DNA of 64,000 nt, taken from sequence record NC_070998.1. The stretch is one strand, 5' to 3'. Positions 1 through 64,000 of this stretch are shown here, piece after piece (the stretch's first letter is position 1; every line of letters begins with the position of its first letter). Below the pieces are notes generated by a model. That model was not told the DNA's origin. It ran no database searches and worked only from the letters and a program-made list of their open reading frames with translations. The position numbers and the translations under genes are program-made.

Positions 1-1008
1 GCCATCCCAGATTACCCGTATTACCTGGAACTGTGCCGCATAGTAGCTCAAAACGATCATGTCAAACAAACAGGTCGTTTGAACTTCAACAACAACAACG
101 TAAGTAAAGCTGCTATGGAGTTGGTGATTTATCTATTCGAGATGGTTTTCCCATCATGCCTGGATAACACTATAGCGAGTTACTCCGTGGTATCTCCTGA
201 CGCCGCACGTTTAACTGCTTACCTGCACTCTTACGGCTTGGTAGTAAGTGAGCTCAATTCCCTGATCAGCAAGTTCCGTAAGGATTTCGATACCATTGGT
301 ATTTATGGCATTGAACTAGACTGGCTGACTGAACTGGATTCATTGGGTGAATACAAAGGTCTTATTCCTCCCCTGGATTACAACAACTACAACGTAACCA
401 CTTCTGGTGACAATGTAGGAAGTCGTGCTCCTAGTAAAGCTGTCACTACCTTTAACCTATTTGGTAATAACGCGACCCAACAAAACCAGCAACAACAAAC
501 CAATACAGCTGTAAAGCAACCTAATGCTCCAGCGGCTCGTCCTGGTGAGCATTACATGGGATGTGACTACACCGAGTCCAATGGTGTATTTGAGTTTAAG
601 TTCCAAATGCCTGGTGGTTTGATTCGTTCTGTATCAGTAACCGAAGATAACCGCATTATCAATGAGATTGTAATTAATCCTGCGATGAGTGCGATGAACG
701 GTCTGGGGAATACTCCTCTCGGAGGTATGAATGATCCACGTTTGCTTATGGCTCTTGCTCAAATGCAAAACAATGGTATTCCTCCCCTGATGGGTATGGG
801 GATGAATAATGGTGGTGGGTTTGTTCGTGACCCATATACTGGTCAAATGGTTCCTACCGGTGGTAATAACGGCTATAACAACAATGGTTATAACTCAGCA
901 CCACTTGGTACCAATGACGCGTGGGGGAATAACAGCAATCAATATCAACCTATGGACGCTTATACAGCCACTGGCGCAGGTGGTACTGTAGGTGTAAATA
1001 ACTTCTAA
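1..1008 (+). CDS. 5'-truncated protein with N/Q/G/M-rich low-complexity C-terminal half; syntenic with phiKZ gp70
   Basis: Frame 1 is open from base 1 (AIPDYPYYLELCRIV...) through the TTG at 79 to TAA at 1008, so the gene starts upstream of the window. Lies just before the nvRNAP beta-C/beta'-C pair, as gp70 does in phiKZ (synteny inference). Confidence 0.8.
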   Translation, partial: AIPDYPYYLELCRIVAQNDHVKQTGRLNFNNNNVSKAAMELVIYLFEMVFPSCLDNTIASYSVVSPDAARLTAYLHSYGLVVSELNSLISKFRKDFDTIGIYGIELDWLTELDSLGEYKGLIPPLDYNNYNVTTSGDNVGSRAPSKAVTTFNLFGNNATQQNQQQQTNTAVKQPNAPAARPGEHYMGCDYTESNGVFEFKFQMPGGLIRSVSVTEDNRIINEIVINPAMSAMNGLGNTPLGGMNDPRLLMALAQMQNNGIPPLMGMGMNNGGGFVRDPYTGQMVPTGGNNGYNNNGYNSAPLGTNDAWGNNSNQYQPMDAYTATGAGGTVGVNNF

Positions 1009-1024
1009 ACAACAATAAGGTAGA

Positions 1025-1054
1025 CCTGTAAGTCAGCTAATGCTGACTTACAGG
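1025..1054. terminator. Intrinsic terminator hairpin between convergent genes
   Basis: CCTGTAAGTCAGC-TAAT-GCTGACTTACAGG, 13-bp perfect stem, followed by CTATTTT. Confidence 0.8.
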
Positions 1055-1069
1055 CTATTTTACCAATAT

Positions 1070-1408
1070 TTAATTTTCTCTTCTCACTCTAGTTACTTGG
1101 ATAACAGAGTTAATGTTTTCTCTAGTAACAGTCCAAATCCCTTTTAAGTGGGAGAAATCTTGATTAGGATTCTCTATTCCATTTAAATAAGAAATAGTCC
1201 AGATCATATCTTCAGGAATAAGACTATTCATTCCCCCCATACTCCTAAGTAGTTTATGAAAATTGTTGCGATAAGCGAACCGTAAACTATCATCTACAAA
1301 AGGAGAGAATGAAGCTCTAGCTAAAAGGATTTCTTTACAACTTCGAATAATAGTTTTGTATTCTTCAGTGTAGAAAAAAGAATTACCAGAGTTCATAGAA
1401 ATTGGCAT
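1070..1408 (-). CDS. Hypothetical protein, 112 aa
   Basis: Fills the gap between terminator and next promoter; AGGAA upstream on the minus strand; no recognisable motif. Confidence 0.6.
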   Translation of the reverse strand: MPISMNSGNSFFYTEEYKTIIRSCKEILLARASFSPFVDDSLRFAYRNNFHKLLRSMGGMNSLIPEDMIWTISYLNGIENPNQDFSHLKGIWTVTRENINSVIQVTRVRREN

Positions 1409-1443
1409 GACAAAAGTTTCCTTTTATTAATTTTTTACAAGCC

Positions 1444-1477
1444 CTATAATATTTCAGACCGATATTATTAGAATGTA
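1444..1477 (+). promoter_or_regulatory. Putative early (virion-RNAP) promoter
   Basis: CTATAATATTTCAGACCGATATTATTAGAATGTA, one of six ungapped 34-bp copies; core resembles the phiKZ early TATATTAC element. Confidence 0.7.
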
Positions 1478-1498
1478 ATTCTAGGGAGATATTTAAAA

Positions 1499-3601
1499 AT
1501 GAAAGACAAGAAACCTAAAAACCAACTTACCCATAGAACAAATGGTCTAGCGGTCGGGCTGAACGCATGTAAAGTCTCTTCATCACCTGCTAGATTATAC
1601 ATGCTTTCGAAAAATCTCGGCAAAGCGGCGGTAGTCTGGCATCCGACAAATAGGAAGTTTAGCGCTGGCGATGAAGTCGAGTATGGGAAGACTGCTCGAA
1701 AAGTAGAAGCAGAGTCTGATGTGGAAGTTGAGGCTATTTTCTTTCCACGTAATATCCTTAACACCACCGAGCCTAATCTTTGGGGTAAAGTAAACGTTAT
1801 AGTTCGTAATCTAGAAACAGGAATCTATGACGTGATTGAACTGGAAAAGTTCAATACTCAAAACATGGATTTGGGATTCGAGTACAAATACGATGATGAT
1901 CTACTTCGTAGTATCAAACCTGGTAGTCAATATCGTAAAGGGACTGTGTTTGGACAATCAGCTCGTATTTCTGAGAGTAATGAATGGTGTCCAGGTATTG
2001 AAACTAAAGTAGCTGCTATGAGCCACGTCTATACAGAAGAAGATGCTGTTCTGATCTTTGAAAGTTATGCACGTAAGGTTGGTGTTACTTTTAGTCGTAA
2101 ACATGATTACCAGTGGAACGAAGAAGAGTTTATTCCGCTTAACTTGTACGGTAGCGCTGATAAACCACAACTCTGTCCACTGTCTGGCGAGCGCGTTCGG
2201 GAAGACGGTATTGTAATGGGGTTTCGTCGTAAGGATCCTAATGCAGGTATCTCAGGGATGACTAAACGCTCCCTGATGATTCCAGATCCTATTTACGATG
2301 TATTGTTCTACTCCAGCCCAAACTGTATTGTAGCTGACATCGAAGTTCAAACAGAACGTTACAAGAACCAATCTAATAATCGTAAAGCTGAGAAGCTCAC
2401 TCAACCTCACACTTTGATCTTGGAAAAGATCGAAGAAGAATATAACAACTATTATAACGATATTGTTAAATGGTTCGTTAATAAAGAACGTCAATATGCT
2501 GACAATGTTCCTTTGTCAGGGAAACTCTGGAATCTGATCTTTATGGCACGCGGTGCTATTACAAGGGATTTCAGCACTCCTCACTCTAATGGTAAATTCC
2601 ATAAGGTAAAACGTAAAATCCACAACATCAATCTAAAGGACTGGCGTATTATCGTTACTCTTAAGGAAGATGTAGAAGGTAAGGTACGTTTCAAGAATAC
2701 TGGTATGGATGGTAACAAATCCGTTATCATGAAAATCTTACCTGACTCTATGGCGCCTGTAGATGAGTATGGTAACAAAGCTGATATGATTGTGGGTAAT
2801 ACACCTGCATTTCGTCGTCAAACTTTGGGGTCGTTGATCGAGCTTGACGTGAACTTTGTTAACCAATATGTTTACAGAGAGATTAAACAAGCTTTTGAAA
2901 GTAAGGATTACGTGACAGCTTGGGATAAAGCACATCTGTTCTACAAAACAGTTAATCCCTCATTTGGGGAACTGGTAGAACAACTGAACGCTGAAGAACG
3001 AATGGCTCACCTAAGATGGATTATGAAAGATGAGAATGAATTCGGTATTCTAGCACCTTCCGGTACTGATGACATAGGGATTAAGATCACTGAACGTTTG
3101 GCTGATACTTATGCTCATATCAAACCAACCCCTGTTACTTACATGAACGAGAATGGAGTCAAGATCACTACCATTCACCCTATTGTAATTAGTTCACTTT
3201 ATTACTTGATGCTGGATAAGTTTGGTGATGACATTAGTTGTCAATCTATGCCCAAACTTAATATCTTTGGACTTCCAACCTCACTTAGTAAGCACGAACG
3301 TTCTCGTGACTTCTATCGTGCCACGTTGAACCGTAACGTTGGTGAAACTGAAGGTCGGTTGTTCGTTAACCAGAAAGGCGGAGCTGCTGCTGTACGTAGT
3401 TTGGCACTAGCTAACAGTCCTGAGTTGTTAAGCTTGGCTGGTAAACGTATTATCCGTGCTGATAATCCATTCTTGATTAAACATCTGATTAAACCAGGTG
3501 AGGAACGACGTAACCATTCTCTACAAGTGATTGATAACATCATGAGTGACTTTGGTCTTAAGCTTAGAACAGAGCGTTCTAGCGACCGTACCCACGATTA
3601 A
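1499..3601 (+). CDS. rpoB: Non-virion RNA polymerase beta subunit, C-terminal part (phiKZ gp71-73-like)
   Basis: KNTGMDGNKSVI matches beta GRHGNKGV; DMIVGNTPAFRRQTLGSLIE matches DIILNPLGVPSRMNIGQ; NVGETE matches RFGEME; followed by the beta'-C gene. Confidence 0.9.
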   Translation: MKDKKPKNQLTHRTNGLAVGLNACKVSSSPARLYMLSKNLGKAAVVWHPTNRKFSAGDEVEYGKTARKVEAESDVEVEAIFFPRNILNTTEPNLWGKVNVIVRNLETGIYDVIELEKFNTQNMDLGFEYKYDDDLLRSIKPGSQYRKGTVFGQSARISESNEWCPGIETKVAAMSHVYTEEDAVLIFESYARKVGVTFSRKHDYQWNEEEFIPLNLYGSADKPQLCPLSGERVREDGIVMGFRRKDPNAGISGMTKRSLMIPDPIYDVLFYSSPNCIVADIEVQTERYKNQSNNRKAEKLTQPHTLILEKIEEEYNNYYNDIVKWFVNKERQYADNVPLSGKLWNLIFMARGAITRDFSTPHSNGKFHKVKRKIHNINLKDWRIIVTLKEDVEGKVRFKNTGMDGNKSVIMKILPDSMAPVDEYGNKADMIVGNTPAFRRQTLGSLIELDVNFVNQYVYREIKQAFESKDYVTAWDKAHLFYKTVNPSFGELVEQLNAEERMAHLRWIMKDENEFGILAPSGTDDIGIKITERLADTYAHIKPTPVTYMNENGVKITTIHPIVISSLYYLMLDKFGDDISCQSMPKLNIFGLPTSLSKHERSRDFYRATLNRNVGETEGRLFVNQKGGAAAVRSLALANSPELLSLAGKRIIRADNPFLIKHLIKPGEERRNHSLQVIDNIMSDFGLKLRTERSSDRTHD

Positions 3602-3633
3602 GAAGTTCTTTTAGTTTAGTAAAAGAGGATCCG

Positions 3634-5658
3634 ATGAAAACAATTAGATTAAGAGAATTTGCAGCACTTGATCAAGTTACAATGCTCAATATGACAGAGC
3701 GTCGTTATAAAGTGGAAGTGATCGATGATCAAGGGGAAAAAGTTATCACTGATAGTTGGCTATTGGCTATTAACTGGTACACTCTTATCCCTCATCGTTA
3801 CTTCCACAATGAGCCTTATTATATTGACGAGGTAATCGTTCTGAAGTCCAAGGAAGGACGTCAGAGCTTTATTGACGATGATAAGTTGAAACATCCGGTG
3901 GACAACTTCCTAGGTCGTATTATGCCTAAGAACGACGATCCCGCTTTCTACGATATGATTAAACAATTGATTTTTGTTTATCATAACGCTTGTCATAACT
4001 ATTTGTGCGTTAAATCCGAGCACGGTGTTGTATCGGCTCGTTCTATGGACGTGTTACATGTACTGAGAAATCCAAAGATCGCTGATCTGAAGAAACGTGT
4101 TCAATCAGGTCAAACTTGTATGGCTGATGGAGCTAAAGAGTTTGAACAGATCATGATGACCGAGCCTGATTTTGATAAATCAGTATTTGGGTTATTGTAC
4201 CGCACACGTTCTGTATCAAGCGTCCAGTCATTCCAGTTGGTAATAGCTCGTGGTGATGTAACAGATCTTAACGGAACTATTCTCCCTAATACCATTATGG
4301 AATCGTACGCTGATGGTATTACCAATCTTGCTGATAGTCTAGCTGACTCTAAAGGTGCTGGTTTCTCGTTGATCTCTAACGGACAGGCACTACAGGACTC
4401 TGAGTGGTTCCACAAGAAGATCCACAACGTTGCTCAGGTAGTTAAAGGTATTGACTACCAAAAGGACTGTGGGAGCACTACAGGGACGATTGTAAAGATT
4501 GTCTCTAAAGAGTTTAAACAGTCTTTGGCTGGGAAGTGGCGAATCCTGGAAGATGGTTCTTTGGAACTATTGATCGGTAAAGCGTTGGATAAGATCGAAA
4601 CTGGAGAAAGGGTAACTTATCGCTCTGTAGCTTGGTGTCGACATGGTAGAACAGGAAGACCGTGTTCCGTGTGTTTTGGTAAAATGGAATCAGCACTGCC
4701 GTTTAACCCTTACACACGAAGAGGAGCAGTTCCTGGATTGTTCTACGGCTCTACTCTTGCTGAACCTATTGGTCAATCTATCCTTAAGACTAAACACCGG
4801 ATTGGTTCTGCGTCAGCTAAAGGGTTTGTAGTTAATCGAGCTGATGCTGATTATATTACTGGTGATGAGTCTGGTGACTATATCTACTTTAAGAAAGAGA
4901 TCCTTAATGAAGATTCTGATCCATATTTGATCTTGGATAAGGAAACACAGCAAGACTTCTCCGACTTTAAGTTTATGGAAAACTTGGAAGATATTGATCT
5001 GTCGCGTGTTCTTAGAACATACGAAACAATTAAACTGCGGGTAAGTATTTCTAACCCTATGTTTGAGAGTAAGAAAGCGGTTCATTATCCCATCATCACC
5101 ACTACTGTTGCAAGTCGCGATGCAAGGATGACCAGAGCGCTTGTAGAGTACTTGTTGGAGCAACCTATAGAGGAGGAGGGTAAAACCTTTAAGATCTCTC
5201 TTAAGGGGTTTGACGCTAAGGAGCCGGCATTTGAGTTACCGCAAGTAAACGAGGACTTGGATGCCTATCGTAAGAGGGTAGAAAACAAGTTTAAGTTTGA
5301 TGAAGTTAAGAATCGTTGGGATCACTGGATTACACCTGAAATCTTTGGTGAGTACGTGGTATCTCTTTGGAAGGTAATTGATGAGAAGTACAAAGGTGCT
5401 AACATCATCATGACTGATATCTTCCTCTGGGCTTGTACAGCTATTGATCCTAATAACCTGGATTATGGTTTGCCTGGTGAAGCTGACAAACGTGTGTTTG
5501 TTTCACTGCACGAGTCTATTATCCATGGTGGTATGAGTAATGCGCTAGTATACGGTTATCAGAAAGAAAGCTTAATTAACGAACCATATCGGTTCCTTGT
5601 TAAGAACCGTAAGGGCGGTGTACTGGAAGCATTCATGAATCCAATCGCAATTAAGTGA
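3634..5658 (+). CDS. rpoC: Non-virion RNA polymerase beta' subunit, C-terminal part (phiKZ gp74-like)
   Basis: Bridge-helix-like region, DCGST and WCRHGRTGRPCSVCFG zinc ligands, AEPIGQSILKTKH equivalent to the trigger-loop GEPGTQLTMRTFH. Confidence 0.9.
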   Translation: MKTIRLREFAALDQVTMLNMTERRYKVEVIDDQGEKVITDSWLLAINWYTLIPHRYFHNEPYYIDEVIVLKSKEGRQSFIDDDKLKHPVDNFLGRIMPKNDDPAFYDMIKQLIFVYHNACHNYLCVKSEHGVVSARSMDVLHVLRNPKIADLKKRVQSGQTCMADGAKEFEQIMMTEPDFDKSVFGLLYRTRSVSSVQSFQLVIARGDVTDLNGTILPNTIMESYADGITNLADSLADSKGAGFSLISNGQALQDSEWFHKKIHNVAQVVKGIDYQKDCGSTTGTIVKIVSKEFKQSLAGKWRILEDGSLELLIGKALDKIETGERVTYRSVAWCRHGRTGRPCSVCFGKMESALPFNPYTRRGAVPGLFYGSTLAEPIGQSILKTKHRIGSASAKGFVVNRADADYITGDESGDYIYFKKEILNEDSDPYLILDKETQQDFSDFKFMENLEDIDLSRVLRTYETIKLRVSISNPMFESKKAVHYPIITTTVASRDARMTRALVEYLLEQPIEEEGKTFKISLKGFDAKEPAFELPQVNEDLDAYRKRVENKFKFDEVKNRWDHWITPEIFGEYVVSLWKVIDEKYKGANIIMTDIFLWACTAIDPNNLDYGLPGEADKRVFVSLHESIIHGGMSNALVYGYQKESLINEPYRFLVKNRKGGVLEAFMNPIAIK

Positions 5659-5664
5659 AAATGT

Positions 5665-5691
5665 CCTACCTAGACACGTTGTTTAGGTAGG
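5665..5691 (+). terminator. Intrinsic terminator
   Basis: CCTACCTAGAC-ACGTT-GTTTAGGTAGG then TTTTATTT. Confidence 0.8.
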
Positions 5692-5710
5692 TTTTATTTG
5701 GAGTTTAGTT

Positions 5711-6058
5711 ATGAAGCGTCTTTTTCTGATTAAAGCTGGAACTGATCTACTTCCTTATTTGATGCCGAAGTTAAATCAAGTTCACGTCCCTAAAAAGAAA
5801 CGCGGTATAATGAAAGCAGGAACCGATCTTGTTCTTATTTATAGCAAAGGGAAGTGTTTGGTACAACGGGCGGATATTCGTACTCCCTATCGACACATGA
5901 TTTTCACGTTCAATATTACAGATTGGCATAAGTACATTTACCCTATGGAACTTACCTGTCTTTCCACACAGGGGCTAATAACAGATCAAGTAGACGGGTT
6001 ACCTTGGGTTCAACCCGATGGATTTAAACCAAGTAGTGTAAATGTTAAAACATATTAA
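5711..6058 (+). CDS. Hypothetical protein, 115 aa, internal KAGTDL repeat
   Basis: GGAG Shine-Dalgarno; LIKAGTDLL and IMKAGTDLV repeat. Confidence 0.75.
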   Translation: MKRLFLIKAGTDLLPYLMPKLNQVHVPKKKRGIMKAGTDLVLIYSKGKCLVQRADIRTPYRHMIFTFNITDWHKYIYPMELTCLSTQGLITDQVDGLPWVQPDGFKPSSVNVKTY

Positions 6059-6067
6059 GGATAAATC

Positions 6068-6463
6068 ATGAAAAAGTTTTATTGCTTTACTGCTGGTCAA
6101 TTGGTACCTTCCTGGGTTGTCGATTTTGTTTCCCACGACCGTGAATCAGAATTTAATAATAAAAATGCCAAGATAGTTTTCTCCAGTTCTTGTATAGGTA
6201 TTAAAGAAGACGACGGACATGTCAAACTTCTTAGACTCAATGATAAAAATGATGACCAAAATCATTTTTATATAAAAATTGACGATATGGTTAACGCAGA
6301 TGTTGGTGGTGTCGGTAAGGGTCGCGGTATTCATATCTCAAGTAGAAGTCACCAAAAAGATTTTGGTAAGGGTCTTCACTATTCACACTCTATTGTAAAT
6401 GGCAAAGAAGTCCTAACTCAACTGAAAGGATCCGATGATGTCTCTATCCAAGGAAGTAAATAA
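6068..6463 (+). CDS. Hypothetical protein, 131 aa
   Basis: TAAGGA SD; tightly packed after the previous gene. Confidence 0.75.
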   Translation: MKKFYCFTAGQLVPSWVVDFVSHDRESEFNNKNAKIVFSSSCIGIKEDDGHVKLLRLNDKNDDQNHFYIKIDDMVNADVGGVGKGRGIHISSRSHQKDFGKGLHYSHSIVNGKEVLTQLKGSDDVSIQGSK

Positions 6464-6554
6464 ACTCTTTGACGAAATAGAGCTCAAAATCTCTAAACTC
6501 CAAAAGAGACAGGTTGAGCGCAAAGAACCTGCTCAAACCCCTAAAAAGTCATAG
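6435..6554 (+). CDS. Small charged protein, 39 aa (MMSLSKEVNKLFDEIELKISKLQKRQVERKEPAQTPKKS), absent from the ORF track
   Basis: AAAGGA at 6425-6430; overlaps the end of the previous gene; TAG at 6552-6554 just before a terminator. Confidence 0.55.
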   Translation: MMSLSKEVNKLFDEIELKISKLQKRQVERKEPAQTPKKS

Positions 6555-6565
6555 AAGTAAACTAA

Positions 6566-6585
6566 GGAGTGGTTTTCACCACTCC
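6566..6585 (+). terminator. Short hairpin, probable terminator
   Basis: GGAGTGGT-TTTC-ACCACTCC then GTTTA. Confidence 0.55.
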
Positions 6586-6704
6586 GTTTACAAAAGTGCA
6601 TTAATAAAAACAGTGGATATAATTCGTTAGAAACCAATCTTTTGTGACCCCTTTCCTAGAGGTTAAATGATATAACGTTTTATGTGTTCTGATGGAGATA
6701 CCTA

Positions 6705-8846
6705 ATGAGAAAGACGTTAGAGGTTTATAAAGCTAGTACCTACGTTAGGCTCACTGGGTATAAACCGGAATTAGTTAAACAGATATTAATGCCTTTTTGT
6801 AAACGTAACTTTGCAAGAGTACAAAAGGTTCCAGGTGATTTATACGGAACACATAAGTGGGAAATCACCCATGTGTTCGCGAGATTCAATAATGATAAAA
6901 CAGAATTAAGGTTCTGTTCATCAATGCTACCTGAACTAATTAAACTCATGACTAGTTCCGGTTATAAAGAGTCACGCATTTCTATTCAAGACGAAAAGGT
7001 AATTAAACCTAAAAAGGTAGTATTACCTTTACTTAATCCAAAGATTAAACCAAGGGATGAAGAACAGGAAGAGTTCTGCGAGTTCATGATGAACGAAGAT
7101 CCTCTTTCTATTAACAACCTTCCGCCGGGGAGGGGTAAAGCACAGCCATTATCATCACTAGTCAAAGTTCCAAATGGCTGGAAAAAGATGGGTGATATCC
7201 GACCGGGTGATAAAGTTACCGCTTGGGATGGTACAACTGTTAATGTTCTTTCTATACATCCACAGGGTGTGAAAGACATTTACGAGTTCACCTTTGCTGA
7301 TGGAAGAACAGCTAAAAGTACCCTAGATCACCTTTGGAAGGTCTTTGATGCTGTATTGGATACTTGGGTGGTGTTAACAACCAAAGAGATCATACAGGGC
7401 GATGTAAAGCGTTTTTCAATACCATTGTTTAAACCTTCAAAAGAAGAATACGAAGATTTAAATAATCAGTTGGAAATGAACTGCTTGGTAATTGATGATA
7501 AAGTTGAAGAACGAACCTTTATGGCGAGTCGTGCCGAATACATTACTGAGTCAGTAAGATCGTTAGGTGGAATTTGTGAGTGTAAATATAGTGATGGATT
7601 TTTCACAGTAACTGGAGACATAAGTCCTGTAGAAAATAAACTCGGTATTGTGTCGGTGTTCAAGATCAGTCAAGAAGAAGCTCAATGTATTTCTATTGAC
7701 CATCCAGATCACTTGTACATCACTGATAACTACGTAGTAACACACAACACGTTCTGCGCCCTATACTCAGCACACCATGTTGGTGAAAGAGTTCTTATCA
7801 CAGTTCTGCCACGGTTCGTTGATATCTGGGTTAAAGCGTTTGGTGAGTTTTACAATATCAAACCTGAAGATGTAGTAGTGGCTGACATCATTGGCGTTCC
7901 TGAACTACATCAAGCTATCGTTAATAACGTGATAGACCCTAAGATCATCATTCTTCCTTTAACTAAGATTGATATTTATCTGAAGAAAATGAGAGATGAT
8001 GAAACTCTACCAAGTCTTGATCAAGTGTTCAATGATCTTGGTTGTGGGATCCGTGTTATTGACGAAGCGCATGAATCGATCTATTCGGTTTATAGTAGTT
8101 TGATGTTTGGTAACCACAAACGCACTTTTGTGTTATCAGGGACATTGAAAGGTGATGATGAATTTGTAAACAAAATTTACAATGCAATCTTTCCCTTTAG
8201 TTGTTACCTGAGATCTCCAGAACACACACCTTACATGCACGTTGTTGCTTATTTCCATCGAATGGATTTATTTAAACATCGTATAAATACAAAAGGTTTT
8301 GGTGGTTATAGCCACGTAAAATTTGAGCAAGGGATATTAAAGAAACCTTGTTTATTTGAAAACTACTACCAAATGCTTTTAGGTGCGTATAAACAGTTTT
8401 ATTTGGACGACTACTTAGAAGGTCAAAAGTCAATGTGGTTTTTTGCCACTACTGAGTTTTGTGATAAGTTCAATGAAAGGTTACTTGTTGACTATCCAGA
8501 GTTAGATTCTATTGTCTTTAACTCTAAGACTAGTAAAAAGGACCCAAATGGATACAGAGAACACACCAATGTCGTAACAACGCCAGGATCTTGCGGTACC
8601 GGAAAAGACATACCCAAGCTCTTTACAGTGTTCTCACCTATAGCTGTGTCTTCTTCCCAGCGTAACAACCAAATGGTCTGTCGCACTAGACCAGTTGATA
8701 AATGGTGGCCAGAACTAATGCCGTACTTTGTTTATTTTGTTTGTCAAGATGAGAAAAAGCAAGTAGAGTACGGTAGAAAGAGAAGGGAACTTTTTAATGG
8801 TGTTTGTAAGAAGTTTTCTATTATCGATAGTGGTGTAAGAATGTAA
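6705..8846 (+). CDS. Superfamily 2 (DExH) helicase with intein (phiKZ gp75-like)
   Basis: Walker A PPGRGK/T split by the intein; VIDEAH Walker B; LSGT motif III; GTGKDIP motif V; QMVCRTRP motif VI. Confidence 0.9.
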   Translation: MRKTLEVYKASTYVRLTGYKPELVKQILMPFCKRNFARVQKVPGDLYGTHKWEITHVFARFNNDKTELRFCSSMLPELIKLMTSSGYKESRISIQDEKVIKPKKVVLPLLNPKIKPRDEEQEEFCEFMMNEDPLSINNLPPGRGKAQPLSSLVKVPNGWKKMGDIRPGDKVTAWDGTTVNVLSIHPQGVKDIYEFTFADGRTAKSTLDHLWKVFDAVLDTWVVLTTKEIIQGDVKRFSIPLFKPSKEEYEDLNNQLEMNCLVIDDKVEERTFMASRAEYITESVRSLGGICECKYSDGFFTVTGDISPVENKLGIVSVFKISQEEAQCISIDHPDHLYITDNYVVTHNTFCALYSAHHVGERVLITVLPRFVDIWVKAFGEFYNIKPEDVVVADIIGVPELHQAIVNNVIDPKIIILPLTKIDIYLKKMRDDETLPSLDQVFNDLGCGIRVIDEAHESIYSVYSSLMFGNHKRTFVLSGTLKGDDEFVNKIYNAIFPFSCYLRSPEHTPYMHVVAYFHRMDLFKHRINTKGFGGYSHVKFEQGILKKPCLFENYYQMLLGAYKQFYLDDYLEGQKSMWFFATTEFCDKFNERLLVDYPELDSIVFNSKTSKKDPNGYREHTNVVTTPGSCGTGKDIPKLFTVFSPIAVSSSQRNNQMVCRTRPVDKWWPELMPYFVYFVCQDEKKQVEYGRKRRELFNGVCKKFSIIDSGVRM
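7140..7748 (+). mobile_element. Class-3 (WCT) mini-intein, 203 aa, in the helicase P-loop
   Basis: Starts AQPLSS (Ala1); block B STLDHLW; block F AQCISID; ends VVTHN followed by +1 Thr; excision restores GRGKT. Confidence 0.92.
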
Positions 8847-8855
8847 ATAAAAACT

Positions 8856-8887
8856 GACTCTACCAAGCTTTGATGCTTGGTAGAGTC
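8856..8887 (+). terminator. Intrinsic terminator
   Basis: GACTCTACCAAGC-TTTGAT-GCTTGGTAGAGTC then TTTATT. Confidence 0.85.
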
Positions 8888-8907
8888 TTTATTAAAGGTT
8901 GAGAGAA

Positions 8908-9402
8908 ATGCAAGCTAATTTTAATACGATTACATTCTCGCTTCCTAATGTGAGAAACGAAGAAGTTTTAAATGCCATTGTAACTGGACTAATGACCATT
9001 ATCGCTAATCAGTTTAACAACGGCGATGAAATGAGCTGTGTTTTCAATAGAGACATTGCTTATTACAGCATGGGAGAAGTCATTACTGATAATGTAATGG
9101 ATGAGCAACAGTTCCAATCTTTACATCAGCAGGCAGTATCTGGACTAGAACATATATTAACACATCAGTTAACTACTCTAGAAATGCTTGTATCAACTTC
9201 TGACGGTCTTTCCGACATAATCCCATATGTTTCCCCTGGTGTTATCTTACTTTACATTAGAGAAGGTTTGGTGAGTAATATCAATGGCACGTATGCAAGT
9301 ATAGAAAGTAACAATCAGGCTTATTTCGAATACTGCCAAATAGTAGGAGATAAGCCAAGTAATAGTTTTCTTACTAATGGTGATTTCAGTGAGATCATTT
9401 AA
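8908..9402 (+). CDS. Hypothetical protein (ATG 8908; alternative TTG 8899)
   Basis: Open frame, purine-rich upstream; first of three packed genes. Confidence 0.7.
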   Translation: MQANFNTITFSLPNVRNEEVLNAIVTGLMTIIANQFNNGDEMSCVFNRDIAYYSMGEVITDNVMDEQQFQSLHQQAVSGLEHILTHQLTTLEMLVSTSDGLSDIIPYVSPGVILLYIREGLVSNINGTYASIESNNQAYFEYCQIVGDKPSNSFLTNGDFSEII

Positions 9403-9781
9403 TCCAGCACCAATTAAAGAAAATAACTTAGAAGTGATAAGTCATCACTTTCTATTACCACGATTATACAAACCAGTGTTTACACCACAAGCTGTTTTAA
9501 ACGAATGGTTGGTATTTTCCCTTGGTTCTTCTATATTAGATTGTCGAGGTTCTTCTTTTTGTTTCATGTCTAGTGCTTTTGATAGTATTCTAGAAACCAT
9601 TGATCCAGGCGATATCGACATAATCAATGAGATTATAGAGGAACTACAAGAGCAACATGAGCTGTTATTTTCTGATCATGTTTTTCAATCAATCTGTTTT
9701 AGTAATTTAGAGTTTTATAAGTTTAGTTATGAGTTGTACTCAACTTCCGGTAGAATCTTATTTCACGTAGATGAAGACTGA
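9377..9781 (+). CDS. Hypothetical acidic protein, 134 aa
   Basis: GTAGGAG upstream; overlaps previous gene. Confidence 0.7.
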   Translation: MVISVRSFNPAPIKENNLEVISHHFLLPRLYKPVFTPQAVLNEWLVFSLGSSILDCRGSSFCFMSSAFDSILETIDPGDIDIINEIIEELQEQHELLFSDHVFQSICFSNLEFYKFSYELYSTSGRILFHVDED

Positions 9782-9815
9782 TTCCTTAACTAACCTAATT
9801 AAAAGAGTATAGACA

Positions 9816-10328
9816 ATGAACGCAATTAACCAAACACTCCCCGTGGAACCTTTAACCATATTTACAAACCCAGCTCCTGTAATGTTTAAACTTAACAGTT
9901 GTGATCTTTCTGATTACTTCGAGGGGTACAACTCAGAACAAACTCTTATTGCCCTTGAGGGAGCTTTAAACATTATCTTTAATCCAGATATTCTTCTAGC
10001 CAGAGTTGATGACACATTAACTACTGTTGAAGATCTAGGTTGGGATAGTGTTGAGAATACCATAACTTCTGAAACGGTATTTAAATTAGTTAATCAACAT
10101 GATAGTTATACCGCAATGACACATGAGGAGTTAACAGATGCCTTTGCTAACTCCTTTGACTCAATTGTAAATAAACTATCCGAGGATATCACAGGTGATC
10201 ACTTTAACTCTGATGTCTCAACTATATACTCAGAAATGGGAACGTTTAATAGCATTACTGTAAACTCTTATCTGTACGAAGAGAGAAGTAATGTATTAAG
10301 AGTATACCTTACTTTCAATATGTACTGA
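9816..10328 (+). CDS. Hypothetical acidic protein, 170 aa
   Basis: AAGAG upstream; ends just before a terminator. Confidence 0.75.
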   Translation: MNAINQTLPVEPLTIFTNPAPVMFKLNSCDLSDYFEGYNSEQTLIALEGALNIIFNPDILLARVDDTLTTVEDLGWDSVENTITSETVFKLVNQHDSYTAMTHEELTDAFANSFDSIVNKLSEDITGDHFNSDVSTIYSEMGTFNSITVNSYLYEERSNVLRVYLTFNMY

Positions 10329-10336
10329 ACATACAT

Positions 10337-10376
10337 AAGTTCCCTACCTAACCTTGATTGGTTAGGTAGGGAACTT
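10337..10376 (+). terminator. Intrinsic terminator, CTACCTAACC family
   Basis: AAGTTCCCTACCTAACC-TTGATT-GGTTAGGTAGGGAACTT, 17-bp perfect stem. Confidence 0.85.
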
Positions 10377-10473
10377 TAATTTACTTTTTCTATTTACTGA
10401 CCAAGGATTTCTTTGTCACAAATACCTTTTACTACCCCAGACGTTTATAGTTAAAGGGATATAAATCCCTACT

Positions 10474-10507
10474 CTATAATTTCTCAGACAGATATAATCC
10501 CAATGCA
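10474..10507 (+). promoter_or_regulatory. Putative early promoter, degenerate copy
   Basis: CTATAATTTCTCAGACAGATATAATCCCAATGCA aligns ungapped with the other copies; 32 nt before the HNH start. Confidence 0.55.
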
Positions 10508-10539
10508 TCACTACCAGGTGTAAACAAAAGGACCATATA

Positions 10540-11865
10540 ATGAGTGAAAATAATTACGTTTCAGTAGATGCTGAATTAACCGATGTATACAAGCCTCTGA
10601 CAGATATCTTAGGTTTGCAATACGATGGCGCTATGAGTTACGAAGAACGAGTTCAAAAACGTTACAATTACGTTAAAGAGCAATTGGAACTAGATCCTAA
10701 CTATGAAGGATGGGATTGGGTAGAATACTGCGGTTCTGCTAACTCCACGGCTAAGGATCATGAATTTAAGCTGACGCGTTCAGTTGTTTCTATGATAAGT
10801 ACCAAGGGTAAGTTAGCAACTAAATGTTCGGGAAAAGGAATGTCGGTTTCCTTAGGATCGATATCTGGTAGATACCTCAGAACAACGTTCCAAAACTTAA
10901 ACGGGAAATATATTAAGGCTTATATCCATCGGATTATCGGATGTACATTTAAACCAATACCGGACAAATATAAGGATAAAGAAATTAGAGATCTCATAGT
11001 TAATCACGATGATGGCAACCGAACTAGAAACCTATTATCAAACGTGTCGTGGATGACACAGCAGGAAAATCTATTACACGCAGTAGAAATAGGTAAGATC
11101 CCTTCCGGGTTTGGACACGCTGAATCACTAAAGGCGACGTTTACTGTTCCCGGTGAACATTACGGAGAAACCTTTTTGCTCAACGGCTATAACCAAGCAA
11201 ATGAATTCGGGATTTGCTACCATACGGTAAGGTCAGCCGCATTGAAAAATAAGAATACACTATTTTGCGACTGGGAGGTAGCAGTATGCGAGGATATAGT
11301 AGAAACACCTATTTCTCCGCCAGATTGGTATAGTATCTATATCAAGGAACATCAAGATGAACGCATGAAGAAATATTTGGATAAGGATAAGAATACAGAC
11401 ACTTTCAAAGGTACTGAAGTCTTCACTGGTGTAGAAACATTAACAGATATTTTAAACATAGATTATGACGAGACAACCTTAGATGAACGTGCTAAAATAA
11501 GAAAGGCGTACATAGATCTTCACCCAAACGTAGTACATTGGGAGTTTATGGAATACATCCCAGGGAAGGCATATGCTAGAGAAAACACAACTACACCACC
11601 TTGGAGAACTGAAAGTGTGGTTATCAGCACGGATGGAGAAGTAGGTAAAGTAAATTTAAAAGGTGAAGTTTTTACTAGGGGTGGTCCCAGTGGCGGGTAT
11701 TATAAGTTCGTCCAAAAGTTTGGTGACTATCCCCAGGAACACATAACGATACACAGGGCAATGGCTTCTACGTTTATACCAGTTCCTGACGGATGTAAAC
11801 TTAAAGCAAAGTTAGCGGATAATGATAATAAAAATTTGACTTTAGACAATATTTACTGGGAGTAA
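10540..11865 (+). CDS. Free-standing HNH homing endonuclease with a second degenerate module
   Basis: YIHRIIGCTF...IVNHDDGNRTRNLLSNVSWMTQQENLLH is an intact HNH; the N-terminal LTDILG...EY module recurs at aa 301. Confidence 0.88.
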   Translation: MSENNYVSVDAELTDVYKPLTDILGLQYDGAMSYEERVQKRYNYVKEQLELDPNYEGWDWVEYCGSANSTAKDHEFKLTRSVVSMISTKGKLATKCSGKGMSVSLGSISGRYLRTTFQNLNGKYIKAYIHRIIGCTFKPIPDKYKDKEIRDLIVNHDDGNRTRNLLSNVSWMTQQENLLHAVEIGKIPSGFGHAESLKATFTVPGEHYGETFLLNGYNQANEFGICYHTVRSAALKNKNTLFCDWEVAVCEDIVETPISPPDWYSIYIKEHQDERMKKYLDKDKNTDTFKGTEVFTGVETLTDILNIDYDETTLDERAKIRKAYIDLHPNVVHWEFMEYIPGKAYARENTTTPPWRTESVVISTDGEVGKVNLKGEVFTRGGPSGGYYKFVQKFGDYPQEHITIHRAMASTFIPVPDGCKLKAKLADNDNKNLTLDNIYWE

Positions 11866-11869
11866 ATTT

Positions 11870-11900
11870 AACCACGTGTCTCTAGAAGAGACACGTGGTT
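11870..11900. terminator. Bidirectional terminator between HNH and vRNAP genes
   Basis: AACCACGTGTCTCT-AGA-AGAGACACGTGGTT, A/T-rich flanks. Confidence 0.8.
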
Positions 11901-11904
11901 TTTA

Positions 11905-13209
11905 TTACTTAACTATTTTTGTTATATCAATCTTAACCATCTTCAGTTGTGACATGTGGATACTTTTCATGCGGCCTAACATGATGTGGGTGAAGATAAG
12001 AACTGTTTCGGCAGAAACACGGTTTTGAATAGCACCAAGTTTTTCTCCGCAGCAAACCTTACAAAGGTTAAAGTCACCTTGTTCGCAGAACTGTGGAACT
12101 CTAAATTGCAGTGGTTTACCTAACAGTGCTTTATCGGCTTTAGTCAATACCTTTAGACCATCAGCGGTTTTATAATAACCACCTACCCAAGATCCGAAAC
12201 TAAAATCATTAAGCGTTACTGTTTCCGTTCTCGGGGTTTGACAATCTGTATCAATAGCTTCTATACGGTCAGTAAGAAGAATCATTACCTTAACTTCTGC
12301 GCCACCTTCACCTGTTGCATTGCCACGGTCATAAGAACCAGAAATAGCCGTATTTATATAAGCGGGATAGTTATCTTTATCCCAACCTTCATTCAACGAG
12401 TTACGAAGTAGCTGATACTTCCCGGTGTTGAAATCAGGAACCATATCAAAAACAACAAACATTTTCTTACGGGCGTTATCAATGAACTTCTTATCAATGA
12501 AGAAGTCTTTAGATGGACCGTTGTATTGAATAGAAGCATCAAGCGCTACAACTTCATCAATGACTTTAGCTACAGCTGCTGCATCATTGAGCTTATTCTC
12601 TTTCTCTAGTTCATTAAGTAACTTGTCTCGAAGCTTGATTACATCAGGATGTACTGTAAGAACATCTAGGGAAGATGCTTTAACAAATACATCATTAAGA
12701 CCTTCTAAGTAATCAAGGTTCTTGGTGATGTTAAGACATTGTGTTACAGAAGCTTTATCAGAGGGAATAGTTTCACCTTCTTTAGGATCATCTACCATGA
12801 TAGAGTCAATTAGACCACGTACTGTACCAGAGGTAATTGGTCCATTGATATAGCTTGCTGCATGTCCAACTGATTCGAAGAAAACTACTAAGTTGACTAA
12901 TAACAATCCTACTGTAGTTTCAATCTTCTCTTTAATGAATTCATGAACTGACATATCGACAGTGATTTTGTCGTTCTTATTAAATAGTGCTTTATCGTAC
13001 TCTGCGTGTTCTATAACGACTTTCTTACCTTCTTTAAGGAAATATACTTCCTTGGTGTCAGGATCGCGTAGAAGCGCATAAGGGATTGTTTTGAGCTTGT
13101 TATTGTTAGCTACAGAAGGAGTTACAATAGAGAATACTGAAAGTAGAAATGATTTACGATTGTAAGCTCTATTATTAATTGCTTCAAAGAGATAATCAAA
13201 CTTGTTCAT
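11905..13209 (-). CDS. rpoC: Virion RNA polymerase beta' subunit fragment (phiKZ gp80-like)
   Basis: SGSYDRGNATGEGGAEVK bridge-helix equivalent; DCQT and PQFCEQGDFNLCKVCCG zinc site; HIMLGRMKSIH trigger-loop equivalent. Confidence 0.85.
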   Translation of the reverse strand: MNKFDYLFEAINNRAYNRKSFLLSVFSIVTPSVANNNKLKTIPYALLRDPDTKEVYFLKEGKKVVIEHAEYDKALFNKNDKITVDMSVHEFIKEKIETTVGLLLVNLVVFFESVGHAASYINGPITSGTVRGLIDSIMVDDPKEGETIPSDKASVTQCLNITKNLDYLEGLNDVFVKASSLDVLTVHPDVIKLRDKLLNELEKENKLNDAAAVAKVIDEVVALDASIQYNGPSKDFFIDKKFIDNARKKMFVVFDMVPDFNTGKYQLLRNSLNEGWDKDNYPAYINTAISGSYDRGNATGEGGAEVKVMILLTDRIEAIDTDCQTPRTETVTLNDFSFGSWVGGYYKTADGLKVLTKADKALLGKPLQFRVPQFCEQGDFNLCKVCCGEKLGAIQNRVSAETVLIFTHIMLGRMKSIHMSQLKMVKIDITKIVK

Positions 13210-14080
13210 CTAGTTTAACCTTTTCCAATAGAGTTTGTGCTTTGTAAATCTCATCTATGTTTTCTGCCACTTCTTCTAACAAAGCGTAATACTGGGATTT
13301 GATTTGACCGTCAGTAAGATCAGAGATAAGCATCAGAGAAAGAACTTGCTTAAAGTAATCTAGTTTGTTCTCAGTGAGTTTAATCCCAAGATCAGAAACA
13401 AACAAGGTCATTAATACTTCTAGGGAGAGTGTAGAAGCCCCACCTTTCGTAATGTGTTCCCAAGCTAAGGTTTCTCTAAGAAACTCTTTATTAGCTTGTA
13501 CACGACGCTTAATGGTAGGTTCCATATATTCAGTGTCATCATTATCTAGGATATTCAAACCAATAAGAATACCTTTGGTAACGTTAGGAGAAACCTCCTT
13601 AATCATATAAGGGAAGTTTTCTAAATCGTAATTTGGTTCAACACGTTCAATGACGCGAATGAAACGCTCTTTAGCATCAATCAATTCGTCATCTAGAATC
13701 TCTACCAATTGCATGAGATCGTCCATTCCATCTAACGTATATATGGTGTCTAAAATGTGGACAAGATCTTTCAAGCTATCTGGTGAAACATAATCGTAAT
13801 CAATGATAATTCCCATCATCTGTAAACAATCTACTATGCTGTCGATCAGAAGTTTTCTGATATGCATAACAGTGTCAGATGTTTCAAGGGATTCATCAAT
13901 TAGGATATTGGTAATTTGAATATCGTTTCCATTCTCAGGAAGTGAGATAGAAATTAAGTTATACGCATCCTTGAATAATATAGCTGCTTCAGGCATTAGC
14001 CTTGCAGCAAAATCCTGCCACATCTCGCCTAAATTTTCTACAGCAAGATTTCTGTCTCCAAGATCAATTATCTCAGACAT
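13196..14080 (-). CDS. Conserved acidic helical protein, probable virion component
   Basis: 294-aa ORF overlapping the vRNAP gene start; late-like motif upstream. Confidence 0.8.
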   Translation of the reverse strand: MSEIIDLGDRNLAVENLGEMWQDFAARLMPEAAILFKDAYNLISISLPENGNDIQITNILIDESLETSDTVMHIRKLLIDSIVDCLQMMGIIIDYDYVSPDSLKDLVHILDTIYTLDGMDDLMQLVEILDDELIDAKERFIRVIERVEPNYDLENFPYMIKEVSPNVTKGILIGLNILDNDDTEYMEPTIKRRVQANKEFLRETLAWEHITKGGASTLSLEVLMTLFVSDLGIKLTENKLDYFKQVLSLMLISDLTDGQIKSQYYALLEEVAENIDEIYKAQTLLEKVKLDEQV

Positions 14081-14113
14081 AAGTCATGTTTCCATTCTGT
14101 TATTAAAGGAGTT

Positions 14114-14121
14114 CATAACAT
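14114..14121 (-). promoter_or_regulatory. Putative late promoter ATGTTATG
   Basis: Plus-strand CATAACAT, 33 nt before the 14080 start; ends in TATG like phiKZ late promoters. Confidence 0.4.
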
Positions 14122-14812
14122 GAGCAAAAAGGCCCAACAAAATGCAGCTGCAAAACGTGCGCGTCGTAACACTGCAAGTAAAGTAAAACGCAGTGATCGT
14201 AACGCAAAAGGTGTTAAGGTTTTGCCAGGTCGTAGACCCACACATAGCAATGAAGCACTGACTGCATTGGCACAAGCTCTCTCTCGTTCTAATCTTGATG
14301 ACCCCCTCCAGTATATTCTCGATGGTGGCAAAGGTGAAGGTGAATTCAATCCAGAGTCATTGATCAAAACCTCACGTAAAGCCGTAACTGAAGTTTACAA
14401 GCTGTTTAGTTATGTGACACTGGCTGAACGTTTGGTACAACAGAAAGCTTTTGTACATGAATTTACTTGTGATCTGGATCGTGTCACTAACGAGCTGATC
14501 GAAATTGACCGTCAGGTTATACGTTTGCCTAAACTTGCAGAAATCGATTTGGAGTCGTTCACCATCGATATGCTTGATATTGGTGGTTATGTAGAAAACC
14601 TTGCTGATCAACTTTACTCAGAAATTGAAGCACTTGAGAAACATAGTTACGTTATTGAAGACCGTCTCAATAAGGCAGCGCATGATTTCCAAGTCTCCCA
14701 CCCGGAAGTTACCGAACAGGATGCACGCCTGGTAATCATGGAAACCATTTCTCAGGAACGTGTTAATAAATTCCGTCAACTGCAACAACAAGCCGAAACT
14801 GCTGAGGTTTAA
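14120..14812 (+). CDS. Hypothetical protein with a highly basic N-terminal arm and helical body
   Basis: AAAGGAG SD; MSKKAQQNAAAKRARRNTASKVKRSDR. Confidence 0.85.
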   Translation: MSKKAQQNAAAKRARRNTASKVKRSDRNAKGVKVLPGRRPTHSNEALTALAQALSRSNLDDPLQYILDGGKGEGEFNPESLIKTSRKAVTEVYKLFSYVTLAERLVQQKAFVHEFTCDLDRVTNELIEIDRQVIRLPKLAEIDLESFTIDMLDIGGYVENLADQLYSEIEALEKHSYVIEDRLNKAAHDFQVSHPEVTEQDARLVIMETISQERVNKFRQLQQQAETAEV

Positions 14813-14814
14813 TA

Positions 14815-16449
14815 ATGTCTGAAGAAATTCAAACCCAAGAGTCCACTAAACCTATTAAACGGATTAAACCTGTCGAATATCTCCGAGAAGCCATCATCCA
14901 GGGTAAAGAAGCTAATCAAGCTTATTCTCTTCCTTTGTTCCTCGGTAGCTTGACTTCTCAACACGAAGCCATCCTTACCACTGCCACTGTATATGCGCAA
15001 CTTAAACAGGTTGACGACGACATTAACAGTGGGAATAGTAATATCTCTGAAAGCGTCCGTAACTCATTACGGGTTAAATTTGAAGAACTGCAAGAGAAAC
15101 ATTTCCCAGAAGTAGATCAAGATGAACTTGGAGTAATGTTGATCAACTACTTCCAGTTCTATCAACGTGGTTTGGATCGCGTACTTGCTCGAGAAGATAA
15201 TCAAGAGTTCATCGATCCATCTGTTCTGATGAATACTTTCCCATTCCGCAATGAACGTATTGGGATTATCAACCCGATTAAACCTCAAGTGAAAGCCAAG
15301 GACTCCGTACGCGACCGTATGCGTCGCAGTAAGCTTAAACTTGCTAATGAACCTGATACCTTCTCCCTGATGTTGGTTAACTCCCGCGTCTTCTTGAAGA
15401 TGAAAGTTCCTACTCCATTGGATATGGTTCTTCTCATTAACAAGATCACTACTGAGCTTAAGGGTTACGGAGAGCGTTATCGTGTCTCCTCCATGCATCT
15501 GGAACGAGCACTAATTACTCGTATCCTTGTGACCTTCATGTTGGAACGCGCCACCTATTGGTCTGTTGCGGATATTCTTGATGCAGAAGAACTGTTCAAC
15601 ATCATCAAGTTCGAAGACGTTGGTATTATTGCAACTACTCTTCTTGCCAACGCCGCTCCCAAGGGTGTGAGTTACACCATCTCCTGTTTGGCTGATAAGT
15701 GCGATTATAACGAGACCAATCTGATTGATCCAGCTAACCTTGTGGTTTATGACGATATTCGTCTACCGCAAGTTTATAAAGATCAAATTAGTGCGATCTT
15801 GAATACTGGTAAGAAGTTTACCATTGAAGAACTCAAAGCTTCAGATGTTCCCTACACTGACTTTGAAGGCAATCCAATCGATACTGTTGTTAAACATGAT
15901 AACGGCGCTGGCGAAGTTCATATCAAGTCACCTTATCTGGCTGATTACTTTACCTGCTTTGATAACATGGCCGAGCAGATCAACCCAGAACTTCGTGAAC
16001 TTGCTGTACAATTCCCTAATCAGAAAGTGTACGCAACTAAACGCGCTGAGGTAATGGGCTCTATCCGTATGGCCGAATATCTTCAGTGGTTTGATAAAAC
16101 CGTTACGTTGCCGGAACCTGGCGAAGATGGAGAACCTGAAGTAATTAGTCGTCAGGAAGATCCTAAAGGGTTTGATCAAGGTCTGCTTGATATGTTCAAT
16201 AGCGATGATAACTTGCTGCGCGATGCGCTGGATAAAGTCATTAAGAGTGTGCCTAAGTTGACCTATGTCTACATTGGTATTCCTGACGATCATTGTCCTA
16301 AGTGCAAAACTCGCGCTAATGATGTAATCAAGGAGATTAATGGAGGTTTCACTCCTATTGATCCAATTCTGAATTTTTTCGACCATACCCGGATGTTGAT
16401 AGCGATGCGACGAGATCTCGTGACTTTACAAGAGGAAATTCTTTCCTAA
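14815..16449 (+). CDS. Putative tail/baseplate assembly chaperone (gpG or T4 gp26-like), 544 aa
   Basis: CLADKC and HCPKC cysteine pairs; near-terminal PILNFF on a slippery heptamer; function inferred from architecture only. Confidence 0.6.
   Translation: MSEEIQTQESTKPIKRIKPVEYLREAIIQGKEANQAYSLPLFLGSLTSQHEAILTTATVYAQLKQVDDDINSGNSNISESVRNSLRVKFEELQEKHFPEVDQDELGVMLINYFQFYQRGLDRVLAREDNQEFIDPSVLMNTFPFRNERIGIINPIKPQVKAKDSVRDRMRRSKLKLANEPDTFSLMLVNSRVFLKMKVPTPLDMVLLINKITTELKGYGERYRVSSMHLERALITRILVTFMLERATYWSVADILDAEELFNIIKFEDVGIIATTLLANAAPKGVSYTISCLADKCDYNETNLIDPANLVVYDDIRLPQVYKDQISAILNTGKKFTIEELKASDVPYTDFEGNPIDTVVKHDNGAGEVHIKSPYLADYFTCFDNMAEQINPELRELAVQFPNQKVYATKRAEVMGSIRMAEYLQWFDKTVTLPEPGEDGEPEVISRQEDPKGFDQGLLDMFNSDDNLLRDALDKVIKSVPKLTYVYIGIPDDHCPKCKTRANDVIKEINGGFTPIDPILNFFDHTRMLIAMRRDLVTLQEEILS
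16374..16380 (+). other. Putative -1 programmed ribosomal frameshift site T TTT TTC
   Basis: In-frame AAT TTT TTC; the -1 frame is open from 16362 to TAA at 16886 and is the frame of ORF 16527. Confidence 0.72.
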
Positions 16450-16886
16450 GTAGCGATCAGTCCGGTCAGCTCCAACCAAGGTTCAAAGAGCAGAGTGATA
16501 AACTGCTCTTTGAAACCTACACCAACATGCCACAAAGTAAATTAGAGTTGTTGATTACAGAACGTAGAGCTTACATGATGAAGTTTGGTTGGGTTGCTGA
16601 TAGAGAACCCTTAAGTAACACAATCAAATATAATCGAGCTCGCAGAGACTCTAGTCATCAGTTCAGTGCGGCTGGAGTTGGAGAGATGTTCGGGTTTAGA
16701 GAATATGGCGAAATCTTACCTCTTAAAGATTTTCTGACTCTTCCGTGTAATGTATTAGAAGATATCATCGATTCTGTGGCCGTTGGTAAACGCAAAGCAA
16801 AAGAAGTCGCTGACCGTATGACCAAGAAAAACAAAGCCATCCCAGAGGCGGAACAACTTCTAAAACAACTTGAGAATAAGGATTAA
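16380..16886 (+). CDS. -1 frame extension (gpT or T4 gp51-like); fusion product about 690 aa
   Basis: Track ORF 16527-16886 lacks an SD; its frame runs without stops back to the slippery site; LPLKDFLTLPCNVLE resembles GT-type tails (inference). Confidence 0.68.
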   Translation, partial: RPYPDVDSDATRSRDFTRGNSFLSSDQSGQLQPRFKEQSDKLLFETYTNMPQSKLELLITERRAYMMKFGWVADREPLSNTIKYNRARRDSSHQFSAAGVGEMFGFREYGEILPLKDFLTLPCNVLEDIIDSVAVGKRKAKEVADRMTKKNKAIPEAEQLLKQLENKD

Positions 16887-16888
16887 CA

Positions 16889-17437
16889 ATGTCTAAAGCG
16901 CACGTCCCACCTGTAGTGGAACAAAACAAAACTGCCGTAGCGCAGCAACAAGCCGTTGTCGAGAAAATGGATACAAGTGTTATGGTCCCTACTGAGAAGG
17001 TACCTACTACACCCGCTACCATTTACCAAAATGGGATTGATAACTTTGTAAAGTTTATCAAGGGTGAATTTAAATCTGCTAGTTTGCAAGAACGTAGCAA
17101 CTATCAATGCGAGTTTATGGGTACGATCGTCCAGATGCTCTCTATTGACTCTGAGGAAGTAACCAAGGTACTTAACCACTTTATCGGAGTGATTCTCAAC
17201 AACCCTGTGCAGTTTGGTCAAAGTGAAATCTTTGCTCCACTGTACGTAGTTGAGAAAGAGAAAATGAAATCTGCTGACGAGATCCTTCGTTATAAGCAGT
17301 TCATGACTTTTATGGTGAGTTTGGCTAAGAACGCTCAGAACCGTCAACGTTTTGTAGCTAATGTTGATATGCGTAAACTGTTGAGTTACTTCCCTAAGAA
17401 AGCAGCTGACAATCTGCAAGAGTATTGTTTCCGTTAA
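16889..17437 (+). CDS. Conserved hypothetical helical protein, 182 aa
   Basis: TAAGGA SD; 2 nt after the previous stop. Confidence 0.85.
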   Translation: MSKAHVPPVVEQNKTAVAQQQAVVEKMDTSVMVPTEKVPTTPATIYQNGIDNFVKFIKGEFKSASLQERSNYQCEFMGTIVQMLSIDSEEVTKVLNHFIGVILNNPVQFGQSEIFAPLYVVEKEKMKSADEILRYKQFMTFMVSLAKNAQNRQRFVANVDMRKLLSYFPKKAADNLQEYCFR

Positions 17438-17446
17438 TACATAAAT

Positions 17447-17478
17447 AACCTACCTAACCGTAATTGGTTAGGTAGGTT
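17447..17478. terminator. Bidirectional terminator, CTACCTAACC family
   Basis: AACCTACCTAACC-GTAATT-GGTTAGGTAGGTT. Confidence 0.85.
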
Positions 17479-17486
17479 TATGTTTG

Positions 17487-18410
17487 TTATTTGGAGATCA
17501 ACTCACGAACCCCTTCCATTACTTGGTTGATTTTAATAATTTTGGCATCACAATAATTAATTAAACTTGTTAGGTTATTAGATACAGCAACCAATTTCTT
17601 ACATAAAGATTTAACCTTATCAGAATGAAGATTAGACTCTATATCGGAACTATTTTCTTGCCTTTTAGCTAGTTCATTATTGTGTTCAAGATCTTTAGTA
17701 ACTTCGGCCAGGGTCTCGGTAACTATCGCTCTCATCTTACTAAATAATTTTTGTAATTCAACGAGTGGGGGAGTTGCTTCAAAAATGCTAACTCGCTCGT
17801 TATTTTCGTTATAAAAGTATTTAGTTGCATGTTTTTCAGTTATTACGCCAATGCGACTATTTATCTCTTCCAATTGTGCCGCTTTAGATCTTAGATCTGA
17901 TATGGAGATCCCTGGTATTTCCTTTAACCTAGATCCTACAATCCCTGTAGTAAACATATCTTCACTGTATTTGCGTGTAAAGGTCTCGCATTTGTCAGTT
18001 TCTAACTTAATTTTTTCATTATCCATTAATCTTTCAATGCGACTCCTTTCCAATCGATAAGGATCAAAATCCTTATCATTCCGTTTACCCATAATTTCCT
18101 TGCTGACTTTCTCAGTATTTTTTACAGCGTCATCAATCACTTTAGCTTGTTTAGAGCCTTTACTACCAAAGAAGAAATCACGTATTGCTTTAATAAAGTT
18201 TTTAATCATTTCATAAACTTTAGTAGCGCCAGCTTTAACAGAAGACATGAACCCTTCTGTTCCAGATCGGTGTTTAAAATCAACACCGTTGAGTTTAAGA
18301 ACTGTTTTAGCATAAACTGAATCTGGTGATTCTAGATCACCATTAGACAGGGATTCAAAACCATTCAAAGTACTTAATACATGTTCTAAATTATCAATAT
18401 TAACATTCAT
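17487..18410 (-). CDS. Internal-head-protein paralogue of 40000-40893
   Basis: YAKTVLKLNG...GTEGF...IRDFFFGSKGSKQ aligns with YAMTVLKLRG...GCESW...IKEFFFGEGEKQ. Confidence 0.8.
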   Translation of the reverse strand: MNVNIDNLEHVLSTLNGFESLSNGDLESPDSVYAKTVLKLNGVDFKHRSGTEGFMSSVKAGATKVYEMIKNFIKAIRDFFFGSKGSKQAKVIDDAVKNTEKVSKEIMGKRNDKDFDPYRLERSRIERLMDNEKIKLETDKCETFTRKYSEDMFTTGIVGSRLKEIPGISISDLRSKAAQLEEINSRIGVITEKHATKYFYNENNERVSIFEATPPLVELQKLFSKMRAIVTETLAEVTKDLEHNNELAKRQENSSDIESNLHSDKVKSLCKKLVAVSNNLTSLINYCDAKIIKINQVMEGVRELISK

Positions 18411-18442
18411 TTACTTTATTTCCATTTAGTTAAATACAAAAC

Positions 18443-18492
18443 ATTTAAGATCCATAGATTTTTAAACCTATATTACTAGAGTGTATAAACAT
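18443..18492 (+). repeat. 50-bp promoter-containing repeat, copy 1 (49/50 identical to 57236-57285)
   Basis: ATTTAAGATCCATAGATTTTTAAACCTATATTACTAGAGTGTATAAACAT; contains TATATTAC. Confidence 0.95.
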
Positions 18493-18542
18493 AAGAGATT
18501 CTTTAATCTCTTCAACCTTTAAGTATAGAGAAGGAATGTATC

Positions 18543-18971
18543 ATGAATGAACAATATCTGACAGAGAAGCAACTGACTGATGTGTTGATCAACAACGTCG
18601 TGGAAACCCAAACACGGGTACACCAAGGAATCGATCTCAACTTCAATAGTTGGGATGAGATTGTAGAGGTCTCTAAAGAAACAGCCTGCCTTGGTAAGTA
18701 TACCAATCTGGCCGGCGCCCTGGCGGGTGTCGCTGCTTCTGTAGCTATCGAGCTCACTCGTGAAGGCGGTAGCGTCGCTACCGCTAGTGTAGCAGCTGGC
18801 GTTGGGGGTGGATTGATTTTCGCTAACCGCGAGGGCATCATGGGGTTCCAAAATGGTGCCCTTTCCGTGGTTGGTGGGCTCGGTCTGCTGGGTTTGACTC
18901 AAGTAGCAGCCCGTATCGTGGGACCCGTAGCTCCCAATAAAGTTGAAGAAGCGCAAGAGTACGTCGGTTAA
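18543..18971 (+). CDS. Gly/Ala-rich hydrophobic, probably membrane, protein, 142 aa
   Basis: AAGGAAT SD; LAGALAGVAASVA, VAAGVGGGLIF and VVGGLGLLGLT segments; GC-rich codons. Confidence 0.85.
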   Translation: MNEQYLTEKQLTDVLINNVVETQTRVHQGIDLNFNSWDEIVEVSKETACLGKYTNLAGALAGVAASVAIELTREGGSVATASVAAGVGGGLIFANREGIMGFQNGALSVVGGLGLLGLTQVAARIVGPVAPNKVEEAQEYVG

Positions 18972-19017
18972 TATGACTTGTTGGTAATGCTTGCATCGCC
19001 TTTCATGTAATATCTAA

Positions 19018-19049
19018 AGTTACCTACTCCCAACTGGGAGTAGGTAACT
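19018..19049 (+). terminator. Intrinsic terminator
   Basis: AGTTACCTACTCCC-AACT-GGGAGTAGGTAACT. Confidence 0.85.
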
Positions 19050-19073
19050 AATACTATTTTATTTTTACTCTTT

Positions 19074-19107
19074 CTATAATTTATTAAACCGATATTATTA
19101 CACTGTA
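19074..19107 (+). promoter_or_regulatory. Putative early promoter
   Basis: CTATAATTTATTAAACCGATATTATTACACTGTA. Confidence 0.7.
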
Positions 19108-19142
19108 GTAAACAATATATGTATTTCAAAGGAGTGTAGAAA

Positions 19143-19676
19143 ATGGAAAATAAAGTTTGTAAGTCCACATTAAAAGTTGGTGGCGACTTCCCTATAGCTG
19201 AAGTCTTTTTCCTTGAGAAAGATTTACCGCATTTGGAGTCTCTTTTAGGTTCTCTTTATAATAAATTCAAACTTGATACTACCACATTAGGTTGGGTTGA
19301 GTCATTTCCTAATGAACTATTAAAGTTGTTCTGTGTCACAAAGGACTTTCAATTTGTTTATCACACTCTTAATTACAATGCAACATCACCTAGTGAAAGA
19401 TTAATACGAAAGTTAGAAAGAGAAGAAGTATATCAAGAAATACAGAATTCCCGTGGTATTCACGATCTGCTAACTAATGGTACTATATTTTTTACAGATA
19501 GATTACTTTCAAAACCTGTAAATAGTTTTAAAGTAAAGACCATTTCGGAAATGGAAAGAATAGAGAAACTTCTAAAAGAAGTGGATCTTCAACTATCCCC
19601 AGAACAAGAAGTAAAACTACTACGCAAAATTGTCAAAGAACAGCAATCTATTATAAATAACCTAAAAGGAATCTAA
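19143..19676 (+). CDS. Hypothetical early protein, LSPEQE C-terminal motif
   Basis: AAAGGAG SD; C-terminus similar to ORF 20236. Confidence 0.85.
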   Translation: MENKVCKSTLKVGGDFPIAEVFFLEKDLPHLESLLGSLYNKFKLDTTTLGWVESFPNELLKLFCVTKDFQFVYHTLNYNATSPSERLIRKLEREEVYQEIQNSRGIHDLLTNGTIFFTDRLLSKPVNSFKVKTISEMERIEKLLKEVDLQLSPEQEVKLLRKIVKEQQSIINNLKGI

Positions 19677-19678
19677 TC

Positions 19679-20227
19679 ATGGACTGCAATTACCCCGAGT
19701 TGAATCCAGTCGTTATTTTGCGTTTGTCTTACTTAGAACCAAGAGAAGATGTACTAGGTGTTATTTATTTACGTAAAGAATCTGCGGAACGTTTCAAATC
19801 AAGCGTTAAGGAACTGCTAGGTGATAAGTTTGATTTGGTTGAGTTAAATAGCAAGTCTAACTTTGACGGAAATCTTCGTAAATCTAAACCTATCACTAGT
19901 GTAAAAAGTGACGTGTGTTTTATGTTTATTCCGTTTGTTATTGATTCCAGAATTTGGAAATTCGCGGCGGCATTAAACTGCATTGAATATAAAATTACCA
20001 AACTAGTTTCCGATGCAAAAGAGTTATTCTGGAATGTTGAGTTAGACATGATGACCACTTTGCAATTAAAAGGTGAAATTGTGGAACCTTCTATTGAATT
20101 CCTGGCTTTACACAAAGAAACTTACACCAATCAAGAAGTACAAGAACTATTAGAAGAGTTTAAGAAAGAGATGGTAGAATCAACCAATCAACTCTTTAAT
20201 CGTTTTATTAACCGCATTAGTAAGTAA
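19679..20227 (+). CDS. Hypothetical early protein, 182 aa
   Basis: AAAGGA SD; packed in the operon. Confidence 0.85.
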   Translation: MDCNYPELNPVVILRLSYLEPREDVLGVIYLRKESAERFKSSVKELLGDKFDLVELNSKSNFDGNLRKSKPITSVKSDVCFMFIPFVIDSRIWKFAAALNCIEYKITKLVSDAKELFWNVELDMMTTLQLKGEIVEPSIEFLALHKETYTNQEVQELLEEFKKEMVESTNQLFNRFINRISK

Positions 20228-20235
20228 GGATTTAT

Positions 20236-20757
20236 ATGAGTAGCAATCGTAATACTTACAATAATGAAGATTTTGTTTACATGTGTAAACTTTTACAAAA
20301 CCACGAAATAGTACTAGAAAAATTTGGAACTCATTCTATTGCACTAGTAAAAACAAAGAACAATTTCCAGGAAATTGAAGAGATTTCCGAAATACTAAAC
20401 TCTTACCTTGAAATAAAAGAAGAAGATAAATCCAATCGCTGGGTTTCTTATAACCAAATGGTCGTGTTTTCACCAACATGGAAACACTTCAAAGAAGAAT
20501 ACGTATTCGGTAATCCAGTTAAAGCTATTATCCATTATTGTGAAAACATTGGTAAAGAAGAAAGTGTATTCTTCCGCCATACTGACTTACACCCAGATAG
20601 TGAAACCCTTAAACAGTTCCTAGAACTCTCTGAGAAGATGACCAAGGTAGGATTGACCCTAACACCTGAACAAGAGAATGCTCTTCTTCACAACGTCATT
20701 GACGAGCTCTCAGCAGAGATTGCAAGTCTTAAGTTAAAGATTGAAGATCTTTCTTAA
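20236..20757 (+). CDS. Hypothetical early protein, LTPEQE C-terminal motif
   Basis: TAAGGA SD; C-terminus similar to ORF 19143. Confidence 0.85.
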   Translation: MSSNRNTYNNEDFVYMCKLLQNHEIVLEKFGTHSIALVKTKNNFQEIEEISEILNSYLEIKEEDKSNRWVSYNQMVVFSPTWKHFKEEYVFGNPVKAIIHYCENIGKEESVFFRHTDLHPDSETLKQFLELSEKMTKVGLTLTPEQENALLHNVIDELSAEIASLKLKIEDLS

Positions 20758-20767
20758 TAACCTAACC

Positions 20768-20801
20768 TAACTCACTTCTCCAATTAAGGAGAAGTGAGTT
20801 A
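20768..20801 (+). terminator. Hairpin, probable terminator
   Basis: TAACTCACTTCTCC-AATTAA-GGAGAAGTGAGTTA. Confidence 0.75.
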
Positions 20802-20825
20802 ATAAATATGTAAAGGTAAATAACA

Positions 20826-21824
20826 ATGTCTATTAAAACATTAACTGAAATACTTGGACTTTCTCTTGAATTGAAAGATTATGAAGATCGTGTACAAAAA
20901 AGATATGACTATATTCAGGAACAACTAGAGAAAGATCCTGAGTTCGTAGCGTATGACTATCTGGAATACTGGCATGGTCGCGCAGATATCCACTATCTGT
21001 TTAAAGAAATTATTATTAGTTCCAAAGGAGATTATTATCAGGAGAAGAACGGTGTATGGGCGGAAGCTGAACGGTTTAAAACTAAAGCATATCTAGAAAA
21101 GGGGTTCAGGTTAGAAGATCACGGTCCAAAAACATTCCAGACACACAGAGCCGTTGGATCAGTTTTTATTCCTAAGTACGAACACCTTAAAGACGTACCT
21201 TATTGGAAACTTGAGGTAAACCATAAAGATGGTGATAAACACAATCCAGATTTCTCTAACCTAGAATGGATGACTAAATCTGAAAACACTCAACACGCTC
21301 TTGAAAATGGACTCCAGACATCTGGGTTAAATGATCCCAATACTATTCCTTATCTAGCTACAGTCGTTATGGAAGGAAAATATAAAGGACAACAGTTCGT
21401 ACTTGCAGGAACCGCTGCATTTGAAAAGGAGGGGATCTCTAGAAGTTCTGTTAGAGATCAATCAGAGGGTAAATTCCGCGCTATTGCTGGATGTACTTGG
21501 AAGGTTATCACTAAAGAGGAAGCCAAAGATTATCCGCAAGGAACCCCAGAGGGATTTATGACTTTCCTTAAATCCAATAGTACTTTATCAGATCCTAAGG
21601 TTAAACCAGTGTTAGGAGTGGTACAAAATGGAGCTTTTAAAGGACATCATTTTTGTTTATTTGGCGGGAAACACATAGTGGAAAACGGATTTGGTCAAGC
21701 TTATGTGTCCGGATATGCCAAACACAATAAAGTTTATAAAGGAGTATTATGGAAATATATAACTCAGGAAGAAGCTGCTAACTACCCAAGAGGTCTTGAT
21801 AGGGAAATCTTTGCAACTTTGTAA
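20826..21824 (+). CDS. Free-standing HNH homing endonuclease with tandem C-terminal repeats
   Basis: FQTHRAVGSVF...EVNHKDGDKHNPDFSNLEWMTKSENTQH; N-terminus homologous to HNH 10540; two WK.IT.EEA..YP.G repeats. Confidence 0.92.
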   Translation: MSIKTLTEILGLSLELKDYEDRVQKRYDYIQEQLEKDPEFVAYDYLEYWHGRADIHYLFKEIIISSKGDYYQEKNGVWAEAERFKTKAYLEKGFRLEDHGPKTFQTHRAVGSVFIPKYEHLKDVPYWKLEVNHKDGDKHNPDFSNLEWMTKSENTQHALENGLQTSGLNDPNTIPYLATVVMEGKYKGQQFVLAGTAAFEKEGISRSSVRDQSEGKFRAIAGCTWKVITKEEAKDYPQGTPEGFMTFLKSNSTLSDPKVKPVLGVVQNGAFKGHHFCLFGGKHIVENGFGQAYVSGYAKHNKVYKGVLWKYITQEEAANYPRGLDREIFATL

Positions 21825-21833
21825 CATAAAGTA

Positions 21834-21865
21834 AACTCTACCTACCCAAACGGGTAGGTAGAGTT
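21834..21865. terminator. Bidirectional terminator
   Basis: AACTCTACCTACCC-AAAC-GGGTAGGTAGAGTT. Confidence 0.85.
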
Positions 21866-21866
21866 A

Positions 21867-23597
21867 TTATGCTACTTCTTTTTGTTGTTCGATAAAAGGT
21901 TTAACGGTATTAGTATAGAAAGTAGAAATATCAGAAATAGTTGGCATCCCGTAAATCACGTTACACAACTCTACAGCGTTCGCCTGGGGACTAGACGCGT
22001 AGTTGATCCCAACTTTACGATATTCCATTCTATCCAACCCTTCTATCTGACAAACCTCCAATCTAGTTGTTTTGTTAGAAACATTTAGAGCTACTGTTGA
22101 GTTCGGATATGCAGCGGCAACATCTATGTCATCTACCGAATGGCGACCCTTACTCTTCCATGACGGTAATCCAGCATAGATTGTTTTGCCATTCTCTTCG
22201 TTAAGCTCTGCGTGAAGTAGAGCGATCCAATCTCGAAGATCAGGTTTAATAGATTTGAACTCATCTTCTTTCTGACGACCTACTGTACCCCATACATAAC
22301 CGTTTTCCAACGCTATGAACGAAAGCTTATCAGAAATCATACTTGGCTGAGATTGATACGACTTCAACTCTGAAGATGTCACCAAAGATGGCAAAGACAG
22401 AGAGTAATCATTAGTTACCCTATTAATGTCTTCAATAACCCAGTTATCTCGAATGTTGTACATCGCATACAAATAAGGCTCGTTCTTGAGCATATATTTG
22501 TGCCACTCAGCAGAACCAGCTTGTAAATGCCCACCAATATCCGTATAGAGTTTACCTTCCACTTTTTCATGCTCAGCGGTAGCTTGCAGAGAGTAAGACT
22601 CACGTTTACCTTGAGGCGCTCGTTTAATAGCGTAGAACGACATTCCGTCAAACCACTGCCATTTAGCTGGAGCTTGAACTACTGGGAACTTCTCATGGTT
22701 ATCAAGGGGAGTTTTAGATCCATCTACTTTGGTTTTAAACTGCCTTCCTGGGAAGAAAAAGTAGTCTTGATAAACACCCGGAACTGAAGGATCAGAGTAA
22801 ACTTCTTTTAAGTTAAAGTTCTCATTAAGCAGTGCATTCTGGTTGGCTTCCATATCAAAGCCAGCGTTCCAGGATACAATGAAGTCCGGTCCTTGGTTGT
22901 GCCAGAACTGGATATTGTTATACACTACTTTACCTGGGGTATCTTCTAGTACATAATGGATTTTAACATCATGTTTTTCGATATATTCCTTTAGGTATTT
23001 CTCTTCATATTCCTTAAGGGTTTTAAGGATGTGTTCATCAGAGTGTCCATGGAATATAGAACGGAGTCCAGACCAATAAACAACTTTTTCAAAAGTAGTG
23101 GAAGCCATACAAACTGGGCCAGTAGTGTTATCTGGCATGATGAATGTTTCTACGTCATAGGCAGCTACTGAATAAGCTTCTTGGGGTTGGTGATCAGGGA
23201 ACTTATCGTAATACTTCTGCTTATAGACTACTGGGACAGTTTCTTGACATCCGAACACGAAAGGGTTTGATTTTAGATCATAGAGTTGAGCGGAACGATC
23301 CGGTCGTCCAAATAGTACTTTAGAGATATTAGTAGCGAGCCTAGCTTCATTAGAAGAGTACTTATCACATTTAGAAAGTTCAATATAATCTTTTTTATCT
23401 TTGAAATTACGGTGTTTAGGTTTTACAATATAGAAATCACGTTTGTAGTTTTCTATTTTAGCTAATCTACTTTTACGAGTTCCGTCGGCATAGATATCAG
23501 TAATTTTGGCTGTGAGAAGGTCGGAGTTAGAATCGTATTGATTAAAAGAAAGAAAGGCGTGTTTGCAAACACGAGCAACAATTTTGTTCTCTTCCAT
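21867..23597 (-). CDS. Split family-B DNA polymerase, N-terminal exonuclease/palm part (phiKZ gp82-like)
   Basis: ExoI YDVET, ExoII SWNAGFDM, ExoIII YNIRD, PolB motif A-like DIDVAAAYPN; motifs B and C absent. Confidence 0.85.
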   Translation of the reverse strand: MEENKIVARVCKHAFLSFNQYDSNSDLLTAKITDIYADGTRKSRLAKIENYKRDFYIVKPKHRNFKDKKDYIELSKCDKYSSNEARLATNISKVLFGRPDRSAQLYDLKSNPFVFGCQETVPVVYKQKYYDKFPDHQPQEAYSVAAYDVETFIMPDNTTGPVCMASTTFEKVVYWSGLRSIFHGHSDEHILKTLKEYEEKYLKEYIEKHDVKIHYVLEDTPGKVVYNNIQFWHNQGPDFIVSWNAGFDMEANQNALLNENFNLKEVYSDPSVPGVYQDYFFFPGRQFKTKVDGSKTPLDNHEKFPVVQAPAKWQWFDGMSFYAIKRAPQGKRESYSLQATAEHEKVEGKLYTDIGGHLQAGSAEWHKYMLKNEPYLYAMYNIRDNWVIEDINRVTNDYSLSLPSLVTSSELKSYQSQPSMISDKLSFIALENGYVWGTVGRQKEDEFKSIKPDLRDWIALLHAELNEENGKTIYAGLPSWKSKGRHSVDDIDVAAAYPNSTVALNVSNKTTRLEVCQIEGLDRMEYRKVGINYASSPQANAVELCNVIYGMPTISDISTFYTNTVKPFIEQQKEVA

Positions 23598-23610
23598 TGC
23601 TGGGCGTCCC

Positions 23611-23620
23611 GAATGTTATG
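23611..23620 (+). promoter_or_regulatory. Putative late promoter GAATGTTATG
   Basis: Same 10-mer as upstream of the capsid gene (49406); precedes a virion-protein operon. Confidence 0.5.
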
Positions 23621-23684
23621 ACGTCAAATTAGGGTTCTCTAAAATATAGAACCTGTGCTAATTAATTATTCCCTGGGAGTATGT

Positions 23685-25034
23685 ATGCTAGGTATCGAAT
23701 TTATCAGAAAGGAGCATGACTTCGGTTACTCCTTAGCTGGTATGGAATTTATGGATTTCCAGAAACAGGATCGCTACCTGAAGCTGGTTGAATTTTTTAA
23801 GCCATTGATTAAAAACATGGGCGGCGTAGTCTCTATTGACTGGATCAAGAGTGAACAAGATGATCTAGTAAAATTGATTATGGAAATCTCAGGTATCAAA
23901 GTAAAGGTTGTAGAATACCACGGTTTGGATGGTAACTTAGGTATTGATGCTGGATACCTTTCTCCTAATGCAGTGTTGAACAACAAAGGTATCGATGACT
24001 TTGTAGATGCTAAACACACCAAGGTTTCTCAAGCATTCAAAAGTTTGAATGCGGATGTACTTAAAGGTTGGGTAGATCAAAAGACTGGTATGATTGGTGG
24101 GGACTTTAGTAAGATCGAGTTTGATCTTTACATCCAGACTTATATTAACATGTTCCTAAACACGGATAAACTAAAGAAACTGGGCGTTCCGCCAGAGAAC
24201 GTCTTGGCTGCATTTATTACACATGAACTTGGTCACGTCTGGACTGCTTTCTATACAGTATGGCGAAACGTTTCTGATATGATGATGCAGAACAACGCTA
24301 TTCGTATGTTGAACAGTACCGAAAGTCAGAGAGAACAAATTGAGATTTATAAAGAAACTCTCAAAGTTCTAGAAGCCGATGCTAAAGTAGATGATAAAGT
24401 CATTTCAGCACTAGATACAGACGAAGCTAGAAAAGCCTTCTTTGATAAAGCCATCTCAAATCGTGATTTACGTCGTACACTGTCTGTAGGTACAGCGGAT
24501 CGTGCTAGTGAAGTAATGGCAGATATGTATGCTATTAAAATGGGATGTCCTAAAGACCTGGTAACTGGTTTGGTTTCACTCTATGGATCTGAGGGCGCCG
24601 GAGTAGGTAGTCTTGTGTTCAGTGTCTTTATGTTATCAGTATCTTTGCTTGTCACATATCCCTTAGGAATTGGATTATGGGGGTTGATAACAACACTTAA
24701 CTTCCACGCCAGCTTAGCTAGTAGACTTGCACCAGATTACCTTTACGATAGTAATTATCGACGTATCAAAACCATTTTGCGTGAATGTGTTACTGAGTTC
24801 TCCCAGAACAAGAAAATGAAGCCTGCTGATAAACAGCAGTTCTTAGCTAAGTGTAAAGAGATTGAAAAGTTAGTAGAAGAGAACAAACCTATTCTTGAAG
24901 GAACTGCTTTCCAACGATACATTGGATGGGTCTGTTCTGGTACTGATTTCAAAGCTCAAGAGTTTGAACATTACACAGCTGAACTGGTTTCCCATAATCT
25001 CGCCCTTTATACCGACTACTTTAAAGAGAGTTAA
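23685..25034 (+). CDS. Virion protein with zincin HExxH motif and hydrophobic helices (M48-like architecture)
   Basis: GGGAG SD before ATG 23685; FITHELGHVW; EVMADMYA; hydrophobic VGSLVFSVFMLSVSLLVTYPLGIGLWGLI; AGME near the N-terminus. Confidence 0.75.
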   Translation: MLGIEFIRKEHDFGYSLAGMEFMDFQKQDRYLKLVEFFKPLIKNMGGVVSIDWIKSEQDDLVKLIMEISGIKVKVVEYHGLDGNLGIDAGYLSPNAVLNNKGIDDFVDAKHTKVSQAFKSLNADVLKGWVDQKTGMIGGDFSKIEFDLYIQTYINMFLNTDKLKKLGVPPENVLAAFITHELGHVWTAFYTVWRNVSDMMMQNNAIRMLNSTESQREQIEIYKETLKVLEADAKVDDKVISALDTDEARKAFFDKAISNRDLRRTLSVGTADRASEVMADMYAIKMGCPKDLVTGLVSLYGSEGAGVGSLVFSVFMLSVSLLVTYPLGIGLWGLITTLNFHASLASRLAPDYLYDSNYRRIKTILRECVTEFSQNKKMKPADKQQFLAKCKEIEKLVEENKPILEGTAFQRYIGWVCSGTDFKAQEFEHYTAELVSHNLALYTDYFKES

Positions 25035-25036
25035 TT

Positions 25037-25465
25037 ATGTCACATCTTGCTCACATCGTTACCTTTAAGAAAACCCTAATTGCTGATGGGATTACTGATC
25101 CGAAGCTTCAGATTGATCTTACTCGTTCTGCTTATGTTCGGGCTCTGATTAGTTTTAAACATCAATCAGCTATTGACGGTAAAGATTTTAAACCGTTCTG
25201 TAATCACGTTCTCTCTTACTGGAATGAAACTTCTCCTGTAGCGGGCTCTTTGGTAGTATCAGAAGTTATTCACTTCTTTGCTGTACTTGATAAAGCATTG
25301 AGTAACGTTGGAGAAATGGAAGTTATCCAAGTTCCAGTTACAACTGCTCCTGAGCTGCCAGAAGGTAAGAAACTTACTGAGATGGCTTCTTATACTGATC
25401 TGGTAAACGCTCTGCTGGTTGAAGCTACCGGAAAGTATAAAACCTGGGTTGAAGAGTTCTGCTAA
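25037..25465 (+). CDS. Hypothetical virion-operon protein, 142 aa
   Basis: AGAGAG upstream; packed in the operon. Confidence 0.8.
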   Translation: MSHLAHIVTFKKTLIADGITDPKLQIDLTRSAYVRALISFKHQSAIDGKDFKPFCNHVLSYWNETSPVAGSLVVSEVIHFFAVLDKALSNVGEMEVIQVPVTTAPELPEGKKLTEMASYTDLVNALLVEATGKYKTWVEEFC

Positions 25466-25475
25466 GGAGAAAGTA

Positions 25476-27011
25476 ATGGAAGATGAAATTGAATTGGGAT
25501 CTGTTATCCAACTTTCTCCCCACGCACAAACTGTTCAATTAACCTCTGGTAAAGTCAGCACGGACGACGAACCACTGATTTCTTTAGATGATGTATATGA
25601 AGTCACCGGCCAAGAATCAATCAACATTATCGTCAAAAGTGCTCAAGAGTATTTTAAACATAATCGTCTTCATCGCGATTCCTTGACTTGCTTGAAAATC
25701 TCCGGTATGGAAGGTCTCCTTCCTATTTACGACCGGATGAATGCTCGTAAAGGTGGTGAATCTTTTATTGAAGGTTTCAAGAAAGGTTTCATGGCGATTA
25801 TGAAAGCCATTGCTGACTTTATTAAGCAAGTAGTTAATTGGTGTGTGGTTAAAGTAAAAACCATGTTTGGTTTTGCCAAGACAGAAAAAGAAACAGCAGC
25901 AGCGGTACAGAACTTTGAAAAGGATGTCAAACCACGTCTTCAGAATCTTATCAAAGATACCTTTGGTAATGGAGCTGGGATTGGTACCATCTCTTTTGAC
26001 GAATTCGTTAAGTCACTTCCAGAAGGTGTTACTGGCAAAGAAGCTATGTTGATTATTAAACAACGTGGTGAGAAGGCTGAAGACGCCATTGCACGAATGA
26101 CCAGAGCGGTTGATGAAGTTCCCAGAGCCATTGAAGAAATCAATAAGTCAATGCAAAAATCTCGGGTTGTTAAAAATCGTTATCAGCAACTCATTCGCGA
26201 TCTTAAACAAAAAGCAAAAGCGAACAACATTACCGAAGGTGATATTGTAAACTTTGTAGCCGGTTTGAACCACGAAGTAACTGATACACTAAACCCTGAA
26301 CGTTGTATCAATATTGCTCAAACTCTGGCTGAGAAAGTGTTTGGTGTTCAGATTGAAGGGTTTGGTTTGGAAGGCGGGTTTAAACAAGCTCAAGATCAGC
26401 TTAAGAATGCATTGGAACGTACCAAGACTAATGTTAATGTAGAAACACTTAACGTTTATCAAAAGCTTGCTGATAACTATGTACCATTGATGGCGGAAGC
26501 GGATAATATCGCTCTTGATCCAAATTCTTTAGATTCGTTTAAAGTTATTCTGGATAACGACAGTAACTATATAGTAAACAAGATAGCAACCGATTATCCT
26601 CAATACTTCTCCATCCTTAGCGATTATGCACAGTTTGGCCAACGAGTTTCCAAGTACAATGAAGCCCTTTCTCTGTGCGTAACAGTTGTTAACGATTGTA
26701 AAGCAGTTGGACAAAGTGTCGTTAAATGGCTGACTGCCATGAAGACGATCGCGGCTGCCTATGTTACCCAGGATATTGAGAAGATTGTCAAAGCTCATGA
26801 AACATTCACCCCAGGTAACGAAGACAAGTATGTCGCCGACAAGGGCGCTTATTTCCTAGCTGATGATCTGAAGATCCTTAACTCTATTTTCCCTGGTCGT
26901 AACTGGGTTGAGGAAGGTCTTACTTACACACGTGCTATTTCTCAAATGCCAGATGTGAAAAAGCGTATCAATAATCTACTGGGTCAACTTTCTGTTCCCT
27001 TGAAGGTGTAA
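25476..27011 (+). CDS. Internal head protein (start ATG 25476)
   Basis: AAGGAG SD; GQES, GMEG, GGES motifs then an amphipathic helix. Confidence 0.75.
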   Translation: MEDEIELGSVIQLSPHAQTVQLTSGKVSTDDEPLISLDDVYEVTGQESINIIVKSAQEYFKHNRLHRDSLTCLKISGMEGLLPIYDRMNARKGGESFIEGFKKGFMAIMKAIADFIKQVVNWCVVKVKTMFGFAKTEKETAAAVQNFEKDVKPRLQNLIKDTFGNGAGIGTISFDEFVKSLPEGVTGKEAMLIIKQRGEKAEDAIARMTRAVDEVPRAIEEINKSMQKSRVVKNRYQQLIRDLKQKAKANNITEGDIVNFVAGLNHEVTDTLNPERCINIAQTLAEKVFGVQIEGFGLEGGFKQAQDQLKNALERTKTNVNVETLNVYQKLADNYVPLMAEADNIALDPNSLDSFKVILDNDSNYIVNKIATDYPQYFSILSDYAQFGQRVSKYNEALSLCVTVVNDCKAVGQSVVKWLTAMKTIAAAYVTQDIEKIVKAHETFTPGNEDKYVADKGAYFLADDLKILNSIFPGRNWVEEGLTYTRAISQMPDVKKRINNLLGQLSVPLKV

Positions 27012-27012
27012 C

Positions 27013-27696
27013 ATGGTTAAAGAAGAAGTTGTAAAGGTGATTAATGAACTGCGTATTCTCACAGCTAACTATAAGAAGTTTCGTGAGTACGTGGAGACAT
27101 TCACTTGTGAACCTCGTTGTAAAAAGGGTGTATTGGAGTTTGTTGATTCCTTGTTCTCTTACAATGATGGTGCTGGACGGGAATACCCAGCGGTGTACGG
27201 TAAGGTTCGTAAAGAACTGGGACTGAAACTTACTGTTGGTAAAAGTGATCGAAACGTTCAGTTGTTTAAAGATGCGCTACGTGATCTTTATCTCGATGCT
27301 TCTGCTGTCAACAAGCTAGTCGATACTCGCATTGAGCTAGTTACCAAGGTATGTGAATACGTAAAACATATTCAGTCAGAATTGGATAAATCAGAACTTA
27401 CTGATGCTCGTGAACGACAAGTTTATCTACGTCGCGCTCTGGCTAGACTGAAAGCTGCATTCAGTACTTATCTTGTCTCGCCTATTACTAAAGATAATTG
27501 GACCGAAGTAAGACCTTACGAATATATTCCATATCTTACAGACTCCCTGGACGAAATTATTAACAAGTATTTTACTTATGATAGTAAAGTAACACCTTGG
27601 ACTGTTGATTGGGATCATAATGAGTTAAACAATGATTTCACTGTTGATAGCATTGAGACTTTCTTAGATTACCTCGATACCTTTATTAAGTATTAA
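27013..27696 (+). CDS. Hypothetical virion-operon protein, 227 aa
   Basis: GAAGGTG SD; 1 nt after the previous stop. Confidence 0.8.
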   Translation: MVKEEVVKVINELRILTANYKKFREYVETFTCEPRCKKGVLEFVDSLFSYNDGAGREYPAVYGKVRKELGLKLTVGKSDRNVQLFKDALRDLYLDASAVNKLVDTRIELVTKVCEYVKHIQSELDKSELTDARERQVYLRRALARLKAAFSTYLVSPITKDNWTEVRPYEYIPYLTDSLDEIINKYFTYDSKVTPWTVDWDHNELNNDFTVDSIETFLDYLDTFIKY

Positions 27697-27704
27697 ATAA
27701 CATA

Positions 27705-27738
27705 AACTCTCTACTCCCTTAATTGGGAGTAGAGAGTT
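27705..27738. terminator. Bidirectional terminator
   Basis: AACTCTCTACTCCC-TTAATT-GGGAGTAGAGAGTT. Confidence 0.85.
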
Positions 27739-27748
27739 ACTTTTATGT

Positions 27749-30670
27749 TTAGTTATTTAAATGTCGTTTGAACACAATCTCAATATCTTCACGAATAGTC
27801 AGAAGTCTATCAGAAGTTTGATCAAGTGCTTTACGAATACTAAATCCATTGGTGTCGTCAACGTTGCTGATTACGTCCACAAAGTCATTCCCTGCCATCG
27901 CCACCACTTTCACGTCTATGATATCAGGAGTGCGTAGAGCAGTGATTAAGGAGCTTAGGGAGAACGTTTGTTTACGTACTTCGTCATTTGCTACTTTATG
28001 TGTATTGGTAATCAATACATTCTGAAGGTCATTATCAGTAATCCCTTCATCGGTAAGGTAGTACGTGACACTAAGTTTAATATCAGAACGAATAGTTTTC
28101 TCAATCCCTTCGTTAATAACGATCTGGGTGAATCCCATGGTGCTACGGGGTTTAAACAAGATACGTGTTTCATCGATAGCTTGTTTATTGAATTCAACCA
28201 ATTGATCGTTTACTTCGTTAGCAAAGAAATCTTCTACTAAACCGACATAAGTACCGTCGTAATCATCTTGACTGAGTAAGTAGTTAAAGTCAAACCCAAT
28301 GAAATCCCAATGATATTTAATCAGTCTAGGATGAAGCATGACGGGTTTCCCATTTTCATCGTAAACCGTTTGATCCTTGAGGTACTTCCAGATAGGCTTA
28401 GGAGGTGTCTCATTAGTCATTCTAGGTTCACCTTTACGGTGTTCCAGAACTGCTTTACCATCCACAATAACTAACTTACCATTCTCTTTCTTGTAAACGT
28501 CTTCAGGATAAACATCAGGTACGTTCTCAGTGTATTTAGCGTATTGAGCAGACCCTACTACCGGTCTAATACGAGTATAAAGAGAACGAAGATTCTTACC
28601 AAAAGAGATCTTATATTCAGTTTCAATGATCGCCACGTTTAGACTAGTAAACAAAGACTGATCGATTTTAAAATCTGCCGTAGACTTAAGCACTTGACCT
28701 TCACCAGAATAAGTGAAGATGAAGTTAACAGTTTCATCTAAGTTTACCCTGATTTCATCTTGGGGTTTACCGAATTGTTTAAACCCTTTTAGATCAATGA
28801 GGTTATTGTCGTCAATATCAAAATTAGAACCTAAGTCAAAACTAAAGATACGTTCTTTATCTTCAGTCCTGCCTAGTAATGTTCCTTTCATTGTAGCGGA
28901 AACATTAGAACCGGCTGTTTTGAACATCAATTGAATGTTCACTGCGTCATCAGATAGTTCCTTATAAGCATCACTTGATTTGGTTTTGATATTTACGGTG
29001 TAACCAGTTTTACTAGAAAGAATATTAATGCTACCGATCCCAACTTGAATACCTAGATTAGCATTCTCATATCTAAATGTCTGGTATTTGATCTCAGGTT
29101 TAGCAACACGATAACAACGCACGGCAGCACGATCGTTCATGGTATCAATGACGTACATGAAAGGTGTGTATACCATTGATCTTGTTGCCATTGTATCGAT
29201 CTTAGTTTGGTTATTACTATTAACAAGACTTTCTACCTCGTTAACAGGGAGTAATCTATTAGTCTGATTGGTGATATCAAACACTGAACCACGGATAACA
29301 GTTACACGTCTTCCATTATCAATTGCGTTACCGGAAGCGATCAACTCTTCTAGTGAAGTAAGCACAGTTCCAGTATGAGTCCCAATTGAGCTATTAAACC
29401 GCACCATTGATTCGTCATCAAAGAGTTTGTTCTCCTGAATAGGAAGATCCTTGGTAGTGCGATATAGTCGACCGGACACTGTATCGATAGACTTAATACT
29501 ATCATACCCAAGGCGTTCCAAGGTTTGGGTAAAATCAGAGTTACTAATAGGAACTTGACGACGACGATGACCGTAGATGACCATGTTTTTCAATTCGCTA
29601 AAAGTAGTACCATTCAAACCACCGCTGATTGGAGTAATGGTGTCTACAGTCACTTCATTAATATCGCGAAGCGGTAAAGAGTACTTGCTCAATTTACCTT
29701 GCTTGTTCCGATAATCAAAATACCCTACTGTATGTTCCTGACTCTTCAGTGTGCTTAGATCCTGACTGTATTCACCCTTAGTAGTGTAGATAAGAAGTGT
29801 AATACGACCCAAAGCGGTTTCATTCTGCAAATATACGGAAGGAATGGAAGCTTCGAAACTACTTTCATCAATTAAATCAATTGTCAAAGTAGGCTGATTA
29901 GGATCAAAGTTATCGTTATTGAAAACCACTGACATTTCATAACGATTATCGGAGCCATCGGGGGTAATAAAAGCCCTTACCGCGAACAGTTTATCTTTAA
30001 ACTCAATAGTATTACGATAACCAGTGGTAACGTTAACAGGATCTGGACCACGTTCAGTAATCTCTAACTGTCTCATTGGTAAATGAACAGAGAGATATTT
30101 ACGATTATCAATATTGAGGATTTCGCGATCAGGTGAGTTCCCCACTAGCGGTTTAAGGGGGGAGGTATATGAGCTGTCATAAACAACCTGATAACCACCA
30201 TGATCCATTACTCGTATCTCAACCGGATTCTCCAGTAGAAATGGAATACCTGCTACTGTGAACTGGGTATCTGGAGGAAGAACTACCTTCTTATAAGTGT
30301 TAACTTGTGTCCCATCTGTATCGCTATATTCCAAAGCAATAGAGTTGATAACTTCTTCCGAAACGATCCATCTCCACGTGAGGTTGGAGGGTTCACTAAA
30401 GACACCGTACCAGTCTTCATCACACATCACTTTAGAAAGGTCAGAAAGATTACGCGCGTGAACAGGATACTTCCTAGCTGTATTATCTCCCAGCCTTGAT
30501 ATGAACCCATAGTTAGTACCTACAATCAAGTCTACTGCATAGCTAAAAGGGTGGCCTTTGCTATTGAGTGTTCCTGAACCAGCATTAAACGTAGCTTCTA
30601 TTTCTTTGAATACGGTACCGATAATTCTACTTGGGTTATTAGCGTACTGTTCTAGTGTATTGAAGTCCAT
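27749..30670 (-). CDS. Baseplate wedge-like structural protein, 973 aa (phiKZ gp87-like)
   Basis: Beta-rich; ISGGLNGTTFSELKN...NSDFTQ resembles the baseplate-J/gp6 GG...T.xD region; synteny. Confidence 0.6.
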   Translation of the reverse strand: MDFNTLEQYANNPSRIIGTVFKEIEATFNAGSGTLNSKGHPFSYAVDLIVGTNYGFISRLGDNTARKYPVHARNLSDLSKVMCDEDWYGVFSEPSNLTWRWIVSEEVINSIALEYSDTDGTQVNTYKKVVLPPDTQFTVAGIPFLLENPVEIRVMDHGGYQVVYDSSYTSPLKPLVGNSPDREILNIDNRKYLSVHLPMRQLEITERGPDPVNVTTGYRNTIEFKDKLFAVRAFITPDGSDNRYEMSVVFNNDNFDPNQPTLTIDLIDESSFEASIPSVYLQNETALGRITLLIYTTKGEYSQDLSTLKSQEHTVGYFDYRNKQGKLSKYSLPLRDINEVTVDTITPISGGLNGTTFSELKNMVIYGHRRRQVPISNSDFTQTLERLGYDSIKSIDTVSGRLYRTTKDLPIQENKLFDDESMVRFNSSIGTHTGTVLTSLEELIASGNAIDNGRRVTVIRGSVFDITNQTNRLLPVNEVESLVNSNNQTKIDTMATRSMVYTPFMYVIDTMNDRAAVRCYRVAKPEIKYQTFRYENANLGIQVGIGSINILSSKTGYTVNIKTKSSDAYKELSDDAVNIQLMFKTAGSNVSATMKGTLLGRTEDKERIFSFDLGSNFDIDDNNLIDLKGFKQFGKPQDEIRVNLDETVNFIFTYSGEGQVLKSTADFKIDQSLFTSLNVAIIETEYKISFGKNLRSLYTRIRPVVGSAQYAKYTENVPDVYPEDVYKKENGKLVIVDGKAVLEHRKGEPRMTNETPPKPIWKYLKDQTVYDENGKPVMLHPRLIKYHWDFIGFDFNYLLSQDDYDGTYVGLVEDFFANEVNDQLVEFNKQAIDETRILFKPRSTMGFTQIVINEGIEKTIRSDIKLSVTYYLTDEGITDNDLQNVLITNTHKVANDEVRKQTFSLSSLITALRTPDIIDVKVVAMAGNDFVDVISNVDDTNGFSIRKALDQTSDRLLTIREDIEIVFKRHLNN

Positions 30671-30693
30671 AACTTATTTCCTTAAGAATAAGA

Positions 30694-31767
30694 TCATTTC
30701 TGTACAAACCAACATAGTTTAATACCGTATCTACCAGGACCGGAATCATTACGTTTATCACCTTGAACGGGTAACAACAAAGGGATCGCCCCGTAGTTAT
30801 AAGCTTGGTACTCTTTGGTACTCAACATCCGATAATACTTGTTGCGGTTCTCTGGTCTTAATGCTGGGTTATAAAGATAAGTGTGTTCATTAAAAGACTG
30901 TATCAAACCCAGTTCATTAAACCTCATCCCCACAGAACTAAATTGTACAGAGAAGTCATCTTGACCTTCCGCTCTCAGTGAGTTCTGGGTATTATCAATG
31001 TTGGCCATTGAACCAGCTGGATAGGTTGTCGGGATGGATTGCACAGTAGCAAAAATGTGTTCTAAGAACTCTGCATCTTTGTTCATAATCAAATGGTAGA
31101 TTCTGCAATCATAATCAATGCGATTACCAAATAGATAAAAATCCCTAGGAGATAAGTTACGATCACCAGAAGTAACTTCTGAAATGTAATCTTCCCATAC
31201 TTGGAACAGAGCAGGTATTACACTTGGTTTTGGGTTATAGTAAGTCTGAGCCATGGTAAAGGTACCGTTCTCTTCTAACTTACTACTTACTCTTTGATAC
31301 ACTTGATCACGAATACCTGGTTCTGAGCTCTGAGTTTGAATTTGTAAATCACCAAACCCGGTGGACGTTTTCAGATATTCAGTTAAACATGTGATAAAAG
31401 GAATTTGGTTATTAAGCATTATAGGCTGATTTGCAGCAGCCCAGCGCTCATCTAACATCCCTCTTATATATGCCCCCATGCTGTACTGTGAGACCCCTAT
31501 TAAACTACAAAGTTTCTCAGAACGACTGACGTTATCATCAGTTAAATTCAATTGTGGCCGAGTGACGAAGGCTAATCCTATGGTGTTATCGGACAGCGGC
31601 ATCATAGCCGGTCCTCTGCCTAGTAGCCTAAATCCTCGAAGAGAATTTATTAGCGGTGCAGTATAACCCGGAGTACCACTATCGAGCATAGCTGCATCAA
31701 AAAGCTCTTTTCGTTTATCTAGGGTTTCTCCGGTATAATTTGTAAAATCATTCTCATTTTGTTCCAT
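30694..31767 (-). CDS. Tail-tube-fold/baseplate structural protein (phiKZ gp88-like)
   Basis: LFQVWEDYI...DYDCRIYHL pattern typical of tube-initiator folds; synteny. Confidence 0.55.
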   Translation of the reverse strand: MEQNENDFTNYTGETLDKRKELFDAAMLDSGTPGYTAPLINSLRGFRLLGRGPAMMPLSDNTIGLAFVTRPQLNLTDDNVSRSEKLCSLIGVSQYSMGAYIRGMLDERWAAANQPIMLNNQIPFITCLTEYLKTSTGFGDLQIQTQSSEPGIRDQVYQRVSSKLEENGTFTMAQTYYNPKPSVIPALFQVWEDYISEVTSGDRNLSPRDFYLFGNRIDYDCRIYHLIMNKDAEFLEHIFATVQSIPTTYPAGSMANIDNTQNSLRAEGQDDFSVQFSSVGMRFNELGLIQSFNEHTYLYNPALRPENRNKYYRMLSTKEYQAYNYGAIPLLLPVQGDKRNDSGPGRYGIKLCWFVQK

Positions 31768-31787
31768 CTGTTACTCCGGGAGTATAT

Positions 31788-32870
31788 ATGGCCATTGCAG
31801 CAGTTTTGGCGTTCGGCTCGATGCTGACCTCCCTCGCTACCATTGTAGGTAAAGGCGGGGAAAACATCGACAAAGCAAAAGAAGTTATTGACCGTGTAGG
31901 TTCAGCATACAATGTTTTAAATACAACTAGTATTTCTCAGTCTGCTGGTCGTGTTTTGATCTCTCCGATGGTTGCGATTGAACGCAGTTTGATCCATCAG
32001 GAATATGCTCAAGATCTGATGACCATCGTAAACTTGCGTGACATTAAAGACGCTCTGACTCACCTTGCTATGCAGGGACAAGTAGACGGGATTAAAATTG
32101 CATCTTTGGTAGATTCCATTAATCCGCGCCGTGCAGGATTCTTGGCTTATCAAGGTGTGGAAGCGTTTGGTGGTCAAGCTCCAAGTAAACCTCAAGCTGC
32201 TATTGAAGGTCGTGTAACCATTGCTGGTAAAGATTATCCAGACTTTGGTACTTATGCGCCTTTGGCTCTTGGTCGAACTGTACAAGCTTCTGTACAGATT
32301 GGTTCCACCATGGTCTGTTTCCCCCTTAACTTCCGCCAGGTCCCTGTTCCCGTCTCTTCAAACGATCTTGAAGCTATCTTTGAAGCAGCTCGACCAGAAG
32401 AAGGTTTGTTCGGTCGTTACATGATGCTCCAATCGGGTGAACTCACTTCTCCTGAATTCCTTACCGGCACCGATCAGATCAAACGTGAATTCAATATCCG
32501 TATGAATGACATGTCAGGTTACTATAAAGAAGCTACTGATCGTTCCAGTAAGAACAAAATGGCTGCTTTGAGAACTGGCATTATGTCCATGAACACCATG
32601 GCCAATACCATTATCATGAGCCAAGAAACTGCAACTCAGATTGAAATGGAACTTGGTGTCAAGTTTAATAAATCTGGTATTGCTGCTATTCGTAAGAAAG
32701 TCCTCGCTAACACCATTGTTATTGTTGACGATGGCATGGGCATCTTTACCTTCTGGAACTCAGGTTCCAATATGAAGGAAGAATATACTCGTAAAGAGAT
32801 CTCAGTTATTACCAAGAAAGAAAACTCTATGGATCTTTCTTCTCTCATGAAACTCTTTGTTGGGCGATAA
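31788..32870 (+). CDS. Head protein (phiKZ gp89-like)
   Basis: GGGAG SD; hydrophobic N-terminus; QGVEAF motif; first gene of the head cluster. Confidence 0.7.
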   Translation: MAIAAVLAFGSMLTSLATIVGKGGENIDKAKEVIDRVGSAYNVLNTTSISQSAGRVLISPMVAIERSLIHQEYAQDLMTIVNLRDIKDALTHLAMQGQVDGIKIASLVDSINPRRAGFLAYQGVEAFGGQAPSKPQAAIEGRVTIAGKDYPDFGTYAPLALGRTVQASVQIGSTMVCFPLNFRQVPVPVSSNDLEAIFEAARPEEGLFGRYMMLQSGELTSPEFLTGTDQIKREFNIRMNDMSGYYKEATDRSSKNKMAALRTGIMSMNTMANTIIMSQETATQIEMELGVKFNKSGIAAIRKKVLANTIVIVDDGMGIFTFWNSGSNMKEEYTRKEISVITKKENSMDLSSLMKLFVGR

Positions 32871-32872
32871 AC

Positions 32873-33748
32873 ATGATTCTGATTAAAAACTATTCAAAGG
32901 CTGATCTGCTTTTGACCATTGATCGTGAACTCAACCATGTGGTTGGTTTCAAAGACTCTATGAAACTCTTTAAGGAAGTACTGGGTGGTTATAACACTTT
33001 GAGTACTTACATTGATCACAATGCAGTTCTTAAAGGTATTCAGTCTAAAGTTAAATCCAAGATCGGTAACAACTTTGATCTGCTGGGTGCAATTGAGATG
33101 GGTGTCAATAACGTAGCCTCTGTATTGCCAGAACTGCGTAAACAAGTATCCCAGTCTAGTACTAAGACTTATGACGGCGAAACCATTACCTTTAAAGAAC
33201 GCGGTATCCTTGATACTGTTTCGGCAATTAACTTCTTTAATCGTTACACCAACATGGTTTTGGACATTCTCCTAACCCAAGGTTATGACGAGAAAACTGA
33301 TGTTAAATCTCTACTCAATAAAGTAGACTTCGCCTTCTTTAACGATACTGCTGCCTACTACGGTAATCTCCTTACTCGTTTCAGTGAAGGTTATAAGGTA
33401 GTGCTGGAAGCCATTGAAGCTCTTTCTGATGAGCAAGTGGATGATCTCTCCGAAGGCATCATTGCTGAAGCTGAGGGTAAAGAAGCTGTTTCTGTTCGCC
33501 AAGGTCTCGCACCTCACGAATTGAATCCACTCTTCTGGATTCGGCTGTGGAAAATGCGTCGTGATGTTTCTACTATCCAAGTGTCTCAGGAACAGATCGA
33601 ACTGATGGCAATGAAAATTGCTCGTTTGAATAACAAGCGTTCTGGTACTGAAGATCCCGCACTTGATCGTCAAATCGAGACTTATGAAAATGAGATCTTG
33701 AAGAAGCGTGCTAAGATCGAAGCAATCATGGGGAAATACAATGGCTAA
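32873..33748 (+). CDS. Head protein with C-terminal coiled coil (phiKZ gp90-like)
   Basis: Packed in the operon; high-expression codon usage. Confidence 0.7.
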   Translation: MILIKNYSKADLLLTIDRELNHVVGFKDSMKLFKEVLGGYNTLSTYIDHNAVLKGIQSKVKSKIGNNFDLLGAIEMGVNNVASVLPELRKQVSQSSTKTYDGETITFKERGILDTVSAINFFNRYTNMVLDILLTQGYDEKTDVKSLLNKVDFAFFNDTAAYYGNLLTRFSEGYKVVLEAIEALSDEQVDDLSEGIIAEAEGKEAVSVRQGLAPHELNPLFWIRLWKMRRDVSTIQVSQEQIELMAMKIARLNNKRSGTEDPALDRQIETYENEILKKRAKIEAIMGKYNG

Positions 33749-34265
33749 GGACTTCCGACACGCAAGATTCGGGTTGGTTCCTGCTAGTTTCACAGATCAG
33801 CGGATGGAAGGAAATGAGCAAATTCTCAAATCCTTCCTCAAAGGCGTTAATGGGTTTAACCTCATTAATAATGCTGAAAGTCATATTGAAGTTTTCACCA
33901 TTGCTAAAGAGTACATTGGTGATGACTTCCGTAGTTGGCTTTATGTGAACTATCGTTCAGGTTCTGGTGCTCGTAAAGATCTTGTTCGAGCAATTGTTGG
34001 TTACATTAGTGGGAATCTTTCCATTCGTAACGTAACCACTCAGATGAAAATCGATCTGGGTAAAATTGCTTATATCAAACCTGGTAAACAGATTCAAACT
34101 CCAATTATCTATGACGAGTACGATGCTCGTAAAGATAACTTTAAAGTAGAGGATATCGACTTCTCTATTATTCAGAATCGGAACATTATGGATCTATTTG
34201 CGGCTATTGGACCAGAACTCACTGCTAAGTTCTGTTTGAGCATTGATGGAGTCTATTATGGCTGA
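33741..34265 (+). CDS. Conserved hypothetical virion-operon protein (start ATG 33741)
   Basis: GGGGA SD; overlaps the previous stop. Confidence 0.75.
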   Translation: MAKDFRHARFGLVPASFTDQRMEGNEQILKSFLKGVNGFNLINNAESHIEVFTIAKEYIGDDFRSWLYVNYRSGSGARKDLVRAIVGYISGNLSIRNVTTQMKIDLGKIAYIKPGKQIQTPIIYDEYDARKDNFKVEDIDFSIIQNRNIMDLFAAIGPELTAKFCLSIDGVYYG

Positions 34266-35523
34266 TACTGTAATGGAAGAACTCCAAATGGCCGAGATCA
34301 GTTTAGCTAAAGTTCCTGATGTTTCAGAACTACAAAAAGAGGCAGCTAAACTAGTAGAAGATATTCGGACCGATATCTCTATTAAAGATCGCGTAGAGAA
34401 AGCTCTTATTGTTATTAACGAGAAAGCTGATTACGAAATCACACCGCAGCTGGTTCAAAAAACCGATGACATGATTAATGAGTTCGGTGGTCTAAAAGTT
34501 AAAGCAGGTGGGCGTATCACTGTTGATGGGATGGAAAGCTTTGGTTTGACTGTTACTCCTAAAGAGTGGCGAGCAAGTCGTGTAGCTGGTCTGGAGTCAT
34601 TCCTAGCGGACACATATCGCAACATCAAGCGTTTGGCTAACCAACTCTCAGATACGTTTGAACGTCGTTATACAGAGCTTACCACTTCCTTGGAAGTACT
34701 CGATACTCGTATTGAGAATGTTACTTCTATGTTGGATTCCGTCACCCAGCAACGTGACGGTAAAAAACAAGTAGAACTTAATGGGTTACTTGTTAGAGCT
34801 CTGACCAAAGGAAACGAAGCTTTCCCTTCAGATCTTGCTAAACACATTGTAAAAGAAGTTAATTACTTCTCTTCTGTGATGAAGCTCTGTGAGATGGAAC
34901 TGAGTCGTTATCGTGGTAACATCATTCGTTATTTTGGGAACAGTAAACTAAAGGAACTTAACAACGTAACCTTTAGTGCACCAAAGATTCTTAACTTCAA
35001 TGGTAAAGTTGATCCTAAAGAAGAGAATGTTTTTCTCCGTAGTGAATCCGCTCCTATGCTGGAAGGTCGAGTAGTAAGTTGCAAATTCGTGGCACCTCGT
35101 TGGTTGAAAGACCACTATACTGGTGAATCCGAAAACGACGTCTACTCAGAACTTCTTGCTGAAACAGGGTTTGAACTTCGAGCTATAAATCGTAGAGACT
35201 CTGGTAGTGTTAATGTGAACACCATGACTCTTAGTCAGATGTTCACTATTCTCAAAGTTGTTCAAGAACTAGTTGAATATATTCGTAATCTCAATAATGA
35301 ATATAACAGTCTTGATCTGAACCCGGAAGAGATCAAAGATAATCTGGTTACTTTGAAACGTGGAGATGATGAAGGTAAAGTACGTCAGTACGCGCTACTC
35401 ACTACTGATTATGATTACAAAGTTAATCTATTCAGAGCAGATGTATCTAACTACTTGACAGTGCTCTCCAGTCACCTTCTGACGCTTCTTACTGTTCACC
35501 TGGAGTGTTACGATGTCCAATGA
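34258..35523 (+). CDS. Internal head protein (phiKZ internal-protein family)
   Basis: GGAG SD before ATG 34258; DGMESF and AGLESF motifs. Confidence 0.75.
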   Translation: MADTVMEELQMAEISLAKVPDVSELQKEAAKLVEDIRTDISIKDRVEKALIVINEKADYEITPQLVQKTDDMINEFGGLKVKAGGRITVDGMESFGLTVTPKEWRASRVAGLESFLADTYRNIKRLANQLSDTFERRYTELTTSLEVLDTRIENVTSMLDSVTQQRDGKKQVELNGLLVRALTKGNEAFPSDLAKHIVKEVNYFSSVMKLCEMELSRYRGNIIRYFGNSKLKELNNVTFSAPKILNFNGKVDPKEENVFLRSESAPMLEGRVVSCKFVAPRWLKDHYTGESENDVYSELLAETGFELRAINRRDSGSVNVNTMTLSQMFTILKVVQELVEYIRNLNNEYNSLDLNPEEIKDNLVTLKRGDDEGKVRQYALLTTDYDYKVNLFRADVSNYLTVLSSHLLTLLTVHLECYDVQ

Positions 35524-36496
35524 TCAGCAATCGCTGAGAAAGGGCTTAGAGGCGCTTATTTTGAGTGATATTCAGATCGCAGGGAACGAATCCCTGCTTT
35601 CTGATGTATTTGCAAAAGTTAGCTCTAATGTAAAAACTGGTGTAGAGTGGGCTGGAGGTAAAATGGCTGATGGTGCTGTACAAGCACTTAAACAAGCTAA
35701 TACCTCAATTTTGCAACAACTCGGAGCACGTAAGCTTCTACTCTCTAACTTGGCTAGTAGAACACGTAATGACGGAATTAAAGAGAGTTCAACTCTAACT
35801 TCCGGTCAGGTTCGTAAACTCACTACGTTAGAAGGTAATGATAAAGTTACCCCAGATATCATTGAAGATGATTTAGTTACTCTTCACAATGTTATCTCTG
35901 ATGTACTGAAATTCCAATTGGAATTAGAAACTTATTATCAGAAAGAGCTAGGTTTACTGAAATCTTTCTCATCTGTTAAGAACACTGAAGAAGCAGTTAA
36001 GTCGATTCAGGCTCTTGATCAACTGAGCTTTCCTACTCCCAAGTTCGCTATTAAACAGGATTCTATGTTCCTAACAAGTGTACTTGCTGGTGGGAAACAG
36101 TTTGTGTTTAATCCAGACACTTGTAAGTTTACAGTAGAACAAGCTGATCTTAAATCCATCAGTGGTGATGCTACTGTATCTTTTGCAAAGGAAGACGTAC
36201 TCTCTTTGCTAACTAAAGTTAACGCTTTGGTTATCGATTACAATGCTGTCACTAAAGCTAATGAACACTACATGAGCTACATCAAGGAGTTCAATACTGT
36301 GGTGGGTAAGAGCTTTGTCCATTTGGAAGAGATCAAAGGTCAGATCAGCATTTCTTTGATCAGGGATATGCAATCTAGGTTAGAAGGTAATCCAAAGGTA
36401 TTTTCTTTCTATTCTGGTTTCTTACCTAAGATCACTCTTTACATTGACGATTATGTGGAAGCATTGACGTCCTTCCTTAGTAAACAATTTAATTAA
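35513..36496 (+). CDS. Internal head protein
   Basis: GGAG SD; AGNESLL followed by an amphipathic helix. Confidence 0.75.
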   Translation: MSNDQQSLRKGLEALILSDIQIAGNESLLSDVFAKVSSNVKTGVEWAGGKMADGAVQALKQANTSILQQLGARKLLLSNLASRTRNDGIKESSTLTSGQVRKLTTLEGNDKVTPDIIEDDLVTLHNVISDVLKFQLELETYYQKELGLLKSFSSVKNTEEAVKSIQALDQLSFPTPKFAIKQDSMFLTSVLAGGKQFVFNPDTCKFTVEQADLKSISGDATVSFAKEDVLSLLTKVNALVIDYNAVTKANEHYMSYIKEFNTVVGKSFVHLEEIKGQISISLIRDMQSRLEGNPKVFSFYSGFLPKITLYIDDYVEALTSFLSKQFN

Positions 36497-36538
36497 ATCG
36501 TTTCGCGTAAATTCAAATCTATTCAAGGAATTTTTATT

Positions 36539-37723
36539 ATGTCTCTTCATGATATTTTTGCTTCCGTAACTGGTAACGAAAACCTGGAAAACGCTATTGA
36601 AGAACAGATCGAAGCTACTGTTGAAGCAGTAGTTGAAGCTCAAGTTGCTGCCGAAATCGCCGAAGCTGGTGAAGCTGTTGCCGAAGCAGAAGCTGACATC
36701 AAAGAAGCCGAAGTTGCTATTGAAGCTCTGGAAGAGAAAGTTGAAGAACTGGAAGAAGTCGTAGAAGGTATGGAATCCATGCTGTCTGGCGCTACTCCGT
36801 TTAACGCCGCTCTGTTCCATGATCAGTATAAGCGTGCTGCTAAGGTTTCTGCTAAGTTCGGTCAACCAACTGAAATTCACGGTGTTGAATCCTTCGCTGA
36901 TGCTTCTACCGCTTCCCTGAACGCTCTGGCTGGTGTAGAATCTTTCAAAGAAACTGCCGCCAAAGGTGTTGCAGCCGTTAAGAAGTTCTTCGTTGATCTG
37001 TACAATGGCTTCATCAACTTCTTTGCTGGTATCTTTAACAAGTTTAAAGGTATCGAGAACCGTGGCAAATCTCTGAAAGCTAAGCTGGCTGCTAAAGATA
37101 AACTGGCTGAGAAGGCTAAACTGCCGAAGTCCTCTGGCTGGCTGAAAGCTGACGGTTCCGCTCCTTCTGTAGGTTCCGTGATGGAATCTGTTGTTAAACA
37201 GTGTCAAGGTGCTATGAACGTAGATGCTTCCGGTACTCCGTTCACCAACCTGAAAGCTGCTGCTGAAACCCTGAAGGGTCTGGGTACTGCTTCCCAAGCT
37301 GCCGACAGCGATGCTTCTGCTACCTACAAAGTAGCCGTAGAGAAAGGTTCCTTCACCGTTACTATTCCTAAGAAGTCGGAAGGTCTGGCCAACGTCTCCG
37401 TCACCGTAGGTGCTCCGGAAGGTGAAGGTGTGGAGATCCAAGCTCCGGGTAAAGATAAGCTGCAAGATCTGGCTACCAAAGTTATGACTGAAGCTAAGAA
37501 ACTGCAACTGTCCAAACTGGATCGTAAAGCTCTGGAAGCTACTCGTGACGCCACCATCGCCAAACTCGAGAAGCTGGGTGCAGAGCAAGGTGCCGATAAG
37601 AAAGCTCAGATCGCTGAGTACCGCAATGGTACCAAGGGTGCTCTGAAACTCCAACAAGGCGGTCTGAAGGTTGCTGGCGCAATCCTGTCCGCTCAGCTGG
37701 ACTACGTTGCTGCCTTTGCTTAA
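36539..37723 (+). CDS. Abundant internal head (inner-body) protein, phiKZ gp93-like
   Basis: Glu/Ala-rich propeptide; GNEN, GMES, GVES twice; extreme codon bias; own terminator. Confidence 0.8.
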   Translation: MSLHDIFASVTGNENLENAIEEQIEATVEAVVEAQVAAEIAEAGEAVAEAEADIKEAEVAIEALEEKVEELEEVVEGMESMLSGATPFNAALFHDQYKRAAKVSAKFGQPTEIHGVESFADASTASLNALAGVESFKETAAKGVAAVKKFFVDLYNGFINFFAGIFNKFKGIENRGKSLKAKLAAKDKLAEKAKLPKSSGWLKADGSAPSVGSVMESVVKQCQGAMNVDASGTPFTNLKAAAETLKGLGTASQAADSDASATYKVAVEKGSFTVTIPKKSEGLANVSVTVGAPEGEGVEIQAPGKDKLQDLATKVMTEAKKLQLSKLDRKALEATRDATIAKLEKLGAEQGADKKAQIAEYRNGTKGALKLQQGGLKVAGAILSAQLDYVAAFA

Positions 37724-37752
37724 TCAACTCTGTTGATACATAAGTAAACTAC

Positions 37753-37786
37753 TAGAGAAGAGAGGGCTTCGGCTCTCTCTTCTCTA
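37753..37786 (+). terminator. Terminator with cUUCGg tetraloop
   Basis: TAGAGAAGAGAGGGC-TTCG-GCTCTCTCTTCTCTA. Confidence 0.85.
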
Positions 37787-37828
37787 TGTTTGTTCGCTGA
37801 TTTTATGATCTCTATTAGGAGTACTAAG

Positions 37829-38920
37829 ATGGCTAACGAATTTGTACCTACTGTAAAGAGTCCAAGTAAGGATAATCTTTACGAAGAAGTAATGAAACCT
37901 TATGAAGAAGGAATGAACTTCTTCTTGAATAAAACTGTTACTGTAGATAACACTGAAGTAACCGAAGAGAATAAAGAAACTGTCGCTGGTTTAGAGTCTT
38001 TGATTAAAACCTTTACCAAGGAAAATAATACAGCTTTAGTTCTTGATCTTGATAATGAAAGTTTTATTAGCTATCAAGGTAGCGAAGGGTTTGGTACTAA
38101 GGTACGTAAAGGTATCGATGTCCTTATTCAGTTTGTTAAGGATGCGGTAAGTTGGTTAATGTCTTTAATCAACAACAAACTCTTTAGGATTGACAATCGT
38201 ACTTATCGGGTAACGTCACGTCGTAAACGCTTTGGGTTGACCCAGGAAGATGTTAAGTATCCTGCCGGTATGAGACGTCTACTTGTCCCTAACAAGGTCA
38301 CAGATGACGCTCAGTGGGTTTATGCTTCATTGGAAGATGTTAATGACTTCTATCTTAAAACTGTTCAAGTTTACAAAGATCTAATTGGTCAGATTGCCAA
38401 GAATCCAACTACCTTTGATCTACACCAAGCTATGAATGATGTCACCACTGTGATGATTCGTGGTTTAGGTATGAAACAAAATGGCAAAAATGTTGAAGGT
38501 ACTACAAGTTGGGTAACTGATATTCTTCCTGGTAATCGTTATTTCCGTTTTGATGCAAGCACTGATAATAACACTGATCGTGTAAACATCTATTTTGAAG
38601 ATACAACTATGGATGTTAAACTTCGTTCACAGACTTTCTCTCCCACTAGTTTCATGATTGATAAAACTCTTGCTAAGATTAAAGAGCTGGTGGATAACAT
38701 CAGATCTAATCAGAAAACAGTTGGTGAGTTGTATCGTAAGTTTGAGAAAGAAGTTCTCCATTACGAAATGAAGCAAGATTATCAAATGACGAAGGATCAA
38801 AAGGATTATCTTCGTTGGTTAGTGCGTATGAATAAGAAGCTCTGTAGCTTGTCAATTCAATATGTCACAGCAGCGGTGGATGTTTCTTTAGATTTTTGCG
38901 AAGCGGGGATTAAGGAATGA
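37829..38920 (+). CDS. Internal head protein (start ATG 37829)
   Basis: TAGGAG SD; AGLES and QGSEGF motifs, amphipathic helix. Confidence 0.75.
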   Translation: MANEFVPTVKSPSKDNLYEEVMKPYEEGMNFFLNKTVTVDNTEVTEENKETVAGLESLIKTFTKENNTALVLDLDNESFISYQGSEGFGTKVRKGIDVLIQFVKDAVSWLMSLINNKLFRIDNRTYRVTSRRKRFGLTQEDVKYPAGMRRLLVPNKVTDDAQWVYASLEDVNDFYLKTVQVYKDLIGQIAKNPTTFDLHQAMNDVTTVMIRGLGMKQNGKNVEGTTSWVTDILPGNRYFRFDASTDNNTDRVNIYFEDTTMDVKLRSQTFSPTSFMIDKTLAKIKELVDNIRSNQKTVGELYRKFEKEVLHYEMKQDYQMTKDQKDYLRWLVRMNKKLCSLSIQYVTAAVDVSLDFCEAGIKE

Positions 38921-39450
38921 TCGCTGATATTAATCTGATAAATGAACGAATCTTGAAACAGTTGTTTATTTATCAGTTAAACAAGGTTAATCGCAGTAAT
39001 CTTCAAATTGATGTAGATTCAGTTCACTTTGCTAAAACTTCTGGTAATAAAGTTCTACTTAGGGATAACAGTTCCCCGGCTGGTGTTGTTGTTAACAAGA
39101 TCTCCATTAATGATCTATTCGGAGAAGAACTAGACTTAAGTCAATTTAAAAACCTGAAAATTATTCAACAAATTAAAGGTAACTTTTACCAGGACGAGCT
39201 CAGTGCTGTTATAAACGATTTCAACGCTAAGATGACTAAAGTTACAGTAACTGAAGAGACCGACGTTATAGAAGGTTTTAGGGGCATTCCTGAAGACATT
39301 CTAAATGACTTTGTTTTGTTCTGTAAAGTTACAGGGTTCTTTGGGTTAAAAGCCAAAGATATTTCATTAACAAAACAAGATAATGTTCTCACTATTGAGA
39401 TCCCTGGTGCTCATCTTCTTTTCTCTGGTCAACTAAAGGTTTTGGTATGA
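38917..39450 (+). CDS. Hypothetical virion protein, 177 aa
   Basis: ATGA overlap with the previous gene. Confidence 0.75.
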   Translation: MIADINLINERILKQLFIYQLNKVNRSNLQIDVDSVHFAKTSGNKVLLRDNSSPAGVVVNKISINDLFGEELDLSQFKNLKIIQQIKGNFYQDELSAVINDFNAKMTKVTVTEETDVIEGFRGIPEDILNDFVLFCKVTGFFGLKAKDISLTKQDNVLTIEIPGAHLLFSGQLKVLV

Positions 39451-39992
39451 TAAACATTGACCGATATAAACAACTAAAACAGTGTTTGGTGATCTTTGAA
39501 GCTTTGTATTTAAAGTCTGTTGTAAAAGTAGATAACTGTCAAATTGATTTAGAAAAGCTCAAAGCTAATATTGTTTCCATTATCGATGGAATTGAGAAAG
39601 ACATGGTTATCCCTGTTAATCTCCTACACACTAAAAGAGCTTCTCTGGATGTATGGGATTTGGAACGAGTTTTTGTTAAAGCTCTCCAAGCTGTAACTGA
39701 TAATGAAAACTTAGGATCTTACACAATCGAAGAAAAGTTACATGACTATCCAAATTTCAAATTGTTGGTTGAAACCTTCTACTCAGAAAGAGAAAGAAAC
39801 ATTGTCCACGAAGATCTGAAACTTCCAACTGTTAGGTTGTTAGCGGCAGTAGAGGAAGCTTTTGGATTTATTAACATGTACGTTAATAAACGCGATCTTC
39901 GTCCCAATTTAAAACTCATTGACATGTTGAATCTTGTCAACCTTATTCACACAGTTGAGTTTGTGTTTGAACTCACCAATGAACACGCTTGA
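39447..39992 (+). CDS. Hypothetical protein, 181 aa
   Basis: ATGA overlap with the previous gene. Confidence 0.75.
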   Translation: MINIDRYKQLKQCLVIFEALYLKSVVKVDNCQIDLEKLKANIVSIIDGIEKDMVIPVNLLHTKRASLDVWDLERVFVKALQAVTDNENLGSYTIEEKLHDYPNFKLLVETFYSERERNIVHEDLKLPTVRLLAAVEEAFGFINMYVNKRDLRPNLKLIDMLNLVNLIHTVEFVFELTNEHA

Positions 39993-39999
39993 GGTTAAA

Positions 40000-40893
40000 A
40001 TGATTAACGTAACAACACTTAACCCAGAATACGGTGACCAGATTTGTGGGTCGGTCCCCGAGGCGCCTGAATTTCCCGTCACTCTGGTTAATGATCTTGA
40101 TCACGTAGAAGAAGTACTAGATGGTTATTCACAACTTCTTTCTCACGATGAGATGGAACTGGCTAATCTACAGGGCTCTGAATGCTACGCCATGACCGTT
40201 CTTAAGCTTCGTGGGTACGAAGGGTGTGAGTCATGGATGGAAACGCTTAAAAAGAGCGCTGAGGCTGCTTATAAAGCAATCATTGAAACACTACGCAGCA
40301 TTAAAGAGTTCTTCTTTGGCGAAGGCGAGAAGCAGGTTCAAGCTGCTGATGAGAAAGCGCAACAATCTGTAGAAGCCTTAGCGGAACTAGATAAATCTGC
40401 TCCTGTACCGGATGGTAAAGTTAAAGAACCCACTTCTTACTTTAAAGGACTAGGTGAATCAGTGGAACATCAGAAACTACTTGATAAACACCCTAGCATC
40501 AAACAAGTTATTGATAAAATTAACCAATCAGTTTCTAGAGTTGCTAATTCACAAACCGTAGGACAACTTGGAGCTGTTTATCAAGACATCCGTAAGTCAG
40601 CTGCTGGTGCTGCTGAAGAACTTACCAAAAAGCTTAAAGAGAGTATTAGTAAAGCTGAGAAAGCAGCTAATGAAATGAAGTCACCAAAGACCGTAGCTGA
40701 TGATGCTCCGCAGGAAGTTAAAGACGCCGCTAAAGCAGAGCACAAAGAAACTGTTGACGAAGCTAAAGATGAAACTAAACAATCTCGTTTGATCGCAAGT
40801 CTTCGTAATAAAATTGTCACTGTTTTAAATGCTGTCTCTTCTAATGCTAATTCTGTTAAGGTAGAAAAGCCTGAGTCAGAATTCAAAGGTTAA
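40000..40893 (+). CDS. Internal head protein (start ATG 40000), paralogue of 17487-18410
   Basis: GAGGT SD; QGSEC and EGCES motifs; FFFG motif. Confidence 0.78.
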   Translation: MINVTTLNPEYGDQICGSVPEAPEFPVTLVNDLDHVEEVLDGYSQLLSHDEMELANLQGSECYAMTVLKLRGYEGCESWMETLKKSAEAAYKAIIETLRSIKEFFFGEGEKQVQAADEKAQQSVEALAELDKSAPVPDGKVKEPTSYFKGLGESVEHQKLLDKHPSIKQVIDKINQSVSRVANSQTVGQLGAVYQDIRKSAAGAAEELTKKLKESISKAEKAANEMKSPKTVADDAPQEVKDAAKAEHKETVDEAKDETKQSRLIASLRNKIVTVLNAVSSNANSVKVEKPESEFKG

Positions 40894-40902
40894 GGGATCG
40901 GT

Positions 40903-41904
40903 ATGAGCTTTAAAGAGCAGGTACACTCACTCCTTCCTCCTGGAAGCACCTTCCTTCGAATGTTCTCTGAATCTCCTACACGTAGTAAAGTAGAGTATCA
41001 ACTAGGGGAACAGTGGAATGGTGTTGTAATTGATAAAGTAGATTTAGGTAAACTCTCAGAAGTTATTCCATTTATCTCTTTAACCTCCCCTTGTACTATG
41101 AATGATCTTTATAAACAGATTTCTGATCAGTTTGATTTAGGTCTGGTACAAGGAACCGATTACAATGATTCCACTACACTCTCACTAGACTCTACCGATC
41201 GTTATCTAACGTTACCCGTACTTCCAGATAGCCTTGGTTACTATGGGGAGTTCAAATGCCGTGTAAGAGCATCTGGTGATAGTTTAAACAGTTACCTTAG
41301 TGATCGCGATCTTACTACTATTTCTTTTGATAAACTATTTCCTTTAACTACTCTACGTTTTTATCTTGTTTCTAGAATTTTCTCATTACCCACCGGTAAA
41401 CTCTTTTCTGATGTTGGATTAAGTTCTGGCTTCATTAATGAATTAGTTACTACTTTGAATAAACAGTTTCCTATCTACTCTACAGAGTGTCTTGAAGAAC
41501 TGTTACAACGTGGTCAAGTAACTGGTTTAGTTAATGATGGTATCTCTGATCTCTTTGTATTTAAACTTCCTGATGGTAATGAGTTCTTTGTTCGTTTCTC
41601 TAGTCATTGGAATGATCTCCCTAACGTTAATTTTATTTTTAACAGTGGAATTAATACATTGGATGACAACTCGGAAGGGTTGCTATCTGGAAGTGAATCA
41701 GTTGACTTGGAGAATCCGGTTGAGAATGAGGGGGAAACTTTATATAAACAAGCATTAACGTTAGTTAATGATCCTAATCCTTCCTTAACTCCAGAGGAGA
41801 ATACTCTTCAATTAGAAGAAGAGATCAAAGAAGAAATTATTATTAACGATAATGGAAAAGAGATAGAAATCATAGAAGAAGAAACAGTTGTTACATTCGA
41901 ATAA
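40903..41904 (+). CDS. Virion structural protein with acidic tail, 333 aa
   Basis: AAGGGA SD; ends at a terminator. Confidence 0.75.
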   Translation: MSFKEQVHSLLPPGSTFLRMFSESPTRSKVEYQLGEQWNGVVIDKVDLGKLSEVIPFISLTSPCTMNDLYKQISDQFDLGLVQGTDYNDSTTLSLDSTDRYLTLPVLPDSLGYYGEFKCRVRASGDSLNSYLSDRDLTTISFDKLFPLTTLRFYLVSRIFSLPTGKLFSDVGLSSGFINELVTTLNKQFPIYSTECLEELLQRGQVTGLVNDGISDLFVFKLPDGNEFFVRFSSHWNDLPNVNFIFNSGINTLDDNSEGLLSGSESVDLENPVENEGETLYKQALTLVNDPNPSLTPEENTLQLEEEIKEEIIINDNGKEIEIIEEETVVTFE

Positions 41905-41914
41905 ACATAACGTT

Positions 41915-41946
41915 ACTCTACCTAACCAATAACGGTTAGGTAGAGT
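41915..41946 (+). terminator. Terminator, CTACCTAACC family
   Basis: ACTCTACCTAACC-AATAAC-GGTTAGGTAGAGT. Confidence 0.8.
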
Positions 41947-41955
41947 TGTTTACTC

Positions 41956-41965
41956 AGATGTTATG
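41956..41965 (+). promoter_or_regulatory. Putative late promoter AGATGTTATG
   Basis: Immediately after a terminator and 20 nt before a structural operon. Confidence 0.5.
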
Positions 41966-41985
41966 AAAACACCATATAGGAGTGG

Positions 41986-43503
41986 ATGGAGATGTTTACA
42001 GTTAAACTACCATCATCGGAAACATATCGAATTTCAGTAAGACCTTCAGTGTTTAAATCATTAGCTCAAGAACTCTGTTACTTTAATCTCCATCAGAAAA
42101 ACCAAATCTTCTTTAATGGTGAAGCTGAAGTTTCTAAATTGATTGGTGGTGAGTATAACGGAAGAAGAGGAAGTGATTTATCCATTGATGTCGGGTACAA
42201 CGATAAGATCTTTGTAGAGTTTGAATCAGAACCTTCTGGATTTAATGACGAATTAGATTCCATGAGAGGAGTTACTACACCATTGTTGTGGCAAGATCCA
42301 TTAACTGGTAGTAGTATCAGACCTATATTCGAAGGTAAGCGTTATACAATCACCATTAACAAGTTCTTTAAGGATAGGGTTACTGCTGAGTCATTCAGAC
42401 GAAGAATTCGTTCAGCGATCTTAGGAGAGCATTTAAATACACTATTTGATTTAGATACGCACTTTCCTATCCCAATGGAAATATTAGCTTGTTATCAAGA
42501 GATCTATAATCGACTAGTTAATGCTAAAGCTGTTGATACTACTGATAGTAACTTTATCAAATGGTTTAGACAAAACAGTTTGGTTCCTACCGATTATATT
42601 AGTAACTTAATTGGTAATAATGACTGTTTAGTATTTAAACAACAAATGGCTGATAACGGAATTGATCATGGCGACGTTCAAATAGCCAAAGTGAACAAAG
42701 GACGCTACATTGGTCAATATGAAGTTAGTTGGAGTTATAGTTACCACTGGAACGAACATACTGAATGGGAATTAACATACCCTATTCAAGTATATCAGCA
42801 ACCAATGAACGTAGAATGGATGCCGGATGACTTTGATAACAATAAACGTAGTTATCCCACTAGACGCTTCCTTGAGTCTAAACTAGCGAGCATGGTATTT
42901 GATTATCTTCAAGATAACGTAAACAAGTATGTTTGCTTACCTAGCCAGGATAATTGGCGTCCTCCAACTACCAACTGGATCTCTCCCCAATTACAAGTAT
43001 TAATTAATCTGGAAGATGTTCAAACAGAACAGGTGTTATTAAATATAACACAGATACAAGGTTTTGAATGGAATCCGACATTCCTCCACTTGATTTTGAA
43101 ATACCATAAGAAAGTAACTAAAAGACATAGTTCACCACTTAATTTTAAATTATATTCTAATAACGTAGAAGTGTTGGAAAGTAATATAGAATTAAGAGAA
43201 AATGGTGACTTAGTGCTTCTAAGACCAGGAACATTAAAGAATATCTATCGACTCACCTTTAACCTCGATACCGCCATTAGGTTATTTGACGATGATTGTA
43301 TTAATGATCTACTAAATGATCTTGAGTACGGCAAAACCATTATCGATACCTTGTTCCCACAATACCCGTTCCCGGCGGATTGGGGGAGTGGTGGCAAAAA
43401 TGACTGGTGGAGTATCTACGACAATGTTGATGTAGGTGACGGTGAATTAATCGAAGAGTTTTCATCATACATGATGGGTCTTGGTATCATCGCTTATCGA
43501 TAA
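41986..43503 (+). CDS. Virion structural protein, possibly neck/tail completion, 505 aa
   Basis: TAGGAG SD; position in the phiKZ gp98-gp101 block (synteny). Confidence 0.6.
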   Translation: MEMFTVKLPSSETYRISVRPSVFKSLAQELCYFNLHQKNQIFFNGEAEVSKLIGGEYNGRRGSDLSIDVGYNDKIFVEFESEPSGFNDELDSMRGVTTPLLWQDPLTGSSIRPIFEGKRYTITINKFFKDRVTAESFRRRIRSAILGEHLNTLFDLDTHFPIPMEILACYQEIYNRLVNAKAVDTTDSNFIKWFRQNSLVPTDYISNLIGNNDCLVFKQQMADNGIDHGDVQIAKVNKGRYIGQYEVSWSYSYHWNEHTEWELTYPIQVYQQPMNVEWMPDDFDNNKRSYPTRRFLESKLASMVFDYLQDNVNKYVCLPSQDNWRPPTTNWISPQLQVLINLEDVQTEQVLLNITQIQGFEWNPTFLHLILKYHKKVTKRHSSPLNFKLYSNNVEVLESNIELRENGDLVLLRPGTLKNIYRLTFNLDTAIRLFDDDCINDLLNDLEYGKTIIDTLFPQYPFPADWGSGGKNDWWSIYDNVDVGDGELIEEFSSYMMGLGIIAYR

Positions 43504-43514
43504 AAGGGTTACAA

Positions 43515-44810
43515 ATGGCTCAAACAGTTATCGGACAGGTCGCTGAACCTGTCCAAGAAGAAAGAGCGATGGATAAAGTCTATAGACACTCCATTGTAGA
43601 ATCTCATTATACGCCTCATACCAGTTTACTCTCTTTTGTATCAGGTTCTCCCACGTTGGTAGAATGGTACAGAGGTAGTTATGGTACAGACGAAGAACAA
43701 CACGCTTTCACTCCTGACTCTATTGAGACTTATAGTTCTTATAAAAGAATCAAAAATCTCATAGTTAAATTAGATGACGGTAATGGTAGTTTCAACTTCG
43801 ATCAAAATAATGCTCAATCTGAACTCACCCATACCGGATATGTGATTTTTGATCTTACTCCCAATAAAGGCGATTTGTTTATCCGCGATATTGGTGACGG
43901 TCGAGCTGGTTTGTTCAAACTTACTGAACAACCAGAGATACGTTCTATCGCTGCTGACAAGTGTTATTACTTCGAAGCCAAACTTCTTGGTGTTGTAACC
44001 GAGGAGATTGAGAATAACTTAAACAGTAAAGTCATCGAAGAGTTATATTACTCCAAAGACATAGCTGTAGCTGGCGGTAACGCCGTCCTTACTAAAGACG
44101 ATACTCAGCTTAATAAGAAGCTCTATGATTTCCAGCTGGCAATTATGGATGAGATCCTTGGTAATCATTTCTTCTCTGATGAAAACACTATAGTTATACC
44201 CAACGAAAAGAATGACTATCTTTACGATCCATATTTAGCTAAGTTCCTCTCTTACACTTTCCCAGTTAAATTACTTGGTAGTCGTAATAAGATTGAATTA
44301 CTCAATGTTAACTATTGGGTGGATTCTGGTAAGATGCAAGAACCTCTTACTATTTGGGATATGTTCTACCGTAATGCTTTTGAACATCCTAAACGGTTTA
44401 AACAAGATTACTTTGTTCATAACAGAAATGAGATGATGAACACCAGAGGGTATGGTAATGTCTACTTTAGCAAAATGGATAGGGTTATTGTAGTTCATAA
44501 ACCGTCTGCTATGGGACAAGCTTACGACTTTAAAGGTGGTTTGTTACCGCAAGGTGTTTATACTCCCCATCCGTCATCAGAGGGTGTAGATTATCCGTAC
44601 TACTTCTCCAAAGAGTTTTACGATGGCGCAGGTACTGAGGCGGAGCAATTTATCTGGAAGATGTTCAGAGATAAAACCATTGGTAAAAAAGAGTTGGTTG
44701 ATGTTCTAGAGAAATTCTGGGATTTGGAACCAGTTGATAAACTATACATGAGCGGGATTTATGTAGGAGCTTGTAAAACAGCTCTGGTAACGTCGAGCGC
44801 TTATGTCTAA
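43515..44810 (+). CDS. Virion structural protein, possibly head-closure/neck, 431 aa
   Basis: PNKGDLFIRDIGDGRAGLFKLT resembles the GD-containing barrel of neck proteins (weak inference). Confidence 0.55.
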   Translation: MAQTVIGQVAEPVQEERAMDKVYRHSIVESHYTPHTSLLSFVSGSPTLVEWYRGSYGTDEEQHAFTPDSIETYSSYKRIKNLIVKLDDGNGSFNFDQNNAQSELTHTGYVIFDLTPNKGDLFIRDIGDGRAGLFKLTEQPEIRSIAADKCYYFEAKLLGVVTEEIENNLNSKVIEELYYSKDIAVAGGNAVLTKDDTQLNKKLYDFQLAIMDEILGNHFFSDENTIVIPNEKNDYLYDPYLAKFLSYTFPVKLLGSRNKIELLNVNYWVDSGKMQEPLTIWDMFYRNAFEHPKRFKQDYFVHNRNEMMNTRGYGNVYFSKMDRVIVVHKPSAMGQAYDFKGGLLPQGVYTPHPSSEGVDYPYYFSKEFYDGAGTEAEQFIWKMFRDKTIGKKELVDVLEKFWDLEPVDKLYMSGIYVGACKTALVTSSAYV

Positions 44811-44825
44811 CACGAGGTATATGAA

Positions 44826-45488
44826 GTGGATCTAACACGCTACAATCACGTTAGAGAGAACTTGGTGAGTCTTTACAAAACGATTACCGAAGAAACCTTT
44901 AATGTTTACATTCCAAAAAGTTCTTTCCTTTCATTGAAACAGATTAAACAAATAGAAAAGAACCCACCTATTAACGGAATGGAGTCTTACGGTAACGTGA
45001 TCGAACGTCCACTTTCTATACTGCGTATGGCTCAGGCCTTTTCAATGGTTGGGGAAGATGACGTTAACTTGGCATTTAGATATCCAAGGAAGGATATTCC
45101 AAGAATCTATAACACTATTCAAGATTACATCATGTATTGGTTAGAGATTAAACGTAACTATGCAAGATTTGATTCTCCTGGATTAGATGAGTTAGAAATT
45201 CTTGAGAAAGTCGCTAAGTATGTTTTCTCTGCTTATAAAGAGTATCATATTCAAGAAGTCAATGATAAGTTCGGTGTCACTAAACAGTCCGATATGACAC
45301 TGATGGATTATATCAAAGGTACTTGGATGTATGGTGAACAGTTCCAAGAGAACATCTCGTTTATAAGTCACCTTGCTGTCTATAGAGAAGAGAATAACCT
45401 TTCCCAGTCTCATCACATTACCCAGAGTTCAAGTGACCTCCTACGCGATCTGATGGCTCTTAGGAACAAATCAGGGATGGGGGATTAA
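44826..45488 (+). CDS. Conserved hypothetical protein, 220 aa (GTG start)
   Basis: GAGGT SD; NGMES motif. Confidence 0.7.
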   Translation: MDLTRYNHVRENLVSLYKTITEETFNVYIPKSSFLSLKQIKQIEKNPPINGMESYGNVIERPLSILRMAQAFSMVGEDDVNLAFRYPRKDIPRIYNTIQDYIMYWLEIKRNYARFDSPGLDELEILEKVAKYVFSAYKEYHIQEVNDKFGVTKQSDMTLMDYIKGTWMYGEQFQENISFISHLAVYREENNLSQSHHITQSSSDLLRDLMALRNKSGMGD

Positions 45489-45490
45489 TT

Positions 45491-46837
45491 ATGGGTTTAA
45501 ACAGCCAAATAGAAGGTTTCTTAAAACAAGCTGGTATTGTTGAAAAGAGATCTGATAAGTTAATTGATAGTACCAGAATTAAAGCAGTAGTGATTACACC
45601 TAAAGCACAGTTTAAGGCATTAGGTGTAACACATTTTACAGAAGTAGCTGATTTCATTTATAACCGTGCAGAAGTAGTAGGTATTAAACTAAGACTTCAG
45701 CCAAGTATTTATTTCGATCACGTTGTTCCTTATCGTGACGATCTAATTATTCAAGTTATTATGGATTCAGAATCAGATATGGTGATACGAGAGTTCGTAG
45801 CTTCCCCTATGGGAGATAAAGACTTTCGAGCCCAAAGTAATAACTCTCAACAAGCCAACTTGGACGCTTATGATGAAACCAACATGGTTGAGTATGAGTT
45901 TCAGTTAATTGATAAGGGTTATAACGTCCTTAAGAACATCCCTGTATCTGAAAACTTCATGATGTGTAAACCAGGTGACGTTCTTCCTCTAGTAATGGAA
46001 ACTTATAGTAAACAGGCTAAAATGCCAAGCGGAGTAAAATACAAAGGTCTGTATTTACATCAACCCATTGATAATCAGAATAACTATAGACAAATACTCA
46101 TACCACAAGGTACAAGGTTAATCGATGTGCCAAGTTATCTACAAGCTCACGATGAATACGGAATTTACTCTAAGGGTCTAGGTAGCTTCTATAAACAGGG
46201 TTATTGGTGGATCTATCCTCTCTTTAACACAGAGCTTGCTGACAAACATTATCGTCCTATTGACATTATCCGTGTCCCTCAGGATAAAATCCCTACTCTT
46301 GATATGACGTTTGTTAAAACCGCTGATGCATTAACTATTATATCCACTGGTTATTCTGAACACAGTGACAACGCCGATGTGCGGAAACAAAACAGTGGTG
46401 TAGGTAAACGGATAGTGATGGCTGATGCCATTGCTGGTGATACTGGTTATCATTATACCAAAGGTAGAGCTGTTACTACTAGAGCAGATTCTCTCCAAGA
46501 GTATAAACTATCAGATAGACGTAACGGTCAAGAGTACATCCCGCTTGATTTGAACCCAACTAGTAACGTTTCTCTCCCTATGAGTGAGAACGCTATGAAC
46601 GAAGGTGAGTTCATTGAAGTGGAATGGCACAATGGCGATGTGGGATATTTGGAACCAGGTCATCCTGTTAAATACCAGTACATGGGTGAAGGCAACGACA
46701 TGGTAGTAAGAAAAGGATCTTTGTTAGGTTATCGACAAGATCATCTTCCTATTACCACTGGACTAGAACCAAACATGAAACGTGTCTGTAAATTACTTCT
46801 ATTTCTCAAACGTCAAGAAAAATATAAAGCAACTTAA
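45491..46837 (+). CDS. Virion structural protein, possibly baseplate-hub-like (phiKZ gp101-like)
   Basis: 448 aa, beta-rich, LEPGHPV near the C-terminus; synteny. Confidence 0.5.
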   Translation: MGLNSQIEGFLKQAGIVEKRSDKLIDSTRIKAVVITPKAQFKALGVTHFTEVADFIYNRAEVVGIKLRLQPSIYFDHVVPYRDDLIIQVIMDSESDMVIREFVASPMGDKDFRAQSNNSQQANLDAYDETNMVEYEFQLIDKGYNVLKNIPVSENFMMCKPGDVLPLVMETYSKQAKMPSGVKYKGLYLHQPIDNQNNYRQILIPQGTRLIDVPSYLQAHDEYGIYSKGLGSFYKQGYWWIYPLFNTELADKHYRPIDIIRVPQDKIPTLDMTFVKTADALTIISTGYSEHSDNADVRKQNSGVGKRIVMADAIAGDTGYHYTKGRAVTTRADSLQEYKLSDRRNGQEYIPLDLNPTSNVSLPMSENAMNEGEFIEVEWHNGDVGYLEPGHPVKYQYMGEGNDMVVRKGSLLGYRQDHLPITTGLEPNMKRVCKLLLFLKRQEKYKAT

Positions 46838-46850
46838 GAACAAACATATT

Positions 46851-46882
46851 GCTAACTCTAGACCTCACGGTCTAGAGTTAGC
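46851..46882. terminator. Bidirectional terminator
   Basis: GCTAACTCTAGACC-TCAC-GGTCTAGAGTTAGC. Confidence 0.85.
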
Positions 46883-46892
46883 TTATTATGAA

Positions 46893-47207
46893 TTATTGAC
46901 AGCCAATACCAAAACTTCTATGACATACAACTTGATGTGTATAAGCGTAACCAGAAACGACACTTACTAACCTAACGCCACATTTTTCATGGTAATTGTA
47001 TTGTAGTTTATTTTGGTCAGTATCTCTTAGTACGAGATTTGAGTCTACAAAAGCCGTGTTGTGAATAGCTACTATAGAATTTATATTAGAAATATAACCA
47101 CCAGAGTCTACTCTACAACCATTAATAACACCAGTAAAAGATTTATCCAACAAAGTGTTCAAATCTTCAGAATTAATGTGTTCATTATATATTGCAATAT
47201 CAATCAT
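46893..47207 (-). CDS. Hypothetical protein, 104 aa
   Basis: AAAGGA SD on the minus strand; downstream of dnaB. Confidence 0.65.
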   Translation of the reverse strand: MIDIAIYNEHINSEDLNTLLDKSFTGVINGCRVDSGGYISNINSIVAIHNTAFVDSNLVLRDTDQNKLQYNYHEKCGVRLVSVVSGYAYTHQVVCHRSFGIGCQ

Positions 47208-47240
47208 GTTTATTTCCTTTTACTCGGTCAGTAGAATTAA

Positions 47241-48779
47241 TTAACCCATGTCATCAAAATCAGAACCACCACCCATAGCTTCACTACGATGAGAGAGTGA
47301 CTTTCTGAAAGTCTTTTTATCAAAGTTTATATCGTGCACTAACCCGTTTAAAGGGTCTAACGGATAGATCCCAAATCTAGCAGATTCAGCAGCACCTTCA
47401 CCCCGCATCTTACCTACATAGTAAGTAAAGTAACATTCGTCATTACTCATCTTAGCTACATGGAACGTAATCTCTACATCTACCTCGTTGGTCAGCTTGG
47501 TAGAACCCTCAGTCATTGATTTACCGCCGATGTCTCTTGCAAAGTAAATTTCAGAATCATCATCGGATTCACGAATAAACTTTTTAGCATCAGGGTTTAA
47601 TTGGTGAGGGGTAAAGAATGCAGCTCCGCGTGAACTAAAGAAGTTACGAGCACGACGATACAAGTCCTGAAGTTTATCGGAGCGAGATTCACCTTGACAC
47701 CCAGTAAGATCTGCCATAGCCAAGTAGTCGTAAGCTCCCACAATAATTTCGTGCCCACGAATTTCCAAGTTACGAACACGCTGCATAATCTCGGTAATGT
47801 TATCGTGACTTGGGTTTACACGAAAGAATTGAAAGTCCCATCCATTATCTTTAAAACCGGAGATAATAGTTTCTACTACTGTATCGGTAGTTGCTTCAAA
47901 GAAGTTTGGTTTAACCCCTGTTTTAGCGGTAACAAAAAGTTCGTACATACGCTTAAAGATCAAACCAAGAGAGTCCTCAGCTGACATCAAACAAACGGTT
48001 GGAATACGACTCTTATCACGCAATACAGGTTTATTATAAAGTGGGACAGATGCCAAGATATGAGCTAGACCAAATGACTTACCGCGGTTAGTCAAAGCGT
48101 TGATCATGTAGAACAACCCACGACGAATACCTAAGTCCGGATAAAGTGCTTCGTTCAAACCAGCTAAGCCAGTTTTCATGATACCTTCGGCAGATGTCTC
48201 AATCTTCAATAGATCAATTACAGCCGCGATAGACTTTGGATCATTACTACTGGATTTCTCCACAACTGCTTTATCAAAGTTATTATCAGTATCTGAAATC
48301 TTAGCTGAGATAAGTTCGTTAATTTTAATCCAATCTTCTCTTGTCAGATCTTCTTCACCATCAAACAAGAATGGACGAACCATGGATTTGAATTCATATC
48401 CAAATTTGTTCTTGACATCATTATCACGAAGTTCTTTGATAATCTCAAAAATTAGCTTACGACTATCTTCCTCGTTATACTTATCGTTAAATGTGTTATT
48501 AAGAAGTTTCTCTAAAGTAGGATCAAGAATAACAATTTCACCAACTTTACTGACTGACAAAGATGTTATGATGTTGGAATCAACAGGTTGTTCCCTTATC
48601 CAAACTAAAAGTTTACGTAAGAGTGCCTCTACTCGTTTATCTTGTTGAACAAGACTTTCCTTACTTTTAGGAACAGATTCGGCCAACAAACTCAATTCAT
48701 CCATCATGTCTGTATCGTGCAACCGCCAAGCTTGAAACATTGCTGTTGCTATTTTGACAAGACGAATTAGGTTATTCAT
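47241..48779 (-). CDS. dnaB: Replicative DnaB-like helicase (phiKZ gp118-like)
   Basis: ALTNRGKS Walker A; LMSAED; AYDYL Walker B; TPHQLN motif; GKMRG arginine finger. Confidence 0.9.
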   Translation of the reverse strand: MNNLIRLVKIATAMFQAWRLHDTDMMDELSLLAESVPKSKESLVQQDKRVEALLRKLLVWIREQPVDSNIITSLSVSKVGEIVILDPTLEKLLNNTFNDKYNEEDSRKLIFEIIKELRDNDVKNKFGYEFKSMVRPFLFDGEEDLTREDWIKINELISAKISDTDNNFDKAVVEKSSSNDPKSIAAVIDLLKIETSAEGIMKTGLAGLNEALYPDLGIRRGLFYMINALTNRGKSFGLAHILASVPLYNKPVLRDKSRIPTVCLMSAEDSLGLIFKRMYELFVTAKTGVKPNFFEATTDTVVETIISGFKDNGWDFQFFRVNPSHDNITEIMQRVRNLEIRGHEIIVGAYDYLAMADLTGCQGESRSDKLQDLYRRARNFFSSRGAAFFTPHQLNPDAKKFIRESDDDSEIYFARDIGGKSMTEGSTKLTNEVDVEITFHVAKMSNDECYFTYYVGKMRGEGAAESARFGIYPLDPLNGLVHDINFDKKTFRKSLSHRSEAMGGGSDFDDMG

Positions 48780-48817
48780 ACGTAACTCCTTGGTGAAAAT
48801 TCTGTTAGGTAACTAAT

Positions 48818-49369
48818 ATGCAAGTTAAATTGGGATTGAAAGAGACCAACGTCTATTTCCTAAGGGAACAAGACCTTGATCTTTTGAATGCAAACAAGCT
48901 TCGTCTTGTTGATCTGCCTTATCTACCTAAATTTGATAATGTGGTTGACAGTGACTGCCTGGACTGGTTGGAATACCAACGAGCTGTGGAAAAGCAATAC
49001 TGTGGTTTTAAGAATACAACTTATACACCTCTTGGTGATATTAAAAATGTTGAGTTTAACCGGACAGGTACGGTTTATAAAACAAAGTATCAAGATGTTC
49101 TAAATTCCGACAAGAAGGTTAAAACAGGAAAGCATTTTTACTTCCACACAGCTGGTGGTCAGGTATTCATCCTCAATAGTAATAATATTGTGAAGAACGC
49201 CTTGTTCACTGAAGTACCGGGAGATCTATCTACCGCTGTTTATCGTTCCCTGCTAAATGCGGTGGGTTCTGTAGAGTTTTATTTCCGTGACTCTAAGGAA
49301 TTATTCAAAACTTGCGAAGAACGTGGTTTCATTGATCCTGGTTTTATTCTGTCCAAAGTAGTTGCGTAA
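48818..49369 (+). CDS. Conserved protein between dnaB and capsid (phiKZ gp119-like)
   Basis: TAGGT SD; synteny. Confidence 0.75.
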   Translation: MQVKLGLKETNVYFLREQDLDLLNANKLRLVDLPYLPKFDNVVDSDCLDWLEYQRAVEKQYCGFKNTTYTPLGDIKNVEFNRTGTVYKTKYQDVLNSDKKVKTGKHFYFHTAGGQVFILNSNNIVKNALFTEVPGDLSTAVYRSLLNAVGSVEFYFRDSKELFKTCEERGFIDPGFILSKVVA

Positions 49370-49405
49370 TGCTTTGTGATTAATAAGGATGGTTATACGT
49401 TTAAT

Positions 49406-49415
49406 GAATGTTATG
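49406..49415 (+). promoter_or_regulatory. Putative late promoter GAATGTTATG
   Basis: 80 nt upstream of the capsid ATG; identical to 23611-23620. Confidence 0.55.
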
Positions 49416-49432
49416 CGTAAAACTCACTCCTG

Positions 49433-49472
49433 TTGCGCAAACAAATATATTTGTTTTCGATATCGACATGTC
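49433..49472. repeat. Chain of four abutting perfect palindromes in the capsid leader
   Basis: TTGCGCAA, AAACAAATATATTTGTTT, TCGATATCGA, GACATGTC. Confidence 0.8.
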
Positions 49473-49495
49473 TTTTTAAATGGGAATTTCTCTTT

Positions 49496-51670
49496 ATGAC
49501 TATCCAATTTTCCGTGAAGGGTGCTGGTAACAAAGGCGCTCACCTGAAGAACGTAATGGCTAACCTCCAGGCCGTGCAATTCAAAGAAGGTAATGTCTGG
49601 GCTGGTATTACTGGTAACGAATCTCTGAACGCTGTTGAATCCACCATCAATGCCGGTATCGGTTTTAACCAGAAGAATGCCATTGCTTCCGCAATCGAAT
49701 CTTTCAATGATCAGAAATTTGCCGATCGTGCCTCCAAGCTGGCAGAAATGGTTAAAGTCGGCGGTATGGAATCCTTCTCTGCTTCTATGGAAGCTGGTAA
49801 GATCAACCGTCACAAAGCTGCTACTCTGGAACTGAACGCTCGTGGTAACCGTCAGTGGGATGCTGCTGAAGAACTGTTCAAAACTGTAACCATTGGTTAC
49901 GGTGACGAAGTTCTGTCCCTGCCGATCGATGTAGCAGGTGTTGGTGCTTATAACGTTTCTGGTAATGTTAACGAGTCTTTCGAAGACCTGCGCCCGATCG
50001 CCTCCGTTCTGGCTGACGAGAAGTTCTCTTCTGGCGATGACCTGAAACTGGTTCCGGTATATCCTGCTGACGCTGGTAACCCGAACCGCGCAGCTTTCGT
50101 TGCCGAAGCTGACTGGACTCCGTGGGATGAAGCTTATGAAGCCAACGATCTGCTGGGTCGTGAAGCTCACAAGACCAACTATCTGGCAATCCGTAAAGCT
50201 AACAACCTGATGAGCCTGTGCCAAGCTCCTGGTGCTCCGCGTTTTGAACAGAACGATGAAATCGAAGCAGGCTCTATCCGTCTGAACAGCTTCCTGCTGA
50301 AGATCAAGACCAAAGATGGTGAGGGTTTTGCTACCCTGGACACTTCTACCATGTCCTCCACCGCCATGCGTCCTGGTACCGGTCTGACTTCTGATGAGAA
50401 GCGTCAAATCGCTTTCGTTATCAACGGTATCGACGTTGCTAACCTGAAGACCAGTGCTGGTGCTCCTACTCAGCTGTTCAAGACTCTGACCGATGCAGGT
50501 CTGCAAGTATTTGTACAGTTTGAATACTCCGCTACTTACCAGCGTTCTACCCGTGCTCTGTCCCCGACCGTATCTCCTGTCACCATTGCTTATGTAATGA
50601 AGAACGGTGAGAAGCTGGTTCCGGGTACCGCCGGTATGCCTGCCGATATTCAGGCTCTGATTACTGCTCAAGTTACCGAAGCTTCTGTTCACGGTGTTGT
50701 TCTGAAAATGAACCACAACAACGTAAACCAAAGCCGTTACGGTACCACCGTTGTATTTGCAAACACCATCAAGAACTACGGTGTACGTCGCCGTAATCCG
50801 ATCTCTGTTAAGTACCCGATGCAAGGTGATGACACCAACGCTGACGTACTGGCTCAGCTGATCAAGCAAATGGACGTACTGGTAACTCGTGAAATGTCTC
50901 ATGACGCATTCCGTGCGGCCCATGGTCACTTCGCATACCTGTATGACAACAACGGTCAGCAGATGGTTAACATCAACGATGATAGCTCCTCTGTTCTGCC
51001 GGGTCAACACTTCCTGAACACCACCGCTGTTCACAGCAAGTTCAAACTGCTGGAAGAAGTCTCCACTCTTGATTCCAAAGACGCTCTGGATAACATCCGT
51101 GCCGTTATGGTCAACAAGATCTATGACATCATCACCGCTCTGCGTGTCAACTCCAACGTTGCCGCACTGAAAGAGCTGGATGGTCGCGCTGAAGAGTATC
51201 GTGTAATTGCACACTCTGCTGTAGCTCCGTTCCTGATGAACTCTGGTGACTATCGTACCTTTGGTAACAACGTCAAGTTTGAAGTTGTTGAAACCAACAT
51301 CAACTCTGAGAAGGGTCTGCTGTGGGTTGTACCGAAGTCCAACACCAAAGATGACGAAATCGACATCTACGGCGGTATGGGGATCTGTGTAACCAAAGAA
51401 CTGCTGGTTATCGAAGGTGCAGTAACTCAGGCTGATCGTCAGTACCGTATGCTGATCACCCAACCTGCTTACCAACACCACGCTCTGAGTTGTGTTTGTG
51501 GTCTGGGCGAAATCGAAGATATCGACCTGCTGCTGAGCGACGAAGGTCTGATCGGTGCTGTTAACAAGCACATGGTACAAGTCAGTGGTTCCACCAATCC
51601 TGCCGGTGTGCAAACTGTTTCCGTGAATAACTGGCCAACCAGCTATCCCGAAACTGTACAAGTACCGTAA
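49496..51670 (+). CDS. Major capsid protein precursor (phiKZ gp120-like), 724 aa from ATG 49496
   Basis: Strongest codon bias in the window; propeptide with GNES, AVES, AIES, GMES; size and dnaB-gp119-MCP synteny; strong terminator. Confidence 0.9.
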   Translation: MTIQFSVKGAGNKGAHLKNVMANLQAVQFKEGNVWAGITGNESLNAVESTINAGIGFNQKNAIASAIESFNDQKFADRASKLAEMVKVGGMESFSASMEAGKINRHKAATLELNARGNRQWDAAEELFKTVTIGYGDEVLSLPIDVAGVGAYNVSGNVNESFEDLRPIASVLADEKFSSGDDLKLVPVYPADAGNPNRAAFVAEADWTPWDEAYEANDLLGREAHKTNYLAIRKANNLMSLCQAPGAPRFEQNDEIEAGSIRLNSFLLKIKTKDGEGFATLDTSTMSSTAMRPGTGLTSDEKRQIAFVINGIDVANLKTSAGAPTQLFKTLTDAGLQVFVQFEYSATYQRSTRALSPTVSPVTIAYVMKNGEKLVPGTAGMPADIQALITAQVTEASVHGVVLKMNHNNVNQSRYGTTVVFANTIKNYGVRRRNPISVKYPMQGDDTNADVLAQLIKQMDVLVTREMSHDAFRAAHGHFAYLYDNNGQQMVNINDDSSSVLPGQHFLNTTAVHSKFKLLEEVSTLDSKDALDNIRAVMVNKIYDIITALRVNSNVAALKELDGRAEEYRVIAHSAVAPFLMNSGDYRTFGNNVKFEVVETNINSEKGLLWVVPKSNTKDDEIDIYGGMGICVTKELLVIEGAVTQADRQYRMLITQPAYQHHALSCVCGLGEIEDIDLLLSDEGLIGAVNKHMVQVSGSTNPAGVQTVSVNNWPTSYPETVQVP

Positions 51671-51710
51671 TAACTACGCAAAGTAGTTAAGTTGTTAATA
51701 CGCTAACTAA

Positions 51711-51743
51711 AACTCCTACTCTCCTTTTGGGAGAGTAGGAGTT
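51711..51743 (+). terminator. Intrinsic terminator after the capsid gene
   Basis: AACTCCTACTCTCC-TTTTG-GGAGAGTAGGAGTT then ATTTTTT. Confidence 0.9.
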
Positions 51744-51770
51744 ATTTTTTGTCTTATGTTTTTCTCTGTT

Positions 51771-51804
51771 CTATATTTTTTCAGATAGATATTATTAAGT
51801 TGTA
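51771..51804 (+). promoter_or_regulatory. Putative early promoter
   Basis: CTATATTTTTTCAGATAGATATTATTAAGTTGTA; precedes the operon carrying nvRNAP beta-N. Confidence 0.7.
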
Positions 51805-51851
51805 ATGTCAGGGAGGTTTATTTCTGATGTATTAATAGTAGAGAAAATAAG

Positions 51852-52880
51852 ATGAACAATTCACGAGTACATAAAAACTCTGAATTTGGATTTCGTTCTC
51901 TTATTGAGAACAATACTTTCGAAGATCTTTATTTGATCCACAGATCTGGCGTGAAAACAATTCTTCCAGCCAAGACCAGTGAAACATTGAATAGAGATCC
52001 ATTCATGGTTAATCAATTGATTATCTATGGGGAAGTTGGGGTACCTGATTGTGTATTAACAGAAATTATTGACACCAAAACAGGTGAAAGTCCATTTCTG
52101 TTGGAACAACTGGGTAATCATCTATCCGAATTCAAACAAGAACATCCTTATTGCCAACATTGGGCGACACCTTGGGATCGCTCTTTCCATACTTGTCACG
52201 ATATTAACAAAAACTATTTTGTTAGTGAATCACTGGGAGTATTAGTTTGTAAAGTTCCAGAGCTAGATAACGTTTTAGCTAAATCGGGTTTCCTTCCCAT
52301 GTACGCACTTCATAAAGAGATGCCAGAACCTAAGTTAGGTGATGACATGTCTATTGAGGACCGTAACTTTAGCAATAGTGATATTCTTCACGCAACAGCC
52401 GTAGTAATTGACAAGCGTAATAAAATAGGTACTCTCTGGACTACTGTGTTCGGACAGACTTATGAGTTACCAGTCATCACCAACTCCCAATTGGAAGATG
52501 GTGTATATTTGAAATCAGGTAGCACTGGCAACGGTCCTTTTGAGTTTATTGCTTATAACTCTACTGATTTTGATAAGTTGATTCGTGAACGCAATATCCA
52601 TCGTAAACGTGATGACGCAATCTTTGATCCGAGTAATAAAGAACTGGCAGCTAAGTTAACTGAACTCAGTAAACTAAAAGCTGAACATAAGAAAGTAAAA
52701 CTCGAATTACAAGAGCTGATAATTGAGCACAAGAGAGTCAAGGAGAAACATAAAGACGAGTTTGATACTTTAAAAGGTAACAGGCTCAATAATACTATAC
52801 TGGATTGGTTTAGAGCAATCATGGGTCCGTTTGGAGGGGATATCAAACGACTTATAGGTGGTTTATTCACGTTTGCTTAG
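51852..52880 (+). CDS. Conserved protein with C-terminal coiled coil and amphipathic tail, 342 aa
   Basis: KELAAKLTELSKLKAEHKKVKLELQELI heptads; ILDWFRAIMGPFGGDIKRLIGGLFTFA tail. Confidence 0.8.
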   Translation: MNNSRVHKNSEFGFRSLIENNTFEDLYLIHRSGVKTILPAKTSETLNRDPFMVNQLIIYGEVGVPDCVLTEIIDTKTGESPFLLEQLGNHLSEFKQEHPYCQHWATPWDRSFHTCHDINKNYFVSESLGVLVCKVPELDNVLAKSGFLPMYALHKEMPEPKLGDDMSIEDRNFSNSDILHATAVVIDKRNKIGTLWTTVFGQTYELPVITNSQLEDGVYLKSGSTGNGPFEFIAYNSTDFDKLIRERNIHRKRDDAIFDPSNKELAAKLTELSKLKAEHKKVKLELQELIIEHKRVKEKHKDEFDTLKGNRLNNTILDWFRAIMGPFGGDIKRLIGGLFTFA

Positions 52881-52938
52881 TTGATAAACTAACTAGTATC
52901 GGATATAACGAGTACGACTAACATACAAAGGAGAAGCA

Positions 52939-54639
52939 ATGGATCCGCAGTTGCTAAGAAAGATCTCCAAGACCAGAGAACCGTTTACACCGGAACTGGT
53001 TGAAGGATGGCACGAAAAAGATTTGAACAAGAGTGTCACGTATCTTGAAAACTGTTTTAGAAATATGTTTAGATCGTTAGAAGAAAAAGGATATGTTTTC
53101 GACGGGATAGAAAAAGTTCCTCCTCTAGAGTTTTATAATGCAATCACCAAACCAGGTAACGGAACTAGTTCCGGAACAAAGGAGTTTGAAATTGCTAAGA
53201 ACTCTTTTTATGGTGTGCGTGTAAAACACCACTTCAAAGACCCTGTAACAGGTGTATGCCAAGAACTCAAAGAACCTTTGATGTTTCTACCGTACACTAA
53301 TCGACATGGAGATATTTATACTCGTAACTCACTGTATGGATTACAGTATGTGTTATCAGAACGAGGACCTTCTGTAGACGGTGGTAAAGATAAAACCATC
53401 TTTATTCGCGTAACGGGATACAAGTTCAAAGTAACCAAGGAATTGCATACCTTTAACAGGGTGTATAAAGTAGGTGAGAACACTATCACCAATGCAATGA
53501 ACATGACGCTCCCCGCAAACCGCTTTTATCAAGCGCGCAAGGATCGTCGTATTACCAACACTAAGATTCCCATTCCTTTGTTGAGTTGGTATCTGTTTGG
53601 TAAGTATGGTTTCTCTCAATGCATGGAAGAGTACGGTGAATGCGAGTATCGTCTAGATACCGTTGACACTTTGCTTGAACATTATAAAGAGAAAGATGGT
53701 TGGGAGATTTATAGCAATACAGGTGCGATTCACCCAAAGGCTTTTGACAGACCAGTTGGTATGCCTTTGATGGATGATCCTGCAATTGCTATTCGTAGTA
53801 AAAATAAAGACGGGCAGGTTAGTAACCTAGCACTACAATATACTGCTGGCTTGCTATACATGTTCGGAGTATTCAACCATGATCTTGATATTACCAAATT
53901 GGATGATATCAACTATTGGCGTTTAATCATCGGTCGTTGTTCTATTAAATTAGCGCAGCGGACCGAAGATGAAGTTTATCTGAAACAGATGAATGAACAT
54001 TTCCTGTCTGTTGAAGAGTACGCTGATGATCTTACCATTGACAAGTACAACAAGTTCGATATTGAAGTAAAGAACACGTATGACTTGCTCAATTATCTCA
54101 TGTTGAATTACTCTAACCTGATTAAGTTGTACGATCCAGCTGACATGCTCCACAAGGAACTCTCCTCTATGGAATTCCTAATGGATTACATGATCAACCA
54201 AGCCAACAACTTTAAGTTCCAAATCAGGAATAAAGCAGTTATCATTCCAAAGATCATTAATCGCGAAATTGATACGTTCTTCCGTCTGTTTAACATAGAC
54301 AAGAGTGTTCGTGACAATAATGTCTGCTTGGAACAAACCGGAACGGATAATCCGTTTATTGATTATGGGTTGGGTATGATTCTTCAAACCAAGGCTAATG
54401 TTGGAAAAGGTCCTGGTAGAAAGAAAGAAGACTTCGATCCTAATCATCCGGGATCCAAGATTCATGCATCACAACCATTTGTCTGTAGTTATCAATTTAC
54501 AACCAAACCGAATCCAGATGGACGAGGACTACTACAACCACGAGTAAGATTGGTTGCTGGTAGATTCGTAGCACTCCATCCGGAAGATCGTCAGTTGTAT
54601 GAAGCAACGAATCATCGCCTCAAGTTTAGAGAGCGCTAA
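52939..54639 (+). CDS. rpoB: Non-virion RNA polymerase beta subunit, N-terminal part (phiKZ gp123-like)
   Basis: LPYTNRHGDIYTRNSLYGLQYVLSERGP corresponds to beta PLMT..GTFIINGxERVIVSQL.RSP; C-terminal TTKPNPDGRGLL fork-loop region; synteny. Confidence 0.85.
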   Translation: MDPQLLRKISKTREPFTPELVEGWHEKDLNKSVTYLENCFRNMFRSLEEKGYVFDGIEKVPPLEFYNAITKPGNGTSSGTKEFEIAKNSFYGVRVKHHFKDPVTGVCQELKEPLMFLPYTNRHGDIYTRNSLYGLQYVLSERGPSVDGGKDKTIFIRVTGYKFKVTKELHTFNRVYKVGENTITNAMNMTLPANRFYQARKDRRITNTKIPIPLLSWYLFGKYGFSQCMEEYGECEYRLDTVDTLLEHYKEKDGWEIYSNTGAIHPKAFDRPVGMPLMDDPAIAIRSKNKDGQVSNLALQYTAGLLYMFGVFNHDLDITKLDDINYWRLIIGRCSIKLAQRTEDEVYLKQMNEHFLSVEEYADDLTIDKYNKFDIEVKNTYDLLNYLMLNYSNLIKLYDPADMLHKELSSMEFLMDYMINQANNFKFQIRNKAVIIPKIINREIDTFFRLFNIDKSVRDNNVCLEQTGTDNPFIDYGLGMILQTKANVGKGPGRKKEDFDPNHPGSKIHASQPFVCSYQFTTKPNPDGRGLLQPRVRLVAGRFVALHPEDRQLYEATNHRLKFRER

Positions 54640-54658
54640 CGCATAAGGTGGTATTACA

Positions 54659-57073
54659 ATGAACGGCGGAACACTTCTAGGTCGTAATAACCAGATGTTT
54701 AATAACAATAATGTTAACCAACTGCAAGCGAACCAACAGCAGCAACCCCAAGGTAATATGAACCAAGGTAATCAGTTGCTCGGTCAATTGATCCAGTTGT
54801 CAAAGGGTGGTGCTAATCTTAATCAACAAGGTGGCGGTTCTAGCAGTCTGTACAACTTTAATAATGGTAGTGATCCGTCTTTTAACCAGTTCCTTGATCT
54901 TAGCGATGCTCAAAGTAACGAGATCCTTAAGGGACAATCATTAGCCGAGGCAAGTCAACTTGCTGGGGTGGTTTTGCAACATGGATTTAGACGTATTCAA
55001 GGTCCGTATTACAATGCCATTCGTCAAGGTATGGAATTGTTCCGTCGATTGGATCGTAATGCTCCACATTTGGTTGATGATACTAGTGAGCTGTTTTATA
55101 ACCAGATCATGAGTAACAACAACTTGTACAATCATATTGTTGCTAATAGCTGTTTGCAGCTTTCTGCTCTTGCTGCTATGCGACTAATGAATGGTGAGAA
55201 CATTCGTGGGAACGCCAATGTGATTACCGAGATGATTGTGGATGCTGTTGGCGCAACCTGTGGTCTACAGTTACTGGATTGGATTTGTAAGAACCCTAAT
55301 GGTTCTACTATCTTCCATAACTCCAGTCAGAACTTTAAAGCCCTCCTTCGTCGTATAGAGAGCTGCTGGGATAGTATCAAAGCTCGATACGATTTCATCC
55401 CTGGTTCTGTAATCCCCTGGGAGCGTGGACAGTTGACAGCTACGATGCGTAAAAGTGATCTCCCTAATTACATGTTGGATGCAAGGATGGGGGTAAACTT
55501 TGAAGGTTTGATCGGTAACAGTTATCAAGCTGTACAAGATCTCACGCCTTCTCATCATACTGTTCAAGATCATAATCAGGGTATTGATCCAGCTGGTTAT
55601 CAATTGATGATGGATTACTTCAATCGTACCAAGTGTTCAGTTGAAGACGGGACGTACCCAACAGCTCCTAGTAAGGAAGAACGAGTTCAGCGACGTCAAG
55701 ATTATCATAACGTTAATGATTTTGACCGCGAAGTTAAATCCACTAAGTACTTTACTATGGATACTCGTTTTGATTACCACTTTGACGACTATTTCGTTCA
55801 GATTGGTGATACTGGCTGGTACGCTGCTGAGAACCAGGTCATGATTGATATCATGTCTAAGTTCACCAACGTTAACACTGGTAAGAAATTTGTTAAATCT
55901 GAAGTGTTCTATCTTAACCTTGAATGGGTTTCACTGTGCCGTTTTGATGTAGCTAACGGAACTGCCGAAATCAAATTCTTACGTATCCCAGGAGAAGATG
56001 CATTGAGATTCGCTCTTACAGACCCGAATCGTGTTCTTCCATTTATGTGGGAACACAATGGAGAAGTTGTTTCCTCGTTTGTTGCTAATCCGGCAGAAAC
56101 CAATGACTTTGTTCGTGATAATAAAGTTATTAGTCTGGGTGAAATGCAACCTCTGGAGAAAGAACCGAACATCCTGTCTTCCAGCAATGTAGTTAAAGTA
56201 AACTCTGAAAGTGAAGCGTTTGCTAAAGTAGATGCTTCTCTGAAGACGTTTGATAAACAAAATCATCTTGATGCGTTCATTATGGCAACTGAACTAAACG
56301 CACCTTTCACATTTGAAGAAGGAGTTGAATCAAAGAAATTCTACGAAATATTTAACACTTTGGTTATTGGAGAGGAATTGGATTACTCTAATAGCTATGA
56401 CATGTTCAAGTCTCTGGAACGTAAAGTTAAACAGTTTGGTTCTGCTATGTTTGAACATTTCCTACGTACTCAACTTACCAACTTGGTTAACCGTTGGTTG
56501 AGTGAATGTCGTGGGTTCCCAGCAGAGAACGATGGCGTTAACTTCTTTGTTAAACTTGATGATCTGTTTGATGATCTAGATGCCTTCTGTGAACTGTTGA
56601 AGAATAAGGATCATGAGTCACTCCGTGCTTTCCTTAATCTAGCCGATAATGAATTCCTGAAGAGTAATTTGCAATTTATCAAACCAGCAAAGGAAACTGA
56701 AGAAGAACTGTTTAAGAATGTAGATAAAGATGATCCGGTAGCAGTAGCCGTAGCTACTAATGAGTTTGCTCAGTCGGTCGTACTCAAACGTCAAGTTATG
56801 ATTACTCAACTGAGAAAAGAAATTGGTCCCGTAAGTAACGATAAAGTAACTTTGATGGAATCACTTTCACCAGCAGTATTTGTCATTGTGAAAGAAGCAC
56901 GTAAACGTTCAGAGTTGTTGTTTGGACGTCAAGTTCCTGTGTTACTGGAATTTGAAACTCCAAGTGGTAATCATACACGTTCTGCTACGTACTGTGATTT
57001 TGATCAATCTGTTATGAACATCTCAGCACTGAAAGGTCTGGGTGAACTTATCTTACTTCGTACTGTAGATTAA
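54659..57073 (+). CDS. Large conserved protein, 804 aa, with Q/N/G-rich N-terminus
   Basis: AAGGTGG SD; co-oriented directly after nvRNAP beta-N. Confidence 0.85.
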   Translation: MNGGTLLGRNNQMFNNNNVNQLQANQQQQPQGNMNQGNQLLGQLIQLSKGGANLNQQGGGSSSLYNFNNGSDPSFNQFLDLSDAQSNEILKGQSLAEASQLAGVVLQHGFRRIQGPYYNAIRQGMELFRRLDRNAPHLVDDTSELFYNQIMSNNNLYNHIVANSCLQLSALAAMRLMNGENIRGNANVITEMIVDAVGATCGLQLLDWICKNPNGSTIFHNSSQNFKALLRRIESCWDSIKARYDFIPGSVIPWERGQLTATMRKSDLPNYMLDARMGVNFEGLIGNSYQAVQDLTPSHHTVQDHNQGIDPAGYQLMMDYFNRTKCSVEDGTYPTAPSKEERVQRRQDYHNVNDFDREVKSTKYFTMDTRFDYHFDDYFVQIGDTGWYAAENQVMIDIMSKFTNVNTGKKFVKSEVFYLNLEWVSLCRFDVANGTAEIKFLRIPGEDALRFALTDPNRVLPFMWEHNGEVVSSFVANPAETNDFVRDNKVISLGEMQPLEKEPNILSSSNVVKVNSESEAFAKVDASLKTFDKQNHLDAFIMATELNAPFTFEEGVESKKFYEIFNTLVIGEELDYSNSYDMFKSLERKVKQFGSAMFEHFLRTQLTNLVNRWLSECRGFPAENDGVNFFVKLDDLFDDLDAFCELLKNKDHESLRAFLNLADNEFLKSNLQFIKPAKETEEELFKNVDKDDPVAVAVATNEFAQSVVLKRQVMITQLRKEIGPVSNDKVTLMESLSPAVFVIVKEARKRSELLFGRQVPVLLEFETPSGNHTRSATYCDFDQSVMNISALKGLGELILLRTVD

Positions 57074-57099
57074 AGAGTTATTCGCGAATAAATCTAAAG

Positions 57100-57127
57100 C
57101 CTATACCTGGATCACTCCAGGTATAGG
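57100..57127 (+). terminator. Intrinsic terminator
   Basis: CCTATACCTGGA-TCAC-TCCAGGTATAGG then TCTATTT. Confidence 0.8.
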
Positions 57128-57235
57128 TCTATTTCGTCGTGTAATTCTTTTTAAGCAATTGTTTATGTTGATCTAACAGAATGTATGGGTTACTTGTTAC
57201 TGTTGTTTAGAAAGCGTTATATAAGCTTTGGTAAT

Positions 57236-57285
57236 ATTTAAGATCCATAGATTTTCAAACCTATATTACTAGAGTGTATAAACAT
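57236..57285 (+). repeat. 50-bp promoter-containing repeat, copy 2
   Basis: ATTTAAGATCCATAGATTTTCAAACCTATATTACTAGAGTGTATAAACAT; one mismatch to 18443-18492. Confidence 0.95.
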
Positions 57286-57341
57286 GACAAGTGTTTATAA
57301 TATTCACATATTTTCCACAAGTCTAGATAAGGAATACAATC

Positions 57342-57785
57342 ATGAACAACTCCGCTCTGAACCTGAACTCTGACATGAACCAACCAGCACCTAGTGTTTC
57401 CACTGACACCTCCAATCTCAGTCCGAACAAATGGATCGTTGCCGGCGTAGCTATCTCTGCTGCTCTGGCTGTTAACCTGACCGACCAAGTTAAAGAAGAT
57501 CGTTTCGATCTGATCAGCAATGTCGCGACCATGACCGCTGCAACCTTGGCCGGTGGTGTGTCCTACAAAGTAGCTAGTGACGTTGAAGGGGTACCTACTT
57601 CACTGTGCAGCGTCCTGGGTGGGTCTATCGGCGTCCTGTCTGCGGCAGTTGTCAACCCTACCGTAATGGCCCTGGGAAACAAGGTCAAGAACGGGTTTGG
57701 TAGCAAAGCAGAGGAACAGTTCGATATCGTGATCGTTGATAACGAGACTCTGGAAGAACACCTGGAACAGAAAGAAACCGCATAA
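57342..57785 (+). CDS. Ala/Gly/Val-rich hydrophobic, probably membrane, protein, 147 aa
   Basis: AAGGAAT SD; WIVAGVAISAALAV, TAATLAGGV and SVLGGSIGVLSAAVV segments; GC-rich codons. Confidence 0.85.
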   Translation: MNNSALNLNSDMNQPAPSVSTDTSNLSPNKWIVAGVAISAALAVNLTDQVKEDRFDLISNVATMTAATLAGGVSYKVASDVEGVPTSLCSVLGGSIGVLSAAVVNPTVMALGNKVKNGFGSKAEEQFDIVIVDNETLEEHLEQKETA

Positions 57786-57791
57786 TAAGTA

Positions 57792-57823
57792 TTCCTACCT
57801 ACCCTTTATTGGGTAGGTAGGAA
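57792..57823. terminator. Bidirectional terminator
   Basis: TTCCTACCTACCC-TTTATT-GGGTAGGTAGGAA. Confidence 0.85.
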
Positions 57824-57843
57824 CTTAACTATATATTATTTTT

Positions 57844-60771
57844 TTATTCTTCGTCAGGAAGTTTATCCTCGGGAGCTACTTCTTCCTCATCATTTTCATT
57901 AGATGGAATTTCGTCTACCACAATGTCAGGATCAGCAGCTGGTAATTCATCTTCAGCAAATGGATCAGTATCATTACCGTCGCCACTTAAGAATGAACCT
58001 CCTCCACCCATTGGATCTACTTGAGTTTCATCGACACCAAGTTCACTACCTTCCGGTTCATCAAACTTAGCATCTTGTTTCTCTTTCTTCTCAATGAGTT
58101 TCTTCATTTCTCTACGAGGTTTCTCTTGACCTTTGACATACTCACCAAGGAACTTAATAACGTTACATTCCAAGTTAGTGATATCATTGACCATACTCAA
58201 CATACCACCGCCATCTCCATTATTAAGAATCATCTCAAATGGAGAAGGAATGTTAAAACGTTCAAACGCGTGTTGTAGTAAAGCGGCTTTAATCTGAGCA
58301 AGAAGTTCATCAGGTTCAATATTAAGTTCCTGAGCTTTCTTCTCGATAAACTTAACACCACCACCCATTTCAATCCAAGCAGAAACAAGTTTATTAATAG
58401 ATTCGATCTTATCTTCGATCTTGTTAATAGTCTCGTTAATTGCGGGAGAAGGAAGTTCCACAAAGAAGTTATTGATAAAGTCAAGCAAGACCATTTCAAC
58501 ATCATCAATTTCCTGAGATTGTTCTTCAGGAGTAATAACTTCTACCCCATCTCCTTCAACGTTCTCAGGATGCTGTTCTTCTTTTTTTTTCTTCTTACCT
58601 TTCTTAGTGCCTTCCATTTCCAACTCTTGTGCTTCTTCCTTCACTTCTTCAGAATCACGTTGAGCATGAAGGGAACCAGTTTGATCGGGTTTACTATAAA
58701 GAGCCTTGTTCTCTTTAATAATGGTAATAAGATCAGTAAGAAGTGGTTCGTTACACCTAATGTGTTTCTTCATAAAGTCTGAGAAGAAACCACTAAACAA
58801 GCGAGACCATTCAGCAGTTTGGTTACGAAGTAATTCCTGATCAGCAAGAGCTTCAATGGCAAAGTCGTTACCTTCACCAGTGTCTTCCAACCAACTACGC
58901 TTTAAGCAGAAGTAACCAGCGATAGTGTTAAGTAAACCTTCTTTACTAGACGGATCGATAGTCTTTAAAGGTTCACGGGACATCTGACTAGTTTCGATAG
59001 TAGGTGCAATAACATGTTTGTTATCCCCAGCATCTACTTTAATAGTCAGACTCTGTTCCTTAAATCGATCCAATACAGCATCAATACTAACGTTGTTATA
59101 ACCCATGATATCGTGAAGAGTCGGGTTATTAGCGAAGTACTCATCTCGTACCAGTGCAATAGTGTTACGAGCATTGACATCTTCTTTCTCTAAACCAATA
59201 CGAAGTTCAGAGTGAGAGATGGCGTTCTCGACGTTAGCTAGGATGTCGGCAGTTTCCAGAATAGCAAGACGAGTAATGTGGAGTTTAGCTTCTTCAACCA
59301 AAGAACGACCAATACCAGCATTAGAGAAGTCTACAGCTATATAAGTGACGTATTCGGCAGGAACGAATACACAACGGACACCTTGCTGTTTAAATGCACG
59401 AGATAAGAATAGTTTCTTATTGTTTTCGCTTAGTGAAACAGTTACGGATTTCTCCAGATCACCATTAATGAAACCTTCAATGAACTCTTTCTCCAAGATA
59501 GCAGAGCTCATTTCTACCATCCACTCCATATCAAGATTACACTCTTCACCTTGAGCAATCTGACGGATGTGATTAGCCATTTCATTAACTGAACCAAATG
59601 CTGGTCGTTGTGTTCCACCTGTGTTATAAAACTTACTATCGCTAGTAGATTTCAGGTATTCGCCGGTTTTAGGATCAACCATCAGGATATAACCAAATGG
59701 TTTACCAATCTCACCATTAACGTGAACAGGGATACAAGCTTCGCTAGGAACGTGATAAGTGACCCCTAACCCACGACCAGTACCAGTGTAGAACTTACTT
59801 TGACGAACAGAGAGATGTTCATTATAAGCAAAGTTACGATTAGGGTATAACTTACTTAATTGTTGATCTAACGATTTCTTCTCAGCAATAGCTACATTAT
59901 TAGCATTAGCTTTATGGCGTGTATGTTTCTTTTTCTCAAAGACATTACCCAAAACAGTTTGCAGAGTTTCTTGACCGGCTAAACTAGCTAAACGATCTGC
60001 TCTGAGTTTCTGCTTAACTTCACCAACTTTCAATACGTTTACGTTATCAGTAAATGTCCAACCTAGTGCTTCATTGACTAAGCTATACTCAGCGCCAGCT
60101 TCAGGTAATTTACCGTACAAAGATTCAAAACCAGTTAGTTCATTAGCTGGTTTAGTTTTACGAATAAAACCGATGTTACGAACTTTGGTGTAAGTTTCAT
60201 CAGCATATACTTGACTCAGTTGAGCAGTAGCAACCGCTTTAAAACTTTCTGTACCAGCGAGCTCGTAACCATTGATGAGATGGTCCAAGGCCGAATGAGG
60301 AAGGTTTAGCAAGACATAAGAGCCAGTCCGGCACAGAACGTCTTTAATAATTTGAGCTGGCATTTCTTCAAAGGGATATTCTACTGTAAAGTAGTTTTCT
60401 ACTCTTTGTAGAAGTGCATCGTGCAACTTACCATTTTTTACAGCAGAACTAGTGGTGTCATACTGTAGAATATCTTGATTACCATTTGGTTTAAGAAGTA
60501 GTGTAGTCCAGATCTGTTCAGCACGCTTGATGTAGTGTGTGACAGTGCGAAGATCATTCGCAGCTTGGATATTGCTACTGATAATTTCCGATAAACGTTT
60601 AACTTTACGAATAGGAGCTTTAGCGCTCTCTTCTACCCGTTTTTCGCTACGGTGTTCCCTGTCTCTTACTAACAGTGATTGCAATCCTTTCTCCAAAGGA
60701 GAGGGGTTCTTTGTCCTGTTACTAAGAGCAGCGCGATCAATCGGTTTAAAACCTTTCGGTAGTCCACTCAC
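57844..60771 (-). CDS. Portal protein (phiKZ gp129-like), 975 aa, GTG start
   Basis: GGGAG SD; GIGRSLVEEAKLHITRLAILE stem-helix pattern; acidic C-terminal tail; GxE motifs; synteny. Confidence 0.75.
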   Translation of the reverse strand: MSGLPKGFKPIDRAALSNRTKNPSPLEKGLQSLLVRDREHRSEKRVEESAKAPIRKVKRLSEIISSNIQAANDLRTVTHYIKRAEQIWTTLLLKPNGNQDILQYDTTSSAVKNGKLHDALLQRVENYFTVEYPFEEMPAQIIKDVLCRTGSYVLLNLPHSALDHLINGYELAGTESFKAVATAQLSQVYADETYTKVRNIGFIRKTKPANELTGFESLYGKLPEAGAEYSLVNEALGWTFTDNVNVLKVGEVKQKLRADRLASLAGQETLQTVLGNVFEKKKHTRHKANANNVAIAEKKSLDQQLSKLYPNRNFAYNEHLSVRQSKFYTGTGRGLGVTYHVPSEACIPVHVNGEIGKPFGYILMVDPKTGEYLKSTSDSKFYNTGGTQRPAFGSVNEMANHIRQIAQGEECNLDMEWMVEMSSAILEKEFIEGFINGDLEKSVTVSLSENNKKLFLSRAFKQQGVRCVFVPAEYVTYIAVDFSNAGIGRSLVEEAKLHITRLAILETADILANVENAISHSELRIGLEKEDVNARNTIALVRDEYFANNPTLHDIMGYNNVSIDAVLDRFKEQSLTIKVDAGDNKHVIAPTIETSQMSREPLKTIDPSSKEGLLNTIAGYFCLKRSWLEDTGEGNDFAIEALADQELLRNQTAEWSRLFSGFFSDFMKKHIRCNEPLLTDLITIIKENKALYSKPDQTGSLHAQRDSEEVKEEAQELEMEGTKKGKKKKKEEQHPENVEGDGVEVITPEEQSQEIDDVEMVLLDFINNFFVELPSPAINETINKIEDKIESINKLVSAWIEMGGGVKFIEKKAQELNIEPDELLAQIKAALLQHAFERFNIPSPFEMILNNGDGGGMLSMVNDITNLECNVIKFLGEYVKGQEKPRREMKKLIEKKEKQDAKFDEPEGSELGVDETQVDPMGGGGSFLSGDGNDTDPFAEDELPAADPDIVVDEIPSNENDEEEVAPEDKLPDEE

Positions 60772-60797
60772 GTTTATATTCTCCCTTAGGAAACATT

Positions 60798-62906
60798 ATG
60801 CTAGACAATGTAGAGTTTAACGCTTATATCCAAAAGACGATCGCATTTGCTCGTACTATTGTGATTAAGTGCGAAGATCTCGCATTGCTTGATAACCGGT
60901 TGATGGAACAGTACTACGGGATTAACTCCGGGACAGATAAGTCCAAATGGCGTTATTATCTCCACCTCAATGGCGAGTATCATAGCACTGATGAGATCAT
61001 GAAAGTTCAGTCACTAGATAATGGTGACGTTATTGATTTTACAAAGGCTAATCTGGATATTCATCCAGCCACTAAACGCGCATATAGACTAGGTAGTTAC
61101 TACTACACTAGACTTACGGAAAAATATCCAGCTCAGTCTAATTTGATTAACGGTATTATAAACCCGATTCCGCCTTCGGAATCCATACCAGCAAATAATT
61201 ACCAAATCCTAAGATATAACAAAGATTATGTTCTTTGGAATGAGTATCAGTTGATTCCTGCTTTGCAAGAACATATTAATACCATGGTGTTGACATCTTT
61301 TAAAACTGAATACCTGTATACAGATAACTTGATGTTAACTATTTTACTGGGTAATTTATATGCTTCACTAGTCTCAGCTATTTTGATGATAAGGGAAGAG
61401 GCAGAAGGTACACGTTATGTGCACGAATTCCACATATGGTCAAAGTTAACAAGTCATGGCATTAGTCCGATCTATAAATCGGTACTTGATAACAAACAAA
61501 CAATGTGGCTATATCGCAATATAGATTGGGTACTTCGCAAACAAGGTAGAATCCAAACCTTTGACTCTTTAGTGGATATTATTCTTACTCACAGAAATAT
61601 ACCGCTAGCAAGACATGAAGCTCTACAGACCACCACTGACCAACTAGATAATTTAGTTCCTACTCCAGCGTTTATTTCTAGACCAGTCAACTTACAAAAT
61701 AGACTTGGGTTATCAAGCCGGATGTTAACTGTTAGTGAGTTGATAGTTAAGGAAAACAAAGTTGCTATTGATAATGCGCAGGAAGAGTCCTACAGCATTG
61801 CAACAGCGGAGTACAACATCTCCACCGGTGTACACTCGGACATCCCTACAAAGGTGTTAGAGTCCACTATGGTGGATGCCACAGATCGTAATCCCAATAC
61901 GATCATGCGTGTCCTCCATAATCACTGGATTTATTTAGCGGCTAATGATATTTATCAAATCAACCACGATTTTGTTGACTTTAGATCCGGAACGCGCTTT
62001 AAATTATCCACTAAAGACGCCTACATTCTCTGGGCTTACTTACTAGATAGAAATAGGAAAACGACCCAAGAACATATCCCTGCTTATACTTACTTTAACG
62101 TAAGGAAGATCCTACCTCCTAACTATCTTGTCTTAATGGGATTAGGAGATAAAGATATTCTTACTGAGGATGTTGCAAAAGACATTCTTAAAGTAACTGT
62201 TGAGTATTCAAGGATTATTTCTCCTGACGTGTTTTTCCTTAAAGCAAAAGAGATCTTTGATAAACAGTGGGATCATCGTAAACTTTATTCCAGAGTACTG
62301 AACCTTTTTACTCACACCAGAGTTAAAAATGCGGTAGAGAGTTTATACGAAACTGGTGCTGTTAAGCTAACCAATAAAACACGGTATAAAGATTGGTTGA
62401 CTAGACTAGAACTTAACTTTGATGATTACAGTGAAGATGATTGTTTAGAATTAGCTTGGAACATCTGGAAGAAAGTGACCGGATGGGAAAATGCAGCTTT
62501 CATGACAATAGCCGATCAACAGAAACAGTTGATTAACTTGATGAAAGATCTCACCAGCTACACCGTTCAGTACATCGGTTCTACTACTGAAGGTGAGGTA
62601 GAAGGACAAATCCAGTTAATGGATTTAGTTGATTCTGATATTTGGTCTCCTAATTCAGAAACCGGTTTAGAGTCTGATAATAAAGATCAACTTGTACTAG
62701 ATGCATTAAAGGGTACCAAAGAAGCTAGTTTAACAGCTAAAGAGCATAGAGGTTCCCCAGAAGGTAATATGGTGGATCACTTAGAAATCGAATCGATTGG
62801 TTCTGGTGATATTCCTATTAATAGTTATTTGAAATATGTGGAAACTGAACCCGATTTCTCTCCATTCCATTTAAACGTCGGGCTAAGGCTTCGAGAAGCT
62901 GTTTAA
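60798..62906 (+). CDS. Baseplate/tail structural protein (phiKZ gp128-like), 702 aa
   Basis: TAGGA SD; KWRYYLHLNGEYH N-terminal motif; divergent from the portal. Confidence 0.65.
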   Translation: MLDNVEFNAYIQKTIAFARTIVIKCEDLALLDNRLMEQYYGINSGTDKSKWRYYLHLNGEYHSTDEIMKVQSLDNGDVIDFTKANLDIHPATKRAYRLGSYYYTRLTEKYPAQSNLINGIINPIPPSESIPANNYQILRYNKDYVLWNEYQLIPALQEHINTMVLTSFKTEYLYTDNLMLTILLGNLYASLVSAILMIREEAEGTRYVHEFHIWSKLTSHGISPIYKSVLDNKQTMWLYRNIDWVLRKQGRIQTFDSLVDIILTHRNIPLARHEALQTTTDQLDNLVPTPAFISRPVNLQNRLGLSSRMLTVSELIVKENKVAIDNAQEESYSIATAEYNISTGVHSDIPTKVLESTMVDATDRNPNTIMRVLHNHWIYLAANDIYQINHDFVDFRSGTRFKLSTKDAYILWAYLLDRNRKTTQEHIPAYTYFNVRKILPPNYLVLMGLGDKDILTEDVAKDILKVTVEYSRIISPDVFFLKAKEIFDKQWDHRKLYSRVLNLFTHTRVKNAVESLYETGAVKLTNKTRYKDWLTRLELNFDDYSEDDCLELAWNIWKKVTGWENAAFMTIADQQKQLINLMKDLTSYTVQYIGSTTEGEVEGQIQLMDLVDSDIWSPNSETGLESDNKDQLVLDALKGTKEASLTAKEHRGSPEGNMVDHLEIESIGSGDIPINSYLKYVETEPDFSPFHLNVGLRLREAV

Positions 62907-62914
62907 GGATAAAT

Positions 62915-63235
62915 ATGCAACGACTAAAAGACCGTTATCCTGATAGTCGTTCTTTCCATGTATTGGCTAATCAAGAACAGGAAGTTTTACTCCTACTTGA
63001 TAACAGACATGTGAAACACGAAAAGGATAACTTAGCATATCTCACTGGAATACTAGATAAAACGAATAAACCTGATTTAAATGAGCGTGATGTTGTAAGT
63101 CACGTATTTGAAAAGTATCCGTTTTTGTATTCCGAAGATATCGAAAAGATACAAGAGTTTGATAACTACTTTACGGTAAGTGTTTATCCTAATACACTTA
63201 TTCACTTTGGACAGTTTAATATCTATAAGGGTTAA
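62915..63235 (+). CDS. Small virion-operon protein, 106 aa
   Basis: TAAGGA SD; packed in the operon. Confidence 0.75.
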   Translation: MQRLKDRYPDSRSFHVLANQEQEVLLLLDNRHVKHEKDNLAYLTGILDKTNKPDLNERDVVSHVFEKYPFLYSEDIEKIQEFDNYFTVSVYPNTLIHFGQFNIYKG

Positions 63236-63237
63236 TC

Positions 63238-64000
63238 ATGGTAGATGTAATTGATAATGGTCGTACTAAAAGTAAACTCCCGAGTCAACTGATCTCCCCT
63301 ACTGGATTTGGTACGGTAGTTTCAGCTGCTGTGAACTGTAAGCAACCTTTTAACATTCCAGCTAATACTACTCTTAATGAGAAATACGATGTACTAGCTG
63401 TTGAATCGGTTGGAATGAAACACGGTAAAGATTTCAGTCTGGGTTATTACGGTATTGGTATCGGCGGTTCTCGCTCAGTGGGTGCAGACACCAATGGCTT
63501 GGAAGGTCGTAAAGTATATCAACACAAAGCTACCGACCAGGCTGCTTTCTACCCAATCCCTTTCTTGATCCGCACCATTGATAACGACATTGATCCAGCT
63601 ATTCGCGAAAACTATCGGATGCGCGTGGTTCGCAAAATCGGCGAAATCACTTATGTAATGTATTACCTTAAGAAAATCGGATTCCAGCTGTTTGATCCGT
63701 CTGTTAAGATCGGTACTCGTGATGAGACCACTGGTAATGAAACCGAATATCCTTACGAGTATAAGAAAGAAGATCTTTCCCCTACTCCGTATGAACTCCT
63801 TACCACTGATAGTATTCCACTTTCCAACACTTATGCTAATGGCACTGGTAAACTAGATCTCTCTTTGAACAGTAGTGATCTTAATGAAATCCGTAACGTT
63901 TGCACCATTCTCTTTAATGACGTTACTAAAGCTGCTATCAATGAGATGTATCTGGTGCACGGAATTGAAACTACTTTCGATGGTCAGATCGGTTCCGGCG
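63238..64000 (+). CDS. 3'-truncated structural protein (phiKZ gp130-like), absent from the ORF track
   Basis: ATG 63238 after TAAGGG; open to the window end (MVDVIDNGRTK...PANTTLNEKYD...GYYGIGIGG). Confidence 0.8.
   Translation, partial: MVDVIDNGRTKSKLPSQLISPTGFGTVVSAAVNCKQPFNIPANTTLNEKYDVLAVESVGMKHGKDFSLGYYGIGIGGSRSVGADTNGLEGRKVYQHKATDQAAFYPIPFLIRTIDNDIDPAIRENYRMRVVRKIGEITYVMYYLKKIGFQLFDPSVKIGTRDETTGNETEYPYEYKKEDLSPTPYELLTTDSIPLSNTYANGTGKLDLSLNSSDLNEIRNVCTILFNDVTKAAINEMYLVHGIETTFDGQIGSG

What the first reader, a model, noticed from the sequence alone, without database searches (positions are those of the whole stretch)
23685..25034. Virion-operon protein with a zinc-metalloprotease signature and membrane helices
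Seen: FITHELGHVW (HExxH at 24222-24236), a distal EVMADMYA (Glu at 24510), a ~35-aa hydrophobic stretch and an N-terminal AGME maturation motif; it heads a late operon of head proteins. Established: HExxH plus a downstream ExxAD with TM helices is the M48/HtpX-type zincin architecture, whereas the known phiKZ head protease is a serine protease. Inference: a second, packaged and possibly ejected membrane metalloprotease that could process ejection proteins, help form the entry channel or early vesicle, or cut host membrane defence proteins.
Basis: partly seen in the sequence, partly recalled or inferred. Interest (0 to 1): 0.72.

Follow-up and report, generated by a model that had tools for sequence, protein, structure and literature searches.

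The report
Packaged zinc protease of jumbo phage
This gene of Aeromonas jumbo phage PS1 is the counterpart of a conserved phage-head protein (phiKZ gp84, SPN3US gp45, Goslar gp67) that looks like a divergent M48-type zinc protease with a greasy helical hairpin; the family was already flagged as an uncharacterised metallopeptidase, and its job is still unknown.

Summary
ORF 23685-25034 (+), which is PS1 gp171 (449 aa), carries HELGH (24222-24236), EVMAD (Glu at 24510), a hydrophobic segment at about residues 303-348, and an N-terminal AGME.

None of these is chance. HExGH, E276, D280 and R360 are invariant in 123 diverse relatives, and [G/S/A]-x-E21 is kept in about 90%.

The gene is the orthologue of phiKZ gp84, SPN3US gp45 and Goslar gp67. 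These are mass-spectrometry-proven head proteins. gp45 is cut by the serine prohead protease at the aligned Glu (ASE-20).

Sequence profiles link the family to peptidase M48:
- Pfam M48 hits in 42 of 104 members.
- Ste24/ZMPSTE24 as top PDB hits.
- hhalign 82-93% against E. coli M48 enzymes.

Three tests argue against a clean M48 assignment. The target itself gets no Pfam hit. Foldseek finds no solved M48 structure. The membrane topology differs from HtpX, because the hairpin is an insertion after the Glu helix.

Iyer et al. 2021 already described this family as a conserved, uncharacterised zincin-like metallopeptidase. The PS1 gene is therefore a new member of a known kind.

"Packaged second protease" is supported by homology. 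"Ejected membrane protease" remains plausible but untested. Rival roles are inside the capsid, next to the vertex complex encoded by the next genes, or in membrane-bound prohead assembly.

The parts
23675..23679 (+). Ribosome-binding site GGGAG, 5 nt upstream of the ATG
   Evidence: Sequence read directly
23685..25034 (+). CDS PS1 gp171 (449 aa): orthologue of phiKZ gp84 / SPN3US gp45 / Goslar gp67 / EL gp52; phrog_2767
   Evidence: (phrog_2767, E 1e-74)
23685..23747 (+). Predicted 21-residue N-terminal propeptide ending in A-G-M-E (23736-23747). Predicted cut after E21 by the phiKZ gp175-type prohead protease
   Evidence: In 123 relatives, position 19 is G/S/A in 111 and position 21 is E in 121. 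The aligned Glu in SPN3US gp45 is E20, the MS-mapped 'ASE-20' site. PS1 encodes the protease. The cut in PS1 itself is inferred
23766..23918 (+). N-terminal alpha/beta subdomain (residues 28-78) of unknown role
   Evidence: AlphaFold model, pLDDT about 85-93 in this stretch
24066..24137 (+). Three short beta-strands (residues 128-151) preceding the active-site helix. Contains invariant G139 and near-invariant G128 and D131. Candidate substrate-binding edge strand of a zincin
   Evidence: The role is inferred from general zincin architecture
24222..24236 (+). HELGH = HExxH zinc-binding/catalytic motif (H180, E181, H184), near the start of a long helix (170-211)
   Evidence: Invariant in 123/123. 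Aligns with the HExxH of Ste24/ZMPSTE24 and E. coli M48 enzymes
24510..24524 (+). EVMAD = ExxAD motif on helix 274-285. E276 is the predicted third zinc ligand
   Evidence: E276 and D280 are invariant and A279 is A/S only. ExxAD is invariant in the four E. coli M48 enzymes. Aligns with the Ste24p/ZMPSTE24 Glu-helix motif
24591..24728 (+). Hydrophobic helical hairpin (residues about 303-348, turn at T-Y-P), inserted between the Glu helix and the C-terminal motif
   Evidence: Hydropathy. AlphaFold helices 304-322 and 326-348. KD19 above 1.6 in 119/123 relatives. Central Pro/Gly in 114/123. Sequence not conserved. Membrane insertion is inferred
24744..24764 (+). Y354-D355-x-x-x-x-R360: family motif YDxPxxR. 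Candidate counterpart of the M48 C-terminal [S/T]HPxxxxR motif
   Evidence: R360 invariant, Y354 in 117/123, D355 in 110/123. Aligns with BepA H246...R252 once the hairpin is removed. M48 invariants H246, P247, R252
25037..25465 (+). Downstream gene gp170 (142 aa), virion structural protein. Positional counterpart of phiKZ gp85 / Goslar gp66 (vertex binding complex)
   Evidence: phrog_14520. Synteny. VBC role of gp85 from PMC11297242 and the Goslar preprint. No significant pairwise similarity to phiKZ gp85
25476..27011 (+). Downstream gene gp169 (annotated start 25476; longest ORF from TTG at 25419), virion structural protein. Positional counterpart of phiKZ gp86 / SPN3US gp47 / EL gp54 / Goslar gp65
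   Evidence: phrog_14541. Annotation. Synteny argument in PMC5694885. VBC role
27013..27696 (+). Fourth gene of the unit (227 aa, no family hit)
27705..27738 (.). Bidirectional intrinsic-terminator-like hairpin (14-bp stem) closing the + strand unit and the convergent 973-aa gene

Best explanation
PS1 gp171 is the PS1 copy of a conserved head protein of phiKZ-like (nucleus-forming) jumbo phages: phiKZ gp84, SPN3US gp45, Goslar gp67, EL gp52.

Inferred from orthologues: it is made as a precursor. Its first 21 residues are removed after A-G-M-E by the phage's serine prohead protease during head maturation. The mature ~48-kDa protein stays inside the capsid at a few dozen copies.

Shown by sequence: it is a very divergent relative of M48 gluzincins. 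It has HExxH on one helix, the third zinc ligand Glu in an ExxAD motif on a second helix, and a C-terminal YDxPxxR that matches M48's HPxxxxR. A strongly hydrophobic Pro/Gly-kinked helical hairpin is inserted between the last two motifs. Every catalytic residue is invariant across the family, so it is most likely an active zinc endopeptidase.

Inferred mechanism: the capsid holds no membrane. The hairpin most plausibly works after the protein leaves the head with the DNA, by anchoring the protease in the host inner membrane or in the early-infection vesicle membrane. There it would cut phage ejection proteins or host membrane proteins in the first minutes of infection.

My confidence is about 0.9 for the identity, packaging and zincin layer, and about 0.35-0.4 for the ejected membrane-protease layer.
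For: Identity:
- phrog_2767, E 1e-74.
- Full-length tblastn hits in 175 jumbo-phage records.
- Bridge to phiKZ gp84, SPN3US, Goslar and 201phi2-1 through Moabite gp103.
- Conserved synteny: DNA-polymerase piece (-) | this gene | small virion protein | gp86-like.

Packaging in orthologues:
- SPN3US gp45: 'Head. Processed at ASE-20', 50.3 to 48.2 kDa. It is a gp245 substrate.
- Goslar gp67: 19 peptides, 47% coverage, about 48 copies (32-76) per virion, including a peptide that spans HEIGH.
- phiKZ gp84 is annotated 'structural head protein'.

Cleavage site: [GSA]-x-E is conserved, and PS1 has the S80-type protease (E 2e-30).

Zincin/M48 link:
- Invariant HExGH, E276, D280, R360 in 123/123.
- Pfam Peptidase_M48 hit in 42/104 members, best 2e-5, with no other family hit by more than 3 members.
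- Ste24p/ZMPSTE24 are the top PDB hits with both motifs aligned.
- hhalign against BepA/HtpX/LoiP/YcaL gives 82%, and 93% with E 3e-7 when the hairpin is removed.
- The Moabite depositor's note reports HHpred 98% to HtpX 3CQB.

Importance: phiKZ orf84 has 0 transposon insertions in 1,242 bp against a genome average of 1 per 42 bp. The downstream orf85-86 tolerate deletion, so polarity does not explain the result.

Membrane role:
- The hairpin's hydrophobicity is conserved but its sequence is not.
- The protein is not resolved in the phiKZ or Goslar capsid shells, which fits an internal, mobile protein.
- The EPI-vesicle work states that its membrane machinery is unidentified.
Against: - The target itself has no Pfam hit even at E up to 10 and no PDB hit by phmmer.
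- Foldseek against PDB finds no M48 or any zincin. This holds for the full model and for the high-confidence core model, pLDDT 91.5.
- The hhalign signal is dominated by the HExxH helix. The Glu helix did not align in register with the thin four-sequence M48 profile.
- I found no experiment showing that gp84, gp45 or gp67 is ejected, membrane-bound or proteolytically active.
- The uncharged run is only 25-35 residues in many relatives, which is short for two full transmembrane spans.
- Flank charges give no topology signal.
- Copy number and operon partners fit a capsid-attached role equally well.
Confidence: 0.45

Rival explanations
1. Capsid-resident protease. The zincin stays inside the head, loosely attached near the five-fold vertex binding complex (VBC) encoded by the next two genes. 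It acts there, for example by trimming or clearing propeptide fragments or inner-body proteins after the serine protease has activated it, or by releasing capsid-wedged proteins at ejection.
For: - It is the first gene of a unit whose next genes correspond in position to phiKZ gp85/gp86 and Goslar gp66/gp65, which are structurally resolved VBC components.
- Goslar gp67 is estimated at about 48 copies (32-76). In the same table, proteins modelled at 55 copies (gp65, gp42) give estimates of 76-79, and the 12-copy portal gives 16.
- In SPN3US the abundance index of gp45 (2.99) is close to that of gp47 (2.17).
- Unassigned helical density surrounds the Goslar VBC.
- Iyer et al. 2021 proposed extra maturation cleavages for this zincin.
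Against: - All cleavage sites listed for SPN3US head proteins fit the A-x-E motif of the serine protease.
- Proheads of the gp245-null mutant show no evidence of proteolysis. This does not exclude a zincin that needs gp245 to activate it.
- A strongly hydrophobic hairpin has no obvious use in a membrane-free capsid.
- Label-free copy estimates are noisy: a 55-copy protein was estimated at 16 and another at 194.
- PS1 gp170 shows no significant pairwise similarity to phiKZ gp85.
Confidence: 0.25
2. Assembly anchor. The hairpin inserts in the host inner membrane of the producing cell, with the HtpX-like catalytic domain on the cytoplasmic side. It helps nucleate or tether the prohead, which assembles on the inner membrane, and the protease activity or the gp245 cut contributes to release.
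For: [quoted passage not shown] The anchor is unknown.
- gp45 is a gp245 substrate and is the head protein that carries this hydrophobic segment.
- M48 enzymes such as HtpX are membrane-anchored with a cytoplasmic active site (established knowledge, not tested here).
Against: - The mapped cut removes only about 20 N-terminal residues, far from the hairpin (residues 303-348). It cannot detach the protein from a membrane.
- The mature protein, whose reported processed mass (48.2 kDa) still includes the hairpin, stays in virions at tens of copies.
- Only one face of a prohead can touch the membrane.
Confidence: 0.12
3. Degenerate, non-catalytic structural protein that merely keeps a zincin-like scaffold.
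For: - No Pfam hit for the target.
- No structural match to any solved protease.
- No activity has ever been reported.
Against: H180, E181, H184, E276 and D280 are invariant in 123 representatives whose overall identity to the query is only 15-45%. This is the pattern of a working active site, not a relic.
Confidence: 0.04

Closest known systems
phiKZ gp84 / SPN3US gp45 / Goslar gp67 / EL gp52 family (phrog_2767; the 'conserved uncharacterized zincin-like metallopeptidase' of group-1 jumbo phages, Iyer et al. 2021, example AMR59696.1)
   Same: - Full-length homology.
- Same length (about 415-460 aa).
- Same gene neighbourhood.
- Same invariant HExGH, E..AD and R360.
- Same N-terminal [GSA]-x-E site, which is experimentally cut in gp45.
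- Same hydrophobic segment.
   Different: Nothing essential. PS1 gp171 is 17-20% identical to phiKZ gp84 and SPN3US gp45, and 29-44% identical to the OBP, EL and Aeromonas D6-type proteins. Virion presence and cleavage have not been measured for PS1 itself.
Peptidase family M48 (Pfam PF01435): HtpX, Ste24/ZMPSTE24, BepA, LoiP, YcaL, Oma1
   Same: - HExxH helix.
- Third-ligand Glu in an ExxAD motif on a later helix.
- A C-terminal Pro...Arg motif.
- Association with membranes.
- Weak but consistent profile matches.
   Different: - The target is below Pfam detection.
- There is no Foldseek match to solved M48 structures.
- The motif-3 His is replaced by Tyr.
- The HExxH-to-Glu spacing is 92 residues, against 61 in E. 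coli BepA (H140 to E201).
- A single hydrophobic hairpin lies after the Glu helix, instead of HtpX's four or Ste24's seven TM helices.
- It has an extra N-terminal alpha/beta subdomain and a roughly 100-residue helical C-terminal part.
- It is packaged in a virus capsid and trimmed by a viral serine protease.
phiKZ gp175 / SPN3US gp245 / T4 gp21 prohead serine proteases (MEROPS S80/S77)
   Same: Phage-encoded protease present in heads.
   Different: Unrelated fold and chemistry (serine rather than zinc). The serine protease is the enzyme that processes this protein, not its relative. PS1 has its own copy elsewhere in the genome.
Head-packaged ejection proteins with hydrophobic segments (SPN3US gp47; by general knowledge P22 gp7/gp20/gp16 and T7 gp14-16)
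   Same: Internal head proteins that carry an N-terminal propeptide and a hydrophobic segment proposed to engage the host membrane after ejection (gp47).
   Different: None of those is a predicted protease. Ejection of the gp84/gp45 family has not been shown.
'Zincin protease' of Bacillus phage AR9 and metagenomic Myoviridae 'peptidase/BepA-like' proteins (BFVD models)
   Same: Weak structural matches to the full-length model (E 2.6e-5 to 9e-3, TM 0.34-0.48). This suggests the family reaches beyond the phiKZ-like phages. From my own knowledge, not checked here, AR9 also packages a virion RNA polymerase.
   Different: Low TM-scores. The names are depositor or automatic annotations. I did not follow this up.

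Membership tests
phiKZ gp84 / SPN3US gp45 head-protein family (phrog_2767) | Full-length sequence homology | tested here: met
   phrog_2767 at E 1.1e-74 over residues 18-447. tblastn hits over 95-100% of the length to OBP, EL and RisingSun. Alignment with phiKZ gp84 and SPN3US gp45 shares 13 invariant columns.
phiKZ gp84 / SPN3US gp45 head-protein family (phrog_2767) | Conserved gene neighbourhood (divergent from a DNA-polymerase piece; followed by gp85-like and gp86-like head genes; then a convergent ~970-aa gp87-like gene) | tested here: met
   Seen in PS1, Moabite, SEGD1/SPN3US, HPP-Temi, EL, phiKZ, PCH45, Goslar and a metagenomic contig.
phiKZ gp84 / SPN3US gp45 head-protein family (phrog_2767) | N-terminal propeptide ending in the prohead-protease motif [S/A/G]-x-E | tested here: met
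   A-G-M-E21 in PS1. In 123 relatives, position 19 is G/S/A in 111 and position 21 is E in 121. It aligns with E20 of SPN3US gp45, which is the MS-mapped ASE-20 site.
phiKZ gp84 / SPN3US gp45 head-protein family (phrog_2767) | Physical presence in the virion head | not testable with these tools
   Shown for orthologues only. No PS1 virion proteome was found.
Peptidase M48 (PF01435) | HExxH zinc-binding/catalytic motif on a helix | tested here: met
   HELGH at 180-184 in helix 170-211. Invariant in 123/123.
Peptidase M48 (PF01435) | Third zinc ligand Glu in an ExxAD motif downstream of HExxH | tested here: met
   E276-V-M-A-D280, with E and D invariant and A/S at 279. ExxAD is invariant in BepA, HtpX, LoiP and YcaL. 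The motif aligns with the Ste24p and ZMPSTE24 Glu helix.
Peptidase M48 (PF01435) | C-terminal [S/T]-H-P-x-x-x-x-R motif | tested here: inconclusive
   The family has Y354-D-x-P-x-x-R360. R360 aligns with the invariant BepA R252, and Y354 aligns with H246, once the hairpin is deleted. The His itself is not conserved.
Peptidase M48 (PF01435) | Score above Pfam's gathering threshold | tested here: not met
   The target has no hit even at E up to 10. Among relatives, 42/104 hit at E up to 0.1, best 2e-5. Moabite gp103 scores 20.4 bits against a cut-off of 20.3, and SPN3US-type gp45 scores 17.7 bits.
Peptidase M48 (PF01435) | Profile-profile similarity to bona fide M48 enzymes | tested here: met
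   hhalign of the family profile against four E. coli M48 enzymes gives 82% with E 1e-5, 90% for the core only, and 93% with E 2.7e-7 with the hairpin removed. The template profile is thin and the signal centres on the HExxH helix.
Peptidase M48 (PF01435) | Fold similarity to solved M48 structures | tested here: not met
Peptidase M48 (PF01435) | Zinc binding and peptidase activity | not testable with these tools
There are no biochemical data.
HtpX-type membrane topology (subfamily M48B) | Two N-terminal TM helices plus two TM helices between HExxH and the Glu ligand | tested here: not met
   The only hydrophobic segment is at about 303-348, after the Glu helix. The region between the motifs is amphipathic helices.

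The most novel reading that the evidence does not exclude
The gp84/gp45/gp171 zincin is the conserved, essential, virion-delivered membrane protease of nucleus-forming phages. After ejection its hairpin inserts into the inner membrane or the early-infection (EPI) vesicle membrane. Its proteolysis is then needed to build, open or dissolve that compartment. Examples would be processing co-ejected proteins into a channel, or releasing the genome toward the nascent phage nucleus. This would give the first named enzyme of the EPI-vesicle stage.
Probability: 0.15. Interest if true: 0.85.

Novelty: new member of a known kind. Interest (0 to 1): 0.45.

Why it matters
Nucleus-forming jumbo phages inject their DNA into a lipid vesicle, and the protein machinery of that vesicle is unknown. 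This family is one of very few conserved head-packaged proteins with both a recognisable enzymatic active site and a membrane-type segment. In phiKZ it takes no transposon insertions at all. That makes it a concrete, testable candidate for an early-infection function. A single Glu-to-Ala change in a genetically tractable relative would show whether catalysis is needed. For the PS1 genome, the practical gain is a better annotation: [quoted passage not shown] instead of "hypothetical protein".

Tried and rejected
- Pfam scan of the target alone: no hit.
- phmmer of the target and of phiKZ gp84 against PDB: no hit.
- Foldseek against PDB with the full-length model and with a high-confidence core model: only unrelated helical proteins at E above 0.4.
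- I first took SPN3US gp47 to be the orthologue. Coordinates showed that gp47 is the gene two positions downstream and that gp45 is the orthologue.
- hhalign in global mode, and with the hairpin retained, did not bring the Glu helices into register.
- Long fusion proteins P0192 (1,452 aa) and P0189 (781 aa): their extra parts hit nothing in Pfam or PHROGs.
- Flank-charge analysis for membrane topology: uninformative.
- The sigma-70 promoter scan is not meaningful for a phage that uses its own RNA polymerases.
- Literature searches for gp84, PHIKZ084, metalloprotease or zincin in jumbo phages found no functional study.
- The Thomas 2012 phiKZ head-proteolysis paper is not held in the library.
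- PS1 gp170 against phiKZ gp85: no significant pairwise similarity. The vertex-complex identity of the PS1 neighbours therefore rests on position and PHROG family only.
Full report
**What is there**

The window is part of Aeromonas phage PS1, a 237-kb jumbo phage (genus Ferozepurvirus). Window coordinates equal record coordinates minus 62000.

The finding's ORF, 23685-25034 (+), exists. It is annotated PQC64_gp171, "hypothetical protein", 449 aa. A GGGAG ribosome-binding site lies 5 nt before the ATG at 23685. The N-terminus MLGIEF is conserved in relatives, so that start is right, not the upstream in-frame GTG.

- HELGH, residues 180-184, nt 24222-24236.
- EVMAD, with Glu at nt 24510.
- A hydrophobic stretch at about residues 303-348.
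- AGME, residues 18-21.

HExxH occurs only once in the 25,611 residues of long open stretches of the whole window, and 0.009 occurrences are expected from this protein's composition.

**Which protein it is**

PHROGs places it in phrog_2767 (unknown function, E 1e-74). tblastn finds it in 175 phage records, all large phiKZ-like phages including OBP, EL, RisingSun, SPN3US-like phages, PCH45 and RP12. A second search from the Moabite homologue reaches phiKZ gp84, 201phi2-1, PhiPA3-type phages, Goslar, RAY and RSL2.

An exhaustive profile search finds 1,770 representatives at 50% clustering, 1,263 of them at E of 1e-10 or better. Nearly all of the 150 best that were listed are 415-480 aa.

Synteny is constant: a DNA-polymerase piece on the opposite strand, then this gene, then a ~145-aa virion protein, then a gp86-like head protein, and further on a convergent ~970-aa gp87-like gene.

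One correction to an early lead. The SPN3US orthologue is gp45, not gp47. gp47 is the gene two positions downstream.

**What is known about the orthologues**

- SPN3US gp45 is a mass-spectrometry-proven head protein of mid-to-low abundance, "Processed at ASE-20" by the prohead protease gp245.
- Goslar gp67 was detected in purified virions with 19 peptides, one of which spans its HEIGH motif. It is estimated at about 48 copies (32-76).
- phiKZ gp84 is annotated "structural head protein".
- In the phiKZ Tn-seq, orf84 has no insertion in 1,242 bp, against a genome average of one per 42 bp. The downstream orf85-86 could be deleted, so polarity does not explain the gap.
- Neither the phiKZ capsid structure (8Y6V) nor the Goslar structure models this protein, although both model its neighbours gp85 and gp86.

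I found no paper that tests its function. Iyer et al. [quoted passage not shown] That accession is SEGD1_047, the orthologue. Several GenBank depositors call homologues "peptidase", "M48 family" or "BepA".

**Conservation**

I aligned 123 representatives that are only 15-45% identical to the query. The invariant columns are G139, H180, E181, G183, H184, E276, D280 and R360. Columns conserved at 90% or more are E21, Q26, G128, R285, G287 and Y354; D355 is conserved in 110 of 123 (89%). That is the signature of a working active site.

The N-terminal site is also family-wide. Position 19 is G, S or A in 111 of 123, and position 21 is Glu in 121 of 123. The aligned Glu of SPN3US gp45 is E20, the mapped cleavage site.

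PS1 encodes the required phiKZ gp175-type protease outside the window (PQC64_gp027, E 2e-30). A cut after AGME in PS1 is therefore a well-founded inference, not a measurement.

**Is it an M48 protease?**

Evidence for:
- Peptidase_M48 is hit by 42 of 104 family members scanned one by one (best 2e-5), and no other Pfam family is hit by more than three.
- Moabite gp103 just passes Pfam's threshold, at 20.4 against 20.3 bits.
- Family profiles searched against PDB sequences put Ste24p and ZMPSTE24 on top (E about 0.004). Both the HExxH and the "R..E..AD..A..lG" Glu-helix motif align.
- ExxAD and a C-terminal HP....R are invariant in the four E. coli M48 enzymes.
- hhalign of the family against those four gives 82% and 90% for the core only.
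- With the hydrophobic hairpin removed it gives 93% (E 3e-7). The family's invariant R360 and Y354 then align with BepA R252 and H246.

Evidence against:
- The target alone has no Pfam or PDB sequence hit.
- Foldseek finds no solved protease with either the full model (pTM 0.72) or a core model of pLDDT 91.5.
- The hhalign signal is mostly the HExxH helix.
- The membrane topology is not HtpX-like.

My reading is that this is a very divergent offshoot of the M48-type gluzincins. It is supported at motif and profile level but not confirmed at fold level.

**The hydrophobic segment**

The segment lies between the Glu helix and the YDxPxxR motif. AlphaFold predicts it as a helix-turn-helix (304-322 and 326-348). 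It is strongly hydrophobic in 119 of 123 relatives, has a central Pro or Gly in 114 of 123, and is not conserved in sequence. That pattern suits a lipid-facing hairpin.

In many relatives the uncharged run is only 25-35 residues. It could therefore be a re-entrant hairpin rather than one that fully spans the membrane.

**How it most likely works**

Shown or strongly inferred: it is a precursor trimmed by the serine head protease. It is packaged inside the head at tens of copies. It has an intact zinc-protease active site.

Inferred: because a capsid has no membrane, the hairpin most plausibly acts after the protein leaves the head with the DNA. It would place the protease in the inner membrane or the early-infection vesicle membrane, where it would cut co-ejected phage proteins or host membrane proteins. 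I give this about 0.35-0.4.

Rival 1 (about 0.25) is a role inside the capsid near the vertex binding complex. The next two genes correspond to VBC proteins gp85 and gp86. The Goslar copy estimate of about 48 is in the range seen for proteins modelled at 55 copies.

Rival 2 (about 0.12) is a membrane tether for prohead assembly. [quoted passage not shown] However, the mapped cut is far from the hairpin.

A purely structural, inactive protein is unlikely given the invariant catalytic residues.

All cleavage sites listed for SPN3US fit the serine-protease motif, and protease-null proheads show no proteolysis. This argues against a large independent maturation role. It does not exclude a zincin that needs the serine protease to activate it.

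**Verdict**

The "HtpX-type architecture" is only loosely right.

The family and its zincin nature are already in the literature, so the PS1 gene is a new member of a known kind.

This analysis adds four points:
- The prohead-protease site is conserved across the family.
- The hydrophobic hairpin reads as an insertion between M48 motifs 2 and 3.
- There is a candidate third motif, YDxPxxR.
- The protein ties to the vertex-complex operon and to its copy number.

Noticed in passing
window 20826-21824 (+) and 21867-23597 (-): An HNH homing-endonuclease gene sits next to a DNA-polymerase piece (phrog_3011). In HPP-Temi two 'DNA polymerase' CDSs flank an HNH gene, and Goslar has a NUMOD1/HNH gene beside its polymerase piece. 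The polymerase gene of these phages seems to be split or invaded by homing endonucleases at this spot.
   Followed up: no
window 27705-27738: A perfect 14-bp-stem hairpin with T-runs on both strands lies between the convergent 227-aa gene and the 973-aa gene. It is a likely bidirectional terminator.
   Followed up: partly
window 25419-25476: The start of the gp86-position gene is ambiguous. The longest ORF starts at TTG 25419 and overlaps the end of the upstream gene by 47 nt. The record annotates ATG 25476.
   Followed up: no
window 27749-30670 (-): The 973-aa protein (phrog_3248, E 7e-292) occupies the position of phiKZ gp87. The Moabite depositor annotates the counterpart as a T4 gp7-like baseplate wedge protein, and the phiKZ Tn-seq paper calls gp87 a putative baseplate wedge protein. 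A tail gene is thus embedded among head genes.
   Followed up: no
L017:2564-6922 (metagenomic contig, protein P0192): This is a 1,452-aa version of the zincin. The phrog_2767 part is at residues 1038-1450, preceded by a 1,037-residue N-terminal extension that matches nothing in Pfam or PHROGs. It lies in the usual neighbourhood.
   Followed up: partly
BFVD hits to the full-length model: Weak structural matches to 'Zincin protease [Bacillus phage AR9]' and two metagenomic Myoviridae peptidases (E 2.6e-5 to 9e-3) hint that the family extends beyond the phiKZ-like phages. From my own knowledge, not checked here, AR9 is a jumbo phage that also packages a virion RNA polymerase.
   Followed up: no
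window 25037-25465 vs L006:5879-6325: PS1 gp170 and phiKZ gp85 share position and size but have no significant pairwise similarity. The small vertex-complex protein evolves much faster than the adjacent zincin.
   Followed up: partly
window residues 22-26 of the target (nt 23748-23762): The five residues after the predicted cut are unusually conserved ([A/S/F]-[I/M]-D-[F/Y]-Q, with Q26 in 116/123). This is more than the protease motif needs, so the new N-terminus may have a role of its own in the mature protein.
   Followed up: no

Follow-up and report, generated by a model that had tools for sequence, protein, structure and literature searches.

The segment at 57233-57823 of the DNA analysed here is best read as a monocistronic early transcription unit of Aeromonas phage PS1. 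Its gene, gp143, probably encodes an abundant early, membrane-embedded accessory protein acting at the phage-host interface, as judged from protein architecture, promoter class, codon bias, evolutionary rate and distribution. A sequence-only reading had described the unit as cassette 2 of a twin system, with the unit of gp177 as cassette 1. This twin system resolves into a promoter class of 33 members, a genome-wide family of terminators and a four-member family of orphan proteins. The repeat shared by the cassettes needs no special explanation, the unit being an ordinary phage expression unit.

Genome setting and layout of the unit

The window, the 64,000-nt stretch of DNA that was analysed, corresponds to positions 62001-126000 of NC_070998.1 (Aeromonas phage PS1, 237,367 bp); over 7 kb around the unit its identity to PS1 is 100%. 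PS1 belongs to the genus Ferozepurvirus, which has been assigned to the Chimalliviridae (PMC12837969). It is a phiKZ-like, nucleus-forming jumbo phage with genes for a nuclear shell protein, for PhuZ tubulin and for several subunits of split RNA polymerases.

The gp143 unit lies between the terminator hairpin of gp144 and a terminator hairpin of its own (Table 1). With a promoter, a hairpin leader, a ribosome site, one ORF and a terminator, it is the self-contained cassette that had been described. The 53-nt repeat block holds the promoter core and, at 57237-57247, an upstream element TTTAAGATCCA; it also takes in the first bases predicted to be transcribed. The block was indeed found to be nearly identical to that of cassette 1, matching it at 51 of 53 bases; the 61-mer around it occurred once, against no occurrence expected from shuffles. 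In the neighbouring gp144 (804 aa, 54659-57073) the N-terminal 90 or so residues form a low-complexity region rich in Asn and Gln; the sole match of gp144 was a PHROG of unknown function.

Table 1. Features of the gp143 unit, of cassette 1 and of related loci; positions are those of the window, except in the last four rows, where they are those of the locus named.
Feature	Position	Strand	Remarks
gp144 terminator hairpin	57100-57127	.	Left edge of the gp143 unit; 12-bp perfect stem, 4-nt loop
53-nt repeat block, gp143 (cassette 2)	57233-57285	+	Partner block at 18440-18492
gp143 promoter core, 37 nt	57243-57279	+	Upstream variant 1; position matrix, 46.4 bits; one of the 33 genome-wide copies
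AT-rich element TATATTACTA in the gp143 core	57262-57271	+	
5'-terminal hairpin of the predicted gp143 mRNA	57277-57299	+	Perfect 8-bp stem, 7-nt loop
gp143 ribosome-site block AAGTCTAGATAAGGAAT plus start context ..TCATGAA	57319-57346	+	
gp143	57342-57785	+	Hypothetical protein YP_010674786.1, 147 aa
gp143 terminator hairpin	57792-57823	.	13-bp perfect stem, 6-nt loop
Promoter block of gp177 (cassette 1)	18440-18492	+	Core 18450-18486, upstream variant 1; partner of the 53-nt repeat
Cassette 1 leader hairpin AAGAGATT / CTTT / AATCTCTT	18493-18512	+	8-bp stem, 4-nt loop
gp177	18543-18971	+	142 aa; probable remote homolog of gp143
gp177 terminator hairpin	19018-19049	.	14-bp stem; next promoter copy immediately after
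Promoter copy before gp194 and RNA-polymerase subunit gp193	1442-1478	+	Upstream variant 2
Promoter copy before HNH endonuclease gp185	10472-10508	+	Weaker score
Promoter copy before gp176-gp174	19072-19108	+	Upstream variant 2, TTCTATAAT-type element
Promoter copy before gp146 and polymerase subunit gp145	51769-51805	+	Upstream variant 2
Extra gene between gp143 and gp142 orthologs, L002	4825-5772	-	
Extra gene between gp143 and gp142 orthologs, L011	1694-2647	-	
Extra gene between gp143 and gp142 orthologs, L020	1990-2943	-	
Extra gene between gp143 and gp142 orthologs, L018	752-1705	-	

A promoter family of 33 copies

A position matrix was seeded with the five copies in the window and iterated over six pieces of the PS1 record. 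The scan returned 33 copies, not two as the word twin implies, all of them on the plus strand and immediately before annotated starts, the core ending about 20-90 nt short of the start codon. They precede the shell gene gp215, the polymerase operons gp194/gp193 and gp146/gp145, gp074 and gp065, as well as four HNH endonuclease genes, a phosphoesterase gene and the gene of a Clp-like protease. HNH endonuclease genes with a promoter copy of their own are located at L004 42319, at L006 (record position 128123) and behind the copy at 10472 in the window. With a general promoter in front of such different genes, the proposal that unrelated genes had captured or homogenised one promoter is not supported.

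The AT-rich element of the core is invariant or nearly so in the 33 copies. In the gp143 promoter a T-rich run (57253-57256) lies upstream of it and a conserved TGTA downstream, and the promoter is conserved at 12 orthologous gp143 loci.

For phiKZ, 32 sites are known of an early promoter described as a −10-like element in extended form, with a T-rich motif lying upstream of −19 (PMC8244752). According to a review, jumbo phages that encode their own polymerases all have such a motif, with its centre near −10 of the early genes (PMC7598289). Both sequence features by which a phiKZ-type early promoter was recognised were found in PS1, namely the AT-rich/T-rich layout, with positions relative to a predicted start, and many copies before presumed early operons (shell, non-virion polymerase subunits, nucleotide metabolism). 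Like the early promoters of phiKZ, those of PS1 number about 30, lie mainly on one strand before early operons that include shell and polymerase genes, carry a highly conserved AT-rich element some 10 nt ahead of the start (a predicted one in PS1) with a T-rich run upstream, and can be found by a simple motif search. Unlike them, they have a genus-specific sequence and two upstream variants, and their start sites are predicted where those of phiKZ are mapped.

Since the layout of the 33 copies matches both the phiKZ early promoter and the rule for jumbo phages, the repeated block is taken to be the early promoter of PS1. It would be read by the virion RNA polymerase injected with the phage, and transcription of gp143 would start at about 57275-57279. 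For this phage genus the analysis yields a usable map of the terminators and of 33 probable early promoters. A sigma-70 promoter was also considered for the block and rejected, a simple scan giving only 9-of-12 matches and the conserved positions falling off the −35/−10 layout.

Two upstream variants were distinguished. Eleven copies carry an element of the TTTAAGATCCA kind, altered in two of them, and the remaining 22 an element of the TTCTATAAT kind (19072-19080). Of the genes standing first behind the promoter, 7 of 11 with variant 1 and 1 of 22 with variant 2 encode a signal or membrane segment (Fisher p = 0.0005, for promoter classes that were defined after looking at the data).

Over a 92-nt register, pairs of promoters share a median of 45 positions. 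The promoters of gp143 and gp177 share 63, in agreement with the view that the two cassettes belong together more closely than most copies. This closeness is not unique, because gp006-gp143, gp006-gp177 and gp006-gp023 also reach 63 and the HNH genes gp217 and gp134, the most similar promoter pair in the genome, reach 68 with the leader included. The promoters of gp099, gp006 and gp023 match those of gp143 and gp177 at 60-63 of the 92 positions. Only one promoter position shows a state shared within a genome (G in both copies of PS1, T in both of AVP1), so gene conversion cannot be argued. The retention of repeats that could recombine and excise the DNA between them had been put forward as a sign of selection; it carries no particular weight here, since direct copies number 33 and occur throughout a genome in which essential genes abound.

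Leader, ribosome site and terminator

The gp143 mRNA would begin with the hairpin TATAAACA / TGACAAG / TGTTTATA (−6.7 kcal/mol, z −2.2), lying one base to the left of where a casual count places it. It differs from the leader hairpin of cassette 1, as had been noticed. A subset of units, including those of the shell gene and of the four paralogs treated below, have a stable hairpin within 45 nt of the start of the predicted leader. At the 12 orthologous loci the gp143 leader hairpin was retained with minor changes. The most distant relative (L012) has a different 8-bp hairpin at the same leader position, and both arms of its terminator are altered with their pairing preserved; the exchanged hairpin and the co-varying arms support a structural role.

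Stem-loops at the 5' end stabilise bacterial and phage mRNAs, as in the ompA leader, and the leader hairpin of gp143 plausibly does the same. Like ompA-type leaders, that of PS1 has a stable hairpin within a few bases of its predicted 5' end, and as with mRNA-stabilising stem-loops the leader hairpins of PS1 are found in the genes of strongest codon bias. Unlike in the ompA type, the stabilising role is a presumed one, and the PS1 hairpin could act on initiation or translation instead.

Translation of gp143 would proceed from a strong ribosome-site block, in which AAGGAAT (57329-57335) is followed by four bases and TCATGAA (57340-57346). The AAGGAAT-N4-TCATGAA context ascribed to both cassettes was found as described in that of gp143; in cassette 1, AAGGAAT (18531-18537) is separated from TCATGAA by three bases, GTA. 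With few changes the block is common to gp143, gp177, gp006 and gp205, and partly to gp061. These five genes form a tight sub-family with a common promoter variant, hairpin leader layout and ribosome-site block; the shell gene matches the leader layout and the ribosome-site block only loosely. The idea that one gene class stands behind the copies of the repeat thus holds within the sub-family and fails across the 33 copies.

The gp143 transcript would end at the hairpin between the convergent genes gp143 (plus strand) and gp142 (minus strand), the stem of which is 54% G+C. About 60 hairpins with perfect stems of at least 12 bp were found in the genome, mostly intergenic and many with C/T-rich left arms of the CTAC type, and the one after gp143, already noticed as a family hairpin, is among them. 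An intrinsic terminator combines a G+C-containing stem-loop with a run of T right behind it. Here the stem-loop is present, but on the plus strand no T-run was seen within 2 nt of its stem, and a simple scan lists the hairpin on the minus strand only. An Rfam scan of the gp143 locus gave no match. In two relatives (L022 1950-2155; L023 736-927) the gp143 ortholog has no terminator hairpin after it, and a small plus-strand ORF with its own ribosome site stands 3' of it instead.

The gp143 protein and its relatives

The gp143 protein was described accurately from the sequence as 147 residues with three Ala/Gly/Val segments and an acidic tail, with a G+C content of 37/60 at 57601-57660. It has a polar, conserved N-terminus, three stretches rich in Ala, Gly, Val and Ser (residues about 29-47, 57-75 and 86-112) and the acidic tail. 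It would thus be a small acidic protein with three mildly hydrophobic helices rich in small residues.

As had been observed, gp143 and gp177 share this architecture with little evident identity, and no significant pairwise similarity was found (BLASTP E = 1.6). Each has a closer relative elsewhere in the phage. The C-terminal half of gp006 matches gp143 with an E-value of 1.5e-15 and 57% identity over the first 60 residues, and gp061, encoded outside the window, is 38% identical to gp177 (E 1e-20). Matches across the two pairs are the next best in the phage (E 0.05-0.3).

Alignment of the gp143/gp006 and gp177/gp061 profiles with hhalign gave a score of 31.3 (probability 50%, E 1.6e-4), against 11.9 ± 2.5 for 40 column shuffles (maximum 18.4) and 15.2 for the reversed profile. 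The alignment is collinear over the first two helices, beginning just ahead of the first, and in both families Val-Ser and then Leu precede the first hydrophobic helix (V19, S20 and L26 in gp143; V43, S44 and L50 in gp177). Remote homology of the two families is probable but unproven. The AlphaFold2 models of both families were all-helical and of low confidence (pLDDT 46 and 49), too unreliable to confirm the link. On their sequences, gp143, the C-terminal half of gp006, gp177 and gp061 are regarded as four diverged paralogs confined to Ferozepurvirus-like phages. In gp006 (L004/record 8825-9778) a polar domain of about 170 residues, of no known family, precedes an internal Met and a complete gp143-like module, so that gp006 looks like a fusion; its promoter variant and leader are as in gp143.

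The sequence-only reading had taken gp143 and gp177 for unrelated membrane genes, either acquiring or homogenising one promoter, and possibly for partners in one hetero-oligomeric complex. Nearly identical blocks before such dissimilar proteins, the single promoter position with a shared state in PS1 and AVP1, and the co-expression that a common promoter variant makes plausible all speak for such a pair. It is nevertheless very unlikely, as the same core occurs in 33 copies, three other promoters are about as similar to those of the pair, the single shared site is not evidence of gene conversion, and the two ORFs score as remote homologs that each have a closer paralog elsewhere (gp006 for gp143, gp061 for gp177).

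Whether the proteins reside in the membrane was judged from their physical character. The three segments have a mean hydrophobicity of 0.43-0.61 over 21 residues, helical moments of 0.04-0.23 and summed apparent insertion energies of +2 to +8 kcal/mol, the hydrophobicity and energy scales being rough guides. The distribution of Lys and Arg in gp143 favours an N-out, C-in arrangement; an N-out topology fits poorly, because the module in gp006 follows the polar domain. In the gp177/gp061 family an invariant Glu lies within the first hydrophobic segment.

The proteins might accordingly be soluble, abundant early in infection, rich in Ala and Gly and helical or in part disordered, and serve as scaffold, filler or binding partner in the cytoplasm or at the phage nucleus; we regard this as unlikely, though a serious contender. 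It would account for insertion energies that are positive for every segment, a mean hydrophobicity below the classical threshold for single membrane helices, conserved charged residues within or beside the segments, net charges of −9 and −7, the low confidence of the modelled helices, and a gp006 module placed behind a polar domain that has no signal sequence. Soluble helical bundles are normally amphipathic, however, and these helices are not; moreover, the tight sub-family includes gp205, a 47-aa one-helix protein that is clearly a single-pass membrane protein (mean H 0.77), and proteins with membrane or signal segments are over-represented behind the promoter variant. Because the segments are uniformly and mildly hydrophobic and not amphipathic, they fit the helices of a membrane oligomer better than those of a soluble bundle, which is not decisive. 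The regulatory reading is the same for a soluble protein.

For a membrane-embedded accessory protein, known phage proteins offer a comparison. Small early membrane proteins of lytic phages, such as Imm and Sp of T4, block superinfection. Like these, gp143 is small, presumably early and fast-evolving and has hydrophobic helices. It differs from them in that no search found sequence similarity, and in its four paralogs, marginal hydrophobicity and very high predicted expression. The gp143 family may supply reasonable candidates for proteins with which nucleus-forming phages deal with membranes during the first minutes of infection. A more far-reaching proposal, which we hold to be distinctly unlikely, is that the four paralogs and gp205 are genus-specific, very abundant early membrane proteins that reshape the inner membrane of the host or the vesicle of early infection, or pass the genome to the nascent nucleus, the variant promoter being largely reserved for envelope-directed proteins.

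A holin-like lysis protein of class I was weighed as well. With its three hydrophobic helices and charged C-terminal tail gp143 resembles class I holins, as it does in size (about 100-150 aa), and weak matches were seen to a PHROG holin family (E = 0.21) and to a Helicobacter phage holin (E = 0.5). Both matches are at chance level, and gp143 stands behind an early promoter, has the codon bias of the top-expressed genes, is one of four paralogs and has no lysis enzyme next to it, the transglycosylase gp123 being about 24 kb away and outside the window. Class I holins have three TM helices and a charged C-terminus, are expressed late and are linked to a lysis enzyme; of these marks the architecture alone is compatible with gp143, and a holin is highly improbable.

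Homologs outside this phage clade were absent from the databases searched. Word-based searches of 5.8 billion proteins returned only Ferozepurvirus relatives and matching metagenome contigs, tblastn against 50,697 phage records returned seven Ferozepurvirus records only, and a profile search run exhaustively over 1.84 billion representative proteins yielded, apart from the family and the gp006 type, a single repeat protein. The latter (P0107) was rejected as spurious, its score being the sum of 15 weak repeats. Four loci were found in a metagenome scan, all within the Ferozepurvirus-like clade, and a scan of IMG/VR found no relatives. Nothing above threshold was found in Pfam, PHROGs or NCBIfam for gp143, gp177, gp061 and gp006, including any glycine-zipper or curated small-membrane-protein family, and searches of PDB sequences with both family profiles gave chance matches only (subtilisin, short-chain reductases; E ≥ 0.1). 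A gp061-type protein labelled 'MAG: Shewanella sp.' (P0130) is encoded on a contig of 236,107 bp, a length that matches these phage genomes; the contig probably represents a phage that was wrongly placed in a bacterial bin.

The gp143 ORF has a G+C content of 51%, against 39% for the window, which could point to recent acquisition from a G+C-rich host, the gene having landed behind a phage promoter. Such an origin is scarcely credible, given that the word-based and profile searches led back to this phage family alone and that gp143 equals the capsid and shell genes in GC3. Among 238 non-overlapping ORFs the shell gene ranks second in GC3 (0.57), gp143 third (0.56), the major capsid gene fourth (0.51), gp177 sixth (0.49), gp061 17th and gp006 28th, the median being 0.35. 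As the capsid and shell genes match gp143, the bias tracks genes expected to be highly expressed and not foreign origin, and from its codon usage gp143 is probably very highly expressed. The highest GC3 in the phage (0.63) belongs to an unannotated ORF of 60 codons (L006, record 163212-163391), perhaps a missed small gene or a chance ORF.

Compared with phage pAEv1810, gp143 has a dN of 0.18 and a dN/dS of 0.35, and gp177 a dN of 0.20. For gp144 and gp142, which flank gp143, dN is 0.012-0.013 and dN/dS 0.04, gp143 thus evolving about 15 times faster. Change is concentrated in its C-terminal half, and the N-terminal 65 residues are nearly fixed. Codon bias equal to that of the shell and capsid genes together with fast evolution is the profile expected of abundant early proteins that act on the host.

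In PS1 and PS2 the first 35 or so residues of gp177 (18543-18650) are unrelated to those of the orthologs in AVP1, ACP1 and pAEv1810, and beyond the N-terminus the protein is about 90% identical to them; the N-terminus looks like a replacement. Between the gp143 and gp142 orthologs of pAEv1810, AVP1 and the metagenome relatives L018 and L020 an extra minus-strand gene of about 0.95 kb is located (Table 1), which PS1 lacks at the equivalent point between 57823 and 57844. AVP1 has no gp178-like gene beside its gp177 ortholog. The extra gene is a 53%-identical paralog of gp178 (17487-18410), which adjoins cassette 1 in PS1, and further paralogs of it in PS1 are gp053 and gp156 (40000-40893).
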